Source: Methanomassiliicoccaceae archaeon (GTDB lineage: Archaea; Thermoplasmatota; Thermoplasmata; Methanomassiliicoccales; Methanomassiliicoccaceae). From it: a stretch of 64,000 nt of DNA. The stretch spans positions 1 through 64,000 of the forward strand of contig CAVSJV010000013.1 of the NCBI GenBank assembly GCA_963728405.1, read 5' to 3'. A program made the translations under genes and the position numbers. Every line of letters begins with the position of its first letter. Positions within the stretch are counted from its first letter, which is position 1. Shown one piece after another: positions 1 through 64,000 of this stretch. The notes under the pieces were generated by a model, which was given only the letters and a program-made list of their open reading frames with translations, did no database searches and had not been told where the DNA came from.

Positions 1-54
1 GGGCAGAACGATTAAGAGTTCGAGTGCGATAGAAAATAGGGATGTTGGGGGGAA

Positions 55-1961
55 ATGGTTGACGAATCAATTGCTGAGCGTAAGCTCTCGAACCCAGGGG
101 TCAAGATATACGTCCTGGATCCTAATTCGAATGATAAGGGGACCAAATATGGCTGCAGGGTCTGCCATTCCGGCGCCCCGCCCATCTGTAGGTCCATCGC
201 CGAGTGGAGCACTTTTTCGAGTACGAGAACGACAAGCTTAGACCCTTGGTCATGGGAGCTCTCAGGCATTCCTCGACTCCGAGAGATCTAGGGGAAATGA
301 AAGGCAGGAGCCTGCATCGGGAAGATGGAGTTCTGGTGGCAGGCGCATCGTCCTTGACGAGGCCAATTATTCAGATTCAAGTGGTCGCTGCCCCCCACCG
401 TCCAAGAGTGACATATCTGGATCTAGAAAAGATAGCGCCACTGGCAGTAAGATAGCTTCGCCCGGTCGGCTCTCCCTCTGGCATCATGCTAGAGCAGTGC
501 TGGGATGGGAAGAGGGCCTACTATTACACATGTGATATTACCAATGGCAGTGTCGATATTGCCCGTCTCGATGAGTATGTTGACCCGACCGATGCAGTGA
601 CCATCCTTCCGCTCGTGGACGATCTGTTGAGGAAAGGGCATGTCACCCTGGCCTCCGAACCGTTTGATTACGGTGACACGAAGCAACTGTTCGAAGACAT
701 CCGTCAGTTTATTCATAGATGGTGCGAGGTCAACGACCTGGACGAACGGCTTATGGCCGGTTATGCGATGCTGACCCACATCCACGACAAGTGCCCGGCC
801 ATGCCCCTCATCAACTTCAGAGGCACCTTCGGGGTGGGCAAGACCAGGGGCGCAGAGACCCTTCGGCAGGTGTGCTACCGGGGGATGAGGGGCATCGGGC
901 TCGTTGAGCTTCTCCTCCCTATTCCGCAACGCCGAGACCTGGCGGATGCTGGACTATTAACGAGTCCGATTTCAAGGACTCCTCCGACACCGCCCAGATC
1001 GTGAAGTACCTCAACGAGCGATACGAGCCTGGCGGGAATGTTTGGCGCACCAACCCGGAAACCCTCCGGACGGAGACCTTCGATGCTTTCGGGCCGACGA
1101 TATTGACCAGCCGCCTGGAGTTCCAGGACAGCGCCCTGGAGTCCCGTTGCATCAACATCTATATGGCCGAGCGGCGGCGGAGGGATATCTCCTACTCAAC
1201 TTACCGCCGACATTCTACCGAGAGGCCCAGGTCATCAGGAACAAGTGCATGCTGTTCCGCTTCCGACACTACCATGGCTTCGAGAACGAGTACGCTCTGG
1301 AGTTCGATGGAGTGGGCTAGGACGAACCAGATCCTCCAGCCGTTGGCCTCGCTGGCCCGGGCATCTTGCCGAGCTCTTCGACCTAGTGAAGGACTTCGCA
1401 GCCGAGCTTCAGGAGCGCATCGCTGAAGAGGCGGCCGGCTCAGACGAGGGGGTGATCGCCCGGGCGTTTATGCTCCAGGAGCACGAGGTCCAGGAAGATC
1501 CGCCAGCTCAGCGGATGTCGCCAACTGCGCGTTCGATCTCGGGGCTAGGACCAGCCCGGTGACGGTCGGCAAGACCCTCAAGAATTTTGGTCTGATACAG
1601 CCCGCAAACGGCCTGAAGCGGTTGTGGGAGCTGCCCCCACAGGTCAGGGCGATGCTGTTACAGAAAATATGTGCCCAAGGACGAGCGAGAGCTCTTTGAT
1701 TCAGGTCTGGACACCTTGGACGGAACCAGGGGAGGGGCTGCTATCTCAGTGCCCTCTTTGGATGATACGATAAAGTTCATCAAGAAAGTTGTCGGGGCTT
1801 GGGGGGAGACGACGGATGCGAGACCGCTTGACATCCCTTACATAGTATGGCGAGCCGACGGCCGTTTCCCCCAGATACGAGGTGGCAGAGAGGCTCGTTA
1901 GGGATGGATGGCTGATTAAGAGACCAGACGGCAACCTTGCACTCCCCCGGGAGGTAATATC
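55..1961 (+). pseudogene. Replication-associated P-loop ATPase of the element (DUF3631/primase-helicase-like), split by several frameshifts
   Basis: Fragments 55-291, 204-455, 486-1004, 1001-1426, 1042-1320, 1245-1562 and 1671-1901 join by frame switches; Walker A GTFGVGKT, then INESD, YLNERY and SALESRCINIYM. Confidence 0.6.
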
Positions 1962-3080
1962 ATGAGAATGGATTATGAGAGGACGTCTGTTAATAGCAAC
2001 AAAGCTTCTCTCATGGCGGAGGAATCTCATGTCCCTAAACGGGGCAGGGAGGCCTCTGTGGTCGAACAGGATGGTGGCCCGATGGTAGGCCACCCCTTTA
2101 CCACCATCGCCAACGACTACCTGCACTGCGTCGAGAACACGCATGGGGAGGCGACGGTGAAAGAGCTCCGCAGAAGGTTGAAGCGCATGGCCAAGGATTT
2201 CCAGACCCTCAAGGAACGCGGCATCATCGAGAGCGTTGATCCCCGCTACCTTAGCGATAAAGAAATCCTTGCCTACCTCGGCCTGCTGCGGGCACGAGGA
2301 ATGAAAGAGAGTGGCCTGGCGCACAACTTCTCCACGCTGAGGCAACTGTTGCGTCATTCAGACAACACAGCGCTCGATAAGATGCAGATACGCTATGGCG
2401 GTCAGCTCCCCAAGCGGCGGTCGAAGCGGCTGCCGCCCATGAGCGATAAGCAGGCCTACACCATACTGCAAGTGTCCGAGGGAGCGAACGAATGGCGCCG
2501 CATGCAAGCCTTTGCCCTGGTCATCCTGGCCATTTTCTCAGGGTCGAGGACGAAGGAACTACGTCTGGCGAAAGTGAGCGACCTCGATCGCGACGAGTGG
2601 ACATTGAACATCTGCCACCCCAAGGGCGAGAACACATGGGGCGACGAACGGCGTACGATCGTTCTGCCCCAGGCCAGGCCGCTCATAACCCGCTACATCA
2701 AACTAAGGGCGATTATGGGCGCCGAGAAAGCTCCGTTGAACGAAGCGCTGTTCCCAGCCCTACGCGACAAGGAGGACGGCTACTTCTCCACTAACGGCCT
2801 GGAGAAGCTGAAGAAGCTGGTCGAAGAAGAGGTCGGATTCAAGTTCGATCTGCGCACCTGCCGGAGGACCTTCGGGCAGATGTGCCTCGATCAAGGCGTT
2901 ACCATCGAATCGGTATCGGTCCTCATGGGCCACGACTCAACCAAGACCACGGAGAGCTATTACTGCCAAAAGAAAGAAGAGAAGGCATTGGCGGAAGTTA
3001 ACAACATATGCTCGCCCAAACCACCCGCCAAAACAAACCCTGTTATCTCAAAGGATAATTTCCTTGCTGGATATGGATAA
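1962..3080 (+). CDS. int: Tyrosine recombinase/integrase
   Basis: GSRTKEL (Arg), HPKG (Lys), RTCRRTFG, MGHDSTKTTESYY (His/Tyr); intact 372-aa ORF. Confidence 0.93.
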   Translation: MRMDYERTSVNSNKASLMAEESHVPKRGREASVVEQDGGPMVGHPFTTIANDYLHCVENTHGEATVKELRRRLKRMAKDFQTLKERGIIESVDPRYLSDKEILAYLGLLRARGMKESGLAHNFSTLRQLLRHSDNTALDKMQIRYGGQLPKRRSKRLPPMSDKQAYTILQVSEGANEWRRMQAFALVILAIFSGSRTKELRLAKVSDLDRDEWTLNICHPKGENTWGDERRTIVLPQARPLITRYIKLRAIMGAEKAPLNEALFPALRDKEDGYFSTNGLEKLKKLVEEEVGFKFDLRTCRRTFGQMCLDQGVTIESVSVLMGHDSTKTTESYYCQKKEEKALAEVNNICSPKPPAKTNPVISKDNFLAGYG

Positions 3081-3083
3081 GAG

Positions 3084-3156
3084 TGCGGGCGACGGGATTC
3101 GAACCCGTGTTCTAACCTTGGCAAGGTTAAGTGATAACCAACTACACTACGCCCGC
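3084..3156 (-). tRNA. tRNA-Gly(GCC), no encoded CCA
   Basis: GCGGGCGTAGTGTAGTTGGTTATCAC-TTAACCTT-GCC-AAGGTTAGAACACGGGTTCGAATCCCGTCGCCCGCA folds as a cloverleaf. Confidence 0.97.
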
Positions 3157-3248
3157 TTGTGCCTTTCAGTGAATAGGCTCCTTGCATTTATATTTTACCG
3201 GTACTGGAGGACTCTGTTCTTCCATGCTGGAAAGGAGAATAAAAGGTT

Positions 3249-5871
3249 TCACGGGCTCAGGGCGATGAGCACGTCCCGGACCTGCAGTGTTTCCACCGTC
3301 TTTCCTTCGAGGGTGAGCTTCTTCTGCACCTCGACGAAACTGGGGTCTAGGGTCACCGTGCTGCCGTCGGAGAGAGTAAGTTCCAAAGCCCCCCTCTCCA
3401 ACGCCGGTGCGACCTCTTGAGGGTCCACTGATTCCAGCAGCCGCAGGACCTCCTTTCCCTTGCCCTTGAAGGTCGGTCCGATCTTGGATTTCACCGGTTT
3501 CAGGGCCACCACCTTCATCTCTAGGTCAGCCTCGGCCACGATCTTCAGCTCCTTGGCCCGGGAGGTCTCCAGGATGTCCCGTTCGAAACCCTGCAGTGAC
3601 AGGGCGGACGGTCCGATGAGCTCGATCAGTTCCATCTCCTTGTTCAGGGCGAGCTTGTTCTCGGCCTTCCAGGACCGGATAGCGCTGACCACGTCCTTGA
3701 CCAGGTCACCCCTGGCCTCGTCCTCATCAGAGAACAGCACCGGCTCGGGCCACTGAGCAATATGGATGCTCTTGGCTCCGTCCATCTCCCCGAACCCGTC
3801 CTGATAGATGTCCTCAGTGACGTGTGGGAGCAGGGGGGCGAGCATCTTGGCCAGGCCGAGAGTGATGGTGTACAGTGTGAAGCGCACGCCATCGTCCCCC
3901 TCCCTAGTGCGGTACTTTATCAGCTCCAGATAGTGATCGGCGTATTCGTGCCAGGCGAAGTCCTCGACCTCGCGCATGGCCTTGTCGAACTGGTAGTCCT
4001 CATAGAACTTGGTGGCGTTCTTCACCACCTTGGAGAACCGGCTGAGGATCCAGCGGTCCAGGGGCTGCAGCCCCTTCTGCTCCGGTCTCGACTTCACGAC
4101 CATGGTGGTGAACTTGCCAATGTTCCAGAGCTTGGTGCATAGGCGCTTTCCATGGATGACGTCCTTCTCCCGGAACGCGTTGTCCTCGCCCAGGGCGCAG
4201 GTGCAGGCGTAGTAGCGTAGCGCATCCGCACCATACTCCTGCAGGATGGGCATGGGGTCGATGACGTTGCCGAGGGACGAATGCATCGGCGTCCCGTCCG
4301 GCGACATGATGAACCCGTGGATCATGATGTTGTCCCATGGCCGGACATCCGTCATCAGATAGCATCGTAGTAAGGTGTAGAACGCCCAGGTCCGGATGAT
4401 GTCGTGGCTCTGGGGCCGCATGGACATCGGGTAAAGGCGCTTGAACTTCTCCATGTCCCGGTCCCAGAACGTGTTGTAGAGGGGCGAGATGCTGGAATCC
4501 ATCCAGGTGTCAAAGACGTCCGGGCAGCCGACCAGCGCTCCGCCGCACAGCGGGCACTTGTCCATCGGGGGCTTGTCCACGGTCGGGTCGATGTAGCAGT
4601 CCTTCTCCTTGGCCGGCACGACGTAACCGCAATCCTTGCACTCCCAGATCGGAATAGGGGTGGCGAAGAACCTCTGCCGGGAGATAACCCAGTCCCACTG
4701 CAGGCTGTTGATCCAGTCCTTCAGGCGGACCTTCATGAACTCGGGGTGCCAGGCCACTTCATCGGCCAGTTTGAGCACCTGGTCCTTGAAGTCCATGGTC
4801 TTGAGGAACCATTGGGGGACCTGCAGGAACTCGATGGGAGTATGGCAGCGCCAGCACCCGCCGATGTTCATTCTGCTTGGCATCTTCCTGCTTGACCACC
4901 AGGCCGGCGGCCTTCATATCCTCGATAGCCGCCTTCTTGGCATCCTGGACGGTCATGCCCTGGTACTTGCCAGCCAGCGAGGTCATCTTACCCTGCTCGT
5001 CGATGGCCTTGTCCATCGGCAGCTTGTACTTCATGACCCATTCCAGGTCGGTCTTGTCGCCGATGGTGCAGATCATGACAACGCCAGTGCCGAAGGCCGG
5101 GTCGACCTTATCGTCGGCGATGACCTTGATCTCCTTTCCGTAGAGGGGAGTGAGCAGCACCTTGCCTATGAGCCATTCCTTGTTGCGGTCCTCGGGGTTG
5201 ACGGCGACCAGCTGACAGGCGGATAGCAGCTCCGGCCGGGTGGTGGCGATGATGACATCGTCCTCGGTGCCCTTGATGCGGAACTTGATGTAGTTCAGCT
5301 TGGTCACATTGTCCGAGTATTCGACCTCCGCGTCGGCCAGGGCAGTGATGCATGAGGGGCACCAGTTGACCGGGTAGTTGCCCTTGTAGACCAGGCCCCT
5401 TTCTAGCAACTTAAGGAATGTGACCTGGGTATTGCGCCGGTAGTAGGGAGCGTCGGTCTGATAGTAGATCGTGGGATCCATGCTCTCCCCGAGGACCTCG
5501 AATTGCTGGGTCATTGAGTCGACGAATGAATTGGCGAACTCCGAGCACAGACTGATGTACTCCTGCCGTGGCTTGGTGAGCTTGGTGATGCCGTGCTTCT
5601 TCTCCACCTTGACCTCGGTCGGAGTTCCGTTGACGTCGAAGCATAACGGGAAGAAGACATTGTGGCCGCGCATGCGCTTGTACCTGGCGGCGAAGTCGAT
5701 GAGCGAGTAACCAGTGGCGTGGCCTAGGTGAAGTGACCCGGAGGTGTACCGGGGCGGGTTGTCGATACTGTAGACGGGCCTGGTCGAGCAGGGGTCGAAC
5801 TGGTACAGTTTCCACTCCTTCCACTTCTGCTGCCACTTCTTCTCTGTCTGCACCGCTTCATACTGTGACAT
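3249..5871 (-). CDS. valS: Valine--tRNA ligase (frameshift near 4870, likely sequencing error)
   Basis: PPRYTSGSLHLGH (HIGH), ATTRPEL, DWVISRQR, DTWMDSS; ORFs 4759-5916 and 3249-4883. Confidence 0.95.
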
Positions 5872-6222
5872 GGACGGCATTGGAATGGCCGGACGATTTA
5901 AAAGGGTTTGTTTCAAAGCTCAGATGGGAAGGAAGCCCGAAGAATCTAGCCGTTCGAGCCGGGCAAACACATCTTCTGCTCCACTTATTTTTGATTTACT
6001 ACTTCCCTTGAAGCAGGAGCTCGGTCACCTTTAGGCCCTTGCTTCCGGCGATATGGACGCGCTGCTGTCATCCTCGTCGAGTTCGAGGTCATCCTTCGCT
6101 TTGAAATGGATCTGATCAGCGATCTCCCTTGAGGTGCCCCTCCATTCCTTGCGAAGGTCATCAGCAATCCTTGGAGGATAGCACTTCTGCTGTCCCCTCC
6201 GCCGGATCGTTCCATTCAATTA

Positions 6223-6972
6223 CTATGTCCGATCATGCTTCACACCATGGCCGAGGTCAGTGGCGGTGACATCATGCTGCCCCCTCTTCCAGAACTCCGC
6301 CATGAGGTGCCAGCTCCTATCTCCATAATCGTGCTGGAAATCCTGCTCTTCCAACCTGCGAATGGCGCGGGATATTGCTGGGACCTTCATGCTATCGGTG
6401 AACATTAGCAAGTAACCGCACAATGGGAAAAGGATGTATCCTCCCTTGTGAACCCTCTTGACCTCGTAACCAGGCCCCAGCATTGCTGTCACCTCCTTGA
6501 GCAGAAAGTGGCGATGATCCAAAACCGGATCCCTTCGCTCAAGTAGGACCCTTCTGCCGGCCGCGAAGAGTATGGACCTCTGCGCATCCACGAAATCGAA
6601 CGTTCCCTTATGAGGGACGGAGAGGATCAAACGGCCTCCTGGACGGAGCACCCGGTCCACTTCACTTAATGAGGCCTCTGGGTCAGGGACATGTTCGAGC
6701 ACATCTAGCATGGAAATTACGGAGAAAGTGGCATCATCGAACGGAAGCTTATCCGCCGAACCATAATAGAACTCAGCGTCCGGGCAACGTTCTTTTGCCT
6801 TCTGCAGCATCTCTTTGTCCACGTCCAGACCCATGGCCCGTTGGCATTTTGGACGCACCCATGAGATCAATGTCCCATCGTTACATCCAATGTCTAGGAG
6901 TGTGTCCCCGTTCTCCACCCATTCCATGGCTATCTTAGCCCGCCCCAATACTTCCTCTTCTTGTCCGAACAC
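6223..6972 (-). CDS. Class I SAM-dependent methyltransferase
   Basis: LLDIGCNDG, LPFDD, DVLEHV, RVLRPGG. Confidence 0.9.
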   Translation of the reverse strand: MFGQEEEVLGRAKIAMEWVENGDTLLDIGCNDGTLISWVRPKCQRAMGLDVDKEMLQKAKERCPDAEFYYGSADKLPFDDATFSVISMLDVLEHVPDPEASLSEVDRVLRPGGRLILSVPHKGTFDFVDAQRSILFAAGRRVLLERRDPVLDHRHFLLKEVTAMLGPGYEVKRVHKGGYILFPLCGYLLMFTDSMKVPAISRAIRRLEEQDFQHDYGDRSWHLMAEFWKRGQHDVTATDLGHGVKHDRT

Positions 6973-7850
6973 AATTAAATTTTATTTGAGCAACCAATAT
7001 TAACACTATTGGATAAGAATCGCATGCGGTTGGGCATTAGTTGATCCCAAAATCGTCGGAGGACCATCGCTGCGTCGCTGTGAGTCTGAAGGCCCCGGGC
7101 CAGTAATAAGCAGGGCACCTTCGGCCGCAACGGACAGATATCTAGACAAAGGGTTGGCCGTAGCACGGCAGCAGATGCGCTCATGGACAGTAGCTTCACC
7201 ACGCATGTGATTCCGGGGTCGAATAACTGGCTGAAGGGAGGCTACTCGTTAATCGAAGGTGTTCCAAGAATGGCCATCTCATGCATCAAATTCGATTAGC
7301 GCTGAATGATCGGCCTTCAACAGGACATGGTAGATGGCGGAACAAGGTCATCGTTGTTGGCTAGCCATTAGGCCAGGAATGCTTGTTCGCCCAGCTCCAC
7401 GGGGCTGATATTATGGGATGGGCTCATCTCCGATCTCATGGATTCGAAGCCGTCTGATGCCTTTTTTGGTGGATTATGATGCTCTAGAACGATCGATACT
7501 ATTGCCCATATGGTCCTGTCAGTGGTCCGGTTCTGAATGAGGAACTGTCGGTCATGGGTGTCCTTCAACCCTGGCCGAGATAATACTTAAGCAGAGGGAG
7601 ATCGATCGGAACTTCCCTGGTGATCCAGGCCCGGTGTTCCAATTTCGGTCAATATCGATCGTTCCGCCGCCGTTCTGATATCCTTACTGGTAGAGGAGGG
7701 AGCGGAGTACGCTGCGAGCGCCGAATCCAACGCTAGAGCCACTGCAGCTATAGCTGCTGTCCCTCCCCTTAAAAAATTCCCCATCCCATTATTTCCTCCG
7801 CAGTATTGCTATCGATCGACCTACCGATGAAATGGGGAGAAGGGGGCGGC

Positions 7851-9050
7851 TCAGCCGTGGCCGATGTTCCTGGAACGCCTCCGGTGCTGTATCTTCTCCT
7901 CTTTATGCTCGATGATGCGGCGCTCAAAGCTCTGCATCAGGTCTGAGGTCGCCCTTATGAGGTCCCATCCCGCCGAGCTGCCAGTGTATACGCGGTCGTC
8001 GGTGATCAAACGGGCATGTAGAGAATACTTGAAGTTCATTCCCACTTCTTTGTACCGACCAACGTGGAGGGCAAAGAGCGTGGGGGTCTCAATGGGTGAG
8101 ATCTTCTTCATGGAGATCTCGATCTCTTTGCTCATCATATCCAGGGCAAAGCGGTCGTCCTCCTCCAGACCGGATATCTGCGTGTAGACCACGTTCCTCT
8201 GCTTCAGAGAAGCGATAAGCTCGATCAGGTCGTATTTGGTCACGATGCCCAAGAGGGCCCCCTTCTCGACCACCGGTAGGGAGGAGATGTTCCGGTCAAG
8301 CATGATCTTGGCCGCTTCCCCAAGGGTCGTGGTCGGACCGGCGGTGACCGCTGGCTCCACCAGCACTGAACCGACCTCGACCTCTGCCGGCCTATTCTCG
8401 CCGATCAGTTCCCCGGTCGTCGCCCGGTTCTTCTTGGTCCAGTTGTAGTTGGCGATGTCCTTGATGCCGACGACCCCGATCGGGCGACCCTGGGCATCGA
8501 CCACTGGCAACACCCGGATGTCCATGTCCCTCATGATGGTGATGGCTTCCAGAACATGGTCCTCCAGTTTGACCGTCCTAACGTTCGGGGACATGATCTC
8601 GAGCACTGGGATGTCATTGAGCTCGCGAACCCTTTGGACGACCCCAAGGAGATGGGATCGAGATACCCATCCCGCTAACTTCTCATCGCTCAATACTGGA
8701 AGCTGTCTGAACCCGGAGTTAAGGAAGAGCTCGGCAACCTCGGTCAAGGGCATATCGACGGTAACCTTCTGAGGGGCGACCATTATGGTCTCCACCTTGG
8801 TCTCGATGGAGATGTTCTTCCTTCGGAGCAGGGTGCCGTAGCTGATGACGCCCAGCAATCGCTTTCCGTCCGCGCTGACTGGCAGGTCATGGAGGTCCAG
8901 GTCCCTCATCTTCTTCAAGGCATTATTGACGGTATCGGTGGGAGCGATGGTCACCACAGTAGTTTCCATCAATGTGTCCAGTCCGATCTCGTCGATCTCA
9001 GCTCTCAACCGTTCCTTCTTGTTGATGCCTACCAATTCCTCAACAGTCAC
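7851..9050 (-). CDS. 4xCBS + C-terminal HPF/RaiA domain protein, paralog 1 (putative ribosome hibernation factor)
   Basis: Two CBS pairs; C-terminal ~100 aa align by eye with HPF; GGAGG RBS before GTG at 9050 gives 399 aa. Confidence 0.85.
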   Translation of the reverse strand: MTVEELVGINKKERLRAEIDEIGLDTLMETTVVTIAPTDTVNNALKKMRDLDLHDLPVSADGKRLLGVISYGTLLRRKNISIETKVETIMVAPQKVTVDMPLTEVAELFLNSGFRQLPVLSDEKLAGWVSRSHLLGVVQRVRELNDIPVLEIMSPNVRTVKLEDHVLEAITIMRDMDIRVLPVVDAQGRPIGVVGIKDIANYNWTKKNRATTGELIGENRPAEVEVGSVLVEPAVTAGPTTTLGEAAKIMLDRNISSLPVVEKGALLGIVTKYDLIELIASLKQRNVVYTQISGLEEDDRFALDMMSKEIEISMKKISPIETPTLFALHVGRYKEVGMNFKYSLHARLITDDRVYTGSSAGWDLIRATSDLMQSFERRIIEHKEEKIQHRRRSRNIGHG

Positions 9051-9237
9051 AAATCGATCCTCCAAATATTGGAACTGGTCGATCCCGATTCATCCAATGC
9101 CATTGTTCGTCGGGACCCCACAGCACATCCATCGGATTAGACCGGAGGAACCAGTATATATCTGATTCTCAAATGAGGAGCGGAGCAGTAATAAAATAAC
9201 AATTAAAAAATGGAAGTAAAGGGTTTCGCCAGGCACA

Positions 9238-10437
9238 TCAGCTGTGCCCGATGTTCTTGGCCTTCTTGCGGTGGTCCAGCTTCTCTTCCTTCCTTTCGAT
9301 GACCCTCCGCTCGAGGTGCTGCATCAGCGTGACCGTGGCCTTGATCAGGTCCCAGTCGACCGCGGAAGCGACCCAGATCTTGTTCTCGGTGATCAGCCGC
9401 CCGTTCAGGGAGTACTTGAACTGGTTCCCATGGGCGTTGTACTTGGTCACATGCAGGGTGAACAGCATCGGCCTCGAGATCTTGGCGATCTTCTGTAGGG
9501 ATGAGGTGATGTCCTTGTCCATCTGCTCCGAGGCGAAACGGTCATCCTGGTCCAGACCAGTTATCTGGGTGTACACCATGTCCCTTTGGCGGAAGGACGC
9601 CAGCAGCTCGATGATATCGTACTTGGTAACGATCCCTACCAGGTTACCATCGTCCACCACCGGCAGGGTGGAGACGTTATTGTCGATCATCAGCTTTACC
9701 ACCTTGCCGAGGTCGGCGTCTGGAGCGACCACCACCACTGAGTCCAGGGCGATGGAGGAGACATTTACCTTTACCGGGCTGTTGTCCCCGGTCATCTCTC
9801 CGACGGTCTCGCGTTTCCGCTCCTTCCAGTTGTAGTTGGCGACCTGCTTGATGCCGATGATCCCGGTGATCCTGTTCTCCTTGTCCACCACTGGAAGGGT
9901 TCGGATGGTCAGGTTCTTCATCGACAGCAGCGCCGTCTCCACCGGGTCCTCGGAACCGACGGTCTGGACATCCTCGGTCATGATGTCGCTGACCTTCAGC
10001 TCTCGAAGGTCCTTGATGCCGTCAACGATCTTGATCAGGTCGGTGCGGGCGATCACGCCCTGGATGAGCTGCCCTTTTACAACCGGGATCTGTCTGAAGC
10101 CTGAGGTTAGGAATGCCTCCGCTACCTCGGTGACCAGGGAATCAGTGGTGATCTCCTGAGGCATTACGGTAATGGAACCGGCCTTGGTGGTGATCGGAAG
10201 ATTCCTCCTCTTTAGCAGGGTGCCGTAACTGACGACCCCCATCAATCTCTTACCGTCCAGGCTTACTGGCATCTCGTGAAAGTCGAGCTGCCCCATTTTC
10301 TTGAGCACGTCCGAGAGCTGCTCCTCGGGGTCAACATGTTCGAACCCCTTGGACATCAGGTCGGTTAATCTGATCGTTTCGACCATCGACCTGATCTGCT
10401 CCCTCTTCTTTATCCCGGCTATTTCCTGTGCGTTCAT
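9238..10437 (-). CDS. 4xCBS + C-terminal HPF/RaiA domain protein, paralog 2
   Basis: Collinear with paralog 1; ATG at 10437 after GGAGTAGG gives 399 aa. Confidence 0.85.
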   Translation of the reverse strand: MNAQEIAGIKKREQIRSMVETIRLTDLMSKGFEHVDPEEQLSDVLKKMGQLDFHEMPVSLDGKRLMGVVSYGTLLKRRNLPITTKAGSITVMPQEITTDSLVTEVAEAFLTSGFRQIPVVKGQLIQGVIARTDLIKIVDGIKDLRELKVSDIMTEDVQTVGSEDPVETALLSMKNLTIRTLPVVDKENRITGIIGIKQVANYNWKERKRETVGEMTGDNSPVKVNVSSIALDSVVVVAPDADLGKVVKLMIDNNVSTLPVVDDGNLVGIVTKYDIIELLASFRQRDMVYTQITGLDQDDRFASEQMDKDITSSLQKIAKISRPMLFTLHVTKYNAHGNQFKYSLNGRLITENKIWVASAVDWDLIKATVTLMQHLERRVIERKEEKLDHRKKAKNIGHS

Positions 10438-10656
10438 TTTTCCTACTCCGGATACTAGTTGGGATACTGCTGAAGAGGTTTCCGCATCAATGATGCGGAT
10501 GTTCATTGTTCATTCTCGTCATTGTAATTACTTCCAACCGTATAGAGCCTTGTCCATCATTATCTAAAGGTGGGACGAACGAACGAAGGATGGCTACGAA
10601 AAACGAAATGGGAATGAAAGATAGGAAATGGTTTCTTGGCCGTATCCGCCGAATAT

Positions 10657-12362
10657 CTATTGCTTCTCGTCAGAAACGACGAACTGGTCAAGGTTGGCGC
10701 CACATAGTGCCGCCCTCATCACCAGGGGGGCGTCGGAAGCGCGGAACCGGACCTGGGATTGACTGTCCCTCTCCCGGAGCGTGACGGTTCCATCTTGTAG
10801 GCTCTGGTAGTCGACAGTTATGCAGTACGGCGTCCCGATCTCGTCCATTCGAGCGTATCTGCGGCCGATGGAGCCGGAATCGTCGTAATATGTCTCGATG
10901 CCGCTGTACCTGATCTCTTGGTCGATGTCCATCGCTACCTTGTCCAGCTCGTCTCTGGACATCAGGGGGAAAACCCCCACCTTGATCGGAGCGATGGCCG
11001 GAGAGATCCGCAGCATCTCCATCTCATCCTTCTTGGTATAGGCGTGCTCCAGGCAGGTGTAGGTGATGCGGTCCAGGCCGTGAGAAGGCTCGATCACGTG
11101 GGGGATGACCTTGACGCCGGAGACCTTGTCCTTGACCCGGGCGACATCATAGTTCTCCTTGCCGAGGACGTACTTCTGGCCGTCCACCTCGACCGTTATC
11201 TCGCCGTTCTCGATGAGCGCTGGGTCGAACGCTTCCATGGCCTTGCCGATCTTGCTGCCGAGGGCCTTGTACTTCGGGCCGAGCAGGCCATACTTTGGCT
11301 TTACCACGTCCCTTTCCACCTCCTGGGGGGTCTCGAACCGTTTGAACGCGGTCATGTCCACACCCGAGAACTTGATGTGGCGGGAGAGGTCCCAGTTGCC
11401 CCGGTCGGCGATACCAACGATCTCGGTCCAGCCGTAGCTCAGGAGCGCCTCGGCGTCCCAGCAATCCGCGGCGTAGTGGGCCATCTCGGTCTTCTCGTGC
11501 TGCCTGAACCGGAGCCTGGCGCCGTCTACGCCGATGGCCTTGAGGAACTCCTGAGTGAACCAGAGGAAGTACGCGAGGACCTGGTTGCAGACCACATGCT
11601 GTTCCACCGCCTCGCCGACGGTGATGGTCAGTTCCCGGCCGTCATTGGCCAACAGCTGGAGCATCTCCTCCTCGACATCCTTGAAGCGCGGCCAGCTCTT
11701 ATCATCGGGGTCAACGAACAGTTCGCACTCCATCATGTTGAACTCCCGCATGCGGATCACTCCCTGGCGGGGAGAGATCTCATTGCGGTAGCCGCGCCCG
11801 ACCTGTATGACGCCCGAGGGGCAGCTTCTCGCGATTGTAGCGGTACAGATTTGGGAAATTGACGAAGATGCCCTGAGCCGTCTCCGGTCTCAGGTAGCCG
11901 ACCCGGCCGGAGCCGGGGCCGATGGTCGTCTTGAACATCAGATTGAACTCCTCCACCGAGGAGAATTCGCCCCCGCAGGCCGGGCAGACGATGTTGTTCT
12001 TCAGGATCAGGTCGTCGAGTTCCCTCTCCTTTAGAGTTCCAGGGTTGGGGTGGAGGTCCTTCACCAGGTGGTCGGCGCGGTAACGGTTCCTCGCAACCCT
12101 TGCACTTCACCATCTTATCGGCGAACTCGTCCCATGCACCAGAGGCCTTGAACACGATCTCCGGGCCGATGGTTTCCGAGTCGATCTCCACGAAACCCTC
12201 GCCCAAGGTGTACAGTCTTCTCCAGATCTCGGTGATGTTGTTCTTCATTGCGGTGCCCAGGGGGCCGTAATCATACAAGCCGGCCACGCCGCCGTACACT
12301 TCAAAGGAGGGGTAAAGGAAACCCCTGCGCTTGCAGAGCGAGAGAACGTCTGATGCATCCAT
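10657..12362 (-). CDS. glyS: Glycine--tRNA ligase, archaeal/eukaryal type (frameshifts near 12085 and 11815)
   Basis: YGGVAGLYDYGPLG, YLRPETAQGIF, RMREFNMME, SGSIGRRYARMDEIG. Confidence 0.95.
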
Positions 12363-12392
12363 TGTTATTACCTCGATAGTCAGTTCGAACGC

Positions 12393-13238
12393 CTATTGTG
12401 CCAGGATCGATATCACGTTGATGTCGTAGAGCATCGCTACCAGTTTGTCCTTGGAATCGACCACTGGTAACTGTCCGAAGTCATTGCGGCGCATGGTCCG
12501 GGCGGCCTCGGATACGTTGGTCTTCTTAAAAACCGTTGTGGGCGATCGGATCATGATGTCCCGGACCGGAATGGCGGGCATCTCGATCTTGGAGACCTCG
12601 AACCACAGTTTCATGACGTTCCTAAGCCCCTCCCAGGTCCACTCGTCCTCATCCCCGCCGATACCCAGGGCGGTCAGGGCGATAGAACCGTTGATTAGGC
12701 TCTTGTTGAAAACATCGCGATCGGTCAGTATGCCTGATAGCAGGCCATTGGCGTCCAGGACCGGCAGTGCGTTGACACGGCTGGCCTTGAAGGTGACCAA
12801 TGCCACCCGAAGCGGCGCATCCTGATAGATGGGGACGCAGGGAGAGAGGGCGATCTCTTCCACCGGTACGCCTGAGGCCTTCTTCTCCACCTCGTAGAGG
12901 AGGTCGGTAGGGGTCAGTATTCCGATGAGCTTCTTGTTCTCGACCACCGGAAAGTGGGTCACCTGCCTGGTGATCATGATCTTGGCAGCGTGTTCTAAGC
13001 TGTCCTTGGGAGACAATACCAGGGGGTCGCGGTTCATGACTATGGCCAGCTGGTCCTCTTCGGGGTTCTGGAAGATGTCATTCCTGGTCACCATCCCGGC
13101 CAGGCTGCCATCGCTTTTCTTGACGATCGGCACGCCCGTAAGGTTGTGTTTCACCATCAGCTTGAGAACATCGTTCCGGGAACCGGGGATCTCAGCGGTG
13201 ATGGGGTTGTGGGTCATCACTTCCTCGACCGTGGTCAT
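12393..13238 (-). CDS. Stand-alone 4xCBS domain protein
   Basis: Repeated CBS motifs (VPIV..GMVT..D; LPVLD..GILTDRD). Confidence 0.9.
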   Translation of the reverse strand: MTTVEEVMTHNPITAEIPGSRNDVLKLMVKHNLTGVPIVKKSDGSLAGMVTRNDIFQNPEEDQLAIVMNRDPLVLSPKDSLEHAAKIMITRQVTHFPVVENKKLIGILTPTDLLYEVEKKASGVPVEEIALSPCVPIYQDAPLRVALVTFKASRVNALPVLDANGLLSGILTDRDVFNKSLINGSIALTALGIGGDEDEWTWEGLRNVMKLWFEVSKIEMPAIPVRDIMIRSPTTVFKKTNVSEAARTMRRNDFGQLPVVDSKDKLVAMLYDINVISILAQ

Positions 13239-13687
13239 TTCTTATCCTCCGCGGCTGGCTCGGCCCGGACGACCAGGACTGGGCAAGGGGCGAAGCGGAC
13301 GACCCTCTCGGCTACGCTGCCCAGCAGGAGCTTGGAGATGCCTGTCCGACCCAGGGTGCCCATGACAACTAGGTCCTGTTTCTCCGCCTCATCGACGATC
13401 TTCTTGGCCGGAGAGCCTTCGGCGACCTTGGGGATTACCTTGACCCCGACCTTCTCACCCTCCTTTACCACGAAATCGACCGCGTCCTTCCCCTCCTTTT
13501 CGAGCAGGGAGTAGATGCTGACCACCGTTGCGTCCATGGGGAAGTTGACGAACGATGCCTGATCCACAACATACAACGCGGTCACTTCGGCTCCCATGAC
13601 GCGGGCCAGCTCGAGCCCCTGGGAAATGGCGGCCTTGGTGTTCTCGCTTCCGTCGGTAGGTATCAGTATCCTCTTGAACTCGTTCAT
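13235..13687 (-). CDS. Universal stress protein (UspA family)
   Basis: ILIPTDGS, VMGTLGRTG..LLGSVAERVVR..PCPVLVV; ATGA overlaps with both neighbours. Confidence 0.95.
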   Translation of the reverse strand: MNEFKRILIPTDGSENTKAAISQGLELARVMGAEVTALYVVDQASFVNFPMDATVVSIYSLLEKEGKDAVDFVVKEGEKVGVKVIPKVAEGSPAKKIVDEAEKQDLVVMGTLGRTGISKLLLGSVAERVVRFAPCPVLVVRAEPAAEDKK

Positions 13688-14751
13688 CTTGCTCCCTTCC
13701 ATGTCTTACAGCCTGCGCAGACAAATAATGGCTCCTCCCCGGCGGTGCGCAGGATCAGGTCGGTAAGAGGGTCCCCATGTTTTGAACGGACCACCATGAA
13801 ATCGCATGGCATGTCCGGTTCTATCTCTATTAGTGGACTCCGATTTATAATTTTTCGCCCATTACTGGTCACCATGCTTAAAACGCAGTCGAGACGGGTC
13901 ATCCCTTGCTGGCGCAGGAGCCGCCCTACGAATTCCATCTCCATGAGCAGGTCAGGCATGGATATCATCGCGTTGTCGGTGCCCAGGGCCATCGTGACGT
14001 CGTGCTTGACCATCCTGGCCAAAGGAGGGGTCATGCCGAAGAACAGGTTGGACCGGGCGCACACCACCACTGGAATGTCCAGTTGAGCGCACACCTCCAG
14101 GTCCGAGTCGGTGGCCTGGGTCATATGGATCAGGTATGATGGCTTCAGGTCCAATACCTTGTCCAAGTCCTCCCTTACCCGTTCCGAGCAGTGGAGGGCG
14201 AAAACCTTGCCCCGGGATCGGACGTGCTCCGACAGCTCCCGGAGCTCCTCGTAGTCCCAGTCCGTGATGGCGGAGGGGCCGATTCCCTCGGTTAGGTCCA
14301 GGAGGGCATCGATCTCCTCCCGGTCGAAGCAAGGCATCCTCGGTTTGCCGAGGACGTACGGTCGGGCCCATTGGGCCGAGGTCATGAGCTTGGCGCCTTC
14401 CACTCCCCCCTCCCGAAAGTCGGAGAACGCGGAGATGCCTCTCCGGAACATCGTCTCGGAGAGCTGGGCTATGGCCTTTCTCTGCTTCTCCTCGGACGTC
14501 TGGGAGAGGACGCGATACTTCAGCCCGTTGGGCGGAGCTACTACCTCTGCCAGTGTCAGAGAGAGGTCGATAGGGACAACGAAGTCGGCGATGTGGGTAT
14601 GGGCATTGATGAGCGTGGGCAGGATGATGCCCTCGGCGATGCACTCATGTGCTGTCCCCCTCCCCACTTCTTTGACGATCCCGTCCTCAAAGCCGACATG
14701 GCCATCCCGGAAACCCTCCGCTGTGAGGACCTTCCCGGACACGAATTGCAT
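13684..14751 (-). CDS. Amidohydrolase/deaminase family protein
   Basis: NAHTHIAD, LHCSE, IHMT, LGTDN metal-binding motifs. Confidence 0.9.
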   Translation of the reverse strand: MQFVSGKVLTAEGFRDGHVGFEDGIVKEVGRGTAHECIAEGIILPTLINAHTHIADFVVPIDLSLTLAEVVAPPNGLKYRVLSQTSEEKQRKAIAQLSETMFRRGISAFSDFREGGVEGAKLMTSAQWARPYVLGKPRMPCFDREEIDALLDLTEGIGPSAITDWDYEELRELSEHVRSRGKVFALHCSERVREDLDKVLDLKPSYLIHMTQATDSDLEVCAQLDIPVVVCARSNLFFGMTPPLARMVKHDVTMALGTDNAMISMPDLLMEMEFVGRLLRQQGMTRLDCVLSMVTSNGRKIINRSPLIEIEPDMPCDFMVVRSKHGDPLTDLILRTAGEEPLFVCAGCKTWKGAR

Positions 14752-14950
14752 GGCCCCTGAATACAGGATGGGGCTATTTCAATCATATTGTCCTGCGAGA
14801 GGAGGCTACCAGAAGATGATGATGTCCAATGTGCGATAGATGATGGCGTATACATCCGACTGAAACTGGTAATGAGTAAAGTATAAAAAACAATATTTTT
14901 GCTTGACCTATTGTGTTGGAGGATATATCCAACTGGAGGAGGTATACAAG

Positions 14951-15082
14951 ATGAGCGTAGTAATGTGCCGAATGGGGTGCAAGGTCGATGGGGACGGTCT
15001 TTCGCACTACATCATCTACGACGAGCTGGGCGAACTGCCCTTCCGATCCTGGCGGATCACAAGGTGCCCTCGGTCCTTATGA
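14951..15082 (+). CDS. CbpA-like RiPP precursor peptide (3' end apparently fused to a cbpB remnant)
   Basis: GGAGGAGGT RBS; MSVVMCRMGCKVDGDGLSHYIIYDE resembles the CxxDGxGLSHYI motif I recall for CbpA; below the ORF-track cutoff. Confidence 0.55.
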   Translation: MSVVMCRMGCKVDGDGLSHYIIYDELGELPFRSWRITRCPRSL

Positions 15083-15668
15083 ACCCGGTCCGAGGTGCTC
15101 GGGGAGTCGCTAGGGCCCTACGCCCACCAAACGATGTGCTAATGTCAAAGTTCACCCAGGCCATCGACCGAGCAGTTGCCAGGACCAAGGCCGGAAACCG
15201 CATCACCATCGGGGACTTCTCCAACCTTATCCTCGGGATAGTGGCCCCCAGGGTCGCCACCTCATGTGTGACATCACCCCCTGTGGTGGGGGCCGTTGTT
15301 CGTATCGGTCGCATCCGACGGCTCGATCTGCCCCTGCTCAGAGTTCCTGGGTCTGAAGGACTTCAGCACTGCGAGCGTGTTCGAGAAGGGCGGGGTGGAG
15401 AAGGCAGTTCTCTCACCTCAGCTGAAGCTGGTCCGGTCCCGTCGAGCCGAAAACATTCCCGACATGCTCGGACTGCGCGATCCGGAGCATCTGGGGGGCA
15501 CCCTACTCCGGAGAGGCGTATGGCGAGAACGACACCATCATGGAGAACGGTCCCTATTGCGGGTTCTACAAGACCGTCCGATATGCCTTCGACCTGATCG
15601 GTTCGGGAGAGCTGAACAACTTAGTGAGGCCGGCCGGCTACGACTGTAGGTTCAACCTGTTCTCATGA
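15020..15668 (+). pseudogene. C-terminal half of a CbpB-like peptide-modifying radical SAM/SPASM enzyme
   Basis: Across frameshifts: VPSVLMNPVR, GDFSNLILGIVAP, LMCDITPCGGGRC, DGSICPCSEF, CSDC, PYC; no CxxxCxxC N-terminus. Confidence 0.7.
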
Positions 15669-15775
15669 GCAAACCCCATCCTATCTTTCTCTTAGTATGA
15701 CCGAGGTGGCAATGTGAAAGCCTTTTTATAGAATCATCCGATTGAGAGGAGCTAAATTAATCTGAGGTGTTAGGT

Positions 15776-15949
15776 TTGGTTGCAAAGATAAAAGCCGAAG
15801 ATTGCGTTGGATGCGGAGCTTGCGAGGACGTTTGCCCCCAGTCGGCCATCAAGGTCACCGATGTCGCGGTCATAAGTGAGAAGGACTGCGTGGACTGCGG
15901 CGCCTGTGTTGATGAGTGCCCTAACGGCGCCATCACCGTAGACGAGTAG
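15776..15949 (+). CDS. 2[4Fe-4S] ferredoxin
   Basis: CVGCGACEDVCP and CVDCGACVDECP; GAGGTG RBS before TTG. Confidence 0.95.
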   Translation: MVAKIKAEDCVGCGACEDVCPQSAIKVTDVAVISEKDCVDCGACVDECPNGAITVDE

Positions 15950-16059
15950 GCCAGTTCAGCTACTAACTGGAGCTCTCGCTCCACCCTTCCTTCGATTTCA
16001 TTATTTTATTGCTTTTGTTCTAGCGATGTTTATAGGTCTGGGGATGCAACTATCCCAAG

Positions 16060-16803
16060 ATGACCCTGGAGGACCTTGCTGCTGTTCTCATCCTGCTCAT
16101 AGCGGCATACTTCCCGGCGATAGGCGCTCTGATCTGGCTGCGCTGGGGAGAGCGAGGTCGGAAGGAAAGATGGGAGGATCTCATCCTCACCTTCCTGGGA
16201 GGGGCGGTCATCGCGGTCATCATGGCCACCGTCCTAGAGCTCGCTGCCACCGAGTTCCTCGTGTCCACAGTGGCGAGGGAGTATGAGTTCTTCTCCCGGG
16301 ACCCTACGACGGTGACGTTCTTGGTGGTCATCATCCTGGCCCCTTTGATCGAAGAATTCGCTTGTGTCATGGTGTTGCTACGGTTCTCCCGTTACATCTG
16401 GAGGCCCCGCAACGGCCTGGTCTTCGGCGCCGCCTGCGGCCTGGGGTTCGCTGCCACCGAGAACTTCCTGTATGAAGGGACTGCCCTGTTCGTCGAGGGG
16501 TTCTCCGCCTTCCTGGCAGTGGCGCTGGTTCGGAGCTTTTCCTCGGCCCTCATGCATGCCTCGGCCACTTCCATCTCGGGCTATGGCGTGGCCCGGGCAA
16601 AATCATATGGGGAGCACTGGTGGCCCTACTTCGTCGCGGCGGTACTGATGCACGCCTCGTTCAATCTGTTCGCATCGTTCGGCCTGCTGTTCACCGCACG
16701 CCTGGGACCAGCCGCGAGCGTGTTCGGCCTAGTATTCTCGCTGGTGCTCGTCCTGATCGCAGTCCTATACCTGCGATGGCGGATCGGCGGATATCATGCC
16801 TGA
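16060..16803 (+). CDS. PrsW-family intramembrane metalloprotease
   Basis: APLIEE, GLGFAATEN, SALMH, LMHASFN. Confidence 0.9.
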   Translation: MTLEDLAAVLILLIAAYFPAIGALIWLRWGERGRKERWEDLILTFLGGAVIAVIMATVLELAATEFLVSTVAREYEFFSRDPTTVTFLVVIILAPLIEEFACVMVLLRFSRYIWRPRNGLVFGAACGLGFAATENFLYEGTALFVEGFSAFLAVALVRSFSSALMHASATSISGYGVARAKSYGEHWWPYFVAAVLMHASFNLFASFGLLFTARLGPAASVFGLVFSLVLVLIAVLYLRWRIGGYHA

Positions 16804-16806
16804 TGA

Positions 16807-17742
16807 TCACTTCGCCCAGTATGGCTCCTTGATGAACTTGTATGCGCTATTGGATGCGATGGCCGCTTCGCCGCAAGCTACCACGATCTGCTTGTACTTG
16901 CCCTTGTATGCGACCGCATCGCCGCAGGCGAACACGCCCCGACGGGAGGTGCACATGTCGGTATCGACTTTGATGAGACCCTCCTCTAGCTCGAGGCCCC
17001 ACTTCTTCATGTCTTCCGCCTCGTTCAAGGTACCGATATTGATGATGATGGCATCGGCCTTGCGCTCTACAAGATCGCCGTTCTGCCTGATGACCACGCT
17101 CTCCACGTGGTCGCCGCCCTTGATCTCCACGATCTCGGCGCTCATGATAGTCTCGATCTTGGAGTTATGGACCCGCTCCACCACGGCCTCGTCGGCCCGG
17201 AAGGTATTGCGGCGATGGATGACACAAGTCCCCGCTTTCTCGCAGGCGATGAGGGCCATCTCCAAGGCGGAATTGCCGCCTCCCACGAAGATGACGTCCT
17301 TCCCCAACAAGTACTCCTTGTCCGGAAGCTTGTAATACACGCCCTTCCCCTCGAACTTTTCCTCGCCTATGGCACCGACCCGTTTGGGCTTGAACAGCCC
17401 CATGCCGGTTGCCAGGATCACCGCCTTGGTCTCGTAGACTCCCTGGTCGGTCTGAACCTGGAGATGGCCCTCTTTGTCCTCCAGGGTAGTGACCTTCTCA
17501 TGCTCGTGGAACTCGCACCCCATCGATCGGGCGTGGTTCACCAGGTTCGCGGAGAGTTGACCGGCGTCGGTCATGATATAGCCAGGGTAGTTATCTATGC
17601 CCTTCTCCGGGTAGAGGCTGGCCAACTGCCCTCCGGCGATGGTGGCGTCGATGATGAGCGTGGAGAGCTTTCGGGTACGCGCGTACACGCCCGCGGTGAG
17701 GCCGGCCGGACCAGCGCCGATGATGATGAGATCGTAAAGCAT
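16807..17742 (-). CDS. Thioredoxin-reductase-fold flavoprotein, probably ferredoxin-NADP+ reductase type
   Basis: GAGPAG, GGQLASLYPEK, GGGNSA, FACGD; no CxxC redox motif. Confidence 0.8.
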   Translation of the reverse strand: MLYDLIIIGAGPAGLTAGVYARTRKLSTLIIDATIAGGQLASLYPEKGIDNYPGYIMTDAGQLSANLVNHARSMGCEFHEHEKVTTLEDKEGHLQVQTDQGVYETKAVILATGMGLFKPKRVGAIGEEKFEGKGVYYKLPDKEYLLGKDVIFVGGGNSALEMALIACEKAGTCVIHRRNTFRADEAVVERVHNSKIETIMSAEIVEIKGGDHVESVVIRQNGDLVERKADAIIINIGTLNEAEDMKKWGLELEEGLIKVDTDMCTSRRGVFACGDAVAYKGKYKQIVVACGEAAIASNSAYKFIKEPYWAK

Positions 17743-18045
17743 GCAAGGGTGCAATACGGGCTCGTTTAATTAATTGTTTTGACATTAAGGAACCTGACTT
17801 TCCTCACAGAGGGCATTCAGAGCGCACGAATCCGCATCTCTGCTGTCGGAAGTCGTAGAGGGGAACTCAAAAAGGAATGCCTCTATGCGCCATCCGATGA
17901 CGGAGCAGTTCACCTGGATTTTTCAATCACTTCATTCCGGAACCCAGACCAGGATGGCGAAAACAATGACCATTCACCCATCTATGGTCGTATCTAGAGT
18001 CCGACAACTTCAAACACCATCGGTGACGATAATAGGACGATACTC

Positions 18046-18600
18046 ATGTCCTTCAGGGCGTTCATATCGGTTGATCTGGCCAGGCAGAAGGAGATCGAGG
18101 ACTACATCGTGGAGCTGAAGCAGGCCGATCCCACCCTCAAGGTCGTGGACCCCGCACAGGTCCATGTGACCCTAAAGTTCCTGGGGGAGACCGATGAGTC
18201 TCTGGTCCCCCGCATCGCGGAGGCCATGGCAAAGGCTGCTGAGGGCATCGCGCCGTTCGACCTGCGGTTCAAGGGTTCGGACGCCTTTCCCTCGAAGAAC
18301 CGCATAAGGGTGATATGGGTGGGGATGAACGACGCCATGCCAATGGGGACGATGGCGACCCGGCTTGACGAGAGCATCAGCGCTTTGGGCTTCGAGCGCG
18401 AGAAGCGCCCCTTCGCCCCCCATCTCACCGTGGCCAGGACAAAGGTGGAGGGCTCCAGCCCGGTAGTCCGTCAACTGATCGAGAACCATCATGATGTCGA
18501 TCTGGGATCCCAACGCATCGACGCCATCCGTCTGAAGAAGAGCGTCCTCACCCGCTGCGGTCCCCAGTATACTACGGTGGAAGAGGTCCGATTGTCCTAG
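18046..18600 (+). CDS. thpR: RNA 2',3'-cyclic phosphodiesterase (2H family)
   Basis: HVTLKFLG and PHLTVAR HxT motifs. Confidence 0.92.
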   Translation: MSFRAFISVDLARQKEIEDYIVELKQADPTLKVVDPAQVHVTLKFLGETDESLVPRIAEAMAKAAEGIAPFDLRFKGSDAFPSKNRIRVIWVGMNDAMPMGTMATRLDESISALGFEREKRPFAPHLTVARTKVEGSSPVVRQLIENHHDVDLGSQRIDAIRLKKSVLTRCGPQYTTVEEVRLS

Positions 18601-18670
18601 ACTCGTCCGTACACTGAATGTAGTCGGGCGCATGAGATACCTCTCCCGTCGGTGAAGGGACGGGAGAACC

Positions 18671-19150
18671 ATGAAGCATTTCAGAAAGAACATCCGGAAG
18701 GACAAGGGCGCAGGGATCGAAGGGTTGCCGCTTCAGCTGATGATAATGGTGGTGGTGGCCGGACTGGGTATCGCCATCATCTTGGGATGGATGGGCGGGC
18801 TCAGTGCCCCCAACGGCATCGACGCCGTTTACGCCAATCCTACCGAGCTGGTCCTGAATGACGGCGACCATGATGGCATTTACACTGGGTCGGGCATGTC
18901 GATCACCATTTCCGTCATTGACAAGAGCGGCGATGCGGTGAAGGGCGCCACGGTCGTCCTTGATGGCTGCAGCATCATGAACAGCGACGGAAAGCAGGTC
19001 CACGGTACCACCGACGACCTTGGAAAGGTGACCTTCAGCGGATTGAGCGCCTCGCAGACCGGCAAGTCGGTGGGGTTCATATCGGTGTCGGTGACCAAGA
19101 GCGGCCTGGGGACCGATAACGGTCTGACCGTGCCAGTGATCTCGGAGTGA
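18671..19150 (+). CDS. Pilin-like protein with class III-type signal peptide and Ig/Cna-like domain
   Basis: Basic N-terminus, G|IEGLPL, hydrophobic helix. Confidence 0.7.
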   Translation: MKHFRKNIRKDKGAGIEGLPLQLMIMVVVAGLGIAIILGWMGGLSAPNGIDAVYANPTELVLNDGDHDGIYTGSGMSITISVIDKSGDAVKGATVVLDGCSIMNSDGKQVHGTTDDLGKVTFSGLSASQTGKSVGFISVSVTKSGLGTDNGLTVPVISE

Positions 19151-19154
19151 GCTT

Positions 19155-19628
19155 ATGAAGAGCTGGGACCAGCGGGGGCTGGAAGGCCTCCCGCTGAAAC
19201 TATTGATAATATCTTTGCTCCTCTCCTTGACCGCCCCGGCGGTGCTAGGGAGCATGGAGAGCTTCGAACGTTCCACCGCCCGGTACCAGATTCAGGCCGA
19301 GGCCGTTCGGTTGGGGAACCTGGTGGAAGAGGTCCGATCGGCAGGGGAGGGGAACCGGAGGTCGCTTAGCATTTTGCTACCCCCCACTTTGTCCAAGTTC
19401 TCGATGGCCATGGAGATCGGTGGAGATGTCAACAACGCCTCCTCGCTGAGCATCAGGTGCTCGAGCGAAGGCCGTGTGTTCTCCACCCAGATCCTGGACG
19501 ACCCGCCCGCGAGGATGGTCTCCGCGAACCTCTCGACCCTCAGATTGGAGGCCGGAGAGCATCGACTCACCGCTGAGTGTAGGCAGGTCGATGACCGGCT
19601 GGTCGTGGTCGTGACGGTGATGAGATGA
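19155..19628 (+). CDS. Pilin-like protein
   Basis: DQRG|LEGLPLKLLII hydrophobic helix. Confidence 0.7.
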   Translation: MKSWDQRGLEGLPLKLLIISLLLSLTAPAVLGSMESFERSTARYQIQAEAVRLGNLVEEVRSAGEGNRRSLSILLPPTLSKFSMAMEIGGDVNNASSLSIRCSSEGRVFSTQILDDPPARMVSANLSTLRLEAGEHRLTAECRQVDDRLVVVVTVMR

Positions 19629-20099
19629 TCGAGTTCGTCATGTCCAGGGTTTGGATGGTCATCGCCGGCCTGGCCGTGGCCGGCGTCGTTCTTTTCGCTT
19701 TCACGGGGCTCGACGAAGGGACCCGTGACAAAGCGGCCATCGACGGAGCGAACTGTCCTGGCCGATCTGATGGACGAGCTGAGGAGGAACGGGCAGGTCG
19801 GCGAAGTGCGGATCGATGGACGAGATGTGATATTTGACGATGACCACACTCTACGGGTCTGCAACGGTTCCATCTGGGTCCAGAGCGGGTCCAAGGAACG
19901 GGCCATCGATGGGCCACGGGACATCGCCCTGGTGGAGGGGGGCAGGAACGTTGATGCCCTCACGATCCAGCGCTCCGACCATCTGGTCCTGCGTTCGTTC
20001 CTGACCGGGAGCGGCAAGATCGGGATTCAGCTAGAAAAGGTGGACGTCACCAGCTTGACCCCTTCGACGAACCTCCTGCACTCTTCCTCAGTATTATAG
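19625..20099 (+). CDS. Membrane-anchored minor pilin-like protein (frameshift near 19750)
   Basis: ATGA overlap with the previous gene; N-terminal TM helix; ORFs 19625-19837 and 19725-20099. Confidence 0.5.
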
Positions 20100-21238
20100 A
20101 GATAGAACGAGGCCCGGGCGCAGCCATCGATCTTCCGGGACAGGAAGAACGGGTGCATGCAGTGCATTCCCGAGCGGATCTGCACCTTGGCCATCTCGTC
20201 GATGATCATGGCCACGTCGTGGGAGGCCATGCCCCTGATGTTGAACGGTAGGAGACCTTCTCGTTGCCGGGGGTCTTGGGGCTCCAGGATCGATATCGAG
20301 GGCAGATCCTTCAGTCCATCGGTGGCAATGGTGTTGAGGCGGACCTCATGGGCAGAGACCTCCTCCATTCCGATCTTCTTGAGGTAGTCGACCGCCGCCC
20401 CCGTACCGATCACGCCGGAGTAGTTCAACAGGCCACCCTCGAACTTTTCTGGTGGCGGAAGGAATTGTACCTTATCGTAATCGGTCACTCCCACGCTCCC
20501 TCCTCCACCGATGAGCGGTTGCAGCCGCTCAAGCACGTCCCTCTTGGCATAGAGCACTCCAACGCCGGATGGCCCCAGCATCTTGTGGGCCGAGAAAGTG
20601 AACATGTCGACATCAAGCTCCTCCACGTCGATGGGCTGGTGAGGGGCCGACTGCGCTCCGTCGAGCATGATCAATGCTTTGCGATCGTGGGCCGCCCTGA
20701 CCACCTCCCGCGCTGGGATGGTCGTGCCCGTGACATTGTTGGTATGAACCATGGAGACCATCTTGACCCCTGGGGTGAGGGCGCCCTCGTACGATTCAAG
20801 ATCGAAAATGCCGGATGAAGGTGTTCTCACATAACGGTGCTTGATGCCGACGGTAGCGGCGAGCTGGAGCCAGGGGACGTGGTTGCTGTTGTGCTCCATG
20901 TCCGTGGTGAGCACGGTATCGCCCTTCTGGAAAGGGAAGCCTTTGGCCACCAGGTTCAAGGCCTCGGTGCAGTTCTTCGTGAAAATGATGCATGATGGGT
21001 CGGAGCAACCGATGAAGGCGGCCACCTTCTCCCGGGCCTCCTCGACCTTTATGGAGACCTTGGTGGCAAGGCGGTGGACGGACCTTCCACCGCAGGCCGG
21101 GTATTCGAGGTAATATTCGTTGATAGCTTCGATCACTTGCTTGGGACGGAGCGACTGGCATGCGTTGTCCAGATAGATCAGGTCCCTATCCTCCGAACAG
21201 TACAGAGGAAAGTCCAGGCGCAGGCGCTCGACGTCCAT
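20027..21238 (-). CDS. sufS: Cysteine desulfurase, SufS/class II-like
   Basis: YLDNA, MEHNSN, DGAQ, SAHKMLGP, RSGMHC. Confidence 0.85.
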   Translation of the reverse strand: MDVERLRLDFPLYCSEDRDLIYLDNACQSLRPKQVIEAINEYYLEYPACGGRSVHRLATKVSIKVEEAREKVAAFIGCSDPSCIIFTKNCTEALNLVAKGFPFQKGDTVLTTDMEHNSNHVPWLQLAATVGIKHRYVRTPSSGIFDLESYEGALTPGVKMVSMVHTNNVTGTTIPAREVVRAAHDRKALIMLDGAQSAPHQPIDVEELDVDMFTFSAHKMLGPSGVGVLYAKRDVLERLQPLIGGGGSVGVTDYDKVQFLPPPEKFEGGLLNYSGVIGTGAAVDYLKKIGMEEVSAHEVRLNTIATDGLKDLPSISILEPQDPRQREGLLPFNIRGMASHDVAMIIDEMAKVQIRSGMHCMHPFFLSRKIDGCARASFYLYNTEEECRRFVEGVKLVTSTFSS

Positions 21239-21418
21239 GGAAACATCCTCGGATTCAGATTTCTGCTATTTCAGGCTATGTAGCGAGGTTGCGGTGGAGT
21301 GGATATTATATTAGCTATCATCTCCCTGATTCTTTAGACATGATGGCCTTTAAGAGTGTAGTAACTATTGTTAATTATATATCATATATCGATGCCATCA
21401 GCAGTAACGGGTGAGTAG

Positions 21419-22609
21419 ATGGAACAGGCCTATTTCGACAACAGCGCCACCACGATGGTGGACCCCCGGGTCGTTGAAGCGATGCTGCCGTACTTCACTG
21501 AGAAGTACGGGAACGCCTCCTCGCTGCACTCTTTTGGGCGAGATGCGTACAATGCGATGGAGATGGCTAGAGGTCAGGCGGCCAAGGCCATCGGGTCGGC
21601 GGCCCGGGACATCATCTTCACCTCCGGCGGCACCGAGTCCGATAACTTGGCCTTGCAAGGAGCGGCGTACGCAGCTATGGGCAAGGGGAAGCATATCATC
21701 ACCTCGGCGGTCGAGCACCACGCGGTCGTTCACGCCTGCCAATTCCTGGAGAGCCAGGGCTTCAAGGTGACTTACCTTCCGGTCGATGCCGAGGGTTTGG
21801 TCTCCATCGAGGACCTGAAGATGGCGATGACCAAGGAGACCATCCTTGTCTCCATTATGGTCGCCAACAATGAGATCGGGGCGATCCAACCGATCAGGGA
21901 GCTCGCGGAGATCGCCAAGGGGGGCGGGGCGCTCTTCCATACCGATGCGGTGCAAGCAGTTACTAAGATGCCTCTAGATGTAGAAAAACTGAAGATCGAT
22001 CTTCTGTCGTTATCGGCGCACAAGTTCCACGGCCCCAAGGGTGTGGGGGCGATGTATATCCGGAAAGGAGTGACGGTTCGCCCCCTCGTCTATGGTGGCG
22101 GCCATGAGCGGGGGTTACGCTCATCGACCGAGAACATACCTGGTATCGTTGGGCTTGGAAAGGCTGCCGAGCTGGGCATGATGGAGATGGATGATAGCGT
22201 GGCCAAGATGACCAAGATCCGCGACCACCTTATCGAAGGCACCCTGGCCACAGTGCCCCGCTCGTACCTCAACGGTCCACGGGGCCAAAATCGGTTGTGC
22301 AACAATGCGCACTTCCGTTTCGACTTCATTGAGGGAGAAGGTCTGATCCTCCACCTGGACATGAAGGGAGTGGCCGGCTCTACCGGCTCGGCCTGTTCGA
22401 CCAAAAGTCTCGAACCGTCGCATGTGCTAAGGAGCCTCGGACTGCGGCATGAACAGTGCCACGGCTCTTTGAGATTATCGCTCAGCAAGTTCAATACCAT
22501 GGAGGAGGCGGACCATTTCTTGACGGTGCTGCCGCCGATAGTGCAGAACCTGAGGAAGATGTCCCCGTTAGCTGAAGGAGTGAGCTACAATGTTCAGACA
22601 GTCCATTAA
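21419..22609 (+). CDS. iscS: Cysteine desulfurase, IscS/NifS class I
   Basis: YFDNSATT, FTSGGTES, SAHKFHGPKG, STGSACS. Confidence 0.95.
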   Translation: MEQAYFDNSATTMVDPRVVEAMLPYFTEKYGNASSLHSFGRDAYNAMEMARGQAAKAIGSAARDIIFTSGGTESDNLALQGAAYAAMGKGKHIITSAVEHHAVVHACQFLESQGFKVTYLPVDAEGLVSIEDLKMAMTKETILVSIMVANNEIGAIQPIRELAEIAKGGGALFHTDAVQAVTKMPLDVEKLKIDLLSLSAHKFHGPKGVGAMYIRKGVTVRPLVYGGGHERGLRSSTENIPGIVGLGKAAELGMMEMDDSVAKMTKIRDHLIEGTLATVPRSYLNGPRGQNRLCNNAHFRFDFIEGEGLILHLDMKGVAGSTGSACSTKSLEPSHVLRSLGLRHEQCHGSLRLSLSKFNTMEEADHFLTVLPPIVQNLRKMSPLAEGVSYNVQTVH

Positions 22610-22656
22610 TAATGGGTGTGCTGAGCCATGGCCGGGACTGTTCCGGCCCACACATA

Positions 22657-22700
22657 GCAACAAATCGTTGACAATTAGTGGCAACTATTATTTGTTGCCA
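22657..22700. promoter_or_regulatory. Palindromic operator-like sites upstream of iscU
   Basis: TGGCAAC-N8-GTTGCCA at 22679-22700; GCAACAAAT (22657-22665) is the reverse complement of ATTTGTTGC (22690-22698). Confidence 0.4.
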
Positions 22701-22741
22701 AATCCGTCTAACAAAATATCTCCTCGAGGTGGACCTGAACT

Positions 22742-24365
22742 ATGACTCCAGCTTATTCAGAAAAGGTGATGGAGCATTTCACCAACCCGCATAATGTCGG
22801 TGAGATACAGAACGCCGATGGGATGGGGCAGGTCGGCAATCCTGTGTGCCTGGTCAGTGGCACCCTGGTACAGCTTAACAATCACTACCTTGAGATCGAG
22901 GATGTCCAAGAGAAGGAAAAGGTTCTGACCCACGAAGGTGTGTATTCGACTATCGAACGGAGGTCAGTCCGTGACTATGAGGGCCCAATATATGTTCTGA
23001 AGAACAAACTTGGATTGGTGGAGACAACCCCAGAACATCTTGTTTTAGCCATTAAGAAACCAAAACAGTTCAAATATAATTATACGGTTAATAAGAAAAA
23101 ACTCAATCCTGAATGGTATCATGTAAGTGAGCTTGAGCGAAGGGACATTGCTCTGTATCCAATATTAAAAGTCATAATCGATCAGGATGAGCATTGTCTA
23201 AATATTGGTCATGATAAAAAGGATCGTTGTAGATACCATTTACCAGAAAAAGTACCTGTTGATTCGGATCTCCTTTTACTCGCTGGATATTATCTCTCAG
23301 AAGGTCATGCGACAACGAGTGGAACGCATGCTCACGTCGGTTTTTCATTCCATATTGAGGAAGAGGAATTTCAAAATGATGTTATTCGTATTGTAGAAGA
23401 AAAATTTGGTCTTAAATCTTCCCTAAGATTGAAAGAGGACTACAATGTAGCATGCGTATTGGTACATAGTGCGAACCTAGCAAGGGAGTTGGGACAAACC
23501 TTTGGTAAGGGTGCCACTAATAAACACATCCCAGATTTCATGCTATTTCTTCCTCCAGAAAAACAGTCACACTTGTTACGAGGACTCTGGAGAGGAGATG
23601 GCTTTATCGATTTAAAAAGAACACGTCCAAGAGCTGGCTACTCGACAACATCGAAGCAACTTGCCGGACAGATAAAGACACTCCTGTTACGGCAAGGAAT
23701 AATCCCCTCTCTTTATCGCGAGCCCGGCTCGATGACTGAGACTATCACTCATCAGGAGAACTACAGAATTCATGTGGGCGACCTAGCATCGCTGCAAAAA
23801 TTGTGTAAAATAATGGGCGTTGAGTATAAACCAGGGAGGGCTCCCAAGGAGCACTCATGGATAAAAGATGGTTTCCTCTATACTCCAATCACCAGCATCG
23901 AGAAGCGGCTGTTCCAGGGCACTGTACACAATTTTGAAGTGTCTGACCAGCACTCCTACGCCACGGACTCCTTTACCGTTCATAATTGTGGCGATATGAT
24001 GTACATCTACATCTCGGTCAAAGATGACATCATGACCGACAGTCAAGTTCAAGACGTTCGGTTGCGGGGCGGCCATCGCAACTAGCAGCATGGTCACTGA
24101 TCTGGCCCGCGGGAAAACCCTCGAGGAGGGATTAAAGATCACTAGAAAGGACGTCGCTGAGAGCCTGGGGGGGCTTCCACCGCAGAAGATGCACTGCTCG
24201 AACCTGGCCGCCGATGCCCTGCACGAGGCGATCCACGACTATCTGCGCAAACAGGGGCGGGAACCTCCCCTTCCTCATGGGACCAAGAAGCCGCATGAAG
24301 AGGACGCCTGCGAGGTCGATGAGGACTCGCCTATCCAGGTCCAGAGCGAGGTCCCCAAGGGGTGA
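22742..24365 (+). CDS. iscU: Fe-S scaffold IscU/NifU containing an intein (extra base near 24041)
   Basis: YSEKVMEHFTNPHNVG..GNPV[intein]CGD..KFKTFGCGAAIATSSM..KMHCSNLA. Confidence 0.93.
22847..23986 (+). mobile_element. 380-aa intein with LAGLIDADG homing endonuclease
   Basis: Begins CLVSGT; TPEH block B; LAGYYLSEG and LRGLWRGDG motifs; ends FTVHN followed by Cys; AT-rich. Confidence 0.95.
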
Positions 24366-24421
24366 ACACCTTCCGTCCCTTTTCTTGATCCACGGAGCGC
24401 GAACGTACGTCACAAGCATTA

Positions 24422-27223
24422 TCATCGATGGTGGTCGGAGGGAACTTGCTCCTCCCTTCTCTGTCGAGAGGCGCGCCTATTCCGGATAACGGCTTTAAGC
24501 GCCTCATCGGTTAGCAGGACCGCCCCAGCGAGTAGGATGAGGGCGAACCACTGCGTTCCGTCGAGAGGGGCTGTACCAAAGATCGATTGCAAGGGGTCTA
24601 GGTAAACGATCGCCAGTAGGGTCGCGATCATCCAGACGAGGCTGACCCCAATCCACTTGTTGGTCCATTTCATTCTCAGAATGGATTGGTCCAACATCCT
24701 TGAGCCCAGCAGATTGGCCATTTGGGCGACGACGATCCCCGCAAAGACCATGGTGGTACCCTGCCGATACACCTGGCTGTCCGATGGGAGTTGCATCCCC
24801 AGTTGCCATCCGCCATTCGACCATACGAATATGCAGCCTATCAAGGCCCCCGTGGCGATGACCAGGCCTATGATGACCGATCGTACCAGGAAGTCGGTGT
24901 TGAACAAGCGCTCGCTCTTACTGCGTGGAGGCTTATCCATCACCCCCGGCTCGGGCGGCTCCCTGCTCAACGCCAGCGAGGGTGGTACATCGATGACGAG
25001 GTCGATGGCCAGGATCTGCACCGCCAGCAATGGGAGCGGAATGGCCAGGAGCCCATAGAGCAGATAGGGCATGAGCTCGGCCCAGTTGTGAGAGAACACA
25101 TAGACGATGAATTTCCGGATGTTATCATAGACCCCTCTACCTAGCTCCACTGATCGAACGATGGAGGCGAAGCTATCGTCAAGTAGGATCATGTCCGCCG
25201 CCTCTCGGGCCACGTCAGTGCCGGAAGCGCCCATGGCCACGCCGATGTCCGCTTCCCGCAGGGACGGAGCATCATTGGCCCCGTCGCCCGTGACCGCCAC
25301 GACCTCCTTCCTGGCCTTGAGCGCTTTCACGATACGCATCTTCTGTGGGGGGGTGACCCGGGCGAAGATCAAGTGGGGATCGTCGAGGGCTTTTGATAAG
25401 GCATCATCGTCCATCTTCTCTAGCTCGTCCCCGCCGATGGTCCTGTAATCGTCCCCTTGGACCATCCCGACCTCCTTGGCGATGGCCGCTGCGGTCAGGC
25501 CATAGTCCCCGGTGACGATGATCGTCCTTATCCCAGCCCGGCAAGCCAGCCTGACCGATTCCTTGACCTCGGTGCGCGGAGGGTCCTTTAGACCGGCAAG
25601 ACCCAGCAGGGTCAATTCTCTTTCCGAGCACTCCTTTTCCGTAGTGGGGTCGGGGACCCGCCTGTACGCGATCGCCATGATCCGGAGGCCTCGGTTAGAG
25701 AGATCGTCCCCCCTAGCGACTGTCTCCCTCCTCCTTCGTTCATCCAACGGCTCGATCTTCCCATCGATCTTCAAGCCGGTGCACAGCGGCAGTACTGATT
25801 CGATGGACCCTTTCACGCCGATCAACGTCCCCGATCCGACCCGATGAAAGGTCACCATCCGCCTTCTGGTCGAATCGAAAGGTATCATGCCTGACCGAGG
25901 TTTTGCATTCTTTATCGAGTCCAGGTCCAGCCCGAACTTCACGGCAGCCACTAGGAGAGAGCCCTCGGTGGGGTCCCCTAATACTCCCCAGCCCTTTAAA
26001 TCGCCCTCGGGGGGCACCAGCTTTGCATTGTTGCAGAGCACCCCGATCTCGAGCAGGGATGGCAGATCGGGAACATCGGAGGCGTTCAGATCCTTACCTT
26101 CGATGGTCCCCCTTCCCTCCGGGACAAAGCCGATGCCGGAAACATCAATGGCCGTATCGTCGACCCATATCTCACTAACGGTCATCTCTCCCTTTGTGAT
26201 GGTCCCGGTCTTATCGGTGCAGATGACGGTCACGCTCCCCAGGGTCTGCACCGCGGACAACTTCTTCACCAGGACATTCTTCTTGGCCATTTCCAGCAAG
26301 CTCACCGCCAGAGCGGTGGATATGGTTAGCTGGAGGCCCTCCGGGACGCACGCCACCATGACGCCGATCATGAGCAGCACACTGCTCGGCAGGTCCAGAT
26401 GGAGGAAGGCGGCACCGACAGCGAAGAAAGAGAGCCCCACCGCCACAGCGATGATGAAGTCATATTTGGCCGCCCGGTCGATCTCCTTCTGGAGCGGGCT
26501 GGGACCGGGTTTGGCCTTACTCGTAAGATCGGCGATCTCACCGAAGCGTGTGTCCATCCCGGTCGCGTACACGACAGCATTGCACTCGCCCGCTGCTACG
26601 CCGGTCCCCATGTAGATCAGGTTCGGAGATTCCAGGGGTGAAGCCCCTCTGGATAAGGGAGAGGGATCCCTGGGCTGGGGAACGGACTCGCCCGTTAGTG
26701 GAACATTGTTCGTCCACAGACCGAACGCTTCTACCAACCGGGCATCGGCCGGAACACGGTCCCCCTCCTCGAGCTGAAGGAGGTCGCCCGGGACGATCTC
26801 TTCCACCGGGACCTGCTGGAGCACTCCTCCCCGAATGACCTTGGTGGACCCCGGGACCCACCTTTGAAGGGTCTCCATGGCCTTACCGGCGCGCCATTCC
26901 TGGAATATGCTCAGGAAGATGTTCAGCAAAACGATGATGAAGATCACGGCGGCGAGCTCGGAGATGCCACTGTAGAGCGCCAGGAGGCCAGCGAAGATCA
27001 GGAGGACGGTAAAAGGGTCCTTCAGGGTGTGCCACGTTCGGGCCGGGAGGGTGAAATGCTGCTCCTTTCCGATCTTGTTACGGCCAAAAACCTGCAACCT
27101 TCTTCGGGCCTCATCATCGCTCAATCCTATTTTGGTGGTGGAGAGAAGATCATAGACCTTATCGGGGGGCGAACGGACAAGTTCATCGTGGTTGACCGAT
27201 GGTGGCAGGTCCATTTCCCTCAT
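24422..27223 (-). CDS. Cation-transporting P2-type ATPase
   Basis: TGES, PEGL, DKTGT, TGD, GDGANDAP. Confidence 0.95.
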   Translation of the reverse strand: MREMDLPPSVNHDELVRSPPDKVYDLLSTTKIGLSDDEARRRLQVFGRNKIGKEQHFTLPARTWHTLKDPFTVLLIFAGLLALYSGISELAAVIFIIVLLNIFLSIFQEWRAGKAMETLQRWVPGSTKVIRGGVLQQVPVEEIVPGDLLQLEEGDRVPADARLVEAFGLWTNNVPLTGESVPQPRDPSPLSRGASPLESPNLIYMGTGVAAGECNAVVYATGMDTRFGEIADLTSKAKPGPSPLQKEIDRAAKYDFIIAVAVGLSFFAVGAAFLHLDLPSSVLLMIGVMVACVPEGLQLTISTALAVSLLEMAKKNVLVKKLSAVQTLGSVTVICTDKTGTITKGEMTVSEIWVDDTAIDVSGIGFVPEGRGTIEGKDLNASDVPDLPSLLEIGVLCNNAKLVPPEGDLKGWGVLGDPTEGSLLVAAVKFGLDLDSIKNAKPRSGMIPFDSTRRRMVTFHRVGSGTLIGVKGSIESVLPLCTGLKIDGKIEPLDERRRRETVARGDDLSNRGLRIMAIAYRRVPDPTTEKECSERELTLLGLAGLKDPPRTEVKESVRLACRAGIRTIIVTGDYGLTAAAIAKEVGMVQGDDYRTIGGDELEKMDDDALSKALDDPHLIFARVTPPQKMRIVKALKARKEVVAVTGDGANDAPSLREADIGVAMGASGTDVAREAADMILLDDSFASIVRSVELGRGVYDNIRKFIVYVFSHNWAELMPYLLYGLLAIPLPLLAVQILAIDLVIDVPPSLALSREPPEPGVMDKPPRSKSERLFNTDFLVRSVIIGLVIATGALIGCIFVWSNGGWQLGMQLPSDSQVYRQGTTMVFAGIVVAQMANLLGSRMLDQSILRMKWTNKWIGVSLVWMIATLLAIVYLDPLQSIFGTAPLDGTQWFALILLAGAVLLTDEALKAVIRNRRASRQRREEQVPSDHHR

Positions 27224-27376
27224 GGCACTTCAATACGATGCCCTTGCCAATTATGCTTTCTCGTTGTCAATAATGCTACTCGCCCACAAGATGTCCTCGT
27301 ATCCAGTATGGCTCATGGATGGTAAATCGGCTCCCCTAAACCTTATCTTCTTGTGACATAATCGCGAACTGATAAG

Positions 27377-28288
27377 ATGACGTCCCTCAGGGTGAGCTTC
27401 GCTGGTCTGACCATGCCCAATCCGACAATGCTCGCCTCAGGCATCATGGGTGAGACGGGAGGATCGCTGCTCCGGGTCGCGGAGTCGGGCGCGGGGGCGC
27501 TGGTCACCAAATCCATCGGCCTGGAGCCTCGGAAGGGTTATCCGAATCCCACACTGGTCGAGCTGTCGGATGGTTATATCAACGCCATGGGCCTGCCTGG
27601 ACCAGGCATCGATGCGTTCGGTGAGGAGATGGAGATCGCCCTGAGAGGGAATGTACCGGTCATCGGCAGCCTGTTCGCTGCCATGCCTGACGATTTCGCT
27701 ACGCTGGCTGCCCGGATGGAAGGCTACGGGGCGGCTGCCATCGAGCTCAACCTCAGCTGTCCTCACGCCAAGGGCTACGGCATGGAGGTGGGAGTGGACC
27801 CCGAGGCGGTCGGGTCGATCATTCGGCAGGTCAAGGCGAAGGTACGTATACCGGTGCTGGCAAAGCTCACCCCCAACACCCACCGCCTGGTGGACGTCGC
27901 CAAAGCGGTGGAAGCGGCGGGGGGCGATGGCATCGTGGCTATCAACACCGTCAAGGCCATGGCCATCTCGGTAGAGGCGCGCCGGCCGATCCTTTACAAT
28001 CGCACCGGGGGAATGTCTGGCCCAGCCATCAAGGGTGTGGGACTTCGATGCGTTTACGAGCTTTATCAGGCGGTCAAGGTCCCCATCATCGGCGTCGGAG
28101 GTGTAGAGACCTCCCGGGACGCATTGGAGTACATCATGGCCGGCGCTTCGGCCGTCCAGATCGGTAGCGGAGTAGGGCGGAAGGGTCTGAGCGTCTTCCG
28201 CCAGGTCTGCGACGGACTGGAAGTGTACATGGATAAGAACGATATCGGGTGCATCGAGGAGATCAGGGGGGCCGCGCATGTTCAGTGA
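27377..28288 (+). CDS. pyrD: Dihydroorotate dehydrogenase B, catalytic subunit
   Basis: LASG, ELNLSCPH, KLTPN, INT, GGMSG, IIGVGG. Confidence 0.95.
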   Translation: MTSLRVSFAGLTMPNPTMLASGIMGETGGSLLRVAESGAGALVTKSIGLEPRKGYPNPTLVELSDGYINAMGLPGPGIDAFGEEMEIALRGNVPVIGSLFAAMPDDFATLAARMEGYGAAAIELNLSCPHAKGYGMEVGVDPEAVGSIIRQVKAKVRIPVLAKLTPNTHRLVDVAKAVEAAGGDGIVAINTVKAMAISVEARRPILYNRTGGMSGPAIKGVGLRCVYELYQAVKVPIIGVGGVETSRDALEYIMAGASAVQIGSGVGRKGLSVFRQVCDGLEVYMDKNDIGCIEEIRGAAHVQ

Positions 28289-29051
28289 GGTCGTGGAGGT
28301 CATGGAACGGGTCGAGGAAGGAAAGGGCATCACCACGCTGCGATTCCCCCTCAACACAAAGGTCCAGGCAGGGCAGTTCATCATGGTCTGGGTGCCCGGT
28401 GTGGATGAGGTCCCCATGTCCGTCTCCTATGTCGGGCGGAAGGCCGGCATCACTGTAAAGGAGGTAGGAGAAGCGACCCAGGCGCTCTCGGCTCTTACTC
28501 CGGGAAGCAAGATCGGAGTGCGAGGGCCGTACGGCCGGGGCTGGGACCTGCCAGCGGGACGGATACTGTGCGTTGGTGGAGGCGTCGGGATGGCCCCGAT
28601 CATATCTGCCGTGGAATCGATCAACGATCCTTCGAGGGTCGATGTGGCCATCGGTGCCCGGAATGCCGGAGAGATCATCTTCGAGAATAGGGCGAAGGCC
28701 TCATCGAACGATGTCCGGGTCACCACCGATGATGGCAGCTACTGTCTGAAAGGGACATGTGTCGCCTTGGCCGACCGGATGATGAAGGAAAAGAGGTACG
28801 ACCTGGTCCTGGGCTGCGGACCAGAGGTCATGAACCGGTATCTGCTAAAAGCCTGCCAGGAGAATAAGGTACCTTGCCAGCTCTCCCTCGAACGGTTGAT
28901 GAAGTGCGGTTCTGGACTGTGCGGCTCCTGCGTCATCGACGGCCAGCGGGTCTGTGTCGAGGGACCGGTGTTCTCGGGCGAAGAGATCGAGAAGATGTCC
29001 GAGTTCGGAAAGTGCAAGCGGGACGATGCCGGGCTAAGGGTCAAACTCTAG
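28278..29051 (+). CDS. pyrK: Dihydroorotate dehydrogenase electron transfer subunit
   Basis: RGPYG, GGGVGMAP, MKCGSGLCGSC..VC. Confidence 0.95.
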   Translation: MFSEVVEVMERVEEGKGITTLRFPLNTKVQAGQFIMVWVPGVDEVPMSVSYVGRKAGITVKEVGEATQALSALTPGSKIGVRGPYGRGWDLPAGRILCVGGGVGMAPIISAVESINDPSRVDVAIGARNAGEIIFENRAKASSNDVRVTTDDGSYCLKGTCVALADRMMKEKRYDLVLGCGPEVMNRYLLKACQENKVPCQLSLERLMKCGSGLCGSCVIDGQRVCVEGPVFSGEEIEKMSEFGKCKRDDAGLRVKL

Positions 29052-30204
29052 GGATGACCTGCCCGATGATGATATTGAACTCGGCGTTGCTCACCCGTCC
29101 TTTCTTCTCGCCGAGCTCCTTGATGCGCCTGCAGATCTCGGCGGCCTGCTGGTCGGTAGCCAGGACCCTCATCTCCTCCAGACGCCTCTTGACATAGTTG
29201 ACCCCGGTCTTCTTGCCCATGATGATGTGCCGTTCGTTCCCCACGGCCTCGGGCGGTATCGACTCGTAGGTCGAAGGGCAGTTCAGGATGGCAGCGACAT
29301 GTATGCCGGACTCATGGGCGAAGACGTTGGTACCGACCAATGGCTGGTTCCTCGGTTTGTGCAGGCCGGACGCATGGCATACGAAATCGGATAGTCCCTT
29401 CATCTTGGTGCAGTCTATGCCGATGTCCAGCCCATAGAGGTACTTCAACCCGGTCACGAACTGTTCGAGGGGTACGTTCCCGGCCCGTTCACCGATACCG
29501 TTCACGGTGGTGGTCACCGCGCTGGCCCCGGCCTTCACTCCGGCAAAAGCGTTGGCGGTGGCCAGGCCGAAATCGTTGTGCAGGTGTAGGGCCAATGGGA
29601 CCTTTACTTCCTTCCTCGTCCTGATGACCAGGTCGGTGATCGCTTCGGGAGTAGCGCAGCCCAGGGTATCCGTCACGCCCACCCGGACCGCCCCGTTGCT
29701 CTCCGCTTCCCGGTAGAACTGCATGAGGTAATCGATATCGGTCCTAGTGGTGTCTTCGGCGCTGACGGATGCCGGCACCCCTCTTGCCTGACAATAATCA
29801 AGGGCCTCCGCGGTCATCTGGAGGACCTCTTCCCTGGTCTTCTTCATCTTGTACTTGAGGTGAATGTCCGAGGTGCCCACGAACAGCAGGACCATGTCGA
29901 CGCCAGCATCCACGGCCGCATCGATGTCTCCTTTGGTGACCCTGGCAAGGGCGAGGATGTCTGCGTTCAGCCCGAGCGAGGAGATCTCTTTGATAGTCCT
30001 TACCTCGTTCTCAGATACGGCCGGGAAACCGGCTTCGATCTGATGGACCCGGGCGTCATCCAGCATCCGGGCGATGGCGACCTTCTGCTCCATCGAGAAC
30101 GCCACCCCGGGGGTCTGTTCTCCGTCGCGGAGGGTCGAATCATAGACGATGACCTGAGGCCCCTTGATGATGGGATTGTGAGGGCAGACCGCCACCTTGT
30201 CCAT
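29041..30204 (-). CDS. Homocitrate synthase-like (LeuA/AksA family)
   Basis: DSTLRDGEQ, HLHNDFG, GERAGN, FAHESGIH; no LeuA regulatory domain. Confidence 0.85.
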   Translation of the reverse strand: MDKVAVCPHNPIIKGPQVIVYDSTLRDGEQTPGVAFSMEQKVAIARMLDDARVHQIEAGFPAVSENEVRTIKEISSLGLNADILALARVTKGDIDAAVDAGVDMVLLFVGTSDIHLKYKMKKTREEVLQMTAEALDYCQARGVPASVSAEDTTRTDIDYLMQFYREAESNGAVRVGVTDTLGCATPEAITDLVIRTRKEVKVPLALHLHNDFGLATANAFAGVKAGASAVTTTVNGIGERAGNVPLEQFVTGLKYLYGLDIGIDCTKMKGLSDFVCHASGLHKPRNQPLVGTNVFAHESGIHVAAILNCPSTYESIPPEAVGNERHIIMGKKTGVNYVKRRLEEMRVLATDQQAAEICRRIKELGEKKGRVSNAEFNIIIGQVIPRV

Positions 30205-30351
30205 GGCAGGTTGTATTATGGGAGGAGATATAACAGTTTTTGATTTCCATCGGGAATGGGCGGGAGACCCCGTGATCTGCACAAGCCATATTTTTATTTA
30301 GATACACATTTTTTTAAATGCACACGCGGATACCTGCCCCGGAGAGCAAGG

Positions 30352-30552
30352 ATGAACTGCCCCAAATGCACCAAGGAGATGGAGCACGGGTACCTCCGAG
30401 CGGAGAGCTTCATCGGCGGTGTGAAGTGGATGCCTGAGAAGAGCAGCAAGACCCTGGGATTGGAAGGCCTGGCCAAGCCGGACGCATTGGGGTTCTGTTT
30501 CTTAGAAGGGTCCCGCTGTCGGGAATGCCATTACATAGTACTGCAATATTGA
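30352..30552 (+). CDS. Small Zn-ribbon protein (PF20097-like)
   Basis: MNCPKC..MEHGYL..RCRECH. Confidence 0.75.
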   Translation: MNCPKCTKEMEHGYLRAESFIGGVKWMPEKSSKTLGLEGLAKPDALGFCFLEGSRCRECHYIVLQY

Positions 30553-30568
30553 CGGTGACGAGGCGGCT

Positions 30569-30769
30569 ATGGTGGAGGCAGGAAAACGTCAGTGGACATG
30601 GTGGAAGGCCCGCGAACTGCGCATCAACCTAATCGCATCGTTGCTACTGGTGTTCCTGTTCCTGATGGGCATCGCTCTCAACAACGGCATCATGGTCGGT
30701 TCCAGCCTGCTGCTCCTGATCTTCTTCGGTACCTATAGTGCCTATGCTTATGTCCGCCGTCAACGCTGA
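30569..30769 (+). CDS. Small two-TM membrane protein
   Basis: Two hydrophobic helices. Confidence 0.6.
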   Translation: MVEAGKRQWTWWKARELRINLIASLLLVFLFLMGIALNNGIMVGSSLLLLIFFGTYSAYAYVRRQR

Positions 30770-31323
30770 TCTCCCCACCGAGGGACGGCGGTCAGGAACG
30801 GCCACCGGTCGGTGCGCTGCCACCGGAACAGGGCTAGGGTGAGCATCGAAGGAAATGCCGCGATGAGCAGAGGGACCAGGATGTACTCCGGTATCCCTAG
30901 TATATTGATGGAAAATTGTTCTGCGGTGATCATAGCAGGGTAGCGATGCTCGACGGCCACGCCATCAGCGCCCCTCGCCACGACCCCAGCAAAGCAATTG
31001 TATGTCCCAGGCACGATGTTGGGCATCCTAGTGGATGGACTGACGAACTCCTTCGATTCGCCGGGCGCCAGGACCGCCGAGCCTTCGAAGACCCGGTATA
31101 ATGTGGGCATGTTCTCCCACTCGATGGTCAGGGCGACCGATGTCACTTCCAGGGGCGCTGGTCCGGTGTTCGTCACCGTCACCGAGAGCTTTTCGCTGAA
31201 ATTGATGTGCACTGATGCCGTCCCCACCTCGGCCTCTCCGGCCCATTCGCCGCTCACAACGGGAAGCGCTGCCAACAGGGTGATCAGGATGATCAGCGCC
31301 GGGACCAGGCGGGAAGGGGACAT
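30760..31323 (-). CDS. Secreted Ig-like protein with C-terminal TM anchor
   Basis: Signal peptide, VTVTNTG..L..LAPGES, C-terminal hydrophobic helix. Confidence 0.7.
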   Translation of the reverse strand: MSPSRLVPALIILITLLAALPVVSGEWAGEAEVGTASVHINFSEKLSVTVTNTGPAPLEVTSVALTIEWENMPTLYRVFEGSAVLAPGESKEFVSPSTRMPNIVPGTYNCFAGVVARGADGVAVEHRYPAMITAEQFSINILGIPEYILVPLLIAAFPSMLTLALFRWQRTDRWPFLTAVPRWGDQR

Positions 31324-31588
31324 GGCATGTTCGAAAGCTGAACGGGCGGGTGATAAATCTTGTCACCTATCCCATCTTGAAAGAATTATATGTGCATGGA
31401 TATCGTCTCCACGTTCAGGGCCGTTTTCGGCGCCGAACGACTGGGCCCCTTTCATCGAGGCGATGGACTCCCACTGCGACTGGCTGAAAGATCAGTTCCC
31501 GATCAAGGATAAGCAGTTCGAGCCGTCCTTCGATCTCAAGGGATGTCCAGACCAAAACGATTTCTAATCCTAATCCGTTATTTCATCC

Positions 31589-32044
31589 GTGAAGGCCGCC
31601 GCCCGGGCGCAGACCAATCCGAACTTCATCAAGATGTTCCACGGACATCTGGAGATCAATGTGCCCCGTCGCATGTTCAAGGACGGCACCGCCGAGATGA
31701 TCCCCTCTGAGGTGGAGAACTTCCGTCACACCATCCAGTCCCGGTATCCCTGGCTGAGCCGGTTTGCCCTGGATGAGGTGGTCAAGGAGGCCCAAGAGGC
31801 CATGGCCGATCATATCGAACGATCGAAGACCGCCCCTCAGAGGGCGAGGGAGCAAATGGCCCGTGGCCGGACCAGGATAGCTCTACGCATTCTCGAAGAA
31901 CATCTGATCGATGAGCCGGAGGATGCCGAGGCCTGGTACGTTTCGGCGGAGCTGCTCTTCAAGCTAGACCGGAGCGAGGACGCCTTCAGGGCGATGAACC
32001 GGGCCAGGGAGCTGTCGAGAAAGGTCACCGTAAGAGGGCATTGA
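31589..32044 (+). CDS. Hypothetical protein with C-terminal TPR repeat
   Basis: EPEDAEAWY..LFKLDRSEDAF TPR-like pattern. Confidence 0.65.
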   Translation: MKAAARAQTNPNFIKMFHGHLEINVPRRMFKDGTAEMIPSEVENFRHTIQSRYPWLSRFALDEVVKEAQEAMADHIERSKTAPQRAREQMARGRTRIALRILEEHLIDEPEDAEAWYVSAELLFKLDRSEDAFRAMNRARELSRKVTVRGH

Positions 32045-32865
32045 TCGCGTCGGCCACCTCTTGAACGGTGGCGCCCCACGGCACGATGGCCAGGTCGCCC
32101 TTGATCTGGAACCCGTCCCTGATCTTGCAGCACTTGACCAGCCGTTTCCTGCCGTCCCGCGGAGCGAGCTCCTGGGGACACATGTCGATCCTCGGCACAT
32201 CGCGACGGTATAAGGAGCGATAGATCCGCTCGGAGAGGTCGCAGCCCACCAGGGTCACTTCCTTATCGATGGACGGCACCTGGTCCAGGTAGTATATGGG
32301 CCGGTCCGATCGGAGGCCCGAGGCCTGGCAGGGGAAGAGCACGCCCTCGGTGGTCACGCCTTCCGCCAAGTGGTTCAGGTCTATCTCCTGATAGGACGGT
32401 ACGACCGGAAGATCGACCATGCCCGACAGTCAGCGCCCGTTCAACCAGCACCGAGAGCTTGGAAGGGGACGGAGGAACGACGTCGAGCACCTGCAGCTCG
32501 AGCACCCCGCCCGGCTGAACGAACGAGATGTGGTTGAACAGTCCTTCCACCACTACGGTCTTGCCCAGATGTTGCATGGAGACCCGGGCCATGGCCGGGG
32601 AGTTCAGCACGTCGATGGAGTCATCGTGAACGAACACCGTGTCGGCGGGCAGCGCCAGCACCTCGTGGGCGATGATCCTGCGGAACAGCTCCTTGCCGTC
32701 CTCTTTGGTGACCTTGACCACGGCGAGCTCATCCCCATTTCTCAGGACATAATGGTCGCATCGCGTGTAGGCCTTCTTTCCCCTGATCTCCCTATCGATG
32801 TCTGACTTAGTGAGGGGGAAACCTACCTCCTTGACCGCCACGTCCTTGCAGTGTCCGGGGAGCAT
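32025..32865 (-). CDS. Hypothetical Cys-rich protein (frameshift near 32425)
   Basis: ORFs 32263-32865 and 32025-32420 join; FPC, VGC, MCP, KCC motifs. Confidence 0.65.
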
Positions 32866-33187
32866 CGACGCTTACACCAGATGGCGCGTTATAAAGATTG
32901 CTGAATGCCCTCTCTCCATAATATTGGAATGGTAAAAAAAGTAAACCCATATATATGGGTACCTGAATTATCCACCGACGCCGGGATGACAGAGCGGCCA
33001 TGTGGCGGACTGCAGCCTACCAAGGCTAGCAAGCCGATGGCAGATATCCGCATACTCGAGTTCAAATCTCGATCCCGGCCCCATTTTCCAATCTTCCTGC
33101 TTGACCTCTGATCTCTTGTAAGTTCCTTTAACGATTGTTGCAGAACTTAATTATGTACCCTGCTGAATTCAGTTAAAAGGTGCTAGC

Positions 33188-34102
33188 TTGCTGTACAACA
33201 ACATTCTCGAGGCCATCGGCCATACTCCGCTCGTCAAGCTGAACAAGGTGGTGCCCAAGGGCCACGCTGAGGTCTACGCCAAGATCGAGTCCTTCAACCC
33301 CATGCACTCGATCAAGGACCGAATTGCGCTCTCCATGATCGAGGACGCGGAGCGGAAAGGCTACTTGACCAAGGACAAGTACGTAGTGGAACCCTCCTCT
33401 GGCAATACGGGCATTGGGCTGTCCATGGTCTGCGCGGCCAAGGGATATCGCCTCATCATCACCATGCCTGAGACCTTCAGCATCGAGCGCCGGAGGTTGT
33501 TGCAGGCCATGGGGGCCGAGCTGGTCCTCACGCCAGGTCCGGCCGGGATGTCCGGAGCGATCGCCAAGGCCTCTGAGATCGTGGCCTCGGACCCCCAGGC
33601 GTTCATGCCCCAGCAGTTCGAGAACCCCGCCAATCCTCAGGCCCATTATGAGCGGACGGCCCGGGAGATCCTGGCCGATCTGCCACACTTCGACGCGTTC
33701 GTCTCCGCGGTGGGGACCGGCGGAACGGTCACCGGAGTGGGCCGAGCGCTGAAGGAGGCGAACTGCGATGCCAAGATCGTGGCGGTGGAGCCGTCGGCCT
33801 CGCCGGTGCTATCGGGTGGGAAAAGAGGGCCTCATGGCATCCAAGGGATCGGAGCGGGATTCATCCCCAAGGTCTGCCGGACCGCGCTGTTCGATCGTAT
33901 ACTACAGGTCGATGACATCGAGGCCGTCCGGCACACTCGAGAGCTTGCCAAGAGGGAAGGGATATTCTGCGGGATATCCTCGGGTGCGGCCTTGTGCGGG
34001 GCGCTGGAGGTAGCTAGGGACCTCGAGCCGGACAACCGGGTCGTGGTCATCTTCGCCGACACTGGAGAAAGATATTTGAGTACCGATCTGTTCCTGGCCT
34101 GA
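33188..34102 (+). CDS. cysK: Cysteine synthase A
   Basis: NPMHSIKDR, EPSSGNTG, QQFENPAN, GTGGT, IQGIGAG. Confidence 0.95.
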   Translation: MLYNNILEAIGHTPLVKLNKVVPKGHAEVYAKIESFNPMHSIKDRIALSMIEDAERKGYLTKDKYVVEPSSGNTGIGLSMVCAAKGYRLIITMPETFSIERRRLLQAMGAELVLTPGPAGMSGAIAKASEIVASDPQAFMPQQFENPANPQAHYERTAREILADLPHFDAFVSAVGTGGTVTGVGRALKEANCDAKIVAVEPSASPVLSGGKRGPHGIQGIGAGFIPKVCRTALFDRILQVDDIEAVRHTRELAKREGIFCGISSGAALCGALEVARDLEPDNRVVVIFADTGERYLSTDLFLA

Positions 34103-34315
34103 CCGGCCGGGGCATCTCGCTGGACGACCGCGTCCAGAAACAGCTTCTCTCTCTTTCTCTTGACGACCTCACGGAACGCGCAGGCAAGGCGCATTATGAA
34201 AGAGATCTAGCGACAGCCCAGTAGGAGGGGTGTTAGGTGGACTCCCTCACCCGCGATTTTCTCATAATCACTCTTATCGACATGGCGATCATCGCTGGCA
34301 TCGGCCTGATCTGCA

Positions 34316-34717
34316 CTACCAGGCCTTGAGATCGTGATTGTACGCAGCGGCGAAGGCCGAACGCAATGCCAGCAGGAAGCCCCCTCTGGGCAAATTCTTG
34401 TACACGGCCCGGACGTTCCGTTCCGATTTCAGCAGCTCGGTAAGGCCCAGCGATGGCGGTTTCGAGGTGACGAACACGAATGGCATCTTGGGGACCCGGT
34501 CGCGGACCGATCGGAACATCAACAGCCCGCCACACGGGTGGAGGTCGAACTCGCAGGCGACCAAATCGGCGGCGCCGGTCTCGACCAGGCGGAGAGCTTC
34601 ATCTGGATCGTTGGTCACGATCAACTTCATCGTGCTCAAACCGGAAAAATAATGGCCCACTAGATCGAGCATTGTATTTGAATCGTCAATGTAAAGAGGT
34701 TTCTTGCATCGTGCCAT
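34316..34717 (-). CDS. Atypical stand-alone receiver domain
   Basis: LYIDD, DLVACE (Glu at the phospho-Asp position), FVFVT. Confidence 0.7.
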   Translation of the reverse strand: MARCKKPLYIDDSNTMLDLVGHYFSGLSTMKLIVTNDPDEALRLVETGAADLVACEFDLHPCGGLLMFRSVRDRVPKMPFVFVTSKPPSLGLTELLKSERNVRAVYKNLPRGGFLLALRSAFAAAYNHDLKAW

Positions 34718-34855
34718 GATTTTCAGGCGATATTATTCTTAATGAAGAAATTATCTCGTTCGAATAACGTCGTATCGATGCACTTGCCGCTGTGAGCGCG
34801 CCTAGCGGCAGTTCGTCATATCAGGGGCGGAAGTTCATGTCGTCTTTATTATCTT

Positions 34856-35296
34856 CTAACCTTGCTGAGGGCTCTCCTCGGCCGTCTTGACCACACTTAT
34901 GCCGAACGAACGGATCTTCGTGACCGCGATCCCGAGGTTCTCCATGCCGATCGGCTTCTCCACGTATGAATCAGCGCCCGGCGCCATTCTCATGACCTGA
35001 TCGCCGCCGAGCGAGCCGCTGACGATGATCACTCTAACCCCGTCGAGCTCGGGGTTCGAACGAACCTCCCGTAGCACGTCCGCCCCGGTCTTCAGGGGCA
35101 TGAACAGATCAATGAGGACCAAATCCGGCTTGTCCCTTAGAATGATGGCCATGGCCTCCTCCCCGTTCCTGGCCCAGGTTATCTTGTTCATCAGGTGGAT
35201 GTCCCTGAAGAACTCCTTGAACAGATCAATATCGCCGGGGTTATCCTCGACGATAAGAATGTCAACCGGCTGTACCTTCATAGCCCCTCCCGCCAC
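34856..35296 (-). CDS. Stand-alone response regulator receiver
   Basis: ILIVEDN, PDLVLIDLFMP, VSGS, YVEKP. Confidence 0.9.
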   Translation of the reverse strand: MAGGAMKVQPVDILIVEDNPGDIDLFKEFFRDIHLMNKITWARNGEEAMAIILRDKPDLVLIDLFMPLKTGADVLREVRSNPELDGVRVIIVSGSLGGDQVMRMAPGADSYVEKPIGMENLGIAVTKIRSFGISVVKTAEESPQQG

Positions 35297-35534
35297 AGAA
35301 CATAATAATCGATGTATTGTTATTAAAAGGCTAGGGGCGTTTGTCAGGACCCAGTGTCACGCTAACAGTGAACACGGTCCGCTCAATTCCGCTTAAAGCG
35401 TCTCGAGTGTTTTCCGGATCTCCGCGAGATGCTCGGCCACCGCGCCCCCCCGGGTAGGTTCGATGTTCTTAGAATGCCGACCGCTGCCGCGCGTTTTATA
35501 TTCTTGACGATCAGGTTTTATCGCGCTGGGAACT

Positions 35535-35804
35535 ATGAAGACGTGTACTGGGTGCGAAAGATTATATGCTGACACTATCGAACGCTGCGCCCAGTGCGGG
35601 GGCGAGCTGCAACGTAGGACCATATCCGATGCCATCAACGATCTGTTCGTTCAAGGGGAGGCAGAGAGCACGGCGTCGAAGCTGTCGTGCCCCAAGTGCG
35701 GTGGGAAGGTCACCCCGCGGGGGCCGCAGACCGCGTGCTCGAGCTGCGGCGTCGTGATCCCTCGAGAGAAGGGCGAGGGCCAACTGGTGTTGGTCCGATC
35801 CTGA
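35535..35804 (+). CDS. Small double Zn-ribbon protein
   Basis: Four CxxC motifs. Confidence 0.6.
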   Translation: MKTCTGCERLYADTIERCAQCGGELQRRTISDAINDLFVQGEAESTASKLSCPKCGGKVTPRGPQTACSSCGVVIPREKGEGQLVLVRS

Positions 35805-36330
35805 GCCCCCTGGTACGCTCCCATATACTTTGCCATACGAGGGAGTTACCTGCCTTTTTCCCCATCCTGAGGCCGCTCCCCGATCGCCCCGAGATGCTCC
35901 GCCACTAATGAGAAGGCACCTGGAAGCCCGCGGGCTTGCCCGGAGGAACCGAGATACCACACGCCGACCGATCGTCCGGGAGGTGTACTACGTAGGCAAG
36001 CCTTATCTGGCCCCGCTCCGGGACGAGCACTACGCGCCGATCGTGCAGCAGCTGTCGAAGGCGGTCGGTGTGGGGGTTCACCATGCACGGATCTGCAGCG
36101 TACCCTCGGTAATCGCCCATGGTGCCGGGGGAAGCCCTTGGAGACGATCGCCAAGATCCTGCGGCACGAATCTCCGGAGTGACGCTCAGAGCGTACATAG
36201 GGGTGGATTCGGACGACAGGCGGGATGCTCTCGACGACCCGTGCGGGGCGCCAATTCACTTCCCCTCGCAGTCGAGCCAGTCTTCAAATACGGGCGAAAG
36301 ATATTTGTCCGCTGACCTCTTCACACAGGA

Positions 36331-36984
36331 ATGGCCATGAGCTGGAAGGATGACGTGTATACGGTCCTGGAACGGGATCCCGCGCCCAAATCGTTCTCCG
36401 AGGCGCTTATGTTCAGTCCGGGCCTTCACGCCATCCTTCTCCATCGGGTCTCTCACCGGCTCTACGCCACGGGCCAGTACAAGATGGCCCGACTCATCAA
36501 CTACTGGGGCCGGGTTCTGACCGGGGCGGACGTCCATCCCGGCGCAACTGTGGGAAAAGGTTTCTTCATCGATCATGCCACTGGGGTGGTCATAGGGGAA
36601 ACGTCGATCATCGGCGACAATGTCTCCATCTTTCAAGGCGTTACTCTAGGCGGTGTTTCCACCTCCAAGGAGAAGAGGCACCCCACCATTGGCAACCATG
36701 TTACCATAGGCGCTCACGCCACCGTGCTCGGTGACATACTTATCGGAGATCATTCCAAGATCGGTGCTGGGTCGGTGGTGGTGAAGGACGTTCCTCCCAA
36801 CAGTACGGTGGTGGGCATTCCGGGCAAAGTGGTCAAGCGCAACGGAGAGCGGGAAAAGCGGCCGGACCTCCGCCATGAGAGCCTTCCCGACCCCTTGGTC
36901 GAGGCGCTTTCCGACATAATCACTCACTTGGACGTGCTCGACAAGAAGGTCAGTGCGCTTGAAGAAAAGCTAAAGAAGAGCTAA
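36331..36984 (+). CDS. cysE: Serine O-acetyltransferase
   Basis: ERDPA, HPGA..FFIDH, QGVTLGG, KRHPT. Confidence 0.95.
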
Positions 36985-37003
36985 TTAATCCCCCACGTAC
37001 ATT

Positions 37004-38428
37004 ATGGGGGAGAGGGGAAAAGTGGCTCTTAGAATTTTCAACACCCTGACCAAGCGCGAAGAGGAGTTCAAGCCCATCGAAGAAAAAAAGGTCAAGATGT
37101 ACGTTTGCGGCGTCACCGTCTATGACGACATCCACATGGGCCACGCCCGTTCCATCATCGTCTTCGATATGATCGCCCGCTACCTGCGGTACCGCGGCTA
37201 TAGCGTGACACATCTGACCAACTTCACCGACGTGGACGATAAGATCATCAACCGCGCGGCAGAGAAGGGAATGGACCCGCTAGCCCTCTCCCAGATGTAC
37301 ATCGAACAATACTTCCACGATGTGGACCTGCTGGGGGTCTCCCGGGCCGACGCCTATCCCAAGGCGTCGGAGAACATCGAAGAGATCATCACCATGACCC
37401 AGAAGATCATCGATCATGGTTATGGGTACAGGAGCGAGGACGGCAGCGTGTATTTCTCGGTGGAGAAGGTGAAGAATTATGGTCGGCTCACCGGTCAGAA
37501 GCTCGAGGACATGCAGGCTGGCGCACGGGTCGAGGTGAACGAGCTCAAGCGGAACCCTTATGACTTCGCTCTGTGGAAGGCGGCCAAGCCGGGGGAGATC
37601 GCCTGGGACTCGCCATGGGGCAAGGGCCGCCCTGGCTGGCACATCGAGTGCTCGGCCATGTGCACCGAGTATCTGGGGGAGACGATCGATATCCACGGAG
37701 GCGGGAACGACCTCATCTTCCCTCACCATGAGAATGAGATATTGCAGTCGGAAGCGGCTAACTGCAAACCTCTGGCCAATTATTGGGTGCATAATGGTAT
37801 GCTGCAGGTGCAAGATGCCAAGATGTCCAAGTCCCTCAAGAACTTCTTCGCGGTGAAGGATGTCCTCGCGAAATATGCCAAGGAGGAGATCCGGTTCTAC
37901 ATCCTATCAGCCCATTACCGCGGACCTCAGGTGTACTCGGAGGCCGCTCTGGACGAGGCGGCGGCCAGCCTGAAGCGTTTCCATAACACCTACGATGAGC
38001 TTCGCTCGTCCCGAGACAAGGTCAAGGGGACCGATGACGCGGCCGAGCTGGTGGATGGCTTCAGGAAGAAGTTCATCGATGCCATGGACCAGGACTTCAA
38101 CACCCGGGCCGCCATCTCCGAGATCTTCGATCTGGTGAGAGAGGTGAACAAGCGGCTCGCCGAGGGCAAGCTCAGCACCGGTGGGGTGGACGCGGTCCTA
38201 TTCGCCCTGGGAGAGATGGACGCGGTGTTCGGCATCCTGCCCACTTCCCGAAAGGATGCGGGGGACCGCTCTGGTGAGATCATCGATATCCTTATCGAGG
38301 TCAGGAACGAGCTGCGAAAGCGGAAGCAGTATGATCTGGCCGACAAGATCAGGGACCAGCTAAGGGAGAAGGGAGTGGAGCTCCAGGACACCGCGGAGGG
38401 CGTCAAGTGGAAAAGGACCGCCGGCTGA
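37004..38428 (+). CDS. cysS: Cysteine--tRNA ligase
   Basis: [29 protein letters not shown]. Confidence 0.97.
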
Positions 38429-39445
38429 CCGCGGAGAAGAAGGCGATATTGCTGTCAGGCGGGCCGCTGAAGGTGCCGCGTGATTTCCGGCCGCCTTTCC
38501 CGGTGTCCCGCTCCACGGCCGGCCCCGGGGCCGGCTCGACCGGCATAGTGTTGGCGTTCGGCCATACTCGGGTCAAGAAGGCCCTATCGACCGAGCAGGG
38601 AGAGTTCGAGCTCGTCGGCAGCGGTCCGCAGTACGCCATCCTCCGCAATGGCGACCCTTTCCTGGACGGACGTGGAGATAAAGCCGACCCTGGCCCACGC
38701 ACCGGAGCAGGCGTTCTATAACCTGGATACGGAGTGCATCTACAACTGCAAGTTCTGCACCTCCCCTCGTCTGGACAAGAAGATCACCAAGGGGCTGGAC
38801 CCCGACAAGGTCGTACATCTCATCCTCAAGGCATCGGAGCGGCCGGACATGAGGGCGGTGGCCCTCACCTCGGCGGTGGTCAAGGACCCCCAGAGCACCG
38901 TTGACAAACTGGCCTACGTCGTTTCAAAGGTCCGGGAGAAGCTCCCCTCGATCCCCATCGGCGTGGAGCCCTATATCGACTCCCTTGATCAGGTCGATCA
39001 ACTTAAGAGGGCCGGGGCAGACGAGATCAAGCTCAACATCGAGACCTACGACCGCGACATATTCCGGAAGGTCTGCGGGGAGCAAGACTTCGATTGGATC
39101 ATAGCGGTCATCGAGCACGCCGGAAAAGTGTTCGGCCGGGGCAAGGTCACGTCAAACATAATCGTGGGGATGGGGGAGAGCGACCGGAACGTCGTCGATG
39201 GGGTGGAAGCCCTTGCCCGGCTGGGGTGTGTGGCTACCCTCCGACCGTTACGCCTGAACGATCTTAACAGGGGTCCTATGACCGCGGCGCTAGGGGAACT
39301 GGAGACCCTGACCCCGGAGCGCCTGCTACGTCTTGCCAAAGAGCAGAAAACCATCCTCGAGCGGCACGGGCTCACGTCGTTAACATTGCATACCATGTGC
39401 CACGAGTGCAAGTGTTGCGACCTCGTCCCGTTCCGAGATCTTTGA
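38407..39445 (+). CDS. Radical SAM protein of unknown function (frameshift near 38668)
   Basis: CIYNCKFC; C-terminal CHECKCC; overlaps the cysS stop. Confidence 0.85.
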
Positions 39446-39460
39446 CCCTTCGCGAATACT

Positions 39461-39476
39461 TTTAGGGATACCGAAA
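39461..39476. promoter_or_regulatory. Putative DtxR/MntR operator
   Basis: Imperfect palindrome TTTAGG-gata-CCGAAA directly upstream of the DtxR-family gene. Confidence 0.6.
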
Positions 39477-39509
39477 TAAATTAATAACGATCCCGCATAC
39501 CAGCCGCTG

Positions 39510-40172
39510 ATGGTCAGCGAGAACGCCGAGGACTATCTTGCCTCGATCTACGTCCTTTCCCTTGATGGAAGGGCGGTAAAAACCAATGAGATAGCCGCAA
39601 AGCTCGGACTGACCCCGGCCAGCGTCACCGAGATGACCCAGAAGCTTGCCGCGGACGGCTACCTGAACTATGAGAAATACAAGGGCGTGACCTTGACCCC
39701 CAAGGGCCGGAAGCTAGCAGAACGGATCAAGCGCCGCCACCGCCTGCTGGAGCGGTTCCTGGTCGATGTCCTGGGCATGAAGCGTGAGCAGAGCCACGAG
39801 GAGGCGATGAAGCTCGAGCACACCGTTTCGGATGAATCAGTGGAGCGTCTCAACCAGATATTGAACTACCCAACAGTGTGCCCGGACGGGGACCCCATTC
39901 CGCCGGGCGACTCTCCCCTGGACCCGGACCCTTCGTTATCCATCTCCCTCGTCGAGATGAAAGAGGGGGAAAGAGGGCAGATCACCCATCTCACCTGTGA
40001 TGATTCGTCCAAGATCAAGCGTCTCATCTCCATGGGATTCGTTCCCGGCCGCAATGTCGTGCTCGAGGAGCGGGTGCCTATGGGCGGTCCCCTCCTCGTA
40101 CAGATCGAGGAGATGCGGGTAGCCTTGGCTCGCGATTACGCATCGCTGGTCAGGGTCCGAAGGTGTACTTGA
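39510..40172 (+). CDS. DtxR/MntR metal-dependent repressor with C-terminal FeoA domain
   Basis: EDYL..IY, ASVTEM, RRHRLLERFL, LEH, CPDG, FeoA-like C-terminus. Confidence 0.93.
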   Translation: MVSENAEDYLASIYVLSLDGRAVKTNEIAAKLGLTPASVTEMTQKLAADGYLNYEKYKGVTLTPKGRKLAERIKRRHRLLERFLVDVLGMKREQSHEEAMKLEHTVSDESVERLNQILNYPTVCPDGDPIPPGDSPLDPDPSLSISLVEMKEGERGQITHLTCDDSSKIKRLISMGFVPGRNVVLEERVPMGGPLLVQIEEMRVALARDYASLVRVRRCT

Positions 40173-42095
40173 TGAAGGTCGTTCTGGCCGGTAACCTTAA
40201 TGTCGGCAAGTCGGTCCTTTTCTCCAGGATCACCGGCATCGGGGTGATCTCCGCCAACTATCCCGGGACCACCGTCCAGTTCGAGGAGGCCGGGGTCATT
40301 GTGCGGGGGCAGAGGATCGAGGTGTTCGATCTACCCGGCATATATTCCCTGGCCGGGGTCACTGAGGACGAGTTGGTGGCCACACGATTGCTGGCTGAGA
40401 AATCTCCTGATTATGTCATTGCAGTGGTCGATGCGACCAGGTTGGAACAGGGCCTGGTACTGGTGCTCCAGCTCATTGAGCTCGGATACCGCGTGATCCT
40501 GGCGTTGAACTTCATGGACCAGGCCCGGAAAAGGTACGCCATCGACGTCGAGAAACTATCGACCATCCTCAAGGTACCGGTCGTTCCGACCATCGCCACC
40601 ACCGGGGAAGGCGTGGACCGGTTGATGGAGCTGGTGGTGTCCGAGACGGTCCGGCGGTCCAACTATGTCACCAGGTACGACAGCCATATCGAGGCCTTCC
40701 TCGAGGACATCGCCCAAGGTTCTATCAGCACCGGCTCAGGCTTCCCTATCCGAGGGGCCTCTATTAAGCTCCTGGAAAACAATCGTTTCTTTACCGGGCA
40801 GTTCTCGGCCAGCGTCAAGGAGCTCGCCGACGAGTATCGTCGTGAGTTCAGGGAGCAGCATTACGAGGATGTGGAGGTGCACATCTCCCGGGACCGCTAC
40901 GGCGAGGCAGGCAAGGTAGCCTCAGATGTCATAGGTAAGCTCGAAAGGAGGGAGATGACCCTGGGGGACCGGGTATCGGAGATCACGCTCCGCCCCCGCA
41001 CCGGCATACCCATCCTGTTCGCCGTCCTTTTTGGAATATTCCTCTCCGTGGTGGTGATCGGCGGGCTTCTTGAGACCCTCCTTCACGACGCGTACATCGC
41101 GATCATAGGGAACGCCTTTGACCAGTTGGCGGTGCTGATAGGGGGAACGCTGGGCGGGGCCATCGCCGAGGGAGTGAACCTCTCCATCCAGGCAATAATC
41201 TCGATAGTCATCCCCTACATCCTGGTCTTCTACCTCATCTTAGGCTTCCTAGAGGATTCTGGGTATCTGCCGCGGGTGGTCATGTTGCTCGATGGGCTGA
41301 TGGTCAAGCTCGGACTGCACGGCCGGGCCATCATACCCATTGTAGTGGGTACCGGCTGCAACGTCCCCGCGATACTGGCGACCAGAACACTGGAATCTAA
41401 GAGGGAGCGATTGATCCTGGCCACCGTCATTGTAATGGCAGTGCCCTGCTCGGCCCAGACGGTCATCATCATCGGCACGGTCGGGCAGCATTCGGGCATC
41501 CTATGGGCTGCGCTCATCTATCTCATCTTGCTGGCCCTGGCCCTTATCCTCGGCCGTGTCCTCCACATCGTGCTTCGGCAGGAGCCGTCCAGTCTGGCCA
41601 TAGAGATACCGGATCTCTCGATGCCATCCATCCGGAACTGTGCTGTCTAAGACCTGGCTCCGGGTGAAGGATTTCTTCGTCATCGCTTTCCCATTGCTGC
41701 TGGTGGGCAGCCTCGTGCTGGAGCTGCTGATGAAGTATAATGTGTTGGGTTCCCTGGTCGCTCCCTTGTCACCGATCACGGTCGGCCTTTTGGGCCTTCC
41801 GCCAGTCATCATCGTGGCCCTGATCTTCGGAGTGCTGAGGAAGGAAATGGCCCTGCAGATACTGTTCGTCATCTTCTCTCTGACCACCGGAGCTGAGCTC
41901 GGCCAAGCCCTCACTGACCAGCAGCTGTTCGTCTTCGCCCTGGTCATGGCGACCTACATGCCTTGTATTGGGGTCCTTGCCGTACTGATCAAGGAGTTCA
42001 GCCTCAAGGATGCGGTGGCCATCTCAGTGGCGTCCATCGTCCTGGCGTTCCTCCTTGGGGGAGCGGCCAATTTCCTGTTCAATCTGGCGGGCTGA
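40163..42095 (+). CDS. feoB: Ferrous iron transporter B (frameshift near 41640)
   Basis: GNLNVGKS, NYPGTTV, DLPGIYS, NFMD, LEDSGY, GCNVP, PCSA, YMPC. Confidence 0.93.
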
Positions 42096-42442
42096 GCGGA
42101 CCCAACGGTCTTGACGGTGGTTGAACGAATCCATTCTAATCAATTCCGCATCCACAATTTGTTCCAGATGCGATAAGCACGGTCATGCATATTGGGTGCT
42201 CCCGCCGGGATTTGAGCATCATCGGAAGTCCCTCGCTAGCTATACAGAGAAAATGCTCACACCCGCACAAACTATTGGATGGTAATCTCGAAAAGCCCAT
42301 TGTCTCAGTTTCCCCACCTAAAGATAAGCATGACCCAAACTATCCATTTGCGTGGTGGAGGGAATGCCATGTCGTCCGGCCTTGCATAAGCCAAATATAC
42401 CATCCTGTTCCCAGTGCTCCTACTGAACGGTGAGGTTAGGAT

Positions 42443-42895
42443 ATGAACATCGTAGAACGGTTGAAAGAGGAGCATGTGGAGATACTGGCGTCGATGAACG
42501 AGCTGCTCAGCAGTCCCATCGACGACGTGGAGAAGTATTCGAAGGCGTACCTGGAAGTGATGAGGAGGATCGATGCTCACGAGCGGGGAGAGGAGCAGAC
42601 CATCTACCAGGCATTGTCAACAGACATCGATGTCCGTCCCATCGCCCTGCAGGCCATGGAGGAGCATCGGGTCGTCCGCCAGATACTCAAGGACCTGGCC
42701 GATGTGGAGGTCACCGAAGAGGTATGGCTCCCTCGCCTGGTGGTGGCCAACAATATGATCGCCCTGCACGTTCAGATCGAAGAAGGAAACGTTCTCCCAC
42801 TGGTGCAGGAGATGCTCGACGACACTCAGAAGGAGCTGTTCGACAAGGAGTTCGTCACGGCGGAACAGAGGATCCTGCAGGAACTCCGAAGCTGA
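42443..42895 (+). CDS. Hemerythrin-like (HHE) domain protein
   Basis: EH, HERGEE, EH, HVQIEE di-iron motifs. Confidence 0.9.
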   Translation: MNIVERLKEEHVEILASMNELLSSPIDDVEKYSKAYLEVMRRIDAHERGEEQTIYQALSTDIDVRPIALQAMEEHRVVRQILKDLADVEVTEEVWLPRLVVANNMIALHVQIEEGNVLPLVQEMLDDTQKELFDKEFVTAEQRILQELRS

Positions 42896-42940
42896 GCGTC
42901 GACTCACTTTTATTTAGTGAGGAACAATCTCCCGGTCCTG

Positions 42941-43550
42941 ATGGACCTAGAGCTCATCTTCGTCACCGCCTTTGTACTGGAGATAATCTTCTGTGCAATA
43001 CCGGGGGCCATCACCGCCGAGGCATTGCGGTGGGGGGTGAGCAGAGGGTTGCGCCCCTCGCTCCTGGTCCAAATGGGTTCGATCGTCGGCGATACGGTGT
43101 GGGCCATCATCGCCCTAGTGGGGCTTGCGTTCCTCGTGGAGAGCCAGCCGGTGCGCCTTCCTCATCTATCTGGCCTGGTCGGCTTTCTCCGAGGCCCATA
43201 AGGGTGGCATGCCCGAGACCAAGCCCGGTCAAGAGCGGGGCGATTTCATGACCGGGGTCATCCTATCTCTCGGCAATCCCTTTCAGGTCGCGTTCTGGCT
43301 GGGTATCGGGGCGACCACTATTGCGGCCATCGCTCCTGATCCACAGGTCTCTCACTACATCGCATTCATTCTGAGGTTCGAGCTGGCGGCGGTCCTGTGG
43401 TGTTCTGTCTTTGCCTACGAGGTCGGCTATGGTCGAAAATACGTCAACGCTAGGGCCTTCCAGATCATCGAGGTCGTCTGCGGTATCTTCCTGGCCTACG
43501 TCGGCCTGAACCAGTTATGGTCGACCCTCGACTCCACCGGATTTTTCTGA
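42941..43550 (+). CDS. LysE-family transporter (frameshift near 43160)
   Basis: PGA..G..GD..W, GVILSLGNPFQVAFW. Confidence 0.85.
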
Positions 43551-43645
43551 GCTAGTTTCCCTCGTTCCATCCCTGCCTGGCAACTGTCCACCGGCCCTGG
43601 GGCCGGCAGGGGAGGTTTCCAGGAAGGCGACCATCCTCCCGCCGT

Positions 43646-45328
43646 TCACTGGGTGAAATAGGCCTGGACCCGCGGAGAGGTCGTTTCGATGCGGGCGAAC
43701 CCGAACCGTTCGAACTGGACCACCTTCCCGGTCTCATTGGCCGGGATGTTCTCGGCGACGCCCTTCCTTATTGAGCCGTCGGGCATGTGCACGTCGCATT
43801 CAGCTCCGTCGATGGGGGCCCAGTGCGCGATCTTCACGCCCTCCCGGAGCACACCATGGTCGTTGCCAGTGTATACGCCCTTCCCGTTCTCCCAGCGAAG
43901 GTTGCACAGGTCCTTCAATCGCACCGAACCGCGCTCCTTGAAACCTTTCAGGTCGTCCGCGGTCATAAGGACCCTTACCGGTGCTTTGATGATGTGGTCC
44001 CTGGTCCCCTTCTCCGGGTGGTCCGGATGCAGGGGGGAGCGTGAGCTGATGCTCTCCACGCCGATGATCTCCACCGGCTGGGGGTCCCAGACGAAGAAGT
44101 AACGGTCCGCTATGGGGTCGATGATCTGCTTGTTGAACGCGTACAGGTTGTCCCAGGCGAACTCGATGTCCACGTCCTTCATTCCGACGTCCAACCAATA
44201 GTGGCGGATGGCATCGGCCTGGATGCCTCTTTTGGCCATGGCTCGAACGGTCCCCAGCCGGACATCGTCCCAGCCGGAGTACTCACCGCTCTTGATGCCC
44301 TTTCCCACCGTAGAGGTCTTCAAAATGGCGTCCGGGATCTGGACCAGCCCATAGTGGTGATACCACGGTTTCTTCCAGCCGAAGTAGTCGAACATATACT
44401 CCTGGCGGAAGGTGTTGTTGAGATGGTCCTTGCCCCTGATCATGTGGGTCAGGCCCAGAAAATGATCGTCCACGGCCACCGAGAAGTTCATCATCGGATA
44501 GACGGTGTAGCGGGTCCCGGTTCTGGGATGGGGGATGGAATCCACTATGCGCAGCCCGATGAAGTCACGAACGGCCGGATTGGGATGCTTCAGGTCGGTC
44601 TTGACCACGAACACCGCCTCTCCTTCGCCGAAGACGTGGGACAGCATCTTGTCCAGCAGTTCGTGGGCCGCCTCTGGCGCCTGCTCGTGGTGCGGGCACG
44701 CCCGTCCCTCCTCCTTCATCTTCCTCCAGGGGTCGGCCGGACAGGTACAGACGTACGCCTTGCCCAGGTCGATGAGCTGCCGCGCAATGTCATAATAGAG
44801 GGCGAACCTATCGCTTTGGATGACCGTCTCATGAACCTCGATGCCTAGCCAGGCCAGGTCCTCGGGTATCATTTTATAGGCGTCCGGATCGATCTTGTCC
44901 GGGTTGGTGTCCTCGAGGCGGTCGATATACTTGCCCTTGTATCGCTTGACATATTCATCGTTTAAGATGGCGACCCTGGTGTGCCCAAGGTGCAGCGGTC
45001 CGGAGGGCCCTGGGGCCATGCGCATGATGACCTTTCCTTCCTCAGCGCCTGGCAGGTCAGGCAACACGCTCTTCCGCTCGCATTTGGTCTTCTTCAGGAT
45101 ATTGGGATCACCGATCTCCGCCATCCTGCAGATCTCCTCGAAGGGCATGGCCGCCACCTCGCGGCAGACCTCTTCAGCGGCCGCCGAGACCTCTCTGGCC
45201 CGGGAACGGAGCTCCGGCTGCTCGGCCAGGACCTTGCCCATGACGGCTTTGGGATTGGCCTTGCCCCCGTAGAGGGCAGCATTCTGCAGCGCGTACTTCC
45301 TGATGGCCTCTATGAGTTCGGCGGACAT
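43646..45328 (-). CDS. gltX: Glutamate--tRNA ligase (archaeal)
   Basis: RMAPGPSGPLHLGH, EDTNP, RGKDH, QFERFGF. Confidence 0.96.
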   Translation of the reverse strand: MSAELIEAIRKYALQNAALYGGKANPKAVMGKVLAEQPELRSRAREVSAAAEEVCREVAAMPFEEICRMAEIGDPNILKKTKCERKSVLPDLPGAEEGKVIMRMAPGPSGPLHLGHTRVAILNDEYVKRYKGKYIDRLEDTNPDKIDPDAYKMIPEDLAWLGIEVHETVIQSDRFALYYDIARQLIDLGKAYVCTCPADPWRKMKEEGRACPHHEQAPEAAHELLDKMLSHVFGEGEAVFVVKTDLKHPNPAVRDFIGLRIVDSIPHPRTGTRYTVYPMMNFSVAVDDHFLGLTHMIRGKDHLNNTFRQEYMFDYFGWKKPWYHHYGLVQIPDAILKTSTVGKGIKSGEYSGWDDVRLGTVRAMAKRGIQADAIRHYWLDVGMKDVDIEFAWDNLYAFNKQIIDPIADRYFFVWDPQPVEIIGVESISSRSPLHPDHPEKGTRDHIIKAPVRVLMTADDLKGFKERGSVRLKDLCNLRWENGKGVYTGNDHGVLREGVKIAHWAPIDGAECDVHMPDGSIRKGVAENIPANETGKVVQFERFGFARIETTSPRVQAYFTQ

Positions 45329-45402
45329 CGGATGCCCATTGGTCATCGCTCTTTTCTACCTTTCGTAGGTGGTGGGCTCAGAGGTACCGTTGCCCCACCG
45401 GA

Positions 45403-45733
45403 TCACGGGCGGTCCCGGTAGTCATCCCGGGGTGGCGAAAAAAACGTCTAGCACGATGGAATCTTCTAGGATGTCAACAGAATGCAGCTCTCCTGACCCT
45501 ATACTGTAACCGTCGCCGCCGGTGAGCTCGTTCCTATCGTCCCCTATGCTCATGATGATGCGGCCGCTGAGCACCATCCCTATCTGTTCGTTGGTATGCT
45601 GGTGAAGCGGGATGGCCGCGCCCTTCTTAAGGTGGAACTCGACCATCTGGCAATCCTTACCGCAGGCAGCTACCCGTCTCTCCACTCCCGGGAGAGGGTG
45701 ATGCCGTGTGGATCCGGAGCGTTGAAAGATCAT
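45403..45733 (-). CDS. Cupin domain protein (probable homopolymer frameshift near 45440)
   Basis: HQHTNEQ..G..H; removing one T restores DVFSPPRDDY. Confidence 0.85.
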
Positions 45734-45863
45734 GCCCACATAATGTGATCGGAGGGGATAAAGCCAGGGCGGCCATCGGCGGCATGTGGCCCAAGGAGAG
45801 ATAAAGAACCTTTTCCGATCCCAATAGGCCCTCAATACCGAGCCCGCACCATGCCCTGCCCCA

Positions 45864-46535
45864 TCAGACGCCAGGGAACCAAGAGGCCAGCTGCTCCGAG
45901 ATGGCGGTGAAGGTGTTTTCCAGTTGGTAGGTGTCGCCGTGACGCGCCTCTTCTATCCTGAGAACGTTCGCCCCCGATGACCTGAGCTCATTGCAGGAAT
46001 CCACGATCTCCGGCACGTCCCGAGAACCGTAGATTATCAGCGTCCTATCGGTCCCATCGTCCCGGCAGGAAGGTAGCTTCTTTAGGATATCGAACACGGC
46101 GTTGGAGTCCTCTGGCCTGACTCGATAGCTTCGTACTTTCTGCAACAGCTCCTGGGTCTTGGCACAGTAGTGCGGATCAAGTGGAGGGGATATGCCGATG
46201 GCGTGGTCGGCACTGCTTATCAATGCAAGACGACCACCCAAAGAATGACCGATGGCCACGATCTTGCCGTACCGCCGGCAATAGCAGATCGCTGCCTCCA
46301 CGTCCATCAGAAAATCGCTGTCCAATGGTAGAGAGTGCTGACCGTGTCCACGGAGATCAATGGCACACGCCGCTAGCCCACATTCGGCCACGCGCCAGGC
46401 CAGCCCCAGCAGCTCTTCCTTGCAACCTCCATAGCCATGAGCTATAACTGCTGCCCCTATCGGAGCGGGCGGGGAGATCATGACGCTGGGTATTTCGTTA
46501 CCAGCGCCCTGAATGGTTGATCGTTCAATGATCAT
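45864..46535 (-). CDS. Alpha/beta hydrolase
   Basis: HGYGG, DLRGHG, GHSLGG, D, H triad. Confidence 0.9.
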   Translation of the reverse strand: MIIERSTIQGAGNEIPSVMISPPAPIGAAVIAHGYGGCKEELLGLAWRVAECGLAACAIDLRGHGQHSLPLDSDFLMDVEAAICYCRRYGKIVAIGHSLGGRLALISSADHAIGISPPLDPHYCAKTQELLQKVRSYRVRPEDSNAVFDILKKLPSCRDDGTDRTLIIYGSRDVPEIVDSCNELRSSGANVLRIEEARHGDTYQLENTFTAISEQLASWFPGV

Positions 46536-46684
46536 CTCTCTAACCTGGCTATTTCCTTGAGGCCATGTTCAGTGAACAATAAGAATGTGCTGTCCGATCT
46601 TTCCTTTCACGGGTACGTTCGGGGCTAGTCCTCATTCACCCTCCCGCCCCATCCATAATATAACCCTCCTCGCGATTACCGGAC

Positions 46685-47947
46685 ATGGCCCTGCGCAATC
46701 TCCTTGCTGAAATGAAGGATGCCATCATCATCGAACAGGACGTACCGTTGGAATACGAGGTCTCCAAGGTATTGATGAAGGACCAAGCCCGGCCTGTAGT
46801 TTTCACCAAACTGCATGGCATGAGGGCTGCCGGCAACATCTGGTCGACGAGAGAGAGGATCGCCGGGGCCATGAAGCTCAAGAAGGAGCAGCTCATCCCC
46901 AAGATGCTGGAGGCTATGGCGTCCCCCTCGCCTCCGAAGCAGGTCGGAGATGCTCCGTTCATGGACGATGTCCGCACGGAGTTCGATCTAACCAAGCTCC
47001 CGATACCAAAATATTTCCCAGGCGATCAGGGGCGGTACATCACCTCGGCCGTGGCGGTCGCCGAGTTCGAGGGCAAGCATAACGTCTCGTTCCATCGCAT
47101 GTGCCTGTTGGACAAGAGGAGCTTCGCCCTACGGCTCGTCCCTCGACATCTGTACACCATGTGGAAGGGAGCTCAGGCCAAGGGCAAGGACCTGCCGGTC
47201 GCTTTCACTATGGGGGTGTGTCCCCCGGTCCTGCTGGCCGCTGCGACCTCTACTGACTATGGCACCGACGAGATGTACATTGCCTCGTCGCTGAAGGAGA
47301 GAACGCTTGGCTCCCCACTGGAAGTGGCGAAGCTGAACAACGGGCTGCTCGTTCCCTCCCAGGCCGAGATCGTGTTCGAAGGCCGGATCACTTCGAAGAT
47401 GGTGGACGAGGGGCCGTTCATGGATATCACTGGCACCTATGATTCAGTGAGGCCGGCGCCCGTCTTCGAGGTTGACCGCCTCTACATGCGCAAGGACCCG
47501 CTGTTCCATCTGCTCCTCCCCGGGGGCTACGAGCACTACATGATGATGGGCCTTCCCCGTGAACCCATTATCTATCGGACGGTTAACCAGGTCGTGCCGC
47601 GGGTTCACGCGGTCCGGCTGACCGAAGGCGGCTGCTGCTGGCTCCATGGCGTCGTTTCTATCACCAAGAACAAGGAGGGGGATGGCATCAATGCTGCCCT
47701 GGCGGCCTTCTCTGGCCATCCGTCGATGAAGAAGGTGACCATAGTCGACCAGGACATTGACATCTTTGACGACCGCGATGTGGAGTGGGCCGAGGCGACC
47801 CGTTTCCAGGCATCCCGGTCATTGGTGGTCGTTAACAACGCCGCCGGCTCGTCCCTGGACCCCAGCTCCGAGGGCACCACGTCAAAGGTCGCCATCGACG
47901 CGACCAAACCGTTCGGGGCCAAGGGCTACGATCGGGCCAAGTTGTGA
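46685..47947 (+). CDS. UbiD-family decarboxylase (probably anhydromevalonate-phosphate decarboxylase)
   Basis: SFHR, EGPF.D.TGTY, GGCCWLH, SSLDPS..K.AIDATKP. Confidence 0.88.
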   Translation: MALRNLLAEMKDAIIIEQDVPLEYEVSKVLMKDQARPVVFTKLHGMRAAGNIWSTRERIAGAMKLKKEQLIPKMLEAMASPSPPKQVGDAPFMDDVRTEFDLTKLPIPKYFPGDQGRYITSAVAVAEFEGKHNVSFHRMCLLDKRSFALRLVPRHLYTMWKGAQAKGKDLPVAFTMGVCPPVLLAAATSTDYGTDEMYIASSLKERTLGSPLEVAKLNNGLLVPSQAEIVFEGRITSKMVDEGPFMDITGTYDSVRPAPVFEVDRLYMRKDPLFHLLLPGGYEHYMMMGLPREPIIYRTVNQVVPRVHAVRLTEGGCCWLHGVVSITKNKEGDGINAALAAFSGHPSMKKVTIVDQDIDIFDDRDVEWAEATRFQASRSLVVVNNAAGSSLDPSSEGTTSKVAIDATKPFGAKGYDRAKL

Positions 47948-48685
47948 TCACTCGGCGTTCACGGGATGAGGTTGGGGGGACAAAGGGTTCACCCTGACCG
48001 CCAATAAGTAAAGGTGAGGATAGTTCTCCTTTAGTTGGCGAAGATGCTCGAACCACTCCATCAGCAGGAGACGGTAGATCTGCTGGCAATCCTCGGCCAG
48101 ATGGGCCAGGTCCGCGTCAGGTATATCATTTAGCCTTTCACGATAGACCAGCTCTTCGCTCAGATGAAGGATCGCCCGTAATAGATCGGTGAAACGGTCA
48201 TGCTCCATGAGCACGGAGTTCTCCATCACCCTCGCCAGCTCCGACCGCTTATCTTTCAGGAAAGCATCCATCGCCCTCAGGTCCTCTGGGCCCGGACGCA
48301 GGTCCAGCTGTAGGGCCTCACATCGGGAGATGGCATCGGAGAAATCTCGGTCCTTCCATTCGGCATCGGTGATAAGTTCCGGTTCCTTACAGATGCCCAG
48401 CTTATCCATGCGGAACAATAGTTCGAGAAGGCCCATTCCCGTCTCGCTGAAGAAGATGGCGATCAGGCTATCCAACTTCGAAAGTTTAGCCTCCCGTTCC
48501 TTCCTGACCAGCATTCCGTCGATGATCAGGTATACGAGCAGCACTTCCAGGAAGACGAAGGCCAGGTCCCCAACGAAATAGATGGCGATGTGGCCGAGGT
48601 CATGGAAAATGAGAAAGTCGAGGTAATAGGTGAACAAGCTGAGGACCACCAGTCCAACGGCAAGGATGAGCTGCCAGCGCCGCAT
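47948..48685 (-). CDS. Hypothetical membrane protein
   Basis: Two N-terminal TM helices followed by a helical soluble domain. Confidence 0.75.
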   Translation of the reverse strand: MRRWQLILAVGLVVLSLFTYYLDFLIFHDLGHIAIYFVGDLAFVFLEVLLVYLIIDGMLVRKEREAKLSKLDSLIAIFFSETGMGLLELLFRMDKLGICKEPELITDAEWKDRDFSDAISRCEALQLDLRPGPEDLRAMDAFLKDKRSELARVMENSVLMEHDRFTDLLRAILHLSEELVYRERLNDIPDADLAHLAEDCQQIYRLLLMEWFEHLRQLKENYPHLYLLAVRVNPLSPQPHPVNAE

Positions 48686-48825
48686 CGAGCCTAATATTGG
48701 ACCCCCCGGGGCAAATAGATGTCGGCAGTCTTGCTCCGATAGGTCAGTGCGGATGTGGGGGAGGACTCATATCCCGCGCCGCTGACCTCCTAAGGGTCGA
48801 CCACGGATAACCCCTATTCGTATGC

Positions 48826-50142
48826 CTACTCGATGGGCTGTCCCCATCGCGCCTTCCTCAGGTCGATGGTCTCATCACGCCTTTTGCCCACGGACACGAT
48901 GCCGATAGGAACGCCCGTGCGCACACTGATGTACTCCAGGTATTCGCGCATTCCTTTAGGTAGGGCGGACAGTCCGTTCTTGCACAGCTCGGCGGTGTTC
49001 TCGTCCCAGGATTTCCAACCGTTCAGCTCCTCGTAGATGGGTTTGGCCCCCTCCACTTTGGAGATGTTCCCGGGGAAGTTCTCGACCCGCTGGCCATCGA
49101 TCTCGTAGGCGACGCACACCTTGATCGTGTCGAGGTCGTTAAGCACATCAAGCTTGGTGACCGCTGTGGAGGTCATCCCGTTAAGGCGAACGGCGTGCCT
49201 CACGACAACTAGATCAAGCCAGCCACATCTCCTCGCTCTTCCCGTAGTGGTCCCGAACTCTCCCCCTACGTTCTGCAGATGCAGGCCTGTCTCGTCCTTT
49301 AGCTCGGTGACGAACGGTCCGGCGCCGACCCTGGTAGTGTATGCTTTTGTAACGCCGATGACCTCACCGATCGCCGACGGGGGTACACCCACACCAGTGC
49401 AGATGCCTGCCGAGGTGCAATTGGAAGAGGTGACGTAGGGATAGGTGCCATAGTCGATGTCCAGCATGGTGCCTTGCGCGCCTTCGAACATGATCTTCTT
49501 TCCGGCCTTGATGGCATCGTTCACCAGGACAGAGGTATCACAGATGTAGGGCTTATAAAATCGGCCAAACTCCAACAATGTCCTCAGAAGAGCGGTCTTG
49601 TCCTGTTCTATCCTGATGCCCAGGGATCCGGCCAGCAACTCCTTGATCGGATAGACCGTCTCGATCCTATCCCGGAGGTACGTCTCGTCGAGCAGATCGC
49701 CCATACGGATGCCGGCCCGGGCGATCTTGTCCGAGTAGCAGGGACCGATACCTCGTCCGGTCGTGCCCACGCCCTTAGAGCCGCGGGCCCGTTCCTCGGC
49801 CCCATCTAGGAGGCGATGGTAGGGCAGAACGATATTGGCCCGGTCAGATATCCTCAGGCCGTTCCCGGTCCGTCCAGTCTTCCTGATCGCTTCCAGCTCG
49901 GTCTTCAAACCCTCGCAATCGATGACCAGGCCATTTCCGATCACCGAAAGCACGCCCTCTCGGATGATGCCCGATGGGAGAAGGTGCAATGCGAAGACCT
50001 CGTTCCCCACTTTGATGGTGTGACCCGCGTTGGCGCCGCCCTGGTATCTTACCACCAGATCAGCATCCTCGGCTAAGTAGTCAGTGATCTTGCCCTTGCC
50101 CTCGTCGCCCCATTGCGAACCTATAACCGCCAAAGTAGGCAT
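48826..50142 (-). CDS. purA: Adenylosuccinate synthetase
   Basis: QWGDEGKGK, GGANAGHT, EGAQG, GTTTGRARRCGW. Confidence 0.97.
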   Translation of the reverse strand: MPTLAVIGSQWGDEGKGKITDYLAEDADLVVRYQGGANAGHTIKVGNEVFALHLLPSGIIREGVLSVIGNGLVIDCEGLKTELEAIRKTGRTGNGLRISDRANIVLPYHRLLDGAEERARGSKGVGTTGRGIGPCYSDKIARAGIRMGDLLDETYLRDRIETVYPIKELLAGSLGIRIEQDKTALLRTLLEFGRFYKPYICDTSVLVNDAIKAGKKIMFEGAQGTMLDIDYGTYPYVTSSNCTSAGICTGVGVPPSAIGEVIGVTKAYTTRVGAGPFVTELKDETGLHLQNVGGEFGTTTGRARRCGWLDLVVVRHAVRLNGMTSTAVTKLDVLNDLDTIKVCVAYEIDGQRVENFPGNISKVEGAKPIYEELNGWKSWDENTAELCKNGLSALPKGMREYLEYISVRTGVPIGIVSVGKRRDETIDLRKARWGQPIE

Positions 50143-50187
50143 CGATTCACCATTGTGGTCATAGGCTACAGTTATATCTAAGTGTCG

Positions 50188-51300
50188 TCAGGCCTCTCGC
50201 GCTGAATCTCGATAGATGTCCAGTACATCTCGGAGAGGCAGATCGGTTCTAATGCCAGTAGGTGTGAAATGGGTCTTGGAGACCCTCCCTGATGAACCGA
50301 GGGATTCCATGACCAGGTCCAGACGCTGAGGTGATACCTTGAGCATCGAGGCGATCTCATCATTCTCGTAGAAGAAGGGGACATCCAGCTCGTTCCTCCA
50401 CAGTTCCAGGTACTTCGTGCACCGCGTCCTGGTCTGAAGGGTCTCCCCCACAGTCATGTTCATCAGCAGTTCCTTATTGTGCAGCGGCCCGAGCCATAGG
50501 GGCCCGATGGACCGAGGCCCTGTCCTCTCGGAACTGACGGTACGTACCCCGGTGGTCCGATCATAATCGATATATCCCAGCCGTTCCAGGGTGGCATCTG
50601 CCTCTCCCCCTCCGTCCCTTACCCGGACATATGTCCGCATGTAGTGGTCCGCATAGAATGACAATAGGCATTCCAGCCCCTTGTCCTCCTTGGCCGCCTC
50701 CCGGGCGATGTGTGCGATCAGTATGCGCACCCCGCTCTCATGACCGAACGGAGAACGCATTGACAACGAACCATACCGCCTTACGCACTTTTTTGGGTAT
50801 GTGCCGGCCAGAGGTGCAGTGTCGGTGGCAGTGATGCCCGCGACCCCATGGCGCTTGAGGCCCTGCATGATCGAGGGGACGAATGGCACCGGTGTGCCGA
50901 ACGGATCAAGGTCGATATAGTCGAAGACCCTCCGAGCCAGAAGGCACTTGAGATCTTCGTTGGACGCCTCAATGTTCGAAAGATGATTAAGCTCGATATT
51001 GGCCCGGATGAACTCGCAGGCCTCGGCATCGCGGTCGTTGGCCACCACCTTGAGGTCCGGTCGCATCTCATGAGCGATGCGGACAGCCCTGGCTCCTGTG
51101 CTGGCCATGGCATCGAGAGCGCTCCTGGCCTGAGGATAGGCGCCCAGGAACATCACCGAGACGTCACGGTTGAAGGCCATCTGATCGTTGAAGAACACGC
51201 GCCCCACTCGCTTTCCTGGTCCCTTCTCGGAGTGGACGGAGGGAACAAAGAGTTCAGTGGCACCTTCAGTTATCTTCGTTGAGCCCTCTGGGAGGCTCAA
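50188..51300 (-). CDS. trm1: tRNA (guanine-N2)-dimethyltransferase
   Basis: VFFN..MAFNRD, IDLDPFGTP, TATD, GPLWLG. Confidence 0.93.
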   Translation of the reverse strand: MSLPEGSTKITEGATELFVPSVHSEKGPGKRVGRVFFNDQMAFNRDVSVMFLGAYPQARSALDAMASTGARAVRIAHEMRPDLKVVANDRDAEACEFIRANIELNHLSNIEASNEDLKCLLARRVFDYIDLDPFGTPVPFVPSIMQGLKRHGVAGITATDTAPLAGTYPKKCVRRYGSLSMRSPFGHESGVRILIAHIAREAAKEDKGLECLLSFYADHYMRTYVRVRDGGGEADATLERLGYIDYDRTTGVRTVSSERTGPRSIGPLWLGPLHNKELLMNMTVGETLQTRTRCTKYLELWRNELDVPFFYENDEIASMLKVSPQRLDLVMESLGSSGRVSKTHFTPTGIRTDLPLRDVLDIYRDSAREA

Positions 51301-51842
51301 AGAAGCTCTCCCTTCATCAGCTTCATGATCTTGTAGGGGAGTAGATTTCGATTGATGGGGGTAACTTCTAGGATCCGGACATCATCCCGTCGCCTGATGT
51401 CCTGAAGAAGGGGATTGCGGGATTTCTTGTGAAGGGTCAGAAGCAAAGGTTTCTCGATGTCCAGTGCATATTTCACCGTCTCGATGAACGGTTCGGACTC
51501 AACCTCCATCCGCCCGACCTCATCGATGACGATGACGTCGGCATCCTCGCAGGCTTTCAACAACGCCTTGACCCCAACGTCTTCCAAGGCCTGGAGGTCC
51601 ACACCGAACTTGCCCACCATGAACTTGGACTGAATATCCACATGTGCGAACACTCCGCGTTCCTTGCTGGCCCAGTCGATGATGGCGAATCCGGTCCGTT
51701 TGCCGTCTTCGACGATGGGCTCGGTGACCATTCCACCGACCTTTACCCCCTCGGCCTCCAACATCTCTATGACCTTGAGCAAAGCGTGGGTCTTTCCCGC
51801 GCCAGGCAGGCCCGTTATGCCGATTTTGATAGTGGTGTTCAT
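51297..51842 (-). CDS. Nucleoside triphosphatase THEP1
   Basis: ITGLPGAGKT, RTGF, VGKFGV, IDEVGRME. Confidence 0.92.
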   Translation of the reverse strand: MNTTIKIGITGLPGAGKTHALLKVIEMLEAEGVKVGGMVTEPIVEDGKRTGFAIIDWASKERGVFAHVDIQSKFMVGKFGVDLQALEDVGVKALLKACEDADVIVIDEVGRMEVESEPFIETVKYALDIEKPLLLTLHKKSRNPLLQDIRRRDDVRILEVTPINRNLLPYKIMKLMKGELL

Positions 51843-52080
51843 TTTGTCACCGAACAAATAGTAAGCAGATCCCAACTTGCGGAAACGATGCCACCCCGTA
51901 TGGCCCTCCTTTCTTAATATGGTTTTCTAGTGCTGCTTCCATATTAAAATGGGGCGGAAAAGTCCCGTATCGTGGCCAAAGAGACGAATTACGGGGCGAT
52001 CATCATGAATGAAATATCAGATGGCTGGCCCGTTGAAAAGATCGTTCTCCTTCCTTTAGTGATCCAGTGGCAAGTTGGGA

Positions 52081-52473
52081 TCACTGGTCGATCTCTTCGA
52101 TCGAACTTATGTACATCAGGGGGTAGCGGATGTCGTCGATGTAGCGCATCTCGCCGATGGCCCGGACCTTGCCGATGAGGATGGTGACCGTCACATCGAG
52201 CATGTCACCGGTCAACGATTGGTAATCATATTCGTTCCTCTTTCGCTTGAGCCTCTCCCGGCGCACGCGGACCTTGACCGATTCAACGAACGGTTGGACC
52301 TTGACCCCTTCCTCGATGGCCCTCTCCAAGCTCTCGACATTAGAGTAGCTGATCGGGGTTCCGATGAACTGATGATAGACTGCAGCCAGCTTGATCCCGG
52401 CCTCGAACACTGCTCTTTCCCTATCGGTGCAATGAAAAAAGCTTGCTGCCCTTTCCTCGCGTGAGGCTCTCAT
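52081..52473 (-). CDS. mptD: Archaeal dihydroneopterin aldolase (DUF381)
   Basis: FEAGIKL..YHQFIGTP, QPFV, YPLMYI. Confidence 0.88.
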   Translation of the reverse strand: MRASREERAASFFHCTDRERAVFEAGIKLAAVYHQFIGTPISYSNVESLERAIEEGVKVQPFVESVKVRVRRERLKRKRNEYDYQSLTGDMLDVTVTILIGKVRAIGEMRYIDDIRYPLMYISSIEEIDQ

Positions 52474-52581
52474 CCTTCAGATCTCTCCGTTACTGGTCAA
52501 TACCTCTCCATTCTTATACATGGTGGAAGGGACGGTTAGCATTAATAGCGTTGCTGGACATTCCCCTCCTGCTCGGGGGGG

Positions 52582-53797
52582 ATGTCGATATTGCCTGTGA
52601 TGGGGAAGTTATCGAGGGATTCCTCATTCTTTCTCGATTTCATTAGGCTGTTGGCCTGCCAGATGGTTGTCCTTGGCCATGTGTTGATCTATTGCAACCC
52701 TCCCGCCACCGGTAATGCCCTGCTCTTCGGCCAGATGATCGCCGGTACGGGTGTGATCATATTCTTTATCATTTCCGGCCTGTTGATCTCCCGTTCTCTG
52801 CTATCGAAGTTGAATGATTTTGATTACGGTTTCAGGAACTACATCATAGATCGTTTCTCCAGGATATATTCCGGACTTATTCCGTGCCTGGTCATCATCA
52901 CCCTGGCCGATCTGGCCCTGGGGTATCTCAATCCTGCTCAATATCTCGTCCTTTCTCAAAGGCTGAGCGCTCCAGACCTTGACCTCCTGGGATTGAACCT
53001 CATGATGCTGCAGCATTTCGATGCTACGTTCATAACGCAGCTGGTCGGAGGCTTCGGGTGGCCCTTACCGGCGAGCGCTATACCGACCTATGGCTTCGAT
53101 CTGCCGCTGTGGACCTTGGCCATCGAGTGGTGGCTCTACCTGCTGTTCGGCTGGGCCGTCATCGGGTGGTACGGCCGGAAACGAAAAAAATCCGCTCATC
53201 TTCGTTCTTGGGTTGGCCGTTCTGCTGGTCATCATCACCGGGTTCCTGGAAGGAAATATTGTCCTGATCGCCTTGTGGTTCGTCGGTGTGGCGATCACCT
53301 TCTTGATGTCCTATTCTGAGCTTAGGACCTGGACCCGGGCCGATCGGAGGTCACTACCGATCCTGCTCTTCATCCTGATGACATCGATCGTTGGATGTCT
53401 AGTGAGGATGATCTTCGCCATGACCTCTACAAATGTCGTGATCGACCCGGTGCTGGCATTGTTCCTCTCGATGATAGTTTTCTCTACCGTATTGATCCTG
53501 GATAATTATCGTCCGGGGGCAGAGGGTCGGGCAGTGGCCGAACTGCCCAGAAGGGCTTTCGCCTTCGGAGCCGCCTATTCATATACGCTCTACTTGGTCC
53601 ACTTCCCCTTGTTGCTTATTCTGGACGGGGCCCTCCCCCACCTAGATAAGACCATGACCATGTTGGCGATCTTTTTGATCGCGAACCTAGTGAGCGTTCC
53701 AGTGGCATTGTTCACGGAGATGCGGCACAAGCAACTGGCCTATTGGTTAAAGAAAAAGCTGAGCATTTACCCATCGCCGCGCGAACCGGTGTCATGA
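52582..53797 (+). CDS. Acyltransferase-3 family membrane protein (frameshift at poly-A near 53185)
   Basis: LDFIR..VV.GH, FFIISG, RFSRIY, WTLAIE, SYTLYLVHFP. Confidence 0.88.
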
Positions 53798-53904
53798 GCA
53801 ACATGACCATCTTTTGCCGGACGTCAAATAAATCTGGCATAACTGATGAGCAAGGTCGATAAGGGAATCAAGTTTTTATATGACCCTCCGCATCACAAGT
53901 TTTA

Positions 53905-54810
53905 ATGCGGCCACAGGACCGAATATCGGAGCTGAAGAAGGAGCGGAACGCCGTCATCCTTGCCCATAACTATCAGGTGCCGGAGATCCAGGACATAGCA
54001 GATTTCGTAGGGGACTCCCTGGGATTGGCCATGGCCGCTTCGAAGACAGCCGCCGACGTCATCGTGTTCTGCGGGGTCGATTTCATGGCCGAGAGCGCCA
54101 AGATTCTTAATCCTTCCAAAACAGTCCTTCATCCTGAGCCCAAGGCGAAGTGTCCAATGGCCGCCATGTGCGAGCCCCAGGGGGTCAAGATGTTGAAAAA
54201 GGACTTCCCACGTGCCGAGGTGGTGGCCTACGTTAACACCTCAGCAGAATGCAAGGCCGAGGCCGATGTCTGTTGCACATCGTCCAATGCGGTCAAGGTC
54301 GTAAACAGCCTTGATTCTGAGCTGGTCATCTTTATACCGGACGAGAATCTCGCTTCCTTCGTCCAGAGATCGACAGAGAAGGATGTCATCCCCTGGCCAG
54401 GATACTGCCCGACCCATGAGTCGATCACCGTGGAAAAGTTGAAGAAGCTGAAAGAGGAGCACCCCGGAGCTGTCATCCTGGTCCATCCAGAGTGCCGCCC
54501 CGATGTGATCGATATGGCCGATGCCACCCGGTCCACGGAGGGCATGATCAAGTTCGTCAAGGAATCTCCCAAGACCGAGTTCATCATCGGGACCGAGCAG
54601 GAGATGCTCTACCGTCTCAGTAAGGAGTGTCCGGACAAGATATTTTACTCCGTCCCCGGCGCTGTCTGTCCGACCATGAAGCTGATCACCTTGGCCAACG
54701 TCCTGGCGGCCCTGGAATCGATGTCCCCCGAGGTCATCTTGAACCCGGAACTGATGGACAAGGCACGCAAGCCCCTCCAGCGTATGATGGATATAGGTCG
54801 CGGGGACTAG
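53905..54810 (+). CDS. nadA: Quinolinate synthase
   Basis: ILAHNYQ, GDSL, FCGVDFMAE, CPMA, CCTSSNA, HPEC, CPTM. Confidence 0.96.
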   Translation: MRPQDRISELKKERNAVILAHNYQVPEIQDIADFVGDSLGLAMAASKTAADVIVFCGVDFMAESAKILNPSKTVLHPEPKAKCPMAAMCEPQGVKMLKKDFPRAEVVAYVNTSAECKAEADVCCTSSNAVKVVNSLDSELVIFIPDENLASFVQRSTEKDVIPWPGYCPTHESITVEKLKKLKEEHPGAVILVHPECRPDVIDMADATRSTEGMIKFVKESPKTEFIIGTEQEMLYRLSKECPDKIFYSVPGAVCPTMKLITLANVLAALESMSPEVILNPELMDKARKPLQRMMDIGRGD

Positions 54811-54961
54811 GCGGCGAGGCCTGGGCTATTCACGGCCTTGCCCTCAAATCGCTTATTAGTGTTGTGTATTGTCCATTTTCGGACCGTATGGAGCAAACTT
54901 CCACTCCTTTGGGTCCAAGGTCCCAATGACGAGGAAGGTCGTCGGGGGCTGACGGGCCGAA

Positions 54962-55280
54962 CTATTCCCAGGCGCCGTAGGCGCTATGCTTGGTGAGCTT
55001 TGCTCTGTTCCACATCCTGTCATGTAACGTTATGGTCACGGTCTTGTTGCATGCTTTGTTGGTCCGCTCCATGTGTGCAAGGAGCAAAGCTCGCTGGTCC
55101 ATGCTCACATGAATATCTAGCATCATGGCCGACAGCATACATATGTCCTACAATGGGGCAGATAGACGTCTTACCAGAAGGTGTCCCGAAATGCGCGGCT
55201 TTCTCCGTTTCGCAGGGAGATACCGCTGCACGGTCAGTTGAAGCATGAAAGGCCCCGCCCGAACGGGCGAGGTAGCGCAC
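54962..55280 (-). mobile_element. Degenerate IS200/IS605-family relic (end hairpin plus TnpB N-terminus)
   Basis: Minus-strand GTGCGCTACCTCGCCCGTTCGGGCGGGGCCTTTC hairpin, then a 58-aa ORF at 55138-54962 resembling a TnpB N-terminus. Confidence 0.55.
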
Positions 55281-55322
55281 TGTAGTTGCGATGGAGAAAG
55301 AAAAAAGGGTTTCTGAAGAGAT

Positions 55323-56826
55323 TTACGGCCTCTTGTATCCCGGAGGCACCTGGTACTGATATCTGTCGTTCTTCTTCCGGGAGCGGCGGCGGAGCGCCAT
55401 CATGGTCACCAGTGAGACGCCGCATACCACGCCGACGGCGATGAGCACTAGGAAGATCACTACTGGGTTGACCTCCCCAACGATATTCAGTTGGAATGCG
55501 CCGGCCTCGAAGGTCGGATCATGGACTATGTTCTCACCGGCGGGGTAGATGTATCCTCCGATGACGGCGATGCCCCTGATCTCTCCATCCTTGGGTCGGT
55601 CGAAGTCCTTCACCTTATCGATGCTGTCCCCAGCGTGCACCTGGTAGTACATCTGGGCCTCATAGCCATCCACGGTGACATTGCTGACCCAGGTGAGCTG
55701 ACCTACCCGCTGCCAATTGTCACGGTACTCGATCTTGTTCTTGGCCACCTTGATCGAGTGGTCCGGCGCATCGGTAGCGGTGGCATTGGTGCCGGCCGCC
55801 TCATAAACCATCGTTCCAGCTCCGTTGGATATGCTCGAATCGAGGAACTGGGCGGACATCCACTTATGGACGATCTCCGGGATGAAAGTGCCCATGAACA
55901 CGATGTTCTCGAGCATCAGTTTGGACGTGTTGCTCTGGGCAGTGTAGTCCCAGCCGTTGATGATGTGGTCGTACTTGAACTCCGCATTGACCGATGTGCC
56001 CGTATAGTTCTTGGCCTCGGTCTGCTTGGAAGAGATGATCTGGTTGTTCCCGTTGATCTTGACGTCATACCAGGGAACGGTGGCCTCCATCTGCTTGGCC
56101 GAGGCATCGATGTGGAAGACGAACTCGACCTTGGATACTACCCCGTCGTCTATGGTCCCGGCCCGAGAACCATCGGTATTGGTGGCCGGCTGGTCGTCCC
56201 AGATCTTAGTGTACATGAGGTCGGTGGCGGAGAGAGCGAAATCAAAGTGCTTGGTACCGTTCGCTTCATCGGTCACGGTGGTGATCTCCCCAACCGACCA
56301 GACCGCGTTCTTCAGATCGATGGTCTTGTAGACCGGTTCTACCGCCCAGATGCCGAAGTTGTCCAGAGAACGGTTCCCATAGAAATCGAAGACCCCATTG
56401 CCTGCGCCGTACCGGCCCCCATGACCGTCCGGAAGCCCCGTATCATTGAACTCGATCAGAGCGTCGAGCTGCTGGAAAAATACTGTCAGCACAGGTATGG
56501 GTACGGCTGAGACCATCATTCCGCCGTTCTCGTCACGTACGGTCGCGCCGCCCAGATAGCGGACGTAGGCCCCGACAAGAGTGGGGGCATTGGGGTGCTC
56601 GGGCGTACCATACACAACCCCGAACCAGGCAGCATTATCGCCCCTTGTCATGTTCACGGCGACAAAATCGCCGCCACCGAACTCGGTGGTCGTACCCTGT
56701 TCAAGCTGGATCCGGTCGAGAGGGTCCTCTTCCGGGGCAGCGGACACGATGGAAACGAGCCCGGTGCAGAGCATCAGACCGACCAGCGTTATCGCACATA
56801 TCGCTGTGAGATAGAGATCTCATCAT
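55323..56826 (-). CDS. Large secreted/surface protein with C-terminal TM anchor (frameshift near the start)
   Basis: GAGGT RBS, signal peptide, beta-rich body, IVHDP, TM helix plus basic tail. Confidence 0.8.
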
Positions 56827-56938
56827 TGTTACCTCGACCCCGGTATCCTCGCTAGGGCAGAATATAGACCGAGGGACAAATCTTGCTGAACTTTGTTTCC
56901 TATCCCTTTATATATCAGGATACCGAGTTCTTTGGGAA

Positions 56939-57775
56939 TGAGCCAGGCGGACATCCGGGCGGTGGACAACCCCATATCGGCGCTCTTCGATCTTTCCGAG
57001 GACAGTCAACAACGAAGCGCCCAGGTTCCGCAAGCTGGTACGCTATGCCTCAGCCTTCGTCATAATCTGGCTAGTGGTGGACTTTATTCTCATCCTGGCC
57101 ACCATCCGTGAAAGCCTACTGGTCGGCGGTCTTCTTATCGCTATCTTCATCCTCGGCCTGGCAACCCTGAGCATGCTGATGGGCATGAATGATTTCTTCC
57201 GCTATTATGTCATGAGACATCGGGCGATCATGAGCGTTCGGAACGATGAACCGATCATCAAGGTACCTTCCGGTCCTACTCCTACGGCCCGATTGCTCGT
57301 TCATTTACAATCTCGGAACCCCGAGCTGAACTATCTCTACGCGGCTAACTACGTCCCCTCGCCAATGGCCGTCCGGGGGCGGTCGGGAACCGTCTACCCG
57401 CTCGATGTGTACATGACCCGGCATTCGAGCTTCACGTGGTGGCTCATCGGACGCGGTTACCCGGGCTATCAGCTGTATATAAAGGTGTTCGATCATGCGC
57501 CCCGGCCGGAGGAGCTTATGTGGTTCAAGGCAGCGGCCGAGGACATAGCCCGAGCAAAGCGGATGCCCGCATCCCGGGTCATCGCCCTGTGGCCCCGTCA
57601 CAGCGAGGACGAACTGTCGGAGGAATCCTATAACATTCTGATGTCCCAGGTGGTCCGCTCGTCGCACCGGGGCAAGCAATTCGCCAGCTCATTGGAACTG
57701 ATCATGGAGAACGATGACGGCACCTACGAGTTCATACCGTACATTGCCGATCAGGTCCGTTTCTCGTCCCGATGA
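56939..57775 (+). CDS. Hypothetical membrane protein (frameshifts near 57000-57070)
   Basis: ORFs 56893-57111 and 57074-57775; two TM helices. Confidence 0.6.
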
Positions 57776-58149
57776 GCCCAGTACGGTAGTCCTCGGTAGC
57801 GGTAATGCTCCCTGATCTGTTCTTCGTAGATGCTCAGGAAGAACTCATTGTACTTGCGGACGTAAAGGACCCCAGACCTGGTGATCTTTATCTCGTACCT
57901 CCCCTCTATTTTTTCCACACGGACCAGTCCATCCTGTTCCAGTTGTTCGATGACCTTATTGGTCATAAAATGGTTCGAGCGGATCTCGTGCTTGATCTCT
58001 TCCTTGCTGACCCCTGGACGGTCTGTGGACATGACCTGGTCCAACTTACCCTCCAGCCCCGGCTGATATAGATCGATCCCCAGCTCCGAGACTAGGCGAT
58101 TGAGGGTGAAGCACCCGTAAATTTTGCTGTCCTTGTTGCTCTTGGACAT
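57751..58149 (-). CDS. Winged-helix domain protein
   Basis: SKEEIKHEI..NKVIEQLEQDGLV..YEIKITRSG. Confidence 0.7.
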   Translation of the reverse strand: MSKSNKDSKIYGCFTLNRLVSELGIDLYQPGLEGKLDQVMSTDRPGVSKEEIKHEIRSNHFMTNKVIEQLEQDGLVRVEKIEGRYEIKITRSGVLYVRKYNEFFLSIYEEQIREHYRYRGLPYWAHRDEKRT

Positions 58150-58384
58150 CCTGGGTCTGAAAACATATCGTTTGGTGCTTAATAAGCGCTATCGTGCTTC
58201 TTCATCATCATTAAAGTTATGACGGCCATCCAGCAGATCCGCGTGTCGGGCCTGGGGCTAGGATTATATAACTTGAGTTTTCATAATTAACGACGGTCCT
58301 TATGGGTGCAACGGTCTGGGCGGGACGAACGGGCCCAATAAAGTGGCCTAAACAAGGACATCCAACTATTATGGTGGGATTGCT

Positions 58385-60367
58385 GTGATGATGACCGGCG
58401 GTTATGATGTGCTCATAGAGATCAATGAAAGATTAGTTAATCATGCGTTGGCCGCGGCCTTCTATTCCTCGTTCTATACGACCTTCGAGGGATCGGTCGT
58501 CCCCAAGGTCAGGGGGCCCTTCGAAGATCTTGCCCGGGTCGATTACCATATCGAGCTCAATGAGCCCCCGTTTATAGATTTCAGTCCTACGGATAAGATT
58601 AGGGCCCACCTCAACCTGAAGGCGATCATAAATGTCATCGGTCGAAAGGTTAGGACGGATGTCTCCGTCGACCTGTTAGGTCGGATGACTCTCGACCCCA
58701 TTACTAAGGAGATATCGCTAGATGTCCAGGAGGTCAGGATAGGTGAGCTTCGATTCCTCGATCGTTACGAACTTCCGAAGATCGCTCGAAATCTGGTCAA
58801 TGAGGCCTTAGTCATGGTCATCCATTCCAACTTCGTCAAAGGCATAGGGGTTGGTGGGCTGAAGGAGTTCAACGTCCCGGTCACCGCCGCGCCCGATATA
58901 ATCCATCTGGGGGACGAGATAAGGATATTCCTCCTACCGGGCTTTCCGGGAATGACCATCAAGATACCGTCGGTCGATGTGGAGGTCTCCTCGCTCGTTC
59001 CCGCTGAAACATTGGTAGTTGGCGAGGTCGATATGGCCGTGTCCCCTGGTTTTTTTGGTATCATTAGCGACCAGAGCATGGCCCTGGCCATCTCGATGGG
59101 GGATAACGTCGTAGGGGACCCCGCCAGCATCAAGGACTTCACCGAAGGCAATGATCTGGCCATCGGCCTTTCCGAAGTGTCGCTGAACCGCATTCTGGAC
59201 CAGGCCTGGTCACGGGTCCCTCGGGACTTAACGGTAAATGGCCACATACCTGTGGACAATGTCCGTGAGCTATTGGACTCTCTTCAGGGCATAAAGGATA
59301 TGCCCAGTAGGTTCGAGACCCTTGGCCTGAACAAAAAGAACACCGAGGTCGAAAAAGCATGGGTCGATTTCTCAGCGACCATCAATCCTGAGAAGCCAAA
59401 GGTCCGCATGGGTGAGGGAGGCACCTTCGAGATCTATGACACTAGGGTCCCGGGGAAAGCTCAGGCAGTTGTGAGAGCGACCAATGTTATTACCACTCGA
59501 AAGGGGCAGAGTGCATTCTCCGCCCTCCTATGGGGCGAGCCCAAGGAAGAGAAGCCGCCCGAAACGAAAAGAGAGGAGGTGACGGTCTACAACTTTGACT
59601 CGAGCATCGAGATCCTGCTGAAGCGCGTGGTCATAGCCTTAATGGTCAATAGTGATGGGCGATTAAAGATCGATGTCACCGATGTGGATTTCTTCCTTGA
59701 CATTCCCTGGCATCTGCCCAAGTTCGTTCTTGAAAGTATCAGCAATAGAATCGAGGATACCATAAAGAGAGATTTCCCCGCCTTCGATCTGACCGAAATG
59801 CTCCAGGAAAAACTGGCACCGATGTTCCCTTTTACTCCGCAGCTTAAGATAGTCAAGGTCTCCACCGAAGGCTCAGAAGCGTTGATCATCGGGAATCTGG
59901 AATTCAAGGAGGTCCCCCGGCACATTGTGCCCGTTCCGAGCTTCGTGGCAGATCCGAGGACCGCCAATAGGGAGGTCCATCGGGCGTCCTGTCCGTCCGT
60001 CCGGAAGATCCCAGAGCATGCCCAGATCGGCTATACTTCGCTCTATGATGCCCTGGCCGAAGGGCTGCGAGGGGCGAGGGATTGTCTTCCTGAGTTCAGC
60101 CGAGGTTTTGTGGAAAAGGAAAAGGCGGTCACGATCCCCGAGATCGATGTATCAATGGCCCCATCGAGAAAGGAAATTGCCATCTCCGGTGAGGAGCTGC
60201 TCAAACCCATCCCCTTAATGGAGGTCAAAGTTCCGATCGTCCATGAAAACATCGTGATCCAATCAGGCGAAAAGACTGCTGATAGAGCTAGCGATGAAAT
60301 AAAGAGCGAAGAACATCAGGATCGCCCCGCACCCGGCAAAAAGGATTCGATACCTCCTGCCGGTTAG
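58385..60367 (+). CDS. Large hypothetical protein, possibly BPI/TULIP-like fold plus Ada-like metal-binding domain
   Basis: Internal repeat D.LI.I.E..VN..L / DLAIGLSE.SLNRIL; VHRASC..ALAEGLRGARDC. Confidence 0.55.
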   Translation: MMMTGGYDVLIEINERLVNHALAAAFYSSFYTTFEGSVVPKVRGPFEDLARVDYHIELNEPPFIDFSPTDKIRAHLNLKAIINVIGRKVRTDVSVDLLGRMTLDPITKEISLDVQEVRIGELRFLDRYELPKIARNLVNEALVMVIHSNFVKGIGVGGLKEFNVPVTAAPDIIHLGDEIRIFLLPGFPGMTIKIPSVDVEVSSLVPAETLVVGEVDMAVSPGFFGIISDQSMALAISMGDNVVGDPASIKDFTEGNDLAIGLSEVSLNRILDQAWSRVPRDLTVNGHIPVDNVRELLDSLQGIKDMPSRFETLGLNKKNTEVEKAWVDFSATINPEKPKVRMGEGGTFEIYDTRVPGKAQAVVRATNVITTRKGQSAFSALLWGEPKEEKPPETKREEVTVYNFDSSIEILLKRVVIALMVNSDGRLKIDVTDVDFFLDIPWHLPKFVLESISNRIEDTIKRDFPAFDLTEMLQEKLAPMFPFTPQLKIVKVSTEGSEALIIGNLEFKEVPRHIVPVPSFVADPRTANREVHRASCPSVRKIPEHAQIGYTSLYDALAEGLRGARDCLPEFSRGFVEKEKAVTIPEIDVSMAPSRKEIAISGEELLKPIPLMEVKVPIVHENIVIQSGEKTADRASDEIKSEEHQDRPAPGKKDSIPPAG

Positions 60368-60904
60368 GAAGGTACGGGACCGGTTGACCGAGAATGAGAC
60401 AAACTGCAGCCAGCCGAGATCGCACGCCAGGTGGACGGCCGCAAACACCGGTAACATGATGAGCCCGTACCCGGAGGCTATGCTTATCAGTGATGCTCCC
60501 ACCGTTGCCCACCAGAGGAGAAAGTAAGGATTTATGGCGGTCAGAGCGATGCCGGCAGTGAAGGGCCCCAGTTTTGACCCATGGGCCTGTTCCCCGTTCA
60601 TTTTTGTACGGACCATGGAAATGCCCATGTAGATCAAGAAAGCGCCGCCGATTATGCCGATGGCGGCGAAGACCGACCTCTCCTTCAGCACCGCCTCGAA
60701 ACCTAGGAAGATAGCGACAATGAGCGGTATCTCGATGACCGCGTGGCCAGCAGATATCTTCAGACCGGCCCGGGCATCTTGGTAACCTTTGGCCACGGTG
60801 GTAGCGAAGATCGGACCGGGCATGATGACTCCTGATAGCGAGATGAACGCTACTATGGCCAGGAAGATCAGGGGGTCGGTTGCTCCATCCATAATCCGTT
60901 CCAT
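60263..60904 (-). CDS. LysE-family transporter
   Basis: SGVIMPGP, GHAVIE, NPYFLLWW, H..CD..W. Confidence 0.9.
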   Translation of the reverse strand: MERIMDGATDPLIFLAIVAFISLSGVIMPGPIFATTVAKGYQDARAGLKISAGHAVIEIPLIVAIFLGFEAVLKERSVFAAIGIIGGAFLIYMGISMVRTKMNGEQAHGSKLGPFTAGIALTAINPYFLLWWATVGASLISIASGYGLIMLPVFAAVHLACDLGWLQFVSFSVNRSRTFLTGRRYRILFAGCGAILMFFALYFIASSISSLFA

Positions 60905-61270
60905 GCGGACAGTGATATTTATCGGTTGGCCATTTTGATTAGGAGGCTTAAAACAGCCCTTTCATTCCGTTGCACCTAGGGCCGGAAAGTGAGTTGACCA
61001 CGGGGCGCTGGCCGTTCGGAAATGTCCCCTCGTTTGGGAAGAATCTCTGTTTCCAGTAGCTCCCTCTGCTCGATATGTTCTGCTGGCCCATGAAAGACGG
61101 AGAGAGGCCATTCTGATGATTGCGCCAATGATGCTTCACTCGGTGGCGGAACAGTTCCTACATCGTCGTATTAGATGACCTTACCTATACGCCCCGCGCA
61201 TTTGCTCAACTGTCTTGCGGATACCCACCAAATCGACTCCATGCGGGGGATGCATATCGGAATGATGGCC

Positions 61271-61531
61271 CTAATGTCCAATCCCCTGGTGGGTGGCACA
61301 ATCCTGGCTGATCATCAGGGTCATGGTATTGCGGACCCCTGGAATTGAGCGCACGCTTTTCATTAGCGTTGCTTCCAACCCATCTATGGTTGCCGCGGTC
61401 AGCACGGCCACAACATCATAGACGCCATAGACCAGATAGGCCTTCTCCACACCTTCGAGAGCGCATACACTGTCGATCACATCCTGCTCTTTACCGATAT
61501 CGCAATTGATGAGCACGACCGCGCTGGGCAT
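61271..61531 (-). CDS. Stand-alone Lrp/AsnC ligand-binding domain
   Basis: AVVLIN, VYGVYDVV, IPGV..T.T. Confidence 0.88.
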   Translation of the reverse strand: MPSAVVLINCDIGKEQDVIDSVCALEGVEKAYLVYGVYDVVAVLTAATIDGLEATLMKSVRSIPGVRNTMTLMISQDCATHQGIGH

Positions 61532-61594
61532 CGTATGAATAGTCGGTTCCCCGCCTAGTTTAATTTTTCCTGGCGGTACGAGCTGGGCTACTGG

Positions 61595-62938
61595 TCATCG
61601 GGTCTGCGGAAGGGAATCGCCCTCGATGATGAGAAGGGGGTCAGCGGGCCCGTTAGCAGTTGATGGGGCCTTCAACGCGGATCGGGGTCCCTCTCGTTTT
61701 TCGACCATCTTGTCAAGAAAGCACTCCTTCTTCAGGCAACGCCAGGCGATATCCAACATGAACAAGATGCCGATGGCGACCAGCACTAGGGCGACGACCC
61801 AGGAGTAGGTGAAGTCCAGCCCCGGACCTCCTTTTTCCAATCCCTGGCCGAACAGCAGGGCGACATACATGGGAATGAGGCGCAGGGCGATGTCCCGGTG
61901 GCGGACCGCCCATACGGAGAAGAAGACGAAAGGTAGGATGAAGTAGCCCAGGCGGATCATCGGGTAGACGGTCAGGAACATGACCGTGGAGAGCATCGCT
62001 CCCCGCCATATGTCCAGCTTCCACCGATAGACCAGATAGTATGACAGCGCTAATACTCCGACAGTAATGCCTGCCCCGAACAGGCCCGGAATGACCAGTC
62101 CGCTTTTACCAACCAGATTGATGATGGACATGCCCGCGCTCCCCTCACCGCTCCTTCCTAACAAGTAATAGGATGGAAAGCCCAGGAACTCGATGGGACA
62201 GACCAGTAAGAACGGCAGGGCGATGAGGGCGGAGGTCAGAACCGCTACCCCTATGTTGACCAGGCGTTCTTTTCTACCTCTAAGCTTGACCAAAGTCACA
62301 GGGTATATGATTACAGGCAGGAATTTAGTCCAAAAACCAACTGCTACCGCGACAGCGGACCATTTTTTCAGGCCGTAGAGCATCAATAGGACTGGCAGGA
62401 CATAGAAGAACGCCACCAGCGGCTCATCCTGGATGCCCCAGGTCGCATCCTGAACGGCGAAGGGGCAGACAATGATCAGAAGGGCGGCGAGGAAGGCATA
62501 GTACTCGTCCCAGCGGCGCATGATGAAGTAGAGGGCCAGACCGGTCATAATGGGGAACAGCGAGAAGTAGGTCTCGTAAGCCCACCAATCTCCGCCAGCT
62601 ATCTGAGGGGGCAATAGAATATAATTTATCAGCGGCGGTGACTCTATGTCTAGGTCTCGGTAGATGATCCCTCCGTTAAGGATCAGGCTGGTCCTTTCCT
62701 GGTAGATGTGCAGGTCTGGAGTCGGTCCGAAAGAGGAGTCGAGCCAGGGCCTGATGACCAGGCCGTCGGCGAGGATGAACGAGCCATAGATCATTGCTCC
62801 CACTAACAGTAGGACGAATATTCTCTGCAGGTGGTTCATATTGTGCAGACGGGCGTTCATTCTCTTGAAAATACCATTCGCCATTAGCTCCGTGCTCCCG
62901 TACCACGAATCCTGGATATCCCAGATTTCGAGGGCCAT
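61595..62938 (-). CDS. GT-C membrane glycosyltransferase (GT87/DUF2029-like)
   Basis: PDL..Y, IYRD..ESPP, QDEP, KFLP; multiple TM helices. Confidence 0.75.
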   Translation of the reverse strand: MALEIWDIQDSWYGSTELMANGIFKRMNARLHNMNHLQRIFVLLLVGAMIYGSFILADGLVIRPWLDSSFGPTPDLHIYQERTSLILNGGIIYRDLDIESPPLINYILLPPQIAGGDWWAYETYFSLFPIMTGLALYFIMRRWDEYYAFLAALLIIVCPFAVQDATWGIQDEPLVAFFYVLPVLLMLYGLKKWSAVAVAVGFWTKFLPVIIYPVTLVKLRGRKERLVNIGVAVLTSALIALPFLLVCPIEFLGFPSYYLLGRSGEGSAGMSIINLVGKSGLVIPGLFGAGITVGVLALSYYLVYRWKLDIWRGAMLSTVMFLTVYPMIRLGYFILPFVFFSVWAVRHRDIALRLIPMYVALLFGQGLEKGGPGLDFTYSWVVALVLVAIGILFMLDIAWRCLKKECFLDKMVEKREGPRSALKAPSTANGPADPLLIIEGDSLPQTR

Positions 62939-63120
62939 ATCTTCGCAGATTTATATGAGCCTATGGAGAGCTGGGGCGTCAACAGTAACTATAATCTGTC
63001 CCACCCCCATCATGGGGCGGGATGCACCAGGTACTTTCGGTCCGGTGCCGCATTGGTCTAAATAGTACTGCACTTTGACTACAATGAGAAAAATGGTGGC
63101 CAGCAGAGTTCGGTGAATGG

Positions 63121-63663
63121 ATGAAAGGGTTAGAAATGCCGGTCGAGACATTGGCCTTCGTGGTCCTAGGGGAACCGTCTCCCGAGGGGAGCACCAAAGC
63201 ATTCTACATCAAGAAGCTCAATCGGACGGTCACCACTCACCAGAACCAGAAGAGCCTGGAGGCCTGGAGGAACAGGGTCGCCACCGAGGCCCAGCGTGTA
63301 CTCGAGGGGAGAGAGTGGACCGCCGATAATTGTTCCGCTTACATCGTGGATGTGGAGTTCATCCTCTCCCGCCCCCCCTCGGTCCCGGAGCATAAGCGCA
63401 AGCATCCTATCGTCAAACCGGATATCGATAAACTGGTGCGTGCGGTGAACGATGCTCTCACCGGTATACTGTTTGTCGACGATTGCCAGGTCGTGTCCAT
63501 GGCCATTTCTAAGGATTATGGTCGGGATCGGCGTCCTGGGGCTTACATCGAGGTGTCCCGCTACCCGAACCAGGCCGAGAGGCCAAAGAGCAGTAGAAAG
63601 CGGGCCCTGGCGTTTGTATCTTCTTTGGAGGAATGCACCTCCGATGACCCCCGGGACGATTAG
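63121..63663 (+). CDS. rusA: RusA-family Holliday junction resolvase
   Basis: P.P.GS, WR..V, KPDIDKL.RAV.DAL..DDCQV. Confidence 0.88.
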   Translation: MKGLEMPVETLAFVVLGEPSPEGSTKAFYIKKLNRTVTTHQNQKSLEAWRNRVATEAQRVLEGREWTADNCSAYIVDVEFILSRPPSVPEHKRKHPIVKPDIDKLVRAVNDALTGILFVDDCQVVSMAISKDYGRDRRPGAYIEVSRYPNQAERPKSSRKRALAFVSSLEECTSDDPRDD

Positions 63664-63796
63664 TTCTCGGGCATTTTAATCCGCCTAATGGGCCAACCTG
63701 TTGATCACGATCGTTCCGTTGTGGACCATGGGTACCCTATCGCCACAAATGTAATATTGGAAATGAAAAAAAATGTTTGGATGGGCCGTTTCCAGC

Positions 63797-64000
63797 TCAA
63801 GGCACTAGCCGGATGCGGTCACGGGGGAACAGGATGGTCTCCCTGATATTGGGTAGGTTGAGCATCTTCTGCACCATCCTCTCCACCCCTAAGCCCCAGC
63901 CACCATGAGGAGGCATGCCGAACTGGAAGGCGTCGAGATAGAAGCGGAAGGACTCCGGGTCCAGCCCCTTTTTCTGCATGCGCGCTACCAGGTGATCGTA
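63797..64000 (-). CDS. aspS: Aspartate--tRNA ligase, C-terminal part (truncated by the window)
   Basis: [33 protein letters not shown]. Confidence 0.93.

Follow-up and report, generated by a model that had tools for sequence, protein, structure and literature searches.

The closest described systems are the archaeal ribosome hibernation factors of the HibA/AHA family, which was solved on archaeal ribosomes in 2025-2026 (PMC13324472, PMC13728122). HibA (or Hib) is known from Pyrococcus abyssi and Thermococcus barophilus (PDB 9sr9 and related entries; Madru et al., Nat Commun 2026, PMC13324472), and AHA is HVO_2384 of Haloferax volcanii (Souza et al., EMBO J 2026, PMC13728122). In the published structures a single monomer reaches across the ribosome, and its HPF domain takes up one site on the small subunit (PMC13324472, PMC13728122). 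In P. abyssi HibA each module is described with a single nucleotide, bound at the CBS4 site, where the contacts of ATP include I254, T256 and D259 of the CBS4 motif (PMC13324472 and its supplement); the CBS3 site was not seen occupied, and the same paper reports no change in ribosome binding with AMP or ATP. AHA binds two AMP, at the equivalents of sites 3 and 4 of AMPK-gamma (PMC13728122). A Methanomassiliicoccales protein was one of the search queries of the AHA study, according to which multiple AHA or HPF paralogs often occur within one genome (PMC13728122).

Two further groups are related in part. The bacterial HPF and RaiA proteins (pY/YfiA, PF02482) are homologous at profile level to the C-terminal domain of the proteins described here, and Escherichia coli, like the present organism, has two paralogs, HPF and RaiA, with overlapping 30S sites (paralogy according to PMC13728122). 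These bacterial proteins carry no CBS module and the paralogs are not in tandem. HPF and RaiA of E. coli differ in role. Dri, SriA-D and ARC-P/ARC-A comprise four-CBS modules, stand-alone or double, that are found on archaeal ribosomes and have no HPF domain.

The tandem gene pair

The window is a stretch of 64,000 nucleotides from a Methanomassiliicoccaceae archaeon (contig CAVSJV010000013.1). It contains two head-to-tail neighbours on the minus strand, hibA-B and hibA-A, whose features are collected in Table 1 and whose products are called B and A in the following. The proteins are 49% identical over 395 residues in a gap-free alignment. The mechanical open reading frames are longer than the 399-aa versions (404 and 422 aa); the shorter starts coincide with the first Met in nearly all of the 55 homologues aligned, and are supported by this agreement together with the Shine-Dalgarno-like sites just upstream. 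Public records name both products only 'CBS domain-containing protein'. The original prediction had described two 399-aa genes with RBS-supported starts and four CBS domains each, well diverged from one another and expected to carry no annotation other than CBS proteins; reading frames, start alignment, Pfam, the measured identity and the public names are all in agreement with it.

Table 1. Features of the hibA-B/hibA-A locus (positions in the window)
Feature	Position	Strand	Basis or remark
hibA-A (downstream paralog)	7851-9050	minus	399 aa, GTG start; faster-evolving copy
HPF/RaiA-like domain and basic tail of A, residues 283-399	7854-8204	minus	HibA alignment, profile matches
CBS module of A, four CBS domains, residues 1-282	8205-9050	minus	Pfam
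Long CBS3 loop of A, about residues 199-222	8385-8456	minus	aligns with P. abyssi HibA PTC loop, residues 190-207
Codon 198 of A, Asp, ribose-binding position of CBS3 motif	8457-8459	minus	Asp in 15/15 A copies
GGAGG Shine-Dalgarno-like site of A	9059-9063	minus	8 nt 5' of the GTG of A
ATATATAC, TATA-box-like element for A	9154-9161	minus	103 nt 5' of A start codon
T6 run	9205-9210	minus	27 nt 3' of B stop
hibA-B (upstream paralog)	9238-10437	minus	399 aa, ATG start; slowly evolving copy
HPF/RaiA-like domain and basic tail of B, residues 283-399	9241-9591	minus	PF02482 match below cut-off, profile matches
CBS module of B, four CBS domains, residues 1-282	9592-10437	minus	Pfam
Long CBS3 loop of B, counterpart of that of A	9772-9843	minus	A-B alignment
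Codon 198 of B, Gln, ribose-binding position of CBS3 motif	9844-9846	minus	Gln in 23/23 B-type copies
GGAG Shine-Dalgarno-like site of B	10446-10449	minus	just 5' of B start
Leader of B: 6-bp hairpin (10482-10498), then AAACCTCTTC (10472-10481)	10472-10498	minus	
CTCTATAC, TATA-like element 5' of B	10540-10547	minus	aligns with conserved TTCAATA of relatives

The C-terminal domain

The C-terminal domain comprises about 115 aa in each protein. The best match of a phmmer search against PDB was 9sr9_H, the P. abyssi HibA chain of 392 aa (E 3.8e-25), residues 148-386 of A aligning with residues 131-375 of HibA, a stretch that covers the CBS3 loop and the entire C-terminal domain; 9l96_a (406 aa) was matched as well. 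A narrow profile built from this domain by itself (A1, 53 sequences) identified 626 representative clusters at E <= 0.001, mostly of 360-400 aa and with some stand-alone forms of 100-130 aa. In PDB this profile matched HibA alone (E 0.0073), bacterial HPF being absent from its matches, and hhalign gave it a probability of 13% against E. coli HPF. A broader profile of the domain (A4, 29 sequences) was required because the narrow one failed to reach bacterial HPF. It matched HibA at E 1.7e-06 and reached the bacterial HPF/RaiA/pY chains 8rd8_D (2.4e-04), 4v8h_AX (1.1e-03), 1imu_A (1.5e-03) and E. coli HPF (8.3e-03). With hhalign, profile A4 aligned to residues 51-94 of E. coli HPF with a probability of 88.7% (E 2.5e-06), and the stretch is the same that had been aligned to this protein by eye beforehand.

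PF02482 (Ribosomal_S30AE, gathering cut-off 23.7 bits) was matched by 20 of the 29 members of profile A4 at E <= 1, the best at 4.9e-07. Over the whole genome its sole match is the C-terminal domain of B (9283-9531, 16 bits, E 0.04 per genome), and the Pfam search gave no match of this family to A. Since neither protein reaches the cut-off, both are filed under HibA/AHA and not under plain PF02482, the family of bacterial HPF and RaiA. A homologue search with residues 283-399 returned only 18 close relatives, and the ESM Atlas gave one named lead with a score of 0.78, below the counting level, an archaeal cluster in which 12% of the members carry PF02482. Sequence and profile homology thus point to an HPF/RaiA-like domain at the C-terminus of A and of B. 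Homology with HibA, the profile links to HPF and the published work agree with the original prediction of fusions of four CBS domains with HPF/RaiA, kin of the Thermococcales 'Hib', and membership of both proteins in the published HibA/AHA family of archaeal ribosome hibernation factors is supported by the same homology.

The two proteins have the architecture of P. abyssi HibA, four CBS domains followed by an HPF/RaiA-like domain (399 aa here, 392 aa in HibA), retain its long CBS3 loop and its CBS4 nucleotide motif, and share architecture and family with AHA of H. volcanii. Unlike HibA, the f1 copies have a longer basic tail that ends in NIGH. Identity to HibA is low, several of its rRNA-contacting residues (R292 and R299, for instance) are not conserved in the pairwise alignment, and the copies here are two in tandem, whereas the main text of PMC13324472 makes no mention of two HibA copies per genome.

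CBS module and predicted nucleotide sites

Four CBS stretches were identified by Pfam in each protein (E 1e-47 and 9.6e-43), as in HibA and AHA. The long CBS3 loop of this family is present in both copies as a stretch of 24 residues after the CBS3 motif, where W204, G213, G217 and P221 are invariant or nearly so across the order. By analogy with HibA this loop would touch the peptidyl-transferase centre. The CBS4 motif is GIVTKYD in A and in B, its I, T and D corresponding to the three ATP contacts of HibA and its Asp being found in 55 of 55 homologues; an adenine-nucleotide site between CBS3 and CBS4 is predicted in both copies.

The copies differ at position 198, the ribose-binding position of the CBS3 motif. 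The Gln of B is shared by all 17 paired B genes and all 6 single copies, Asp or Glu is found in 17 of 17 outgroup genes, and Gln occurs in just 1 of 92 family representatives. AHA binds two AMP; here the Asp of CBS3 is present only in A, and B has Gln. The difference is possibly without consequence, since in P. abyssi HibA the CBS4 site alone is filled and no effect of AMP or ATP was seen. The earlier proposal that the paralogs answer different ligands finds one hint in the Asp/Gln split.

Upstream regions

Separate upstream regions had been proposed for the two genes, and a TATA-like element (ATA[AT]ATAC) is in fact invariant between them, in 15 of 15 B-A spacers. The T6 run that follows B may be an oligo-T terminator, runs of five or more T being present in 7 of the 15 spacers. 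Among 23 leaders of B-type genes RNAalifold found no consensus structure; within the genus it found the 6-bp hairpin, with compensatory changes at 2 pairs, and the adjacent AAACCTCTTC is invariant in the 11 genomes of the genus. A search of positions 7600-10800 with Rfam gave an sR32 C/D-box on the opposite strand of gene A at 20.5 bits, against a cut-off of 40, which was taken as chance.

Conservation and divergence of the two copies

The B-then-A tandem was identified in 11 of 11 genomes of one Methanomassiliicoccaceae genus (g1) and in 6 of 6 of another (g5), 17 of 17 in total. Outside these two the gene is single-copy throughout the rest of the order; four Methanomassiliicoccaceae genera contain the B-type gene only, and no relic of copy A was identified downstream of single-copy genes at E <= 0.001. 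In the tree B clusters with the gene that the remaining Methanomassiliicoccaceae genera have as a single copy. Tree and AU test place the duplication before the split of the two tandem-bearing genera. The AU test rejected (p 0.0065) a late duplication limited to the last ancestor shared by g1 and g5, with the caveats that the tested group was chosen with the tree already in view and that A has a longer branch. What is new here is the conserved duplicated arrangement only, as the family and within-genome paralogs are already in print; the tandem, its age and its asymmetry are absent from the passages on AHA consulted in PMC13728122.

Purifying selection acts on both copies, and the faster-evolving one is A. 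Mean orthologue identity is 62% for A and 80% for B (105 pairs from the same 15 genomes), and A is the faster copy in both domains. Of 12 pairs tried, 11 were estimable, with dN/dS of 0.10-0.30 in A and 0.05-0.14 in B, the higher value being that of A in all 11. Only 7 sites are conserved within each clade and different between A and B. The residues invariant across the order are all common to both copies, A retaining those of the HPF domain, the CBS3 loop and the basic tail.

Discussion

The best explanation of the locus is that A and B are HibA/AHA-type ribosome hibernation factors, which is considered very probable. Binding of both to the ribosome would follow by analogy with the complexes solved for P. 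abyssi and H. volcanii, from whose homology each protein is expected to act as a monomer. In the mechanism proposed, the four-CBS disc and the long CBS3 loop would fill the tRNA sites and the peptidyl-transferase centre of the large subunit and would therefore hold the idle 70S ribosome together and protect it, with adenine nucleotides sitting between CBS3 and CBS4. Since the same ribosome-binding parts are present in both, A and B should compete for one site and not co-bind, whereas ARC-P and ARC-A, also a pair of paralogous CBS proteins, bind jointly as a complex.

Expression or tuning may differ between the two copies; A could, for example, sense AMP at two sites in the manner of AHA, with B using the CBS4 site alone. 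On a tentative reading the pair would form a sub-functionalised system of two tiers. B, left with one nucleotide site because its CBS3 Asp has been replaced by Gln, would serve as the conserved default, and A would be the separately transcribed and faster-evolving copy, an ancestral two-site AMP sensor, competition for the same site serving to grade or time silencing by energy state. If true, this would be an archaeal counterpart of the division of labour between HPF and RaiA of E. coli.

A possible alternative, likewise tentative, is that the copies are redundant duplicates with the same hibernation job, the second one giving dosage or robustness and the Asp/Gln difference being neutral. Identical length and architecture, the gap-free alignment, the invariant residues and CBS4 motif common to both and the small number of clade-specific fixed differences (7) are all consistent with redundancy, as is the CBS3 site not seen occupied in P. 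abyssi HibA (PMC13324472). However, the pair has been retained across two genera in spite of divergence to 49% identity and unequal rates, A has a conserved promoter-like element of its own, and position 198 is fixed differently in every copy, with a residue that is so rare in the family.

That A has been partly repurposed off the ribosome, for instance as a nucleotide-dependent partner of other proteins, B staying a hibernation factor, is improbable. Its faster evolution in both domains, with the higher dN/dS in every estimable pair, would fit such a change, and the discussion of PMC13324472 refers to pull-downs in Thermococcales that connect HibA with proteins of DNA replication and recombination; yet in A the invariant residues persist in HPF domain, CBS3 loop and basic tail, and its dN/dS is still well below 1.

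Many CBS proteins oligomerise, and the two genes are adjacent and co-retained, which would suit a heterodimer of A and B acting on the ribosome, a possibility raised in the original prediction. This finds no support in the results and is very improbable: a single chain of solved HibA/AHA supplies the full four-CBS disc and one HPF domain for the single small-subunit site, which A and B could not share because both keep that domain, and the B-type gene stands alone in four genera of the family. With one chain reaching across the ribosome and a single site for its HPF domain, the paralogs should be alternatives and not partners. Least credible, to the point of being negligible, is that these are generic CBS regulators with an unrelated C-terminal domain and no ribosomal role, as the public name and the report of CBS alone by Pfam might suggest, in view of the direct homology of this domain to solved HibA and its profile links to HPF/RaiA.

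Because the family itself is settled, the value of the HibA/AHA assignment lies here in correct annotation, and these 'CBS domain-containing proteins' are to be reannotated as ribosome hibernation factors. The tandem pair also offers a natural experiment on the role of nucleotide binding by the CBS module, a question left by both founding papers (PMC13324472, PMC13728122), with the useful contrast that the second AMP site has its Asp in one copy and a different residue in the other. Comparison of the ligands, expression and ribosome occupancy of A and B in a slow-growing, energy-limited methanogen could reveal whether the CBS3 site tunes how cells enter or leave hibernation.

Gene models and family assignment

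The genes hibA-A (A, downstream) and hibA-B (B, upstream) lie head to tail and encode 399 aa each. Called mechanically, the ORFs extend to 404 and 422 aa; the 399-aa start column is Met in nearly all of the 55 aligned homologues, and GGAGG and GGAG were identified 8-10 nt 5' of the two starts. Pfam gave four CBS stretches per protein and no other match above threshold, in agreement with the original prediction of two four-CBS ORFs with RBS-supported starts. The two proteins share 49% identity over 395 ungapped residues and are well diverged, as had been noted.

The best match of A among all PDB chains (phmmer) was 9sr9_H (E 3.8e-25), a 392-aa chain entered under the name 'Dehydrogenase', which corresponds to HibA, the four-CBS and HPF ribosome hibernation factor of Pyrococcus abyssi (Madru et al., PMC13324472). 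The main alignment joins A residues 148-386 to chain residues 131-375 and therefore includes CBS3, CBS4 and the entire C-terminal domain. A Haloferax volcanii member with the same architecture was described independently as AHA (Souza et al., PMC13728122).

For the C-terminal domain (residues 283-399), a narrow profile (A1) built from 53 Methanomassiliicoccales sequences had HibA as its sole PDB match (E 0.0073) and retrieved 626 representative clusters at E <= 0.001 from a library of 1.84 billion proteins, the majority of 360-400 aa and some being stand-alone proteins of 100-130 aa. A wider profile (A4, 29 rows), with 19 short or stand-alone proteins from this search added, matched HibA at 1.7e-06 and then bacterial HPF, RaiA/YfiA and pY chains, with E values on the bacterial chains from 2.4e-04 (8rd8_D) up to about 0.1. 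With hhalign, A4 aligned to residues 51-94 of E. coli HPF (probability 88.7%, E 2.5e-06), the same stretch that had been matched by eye. PF02482 was identified in 20 of the 29 A4 members at E <= 1 (best 4.9e-07) and gave no match to the C-terminal domain of A itself. Its one match in six frames of the whole genome (18 contigs, 2.73 Mb) scored 16 bits, below the 23.7 cut-off, and falls in the C-terminal domain of B. A and B are the only HPF-bearing genes of this genome. At the sequence level, both present all the HibA/AHA family features that were tested, and their identification as CBS4-HPF/RaiA fusions was right, on the 9sr9_H and profile matches; a heterodimer of A and B, also proposed, is unlikely.

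Gene neighbourhood

Features of the window
Feature	Position	Strand	Remarks
Phage-integrase-family ORF	1962-3080	+	
LeuRS-like class I tRNA synthetase gene	3249-4883 + 4759-5916 (span 3249-5916)	-	two overlapping ORFs, different frames
SAM-dependent methyltransferase gene	6223-6972	-	between A and LeuRS
A (hibA-A)	7851-9050	-	399 aa
Rfam C/D-box sRNA sR32 match	8283-8349	+	antisense within A; 20.5 bits, cut-off 40, E 0.016
B (hibA-B)	9238-10437	-	399 aa
B leader element	10472-10498	-	6-bp hairpin, then AAACCTCTTC
GlyRS gene	10657-11760, 11780-12064, 11757-12362 (span 10657-12362)	-	three frames
Stand-alone four-CBS protein	12393-13238	-	281 aa; match over the full length of the HhpR model at 148 bits (cut-off 520)
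Universal stress protein gene	13235-13702	-	4-nt overlap with the four-CBS gene
Low G+C stretch, 2 kb	22001-24000		G+C 0.479 vs about 0.57 elsewhere

The neighbourhood formed by an HhpR-like CBS protein, GlyRS, HibA and LeuRS is kept across the order. The four-CBS gene upstream of GlyRS-HibA, conserved in position in the family, also matches PH1780 (2yzq, E 1e-36); HhpR is assigned in the HibA paper (PMC13324472) to CM-3, a family of regulators as distinct from hibernation factors. The LeuRS region of relatives is open through the point where the window shifts frame, and the breaks in LeuRS and GlyRS are probably assembly indel errors rather than true inactivation of essential genes. Where relatives were examined, LeuRS directly follows the HibA gene(s), at about 0.1-0.3 kb in most, and the methyltransferase gene looks like an insertion peculiar to this genome. 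The integrase ORF and the low G+C stretch may be mobile DNA. The sub-threshold sR32 match inside A is probably due to chance.

Distribution and age of the duplication

Copy number was surveyed in 41 genomes of Methanomassiliicoccales. The B-then-A tandem was identified in two genera of Methanomassiliicoccaceae, g1, which includes the window genome (11/11), and g5 (6/6), with a spacer of 131-187 nt; copy A is split over two frames in one g5 genome and interrupted by a contig end in another. A single HibA gene is present in genera g3 (4/4), g4 and g6 (one genome each) and in all 17 genomes of six other families; the sole g2 genome also has one copy, of B type and broken into at least two pieces. 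The tree omits five fragments: two from g2, both parts of the split g5 copy A, and the g5 copy A truncated by the contig end.

The phylogeny of the duplication, a check named in the original prediction, resolved the genes of Methanomassiliicoccaceae as one clade (support 100/99) comprising clade A, with 15 downstream copies (100/99), and clade B, with 17 upstream copies and 6 single-copy genes (99/96). A late duplication, which would place all g1 and g5 genes in one clade, is rejected in the AU test, this constraint costing 25.6 log-likelihood units (p 0.0065, for a group named after the tree was seen and with A on the longer branch). The duplication therefore seems older than the split of the Methanomassiliicoccaceae genera, A being then lost in g3, g4 and g6; a search beside the single-copy genes found no relic of A.

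Among 301 genomes sampled evenly across the phylum, which include just two Methanomassiliicoccaceae besides the window genome, an HPF-domain match was identified in 147 and more than one match in only 4 of those, one being the window genome and another having an independent adjacent pair. In a different family of the order, one genome contains three HPF-domain ORFs that include an adjacent pair (G312:C3:109751-110059, 111095-111412; G312:C4:16750-17082), in what looks like an independent tandem duplication in the same HibA/AHA family.

CBS motifs and nucleotide sites

The segment after the CBS3 motif aligns, in A and B, with the HibA 'PTC loop' (residues 190-207). The ATP contacts reported for HibA include I254, T256 and D259 of the CBS4 motif (PMC13324472, supplement 2, sheet 4); both proteins have GIVTKYD at this position, with the Asp in 55/55 homologues. 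Only 7 columns are conserved inside each clade and different between clades. Notable among these 7 is residue 198, where by the CBS and AMPK-gamma literature the CBS3 motif carries its ribose-binding Asp. All 15 A copies have Asp here, all 17 paired B copies and all 6 single copies have Gln, and the 17 outgroup genes have Asp or Glu; of 92 full-length representatives of the family, 62 carry Asp and 1 carries Gln. The equivalent CBS2 position follows the reverse pattern, with Asp kept in 21 of the 23 B-type genes and A copies varying (His 6, Asp 4, Gly 4, Ser 1). AHA is described with two AMP bound, in the counterparts of AMPK-gamma sites 3 and 4 (PMC13728122). For P. abyssi HibA a single nucleotide in the CBS4 site is described, and its binding to the ribosome was not seen to be affected (PMC13324472).

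Upstream regions

The separate upstream regions that had been proposed are supported. ATA[AT]ATAC is present in 15/15 B-A spacers, 64-122 nt 5' of the A start and in poorly conserved surroundings, as a putative TATA-box-like promoter element of A; a T5+ run follows the B stop in 7/15 genomes. Among B-type genes, too, an upstream element of their own is conserved. In the B leader, the hairpin presents compensatory changes at 2 pairs among 11 genomes and the AAACCTCTTC that follows is invariant in the genus. This motif could pair with B's own Shine-Dalgarno site, and the leader element might act in translational control. AAACCTCTTC also resembles the 3' end of 16S rRNA.

Divergence and selection

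In the same 15 genomes (105 pairs), mean identity is 62% among A orthologues and 80% among B orthologues, A being lower in the CBS module as well as in the HPF domain. By NG86, dN/dS ranges over 0.10-0.30 in A and 0.05-0.14 in B, and A has the higher value in all 11 estimable pairs (12 tried); both copies are therefore under purifying selection. No description of the tandem pair was found in the literature on HibA paralogs or Methanomassiliicoccales hibernation, nor by term search within PMC13324472 and PMC13728122, whose large supplements, outside that scope, may list copy numbers; a Methanomassiliicoccales protein is among the search queries of the AHA paper (PMC13728122). A and B form a tandem pair within the already known HibA/AHA family, a finding of modest interest.
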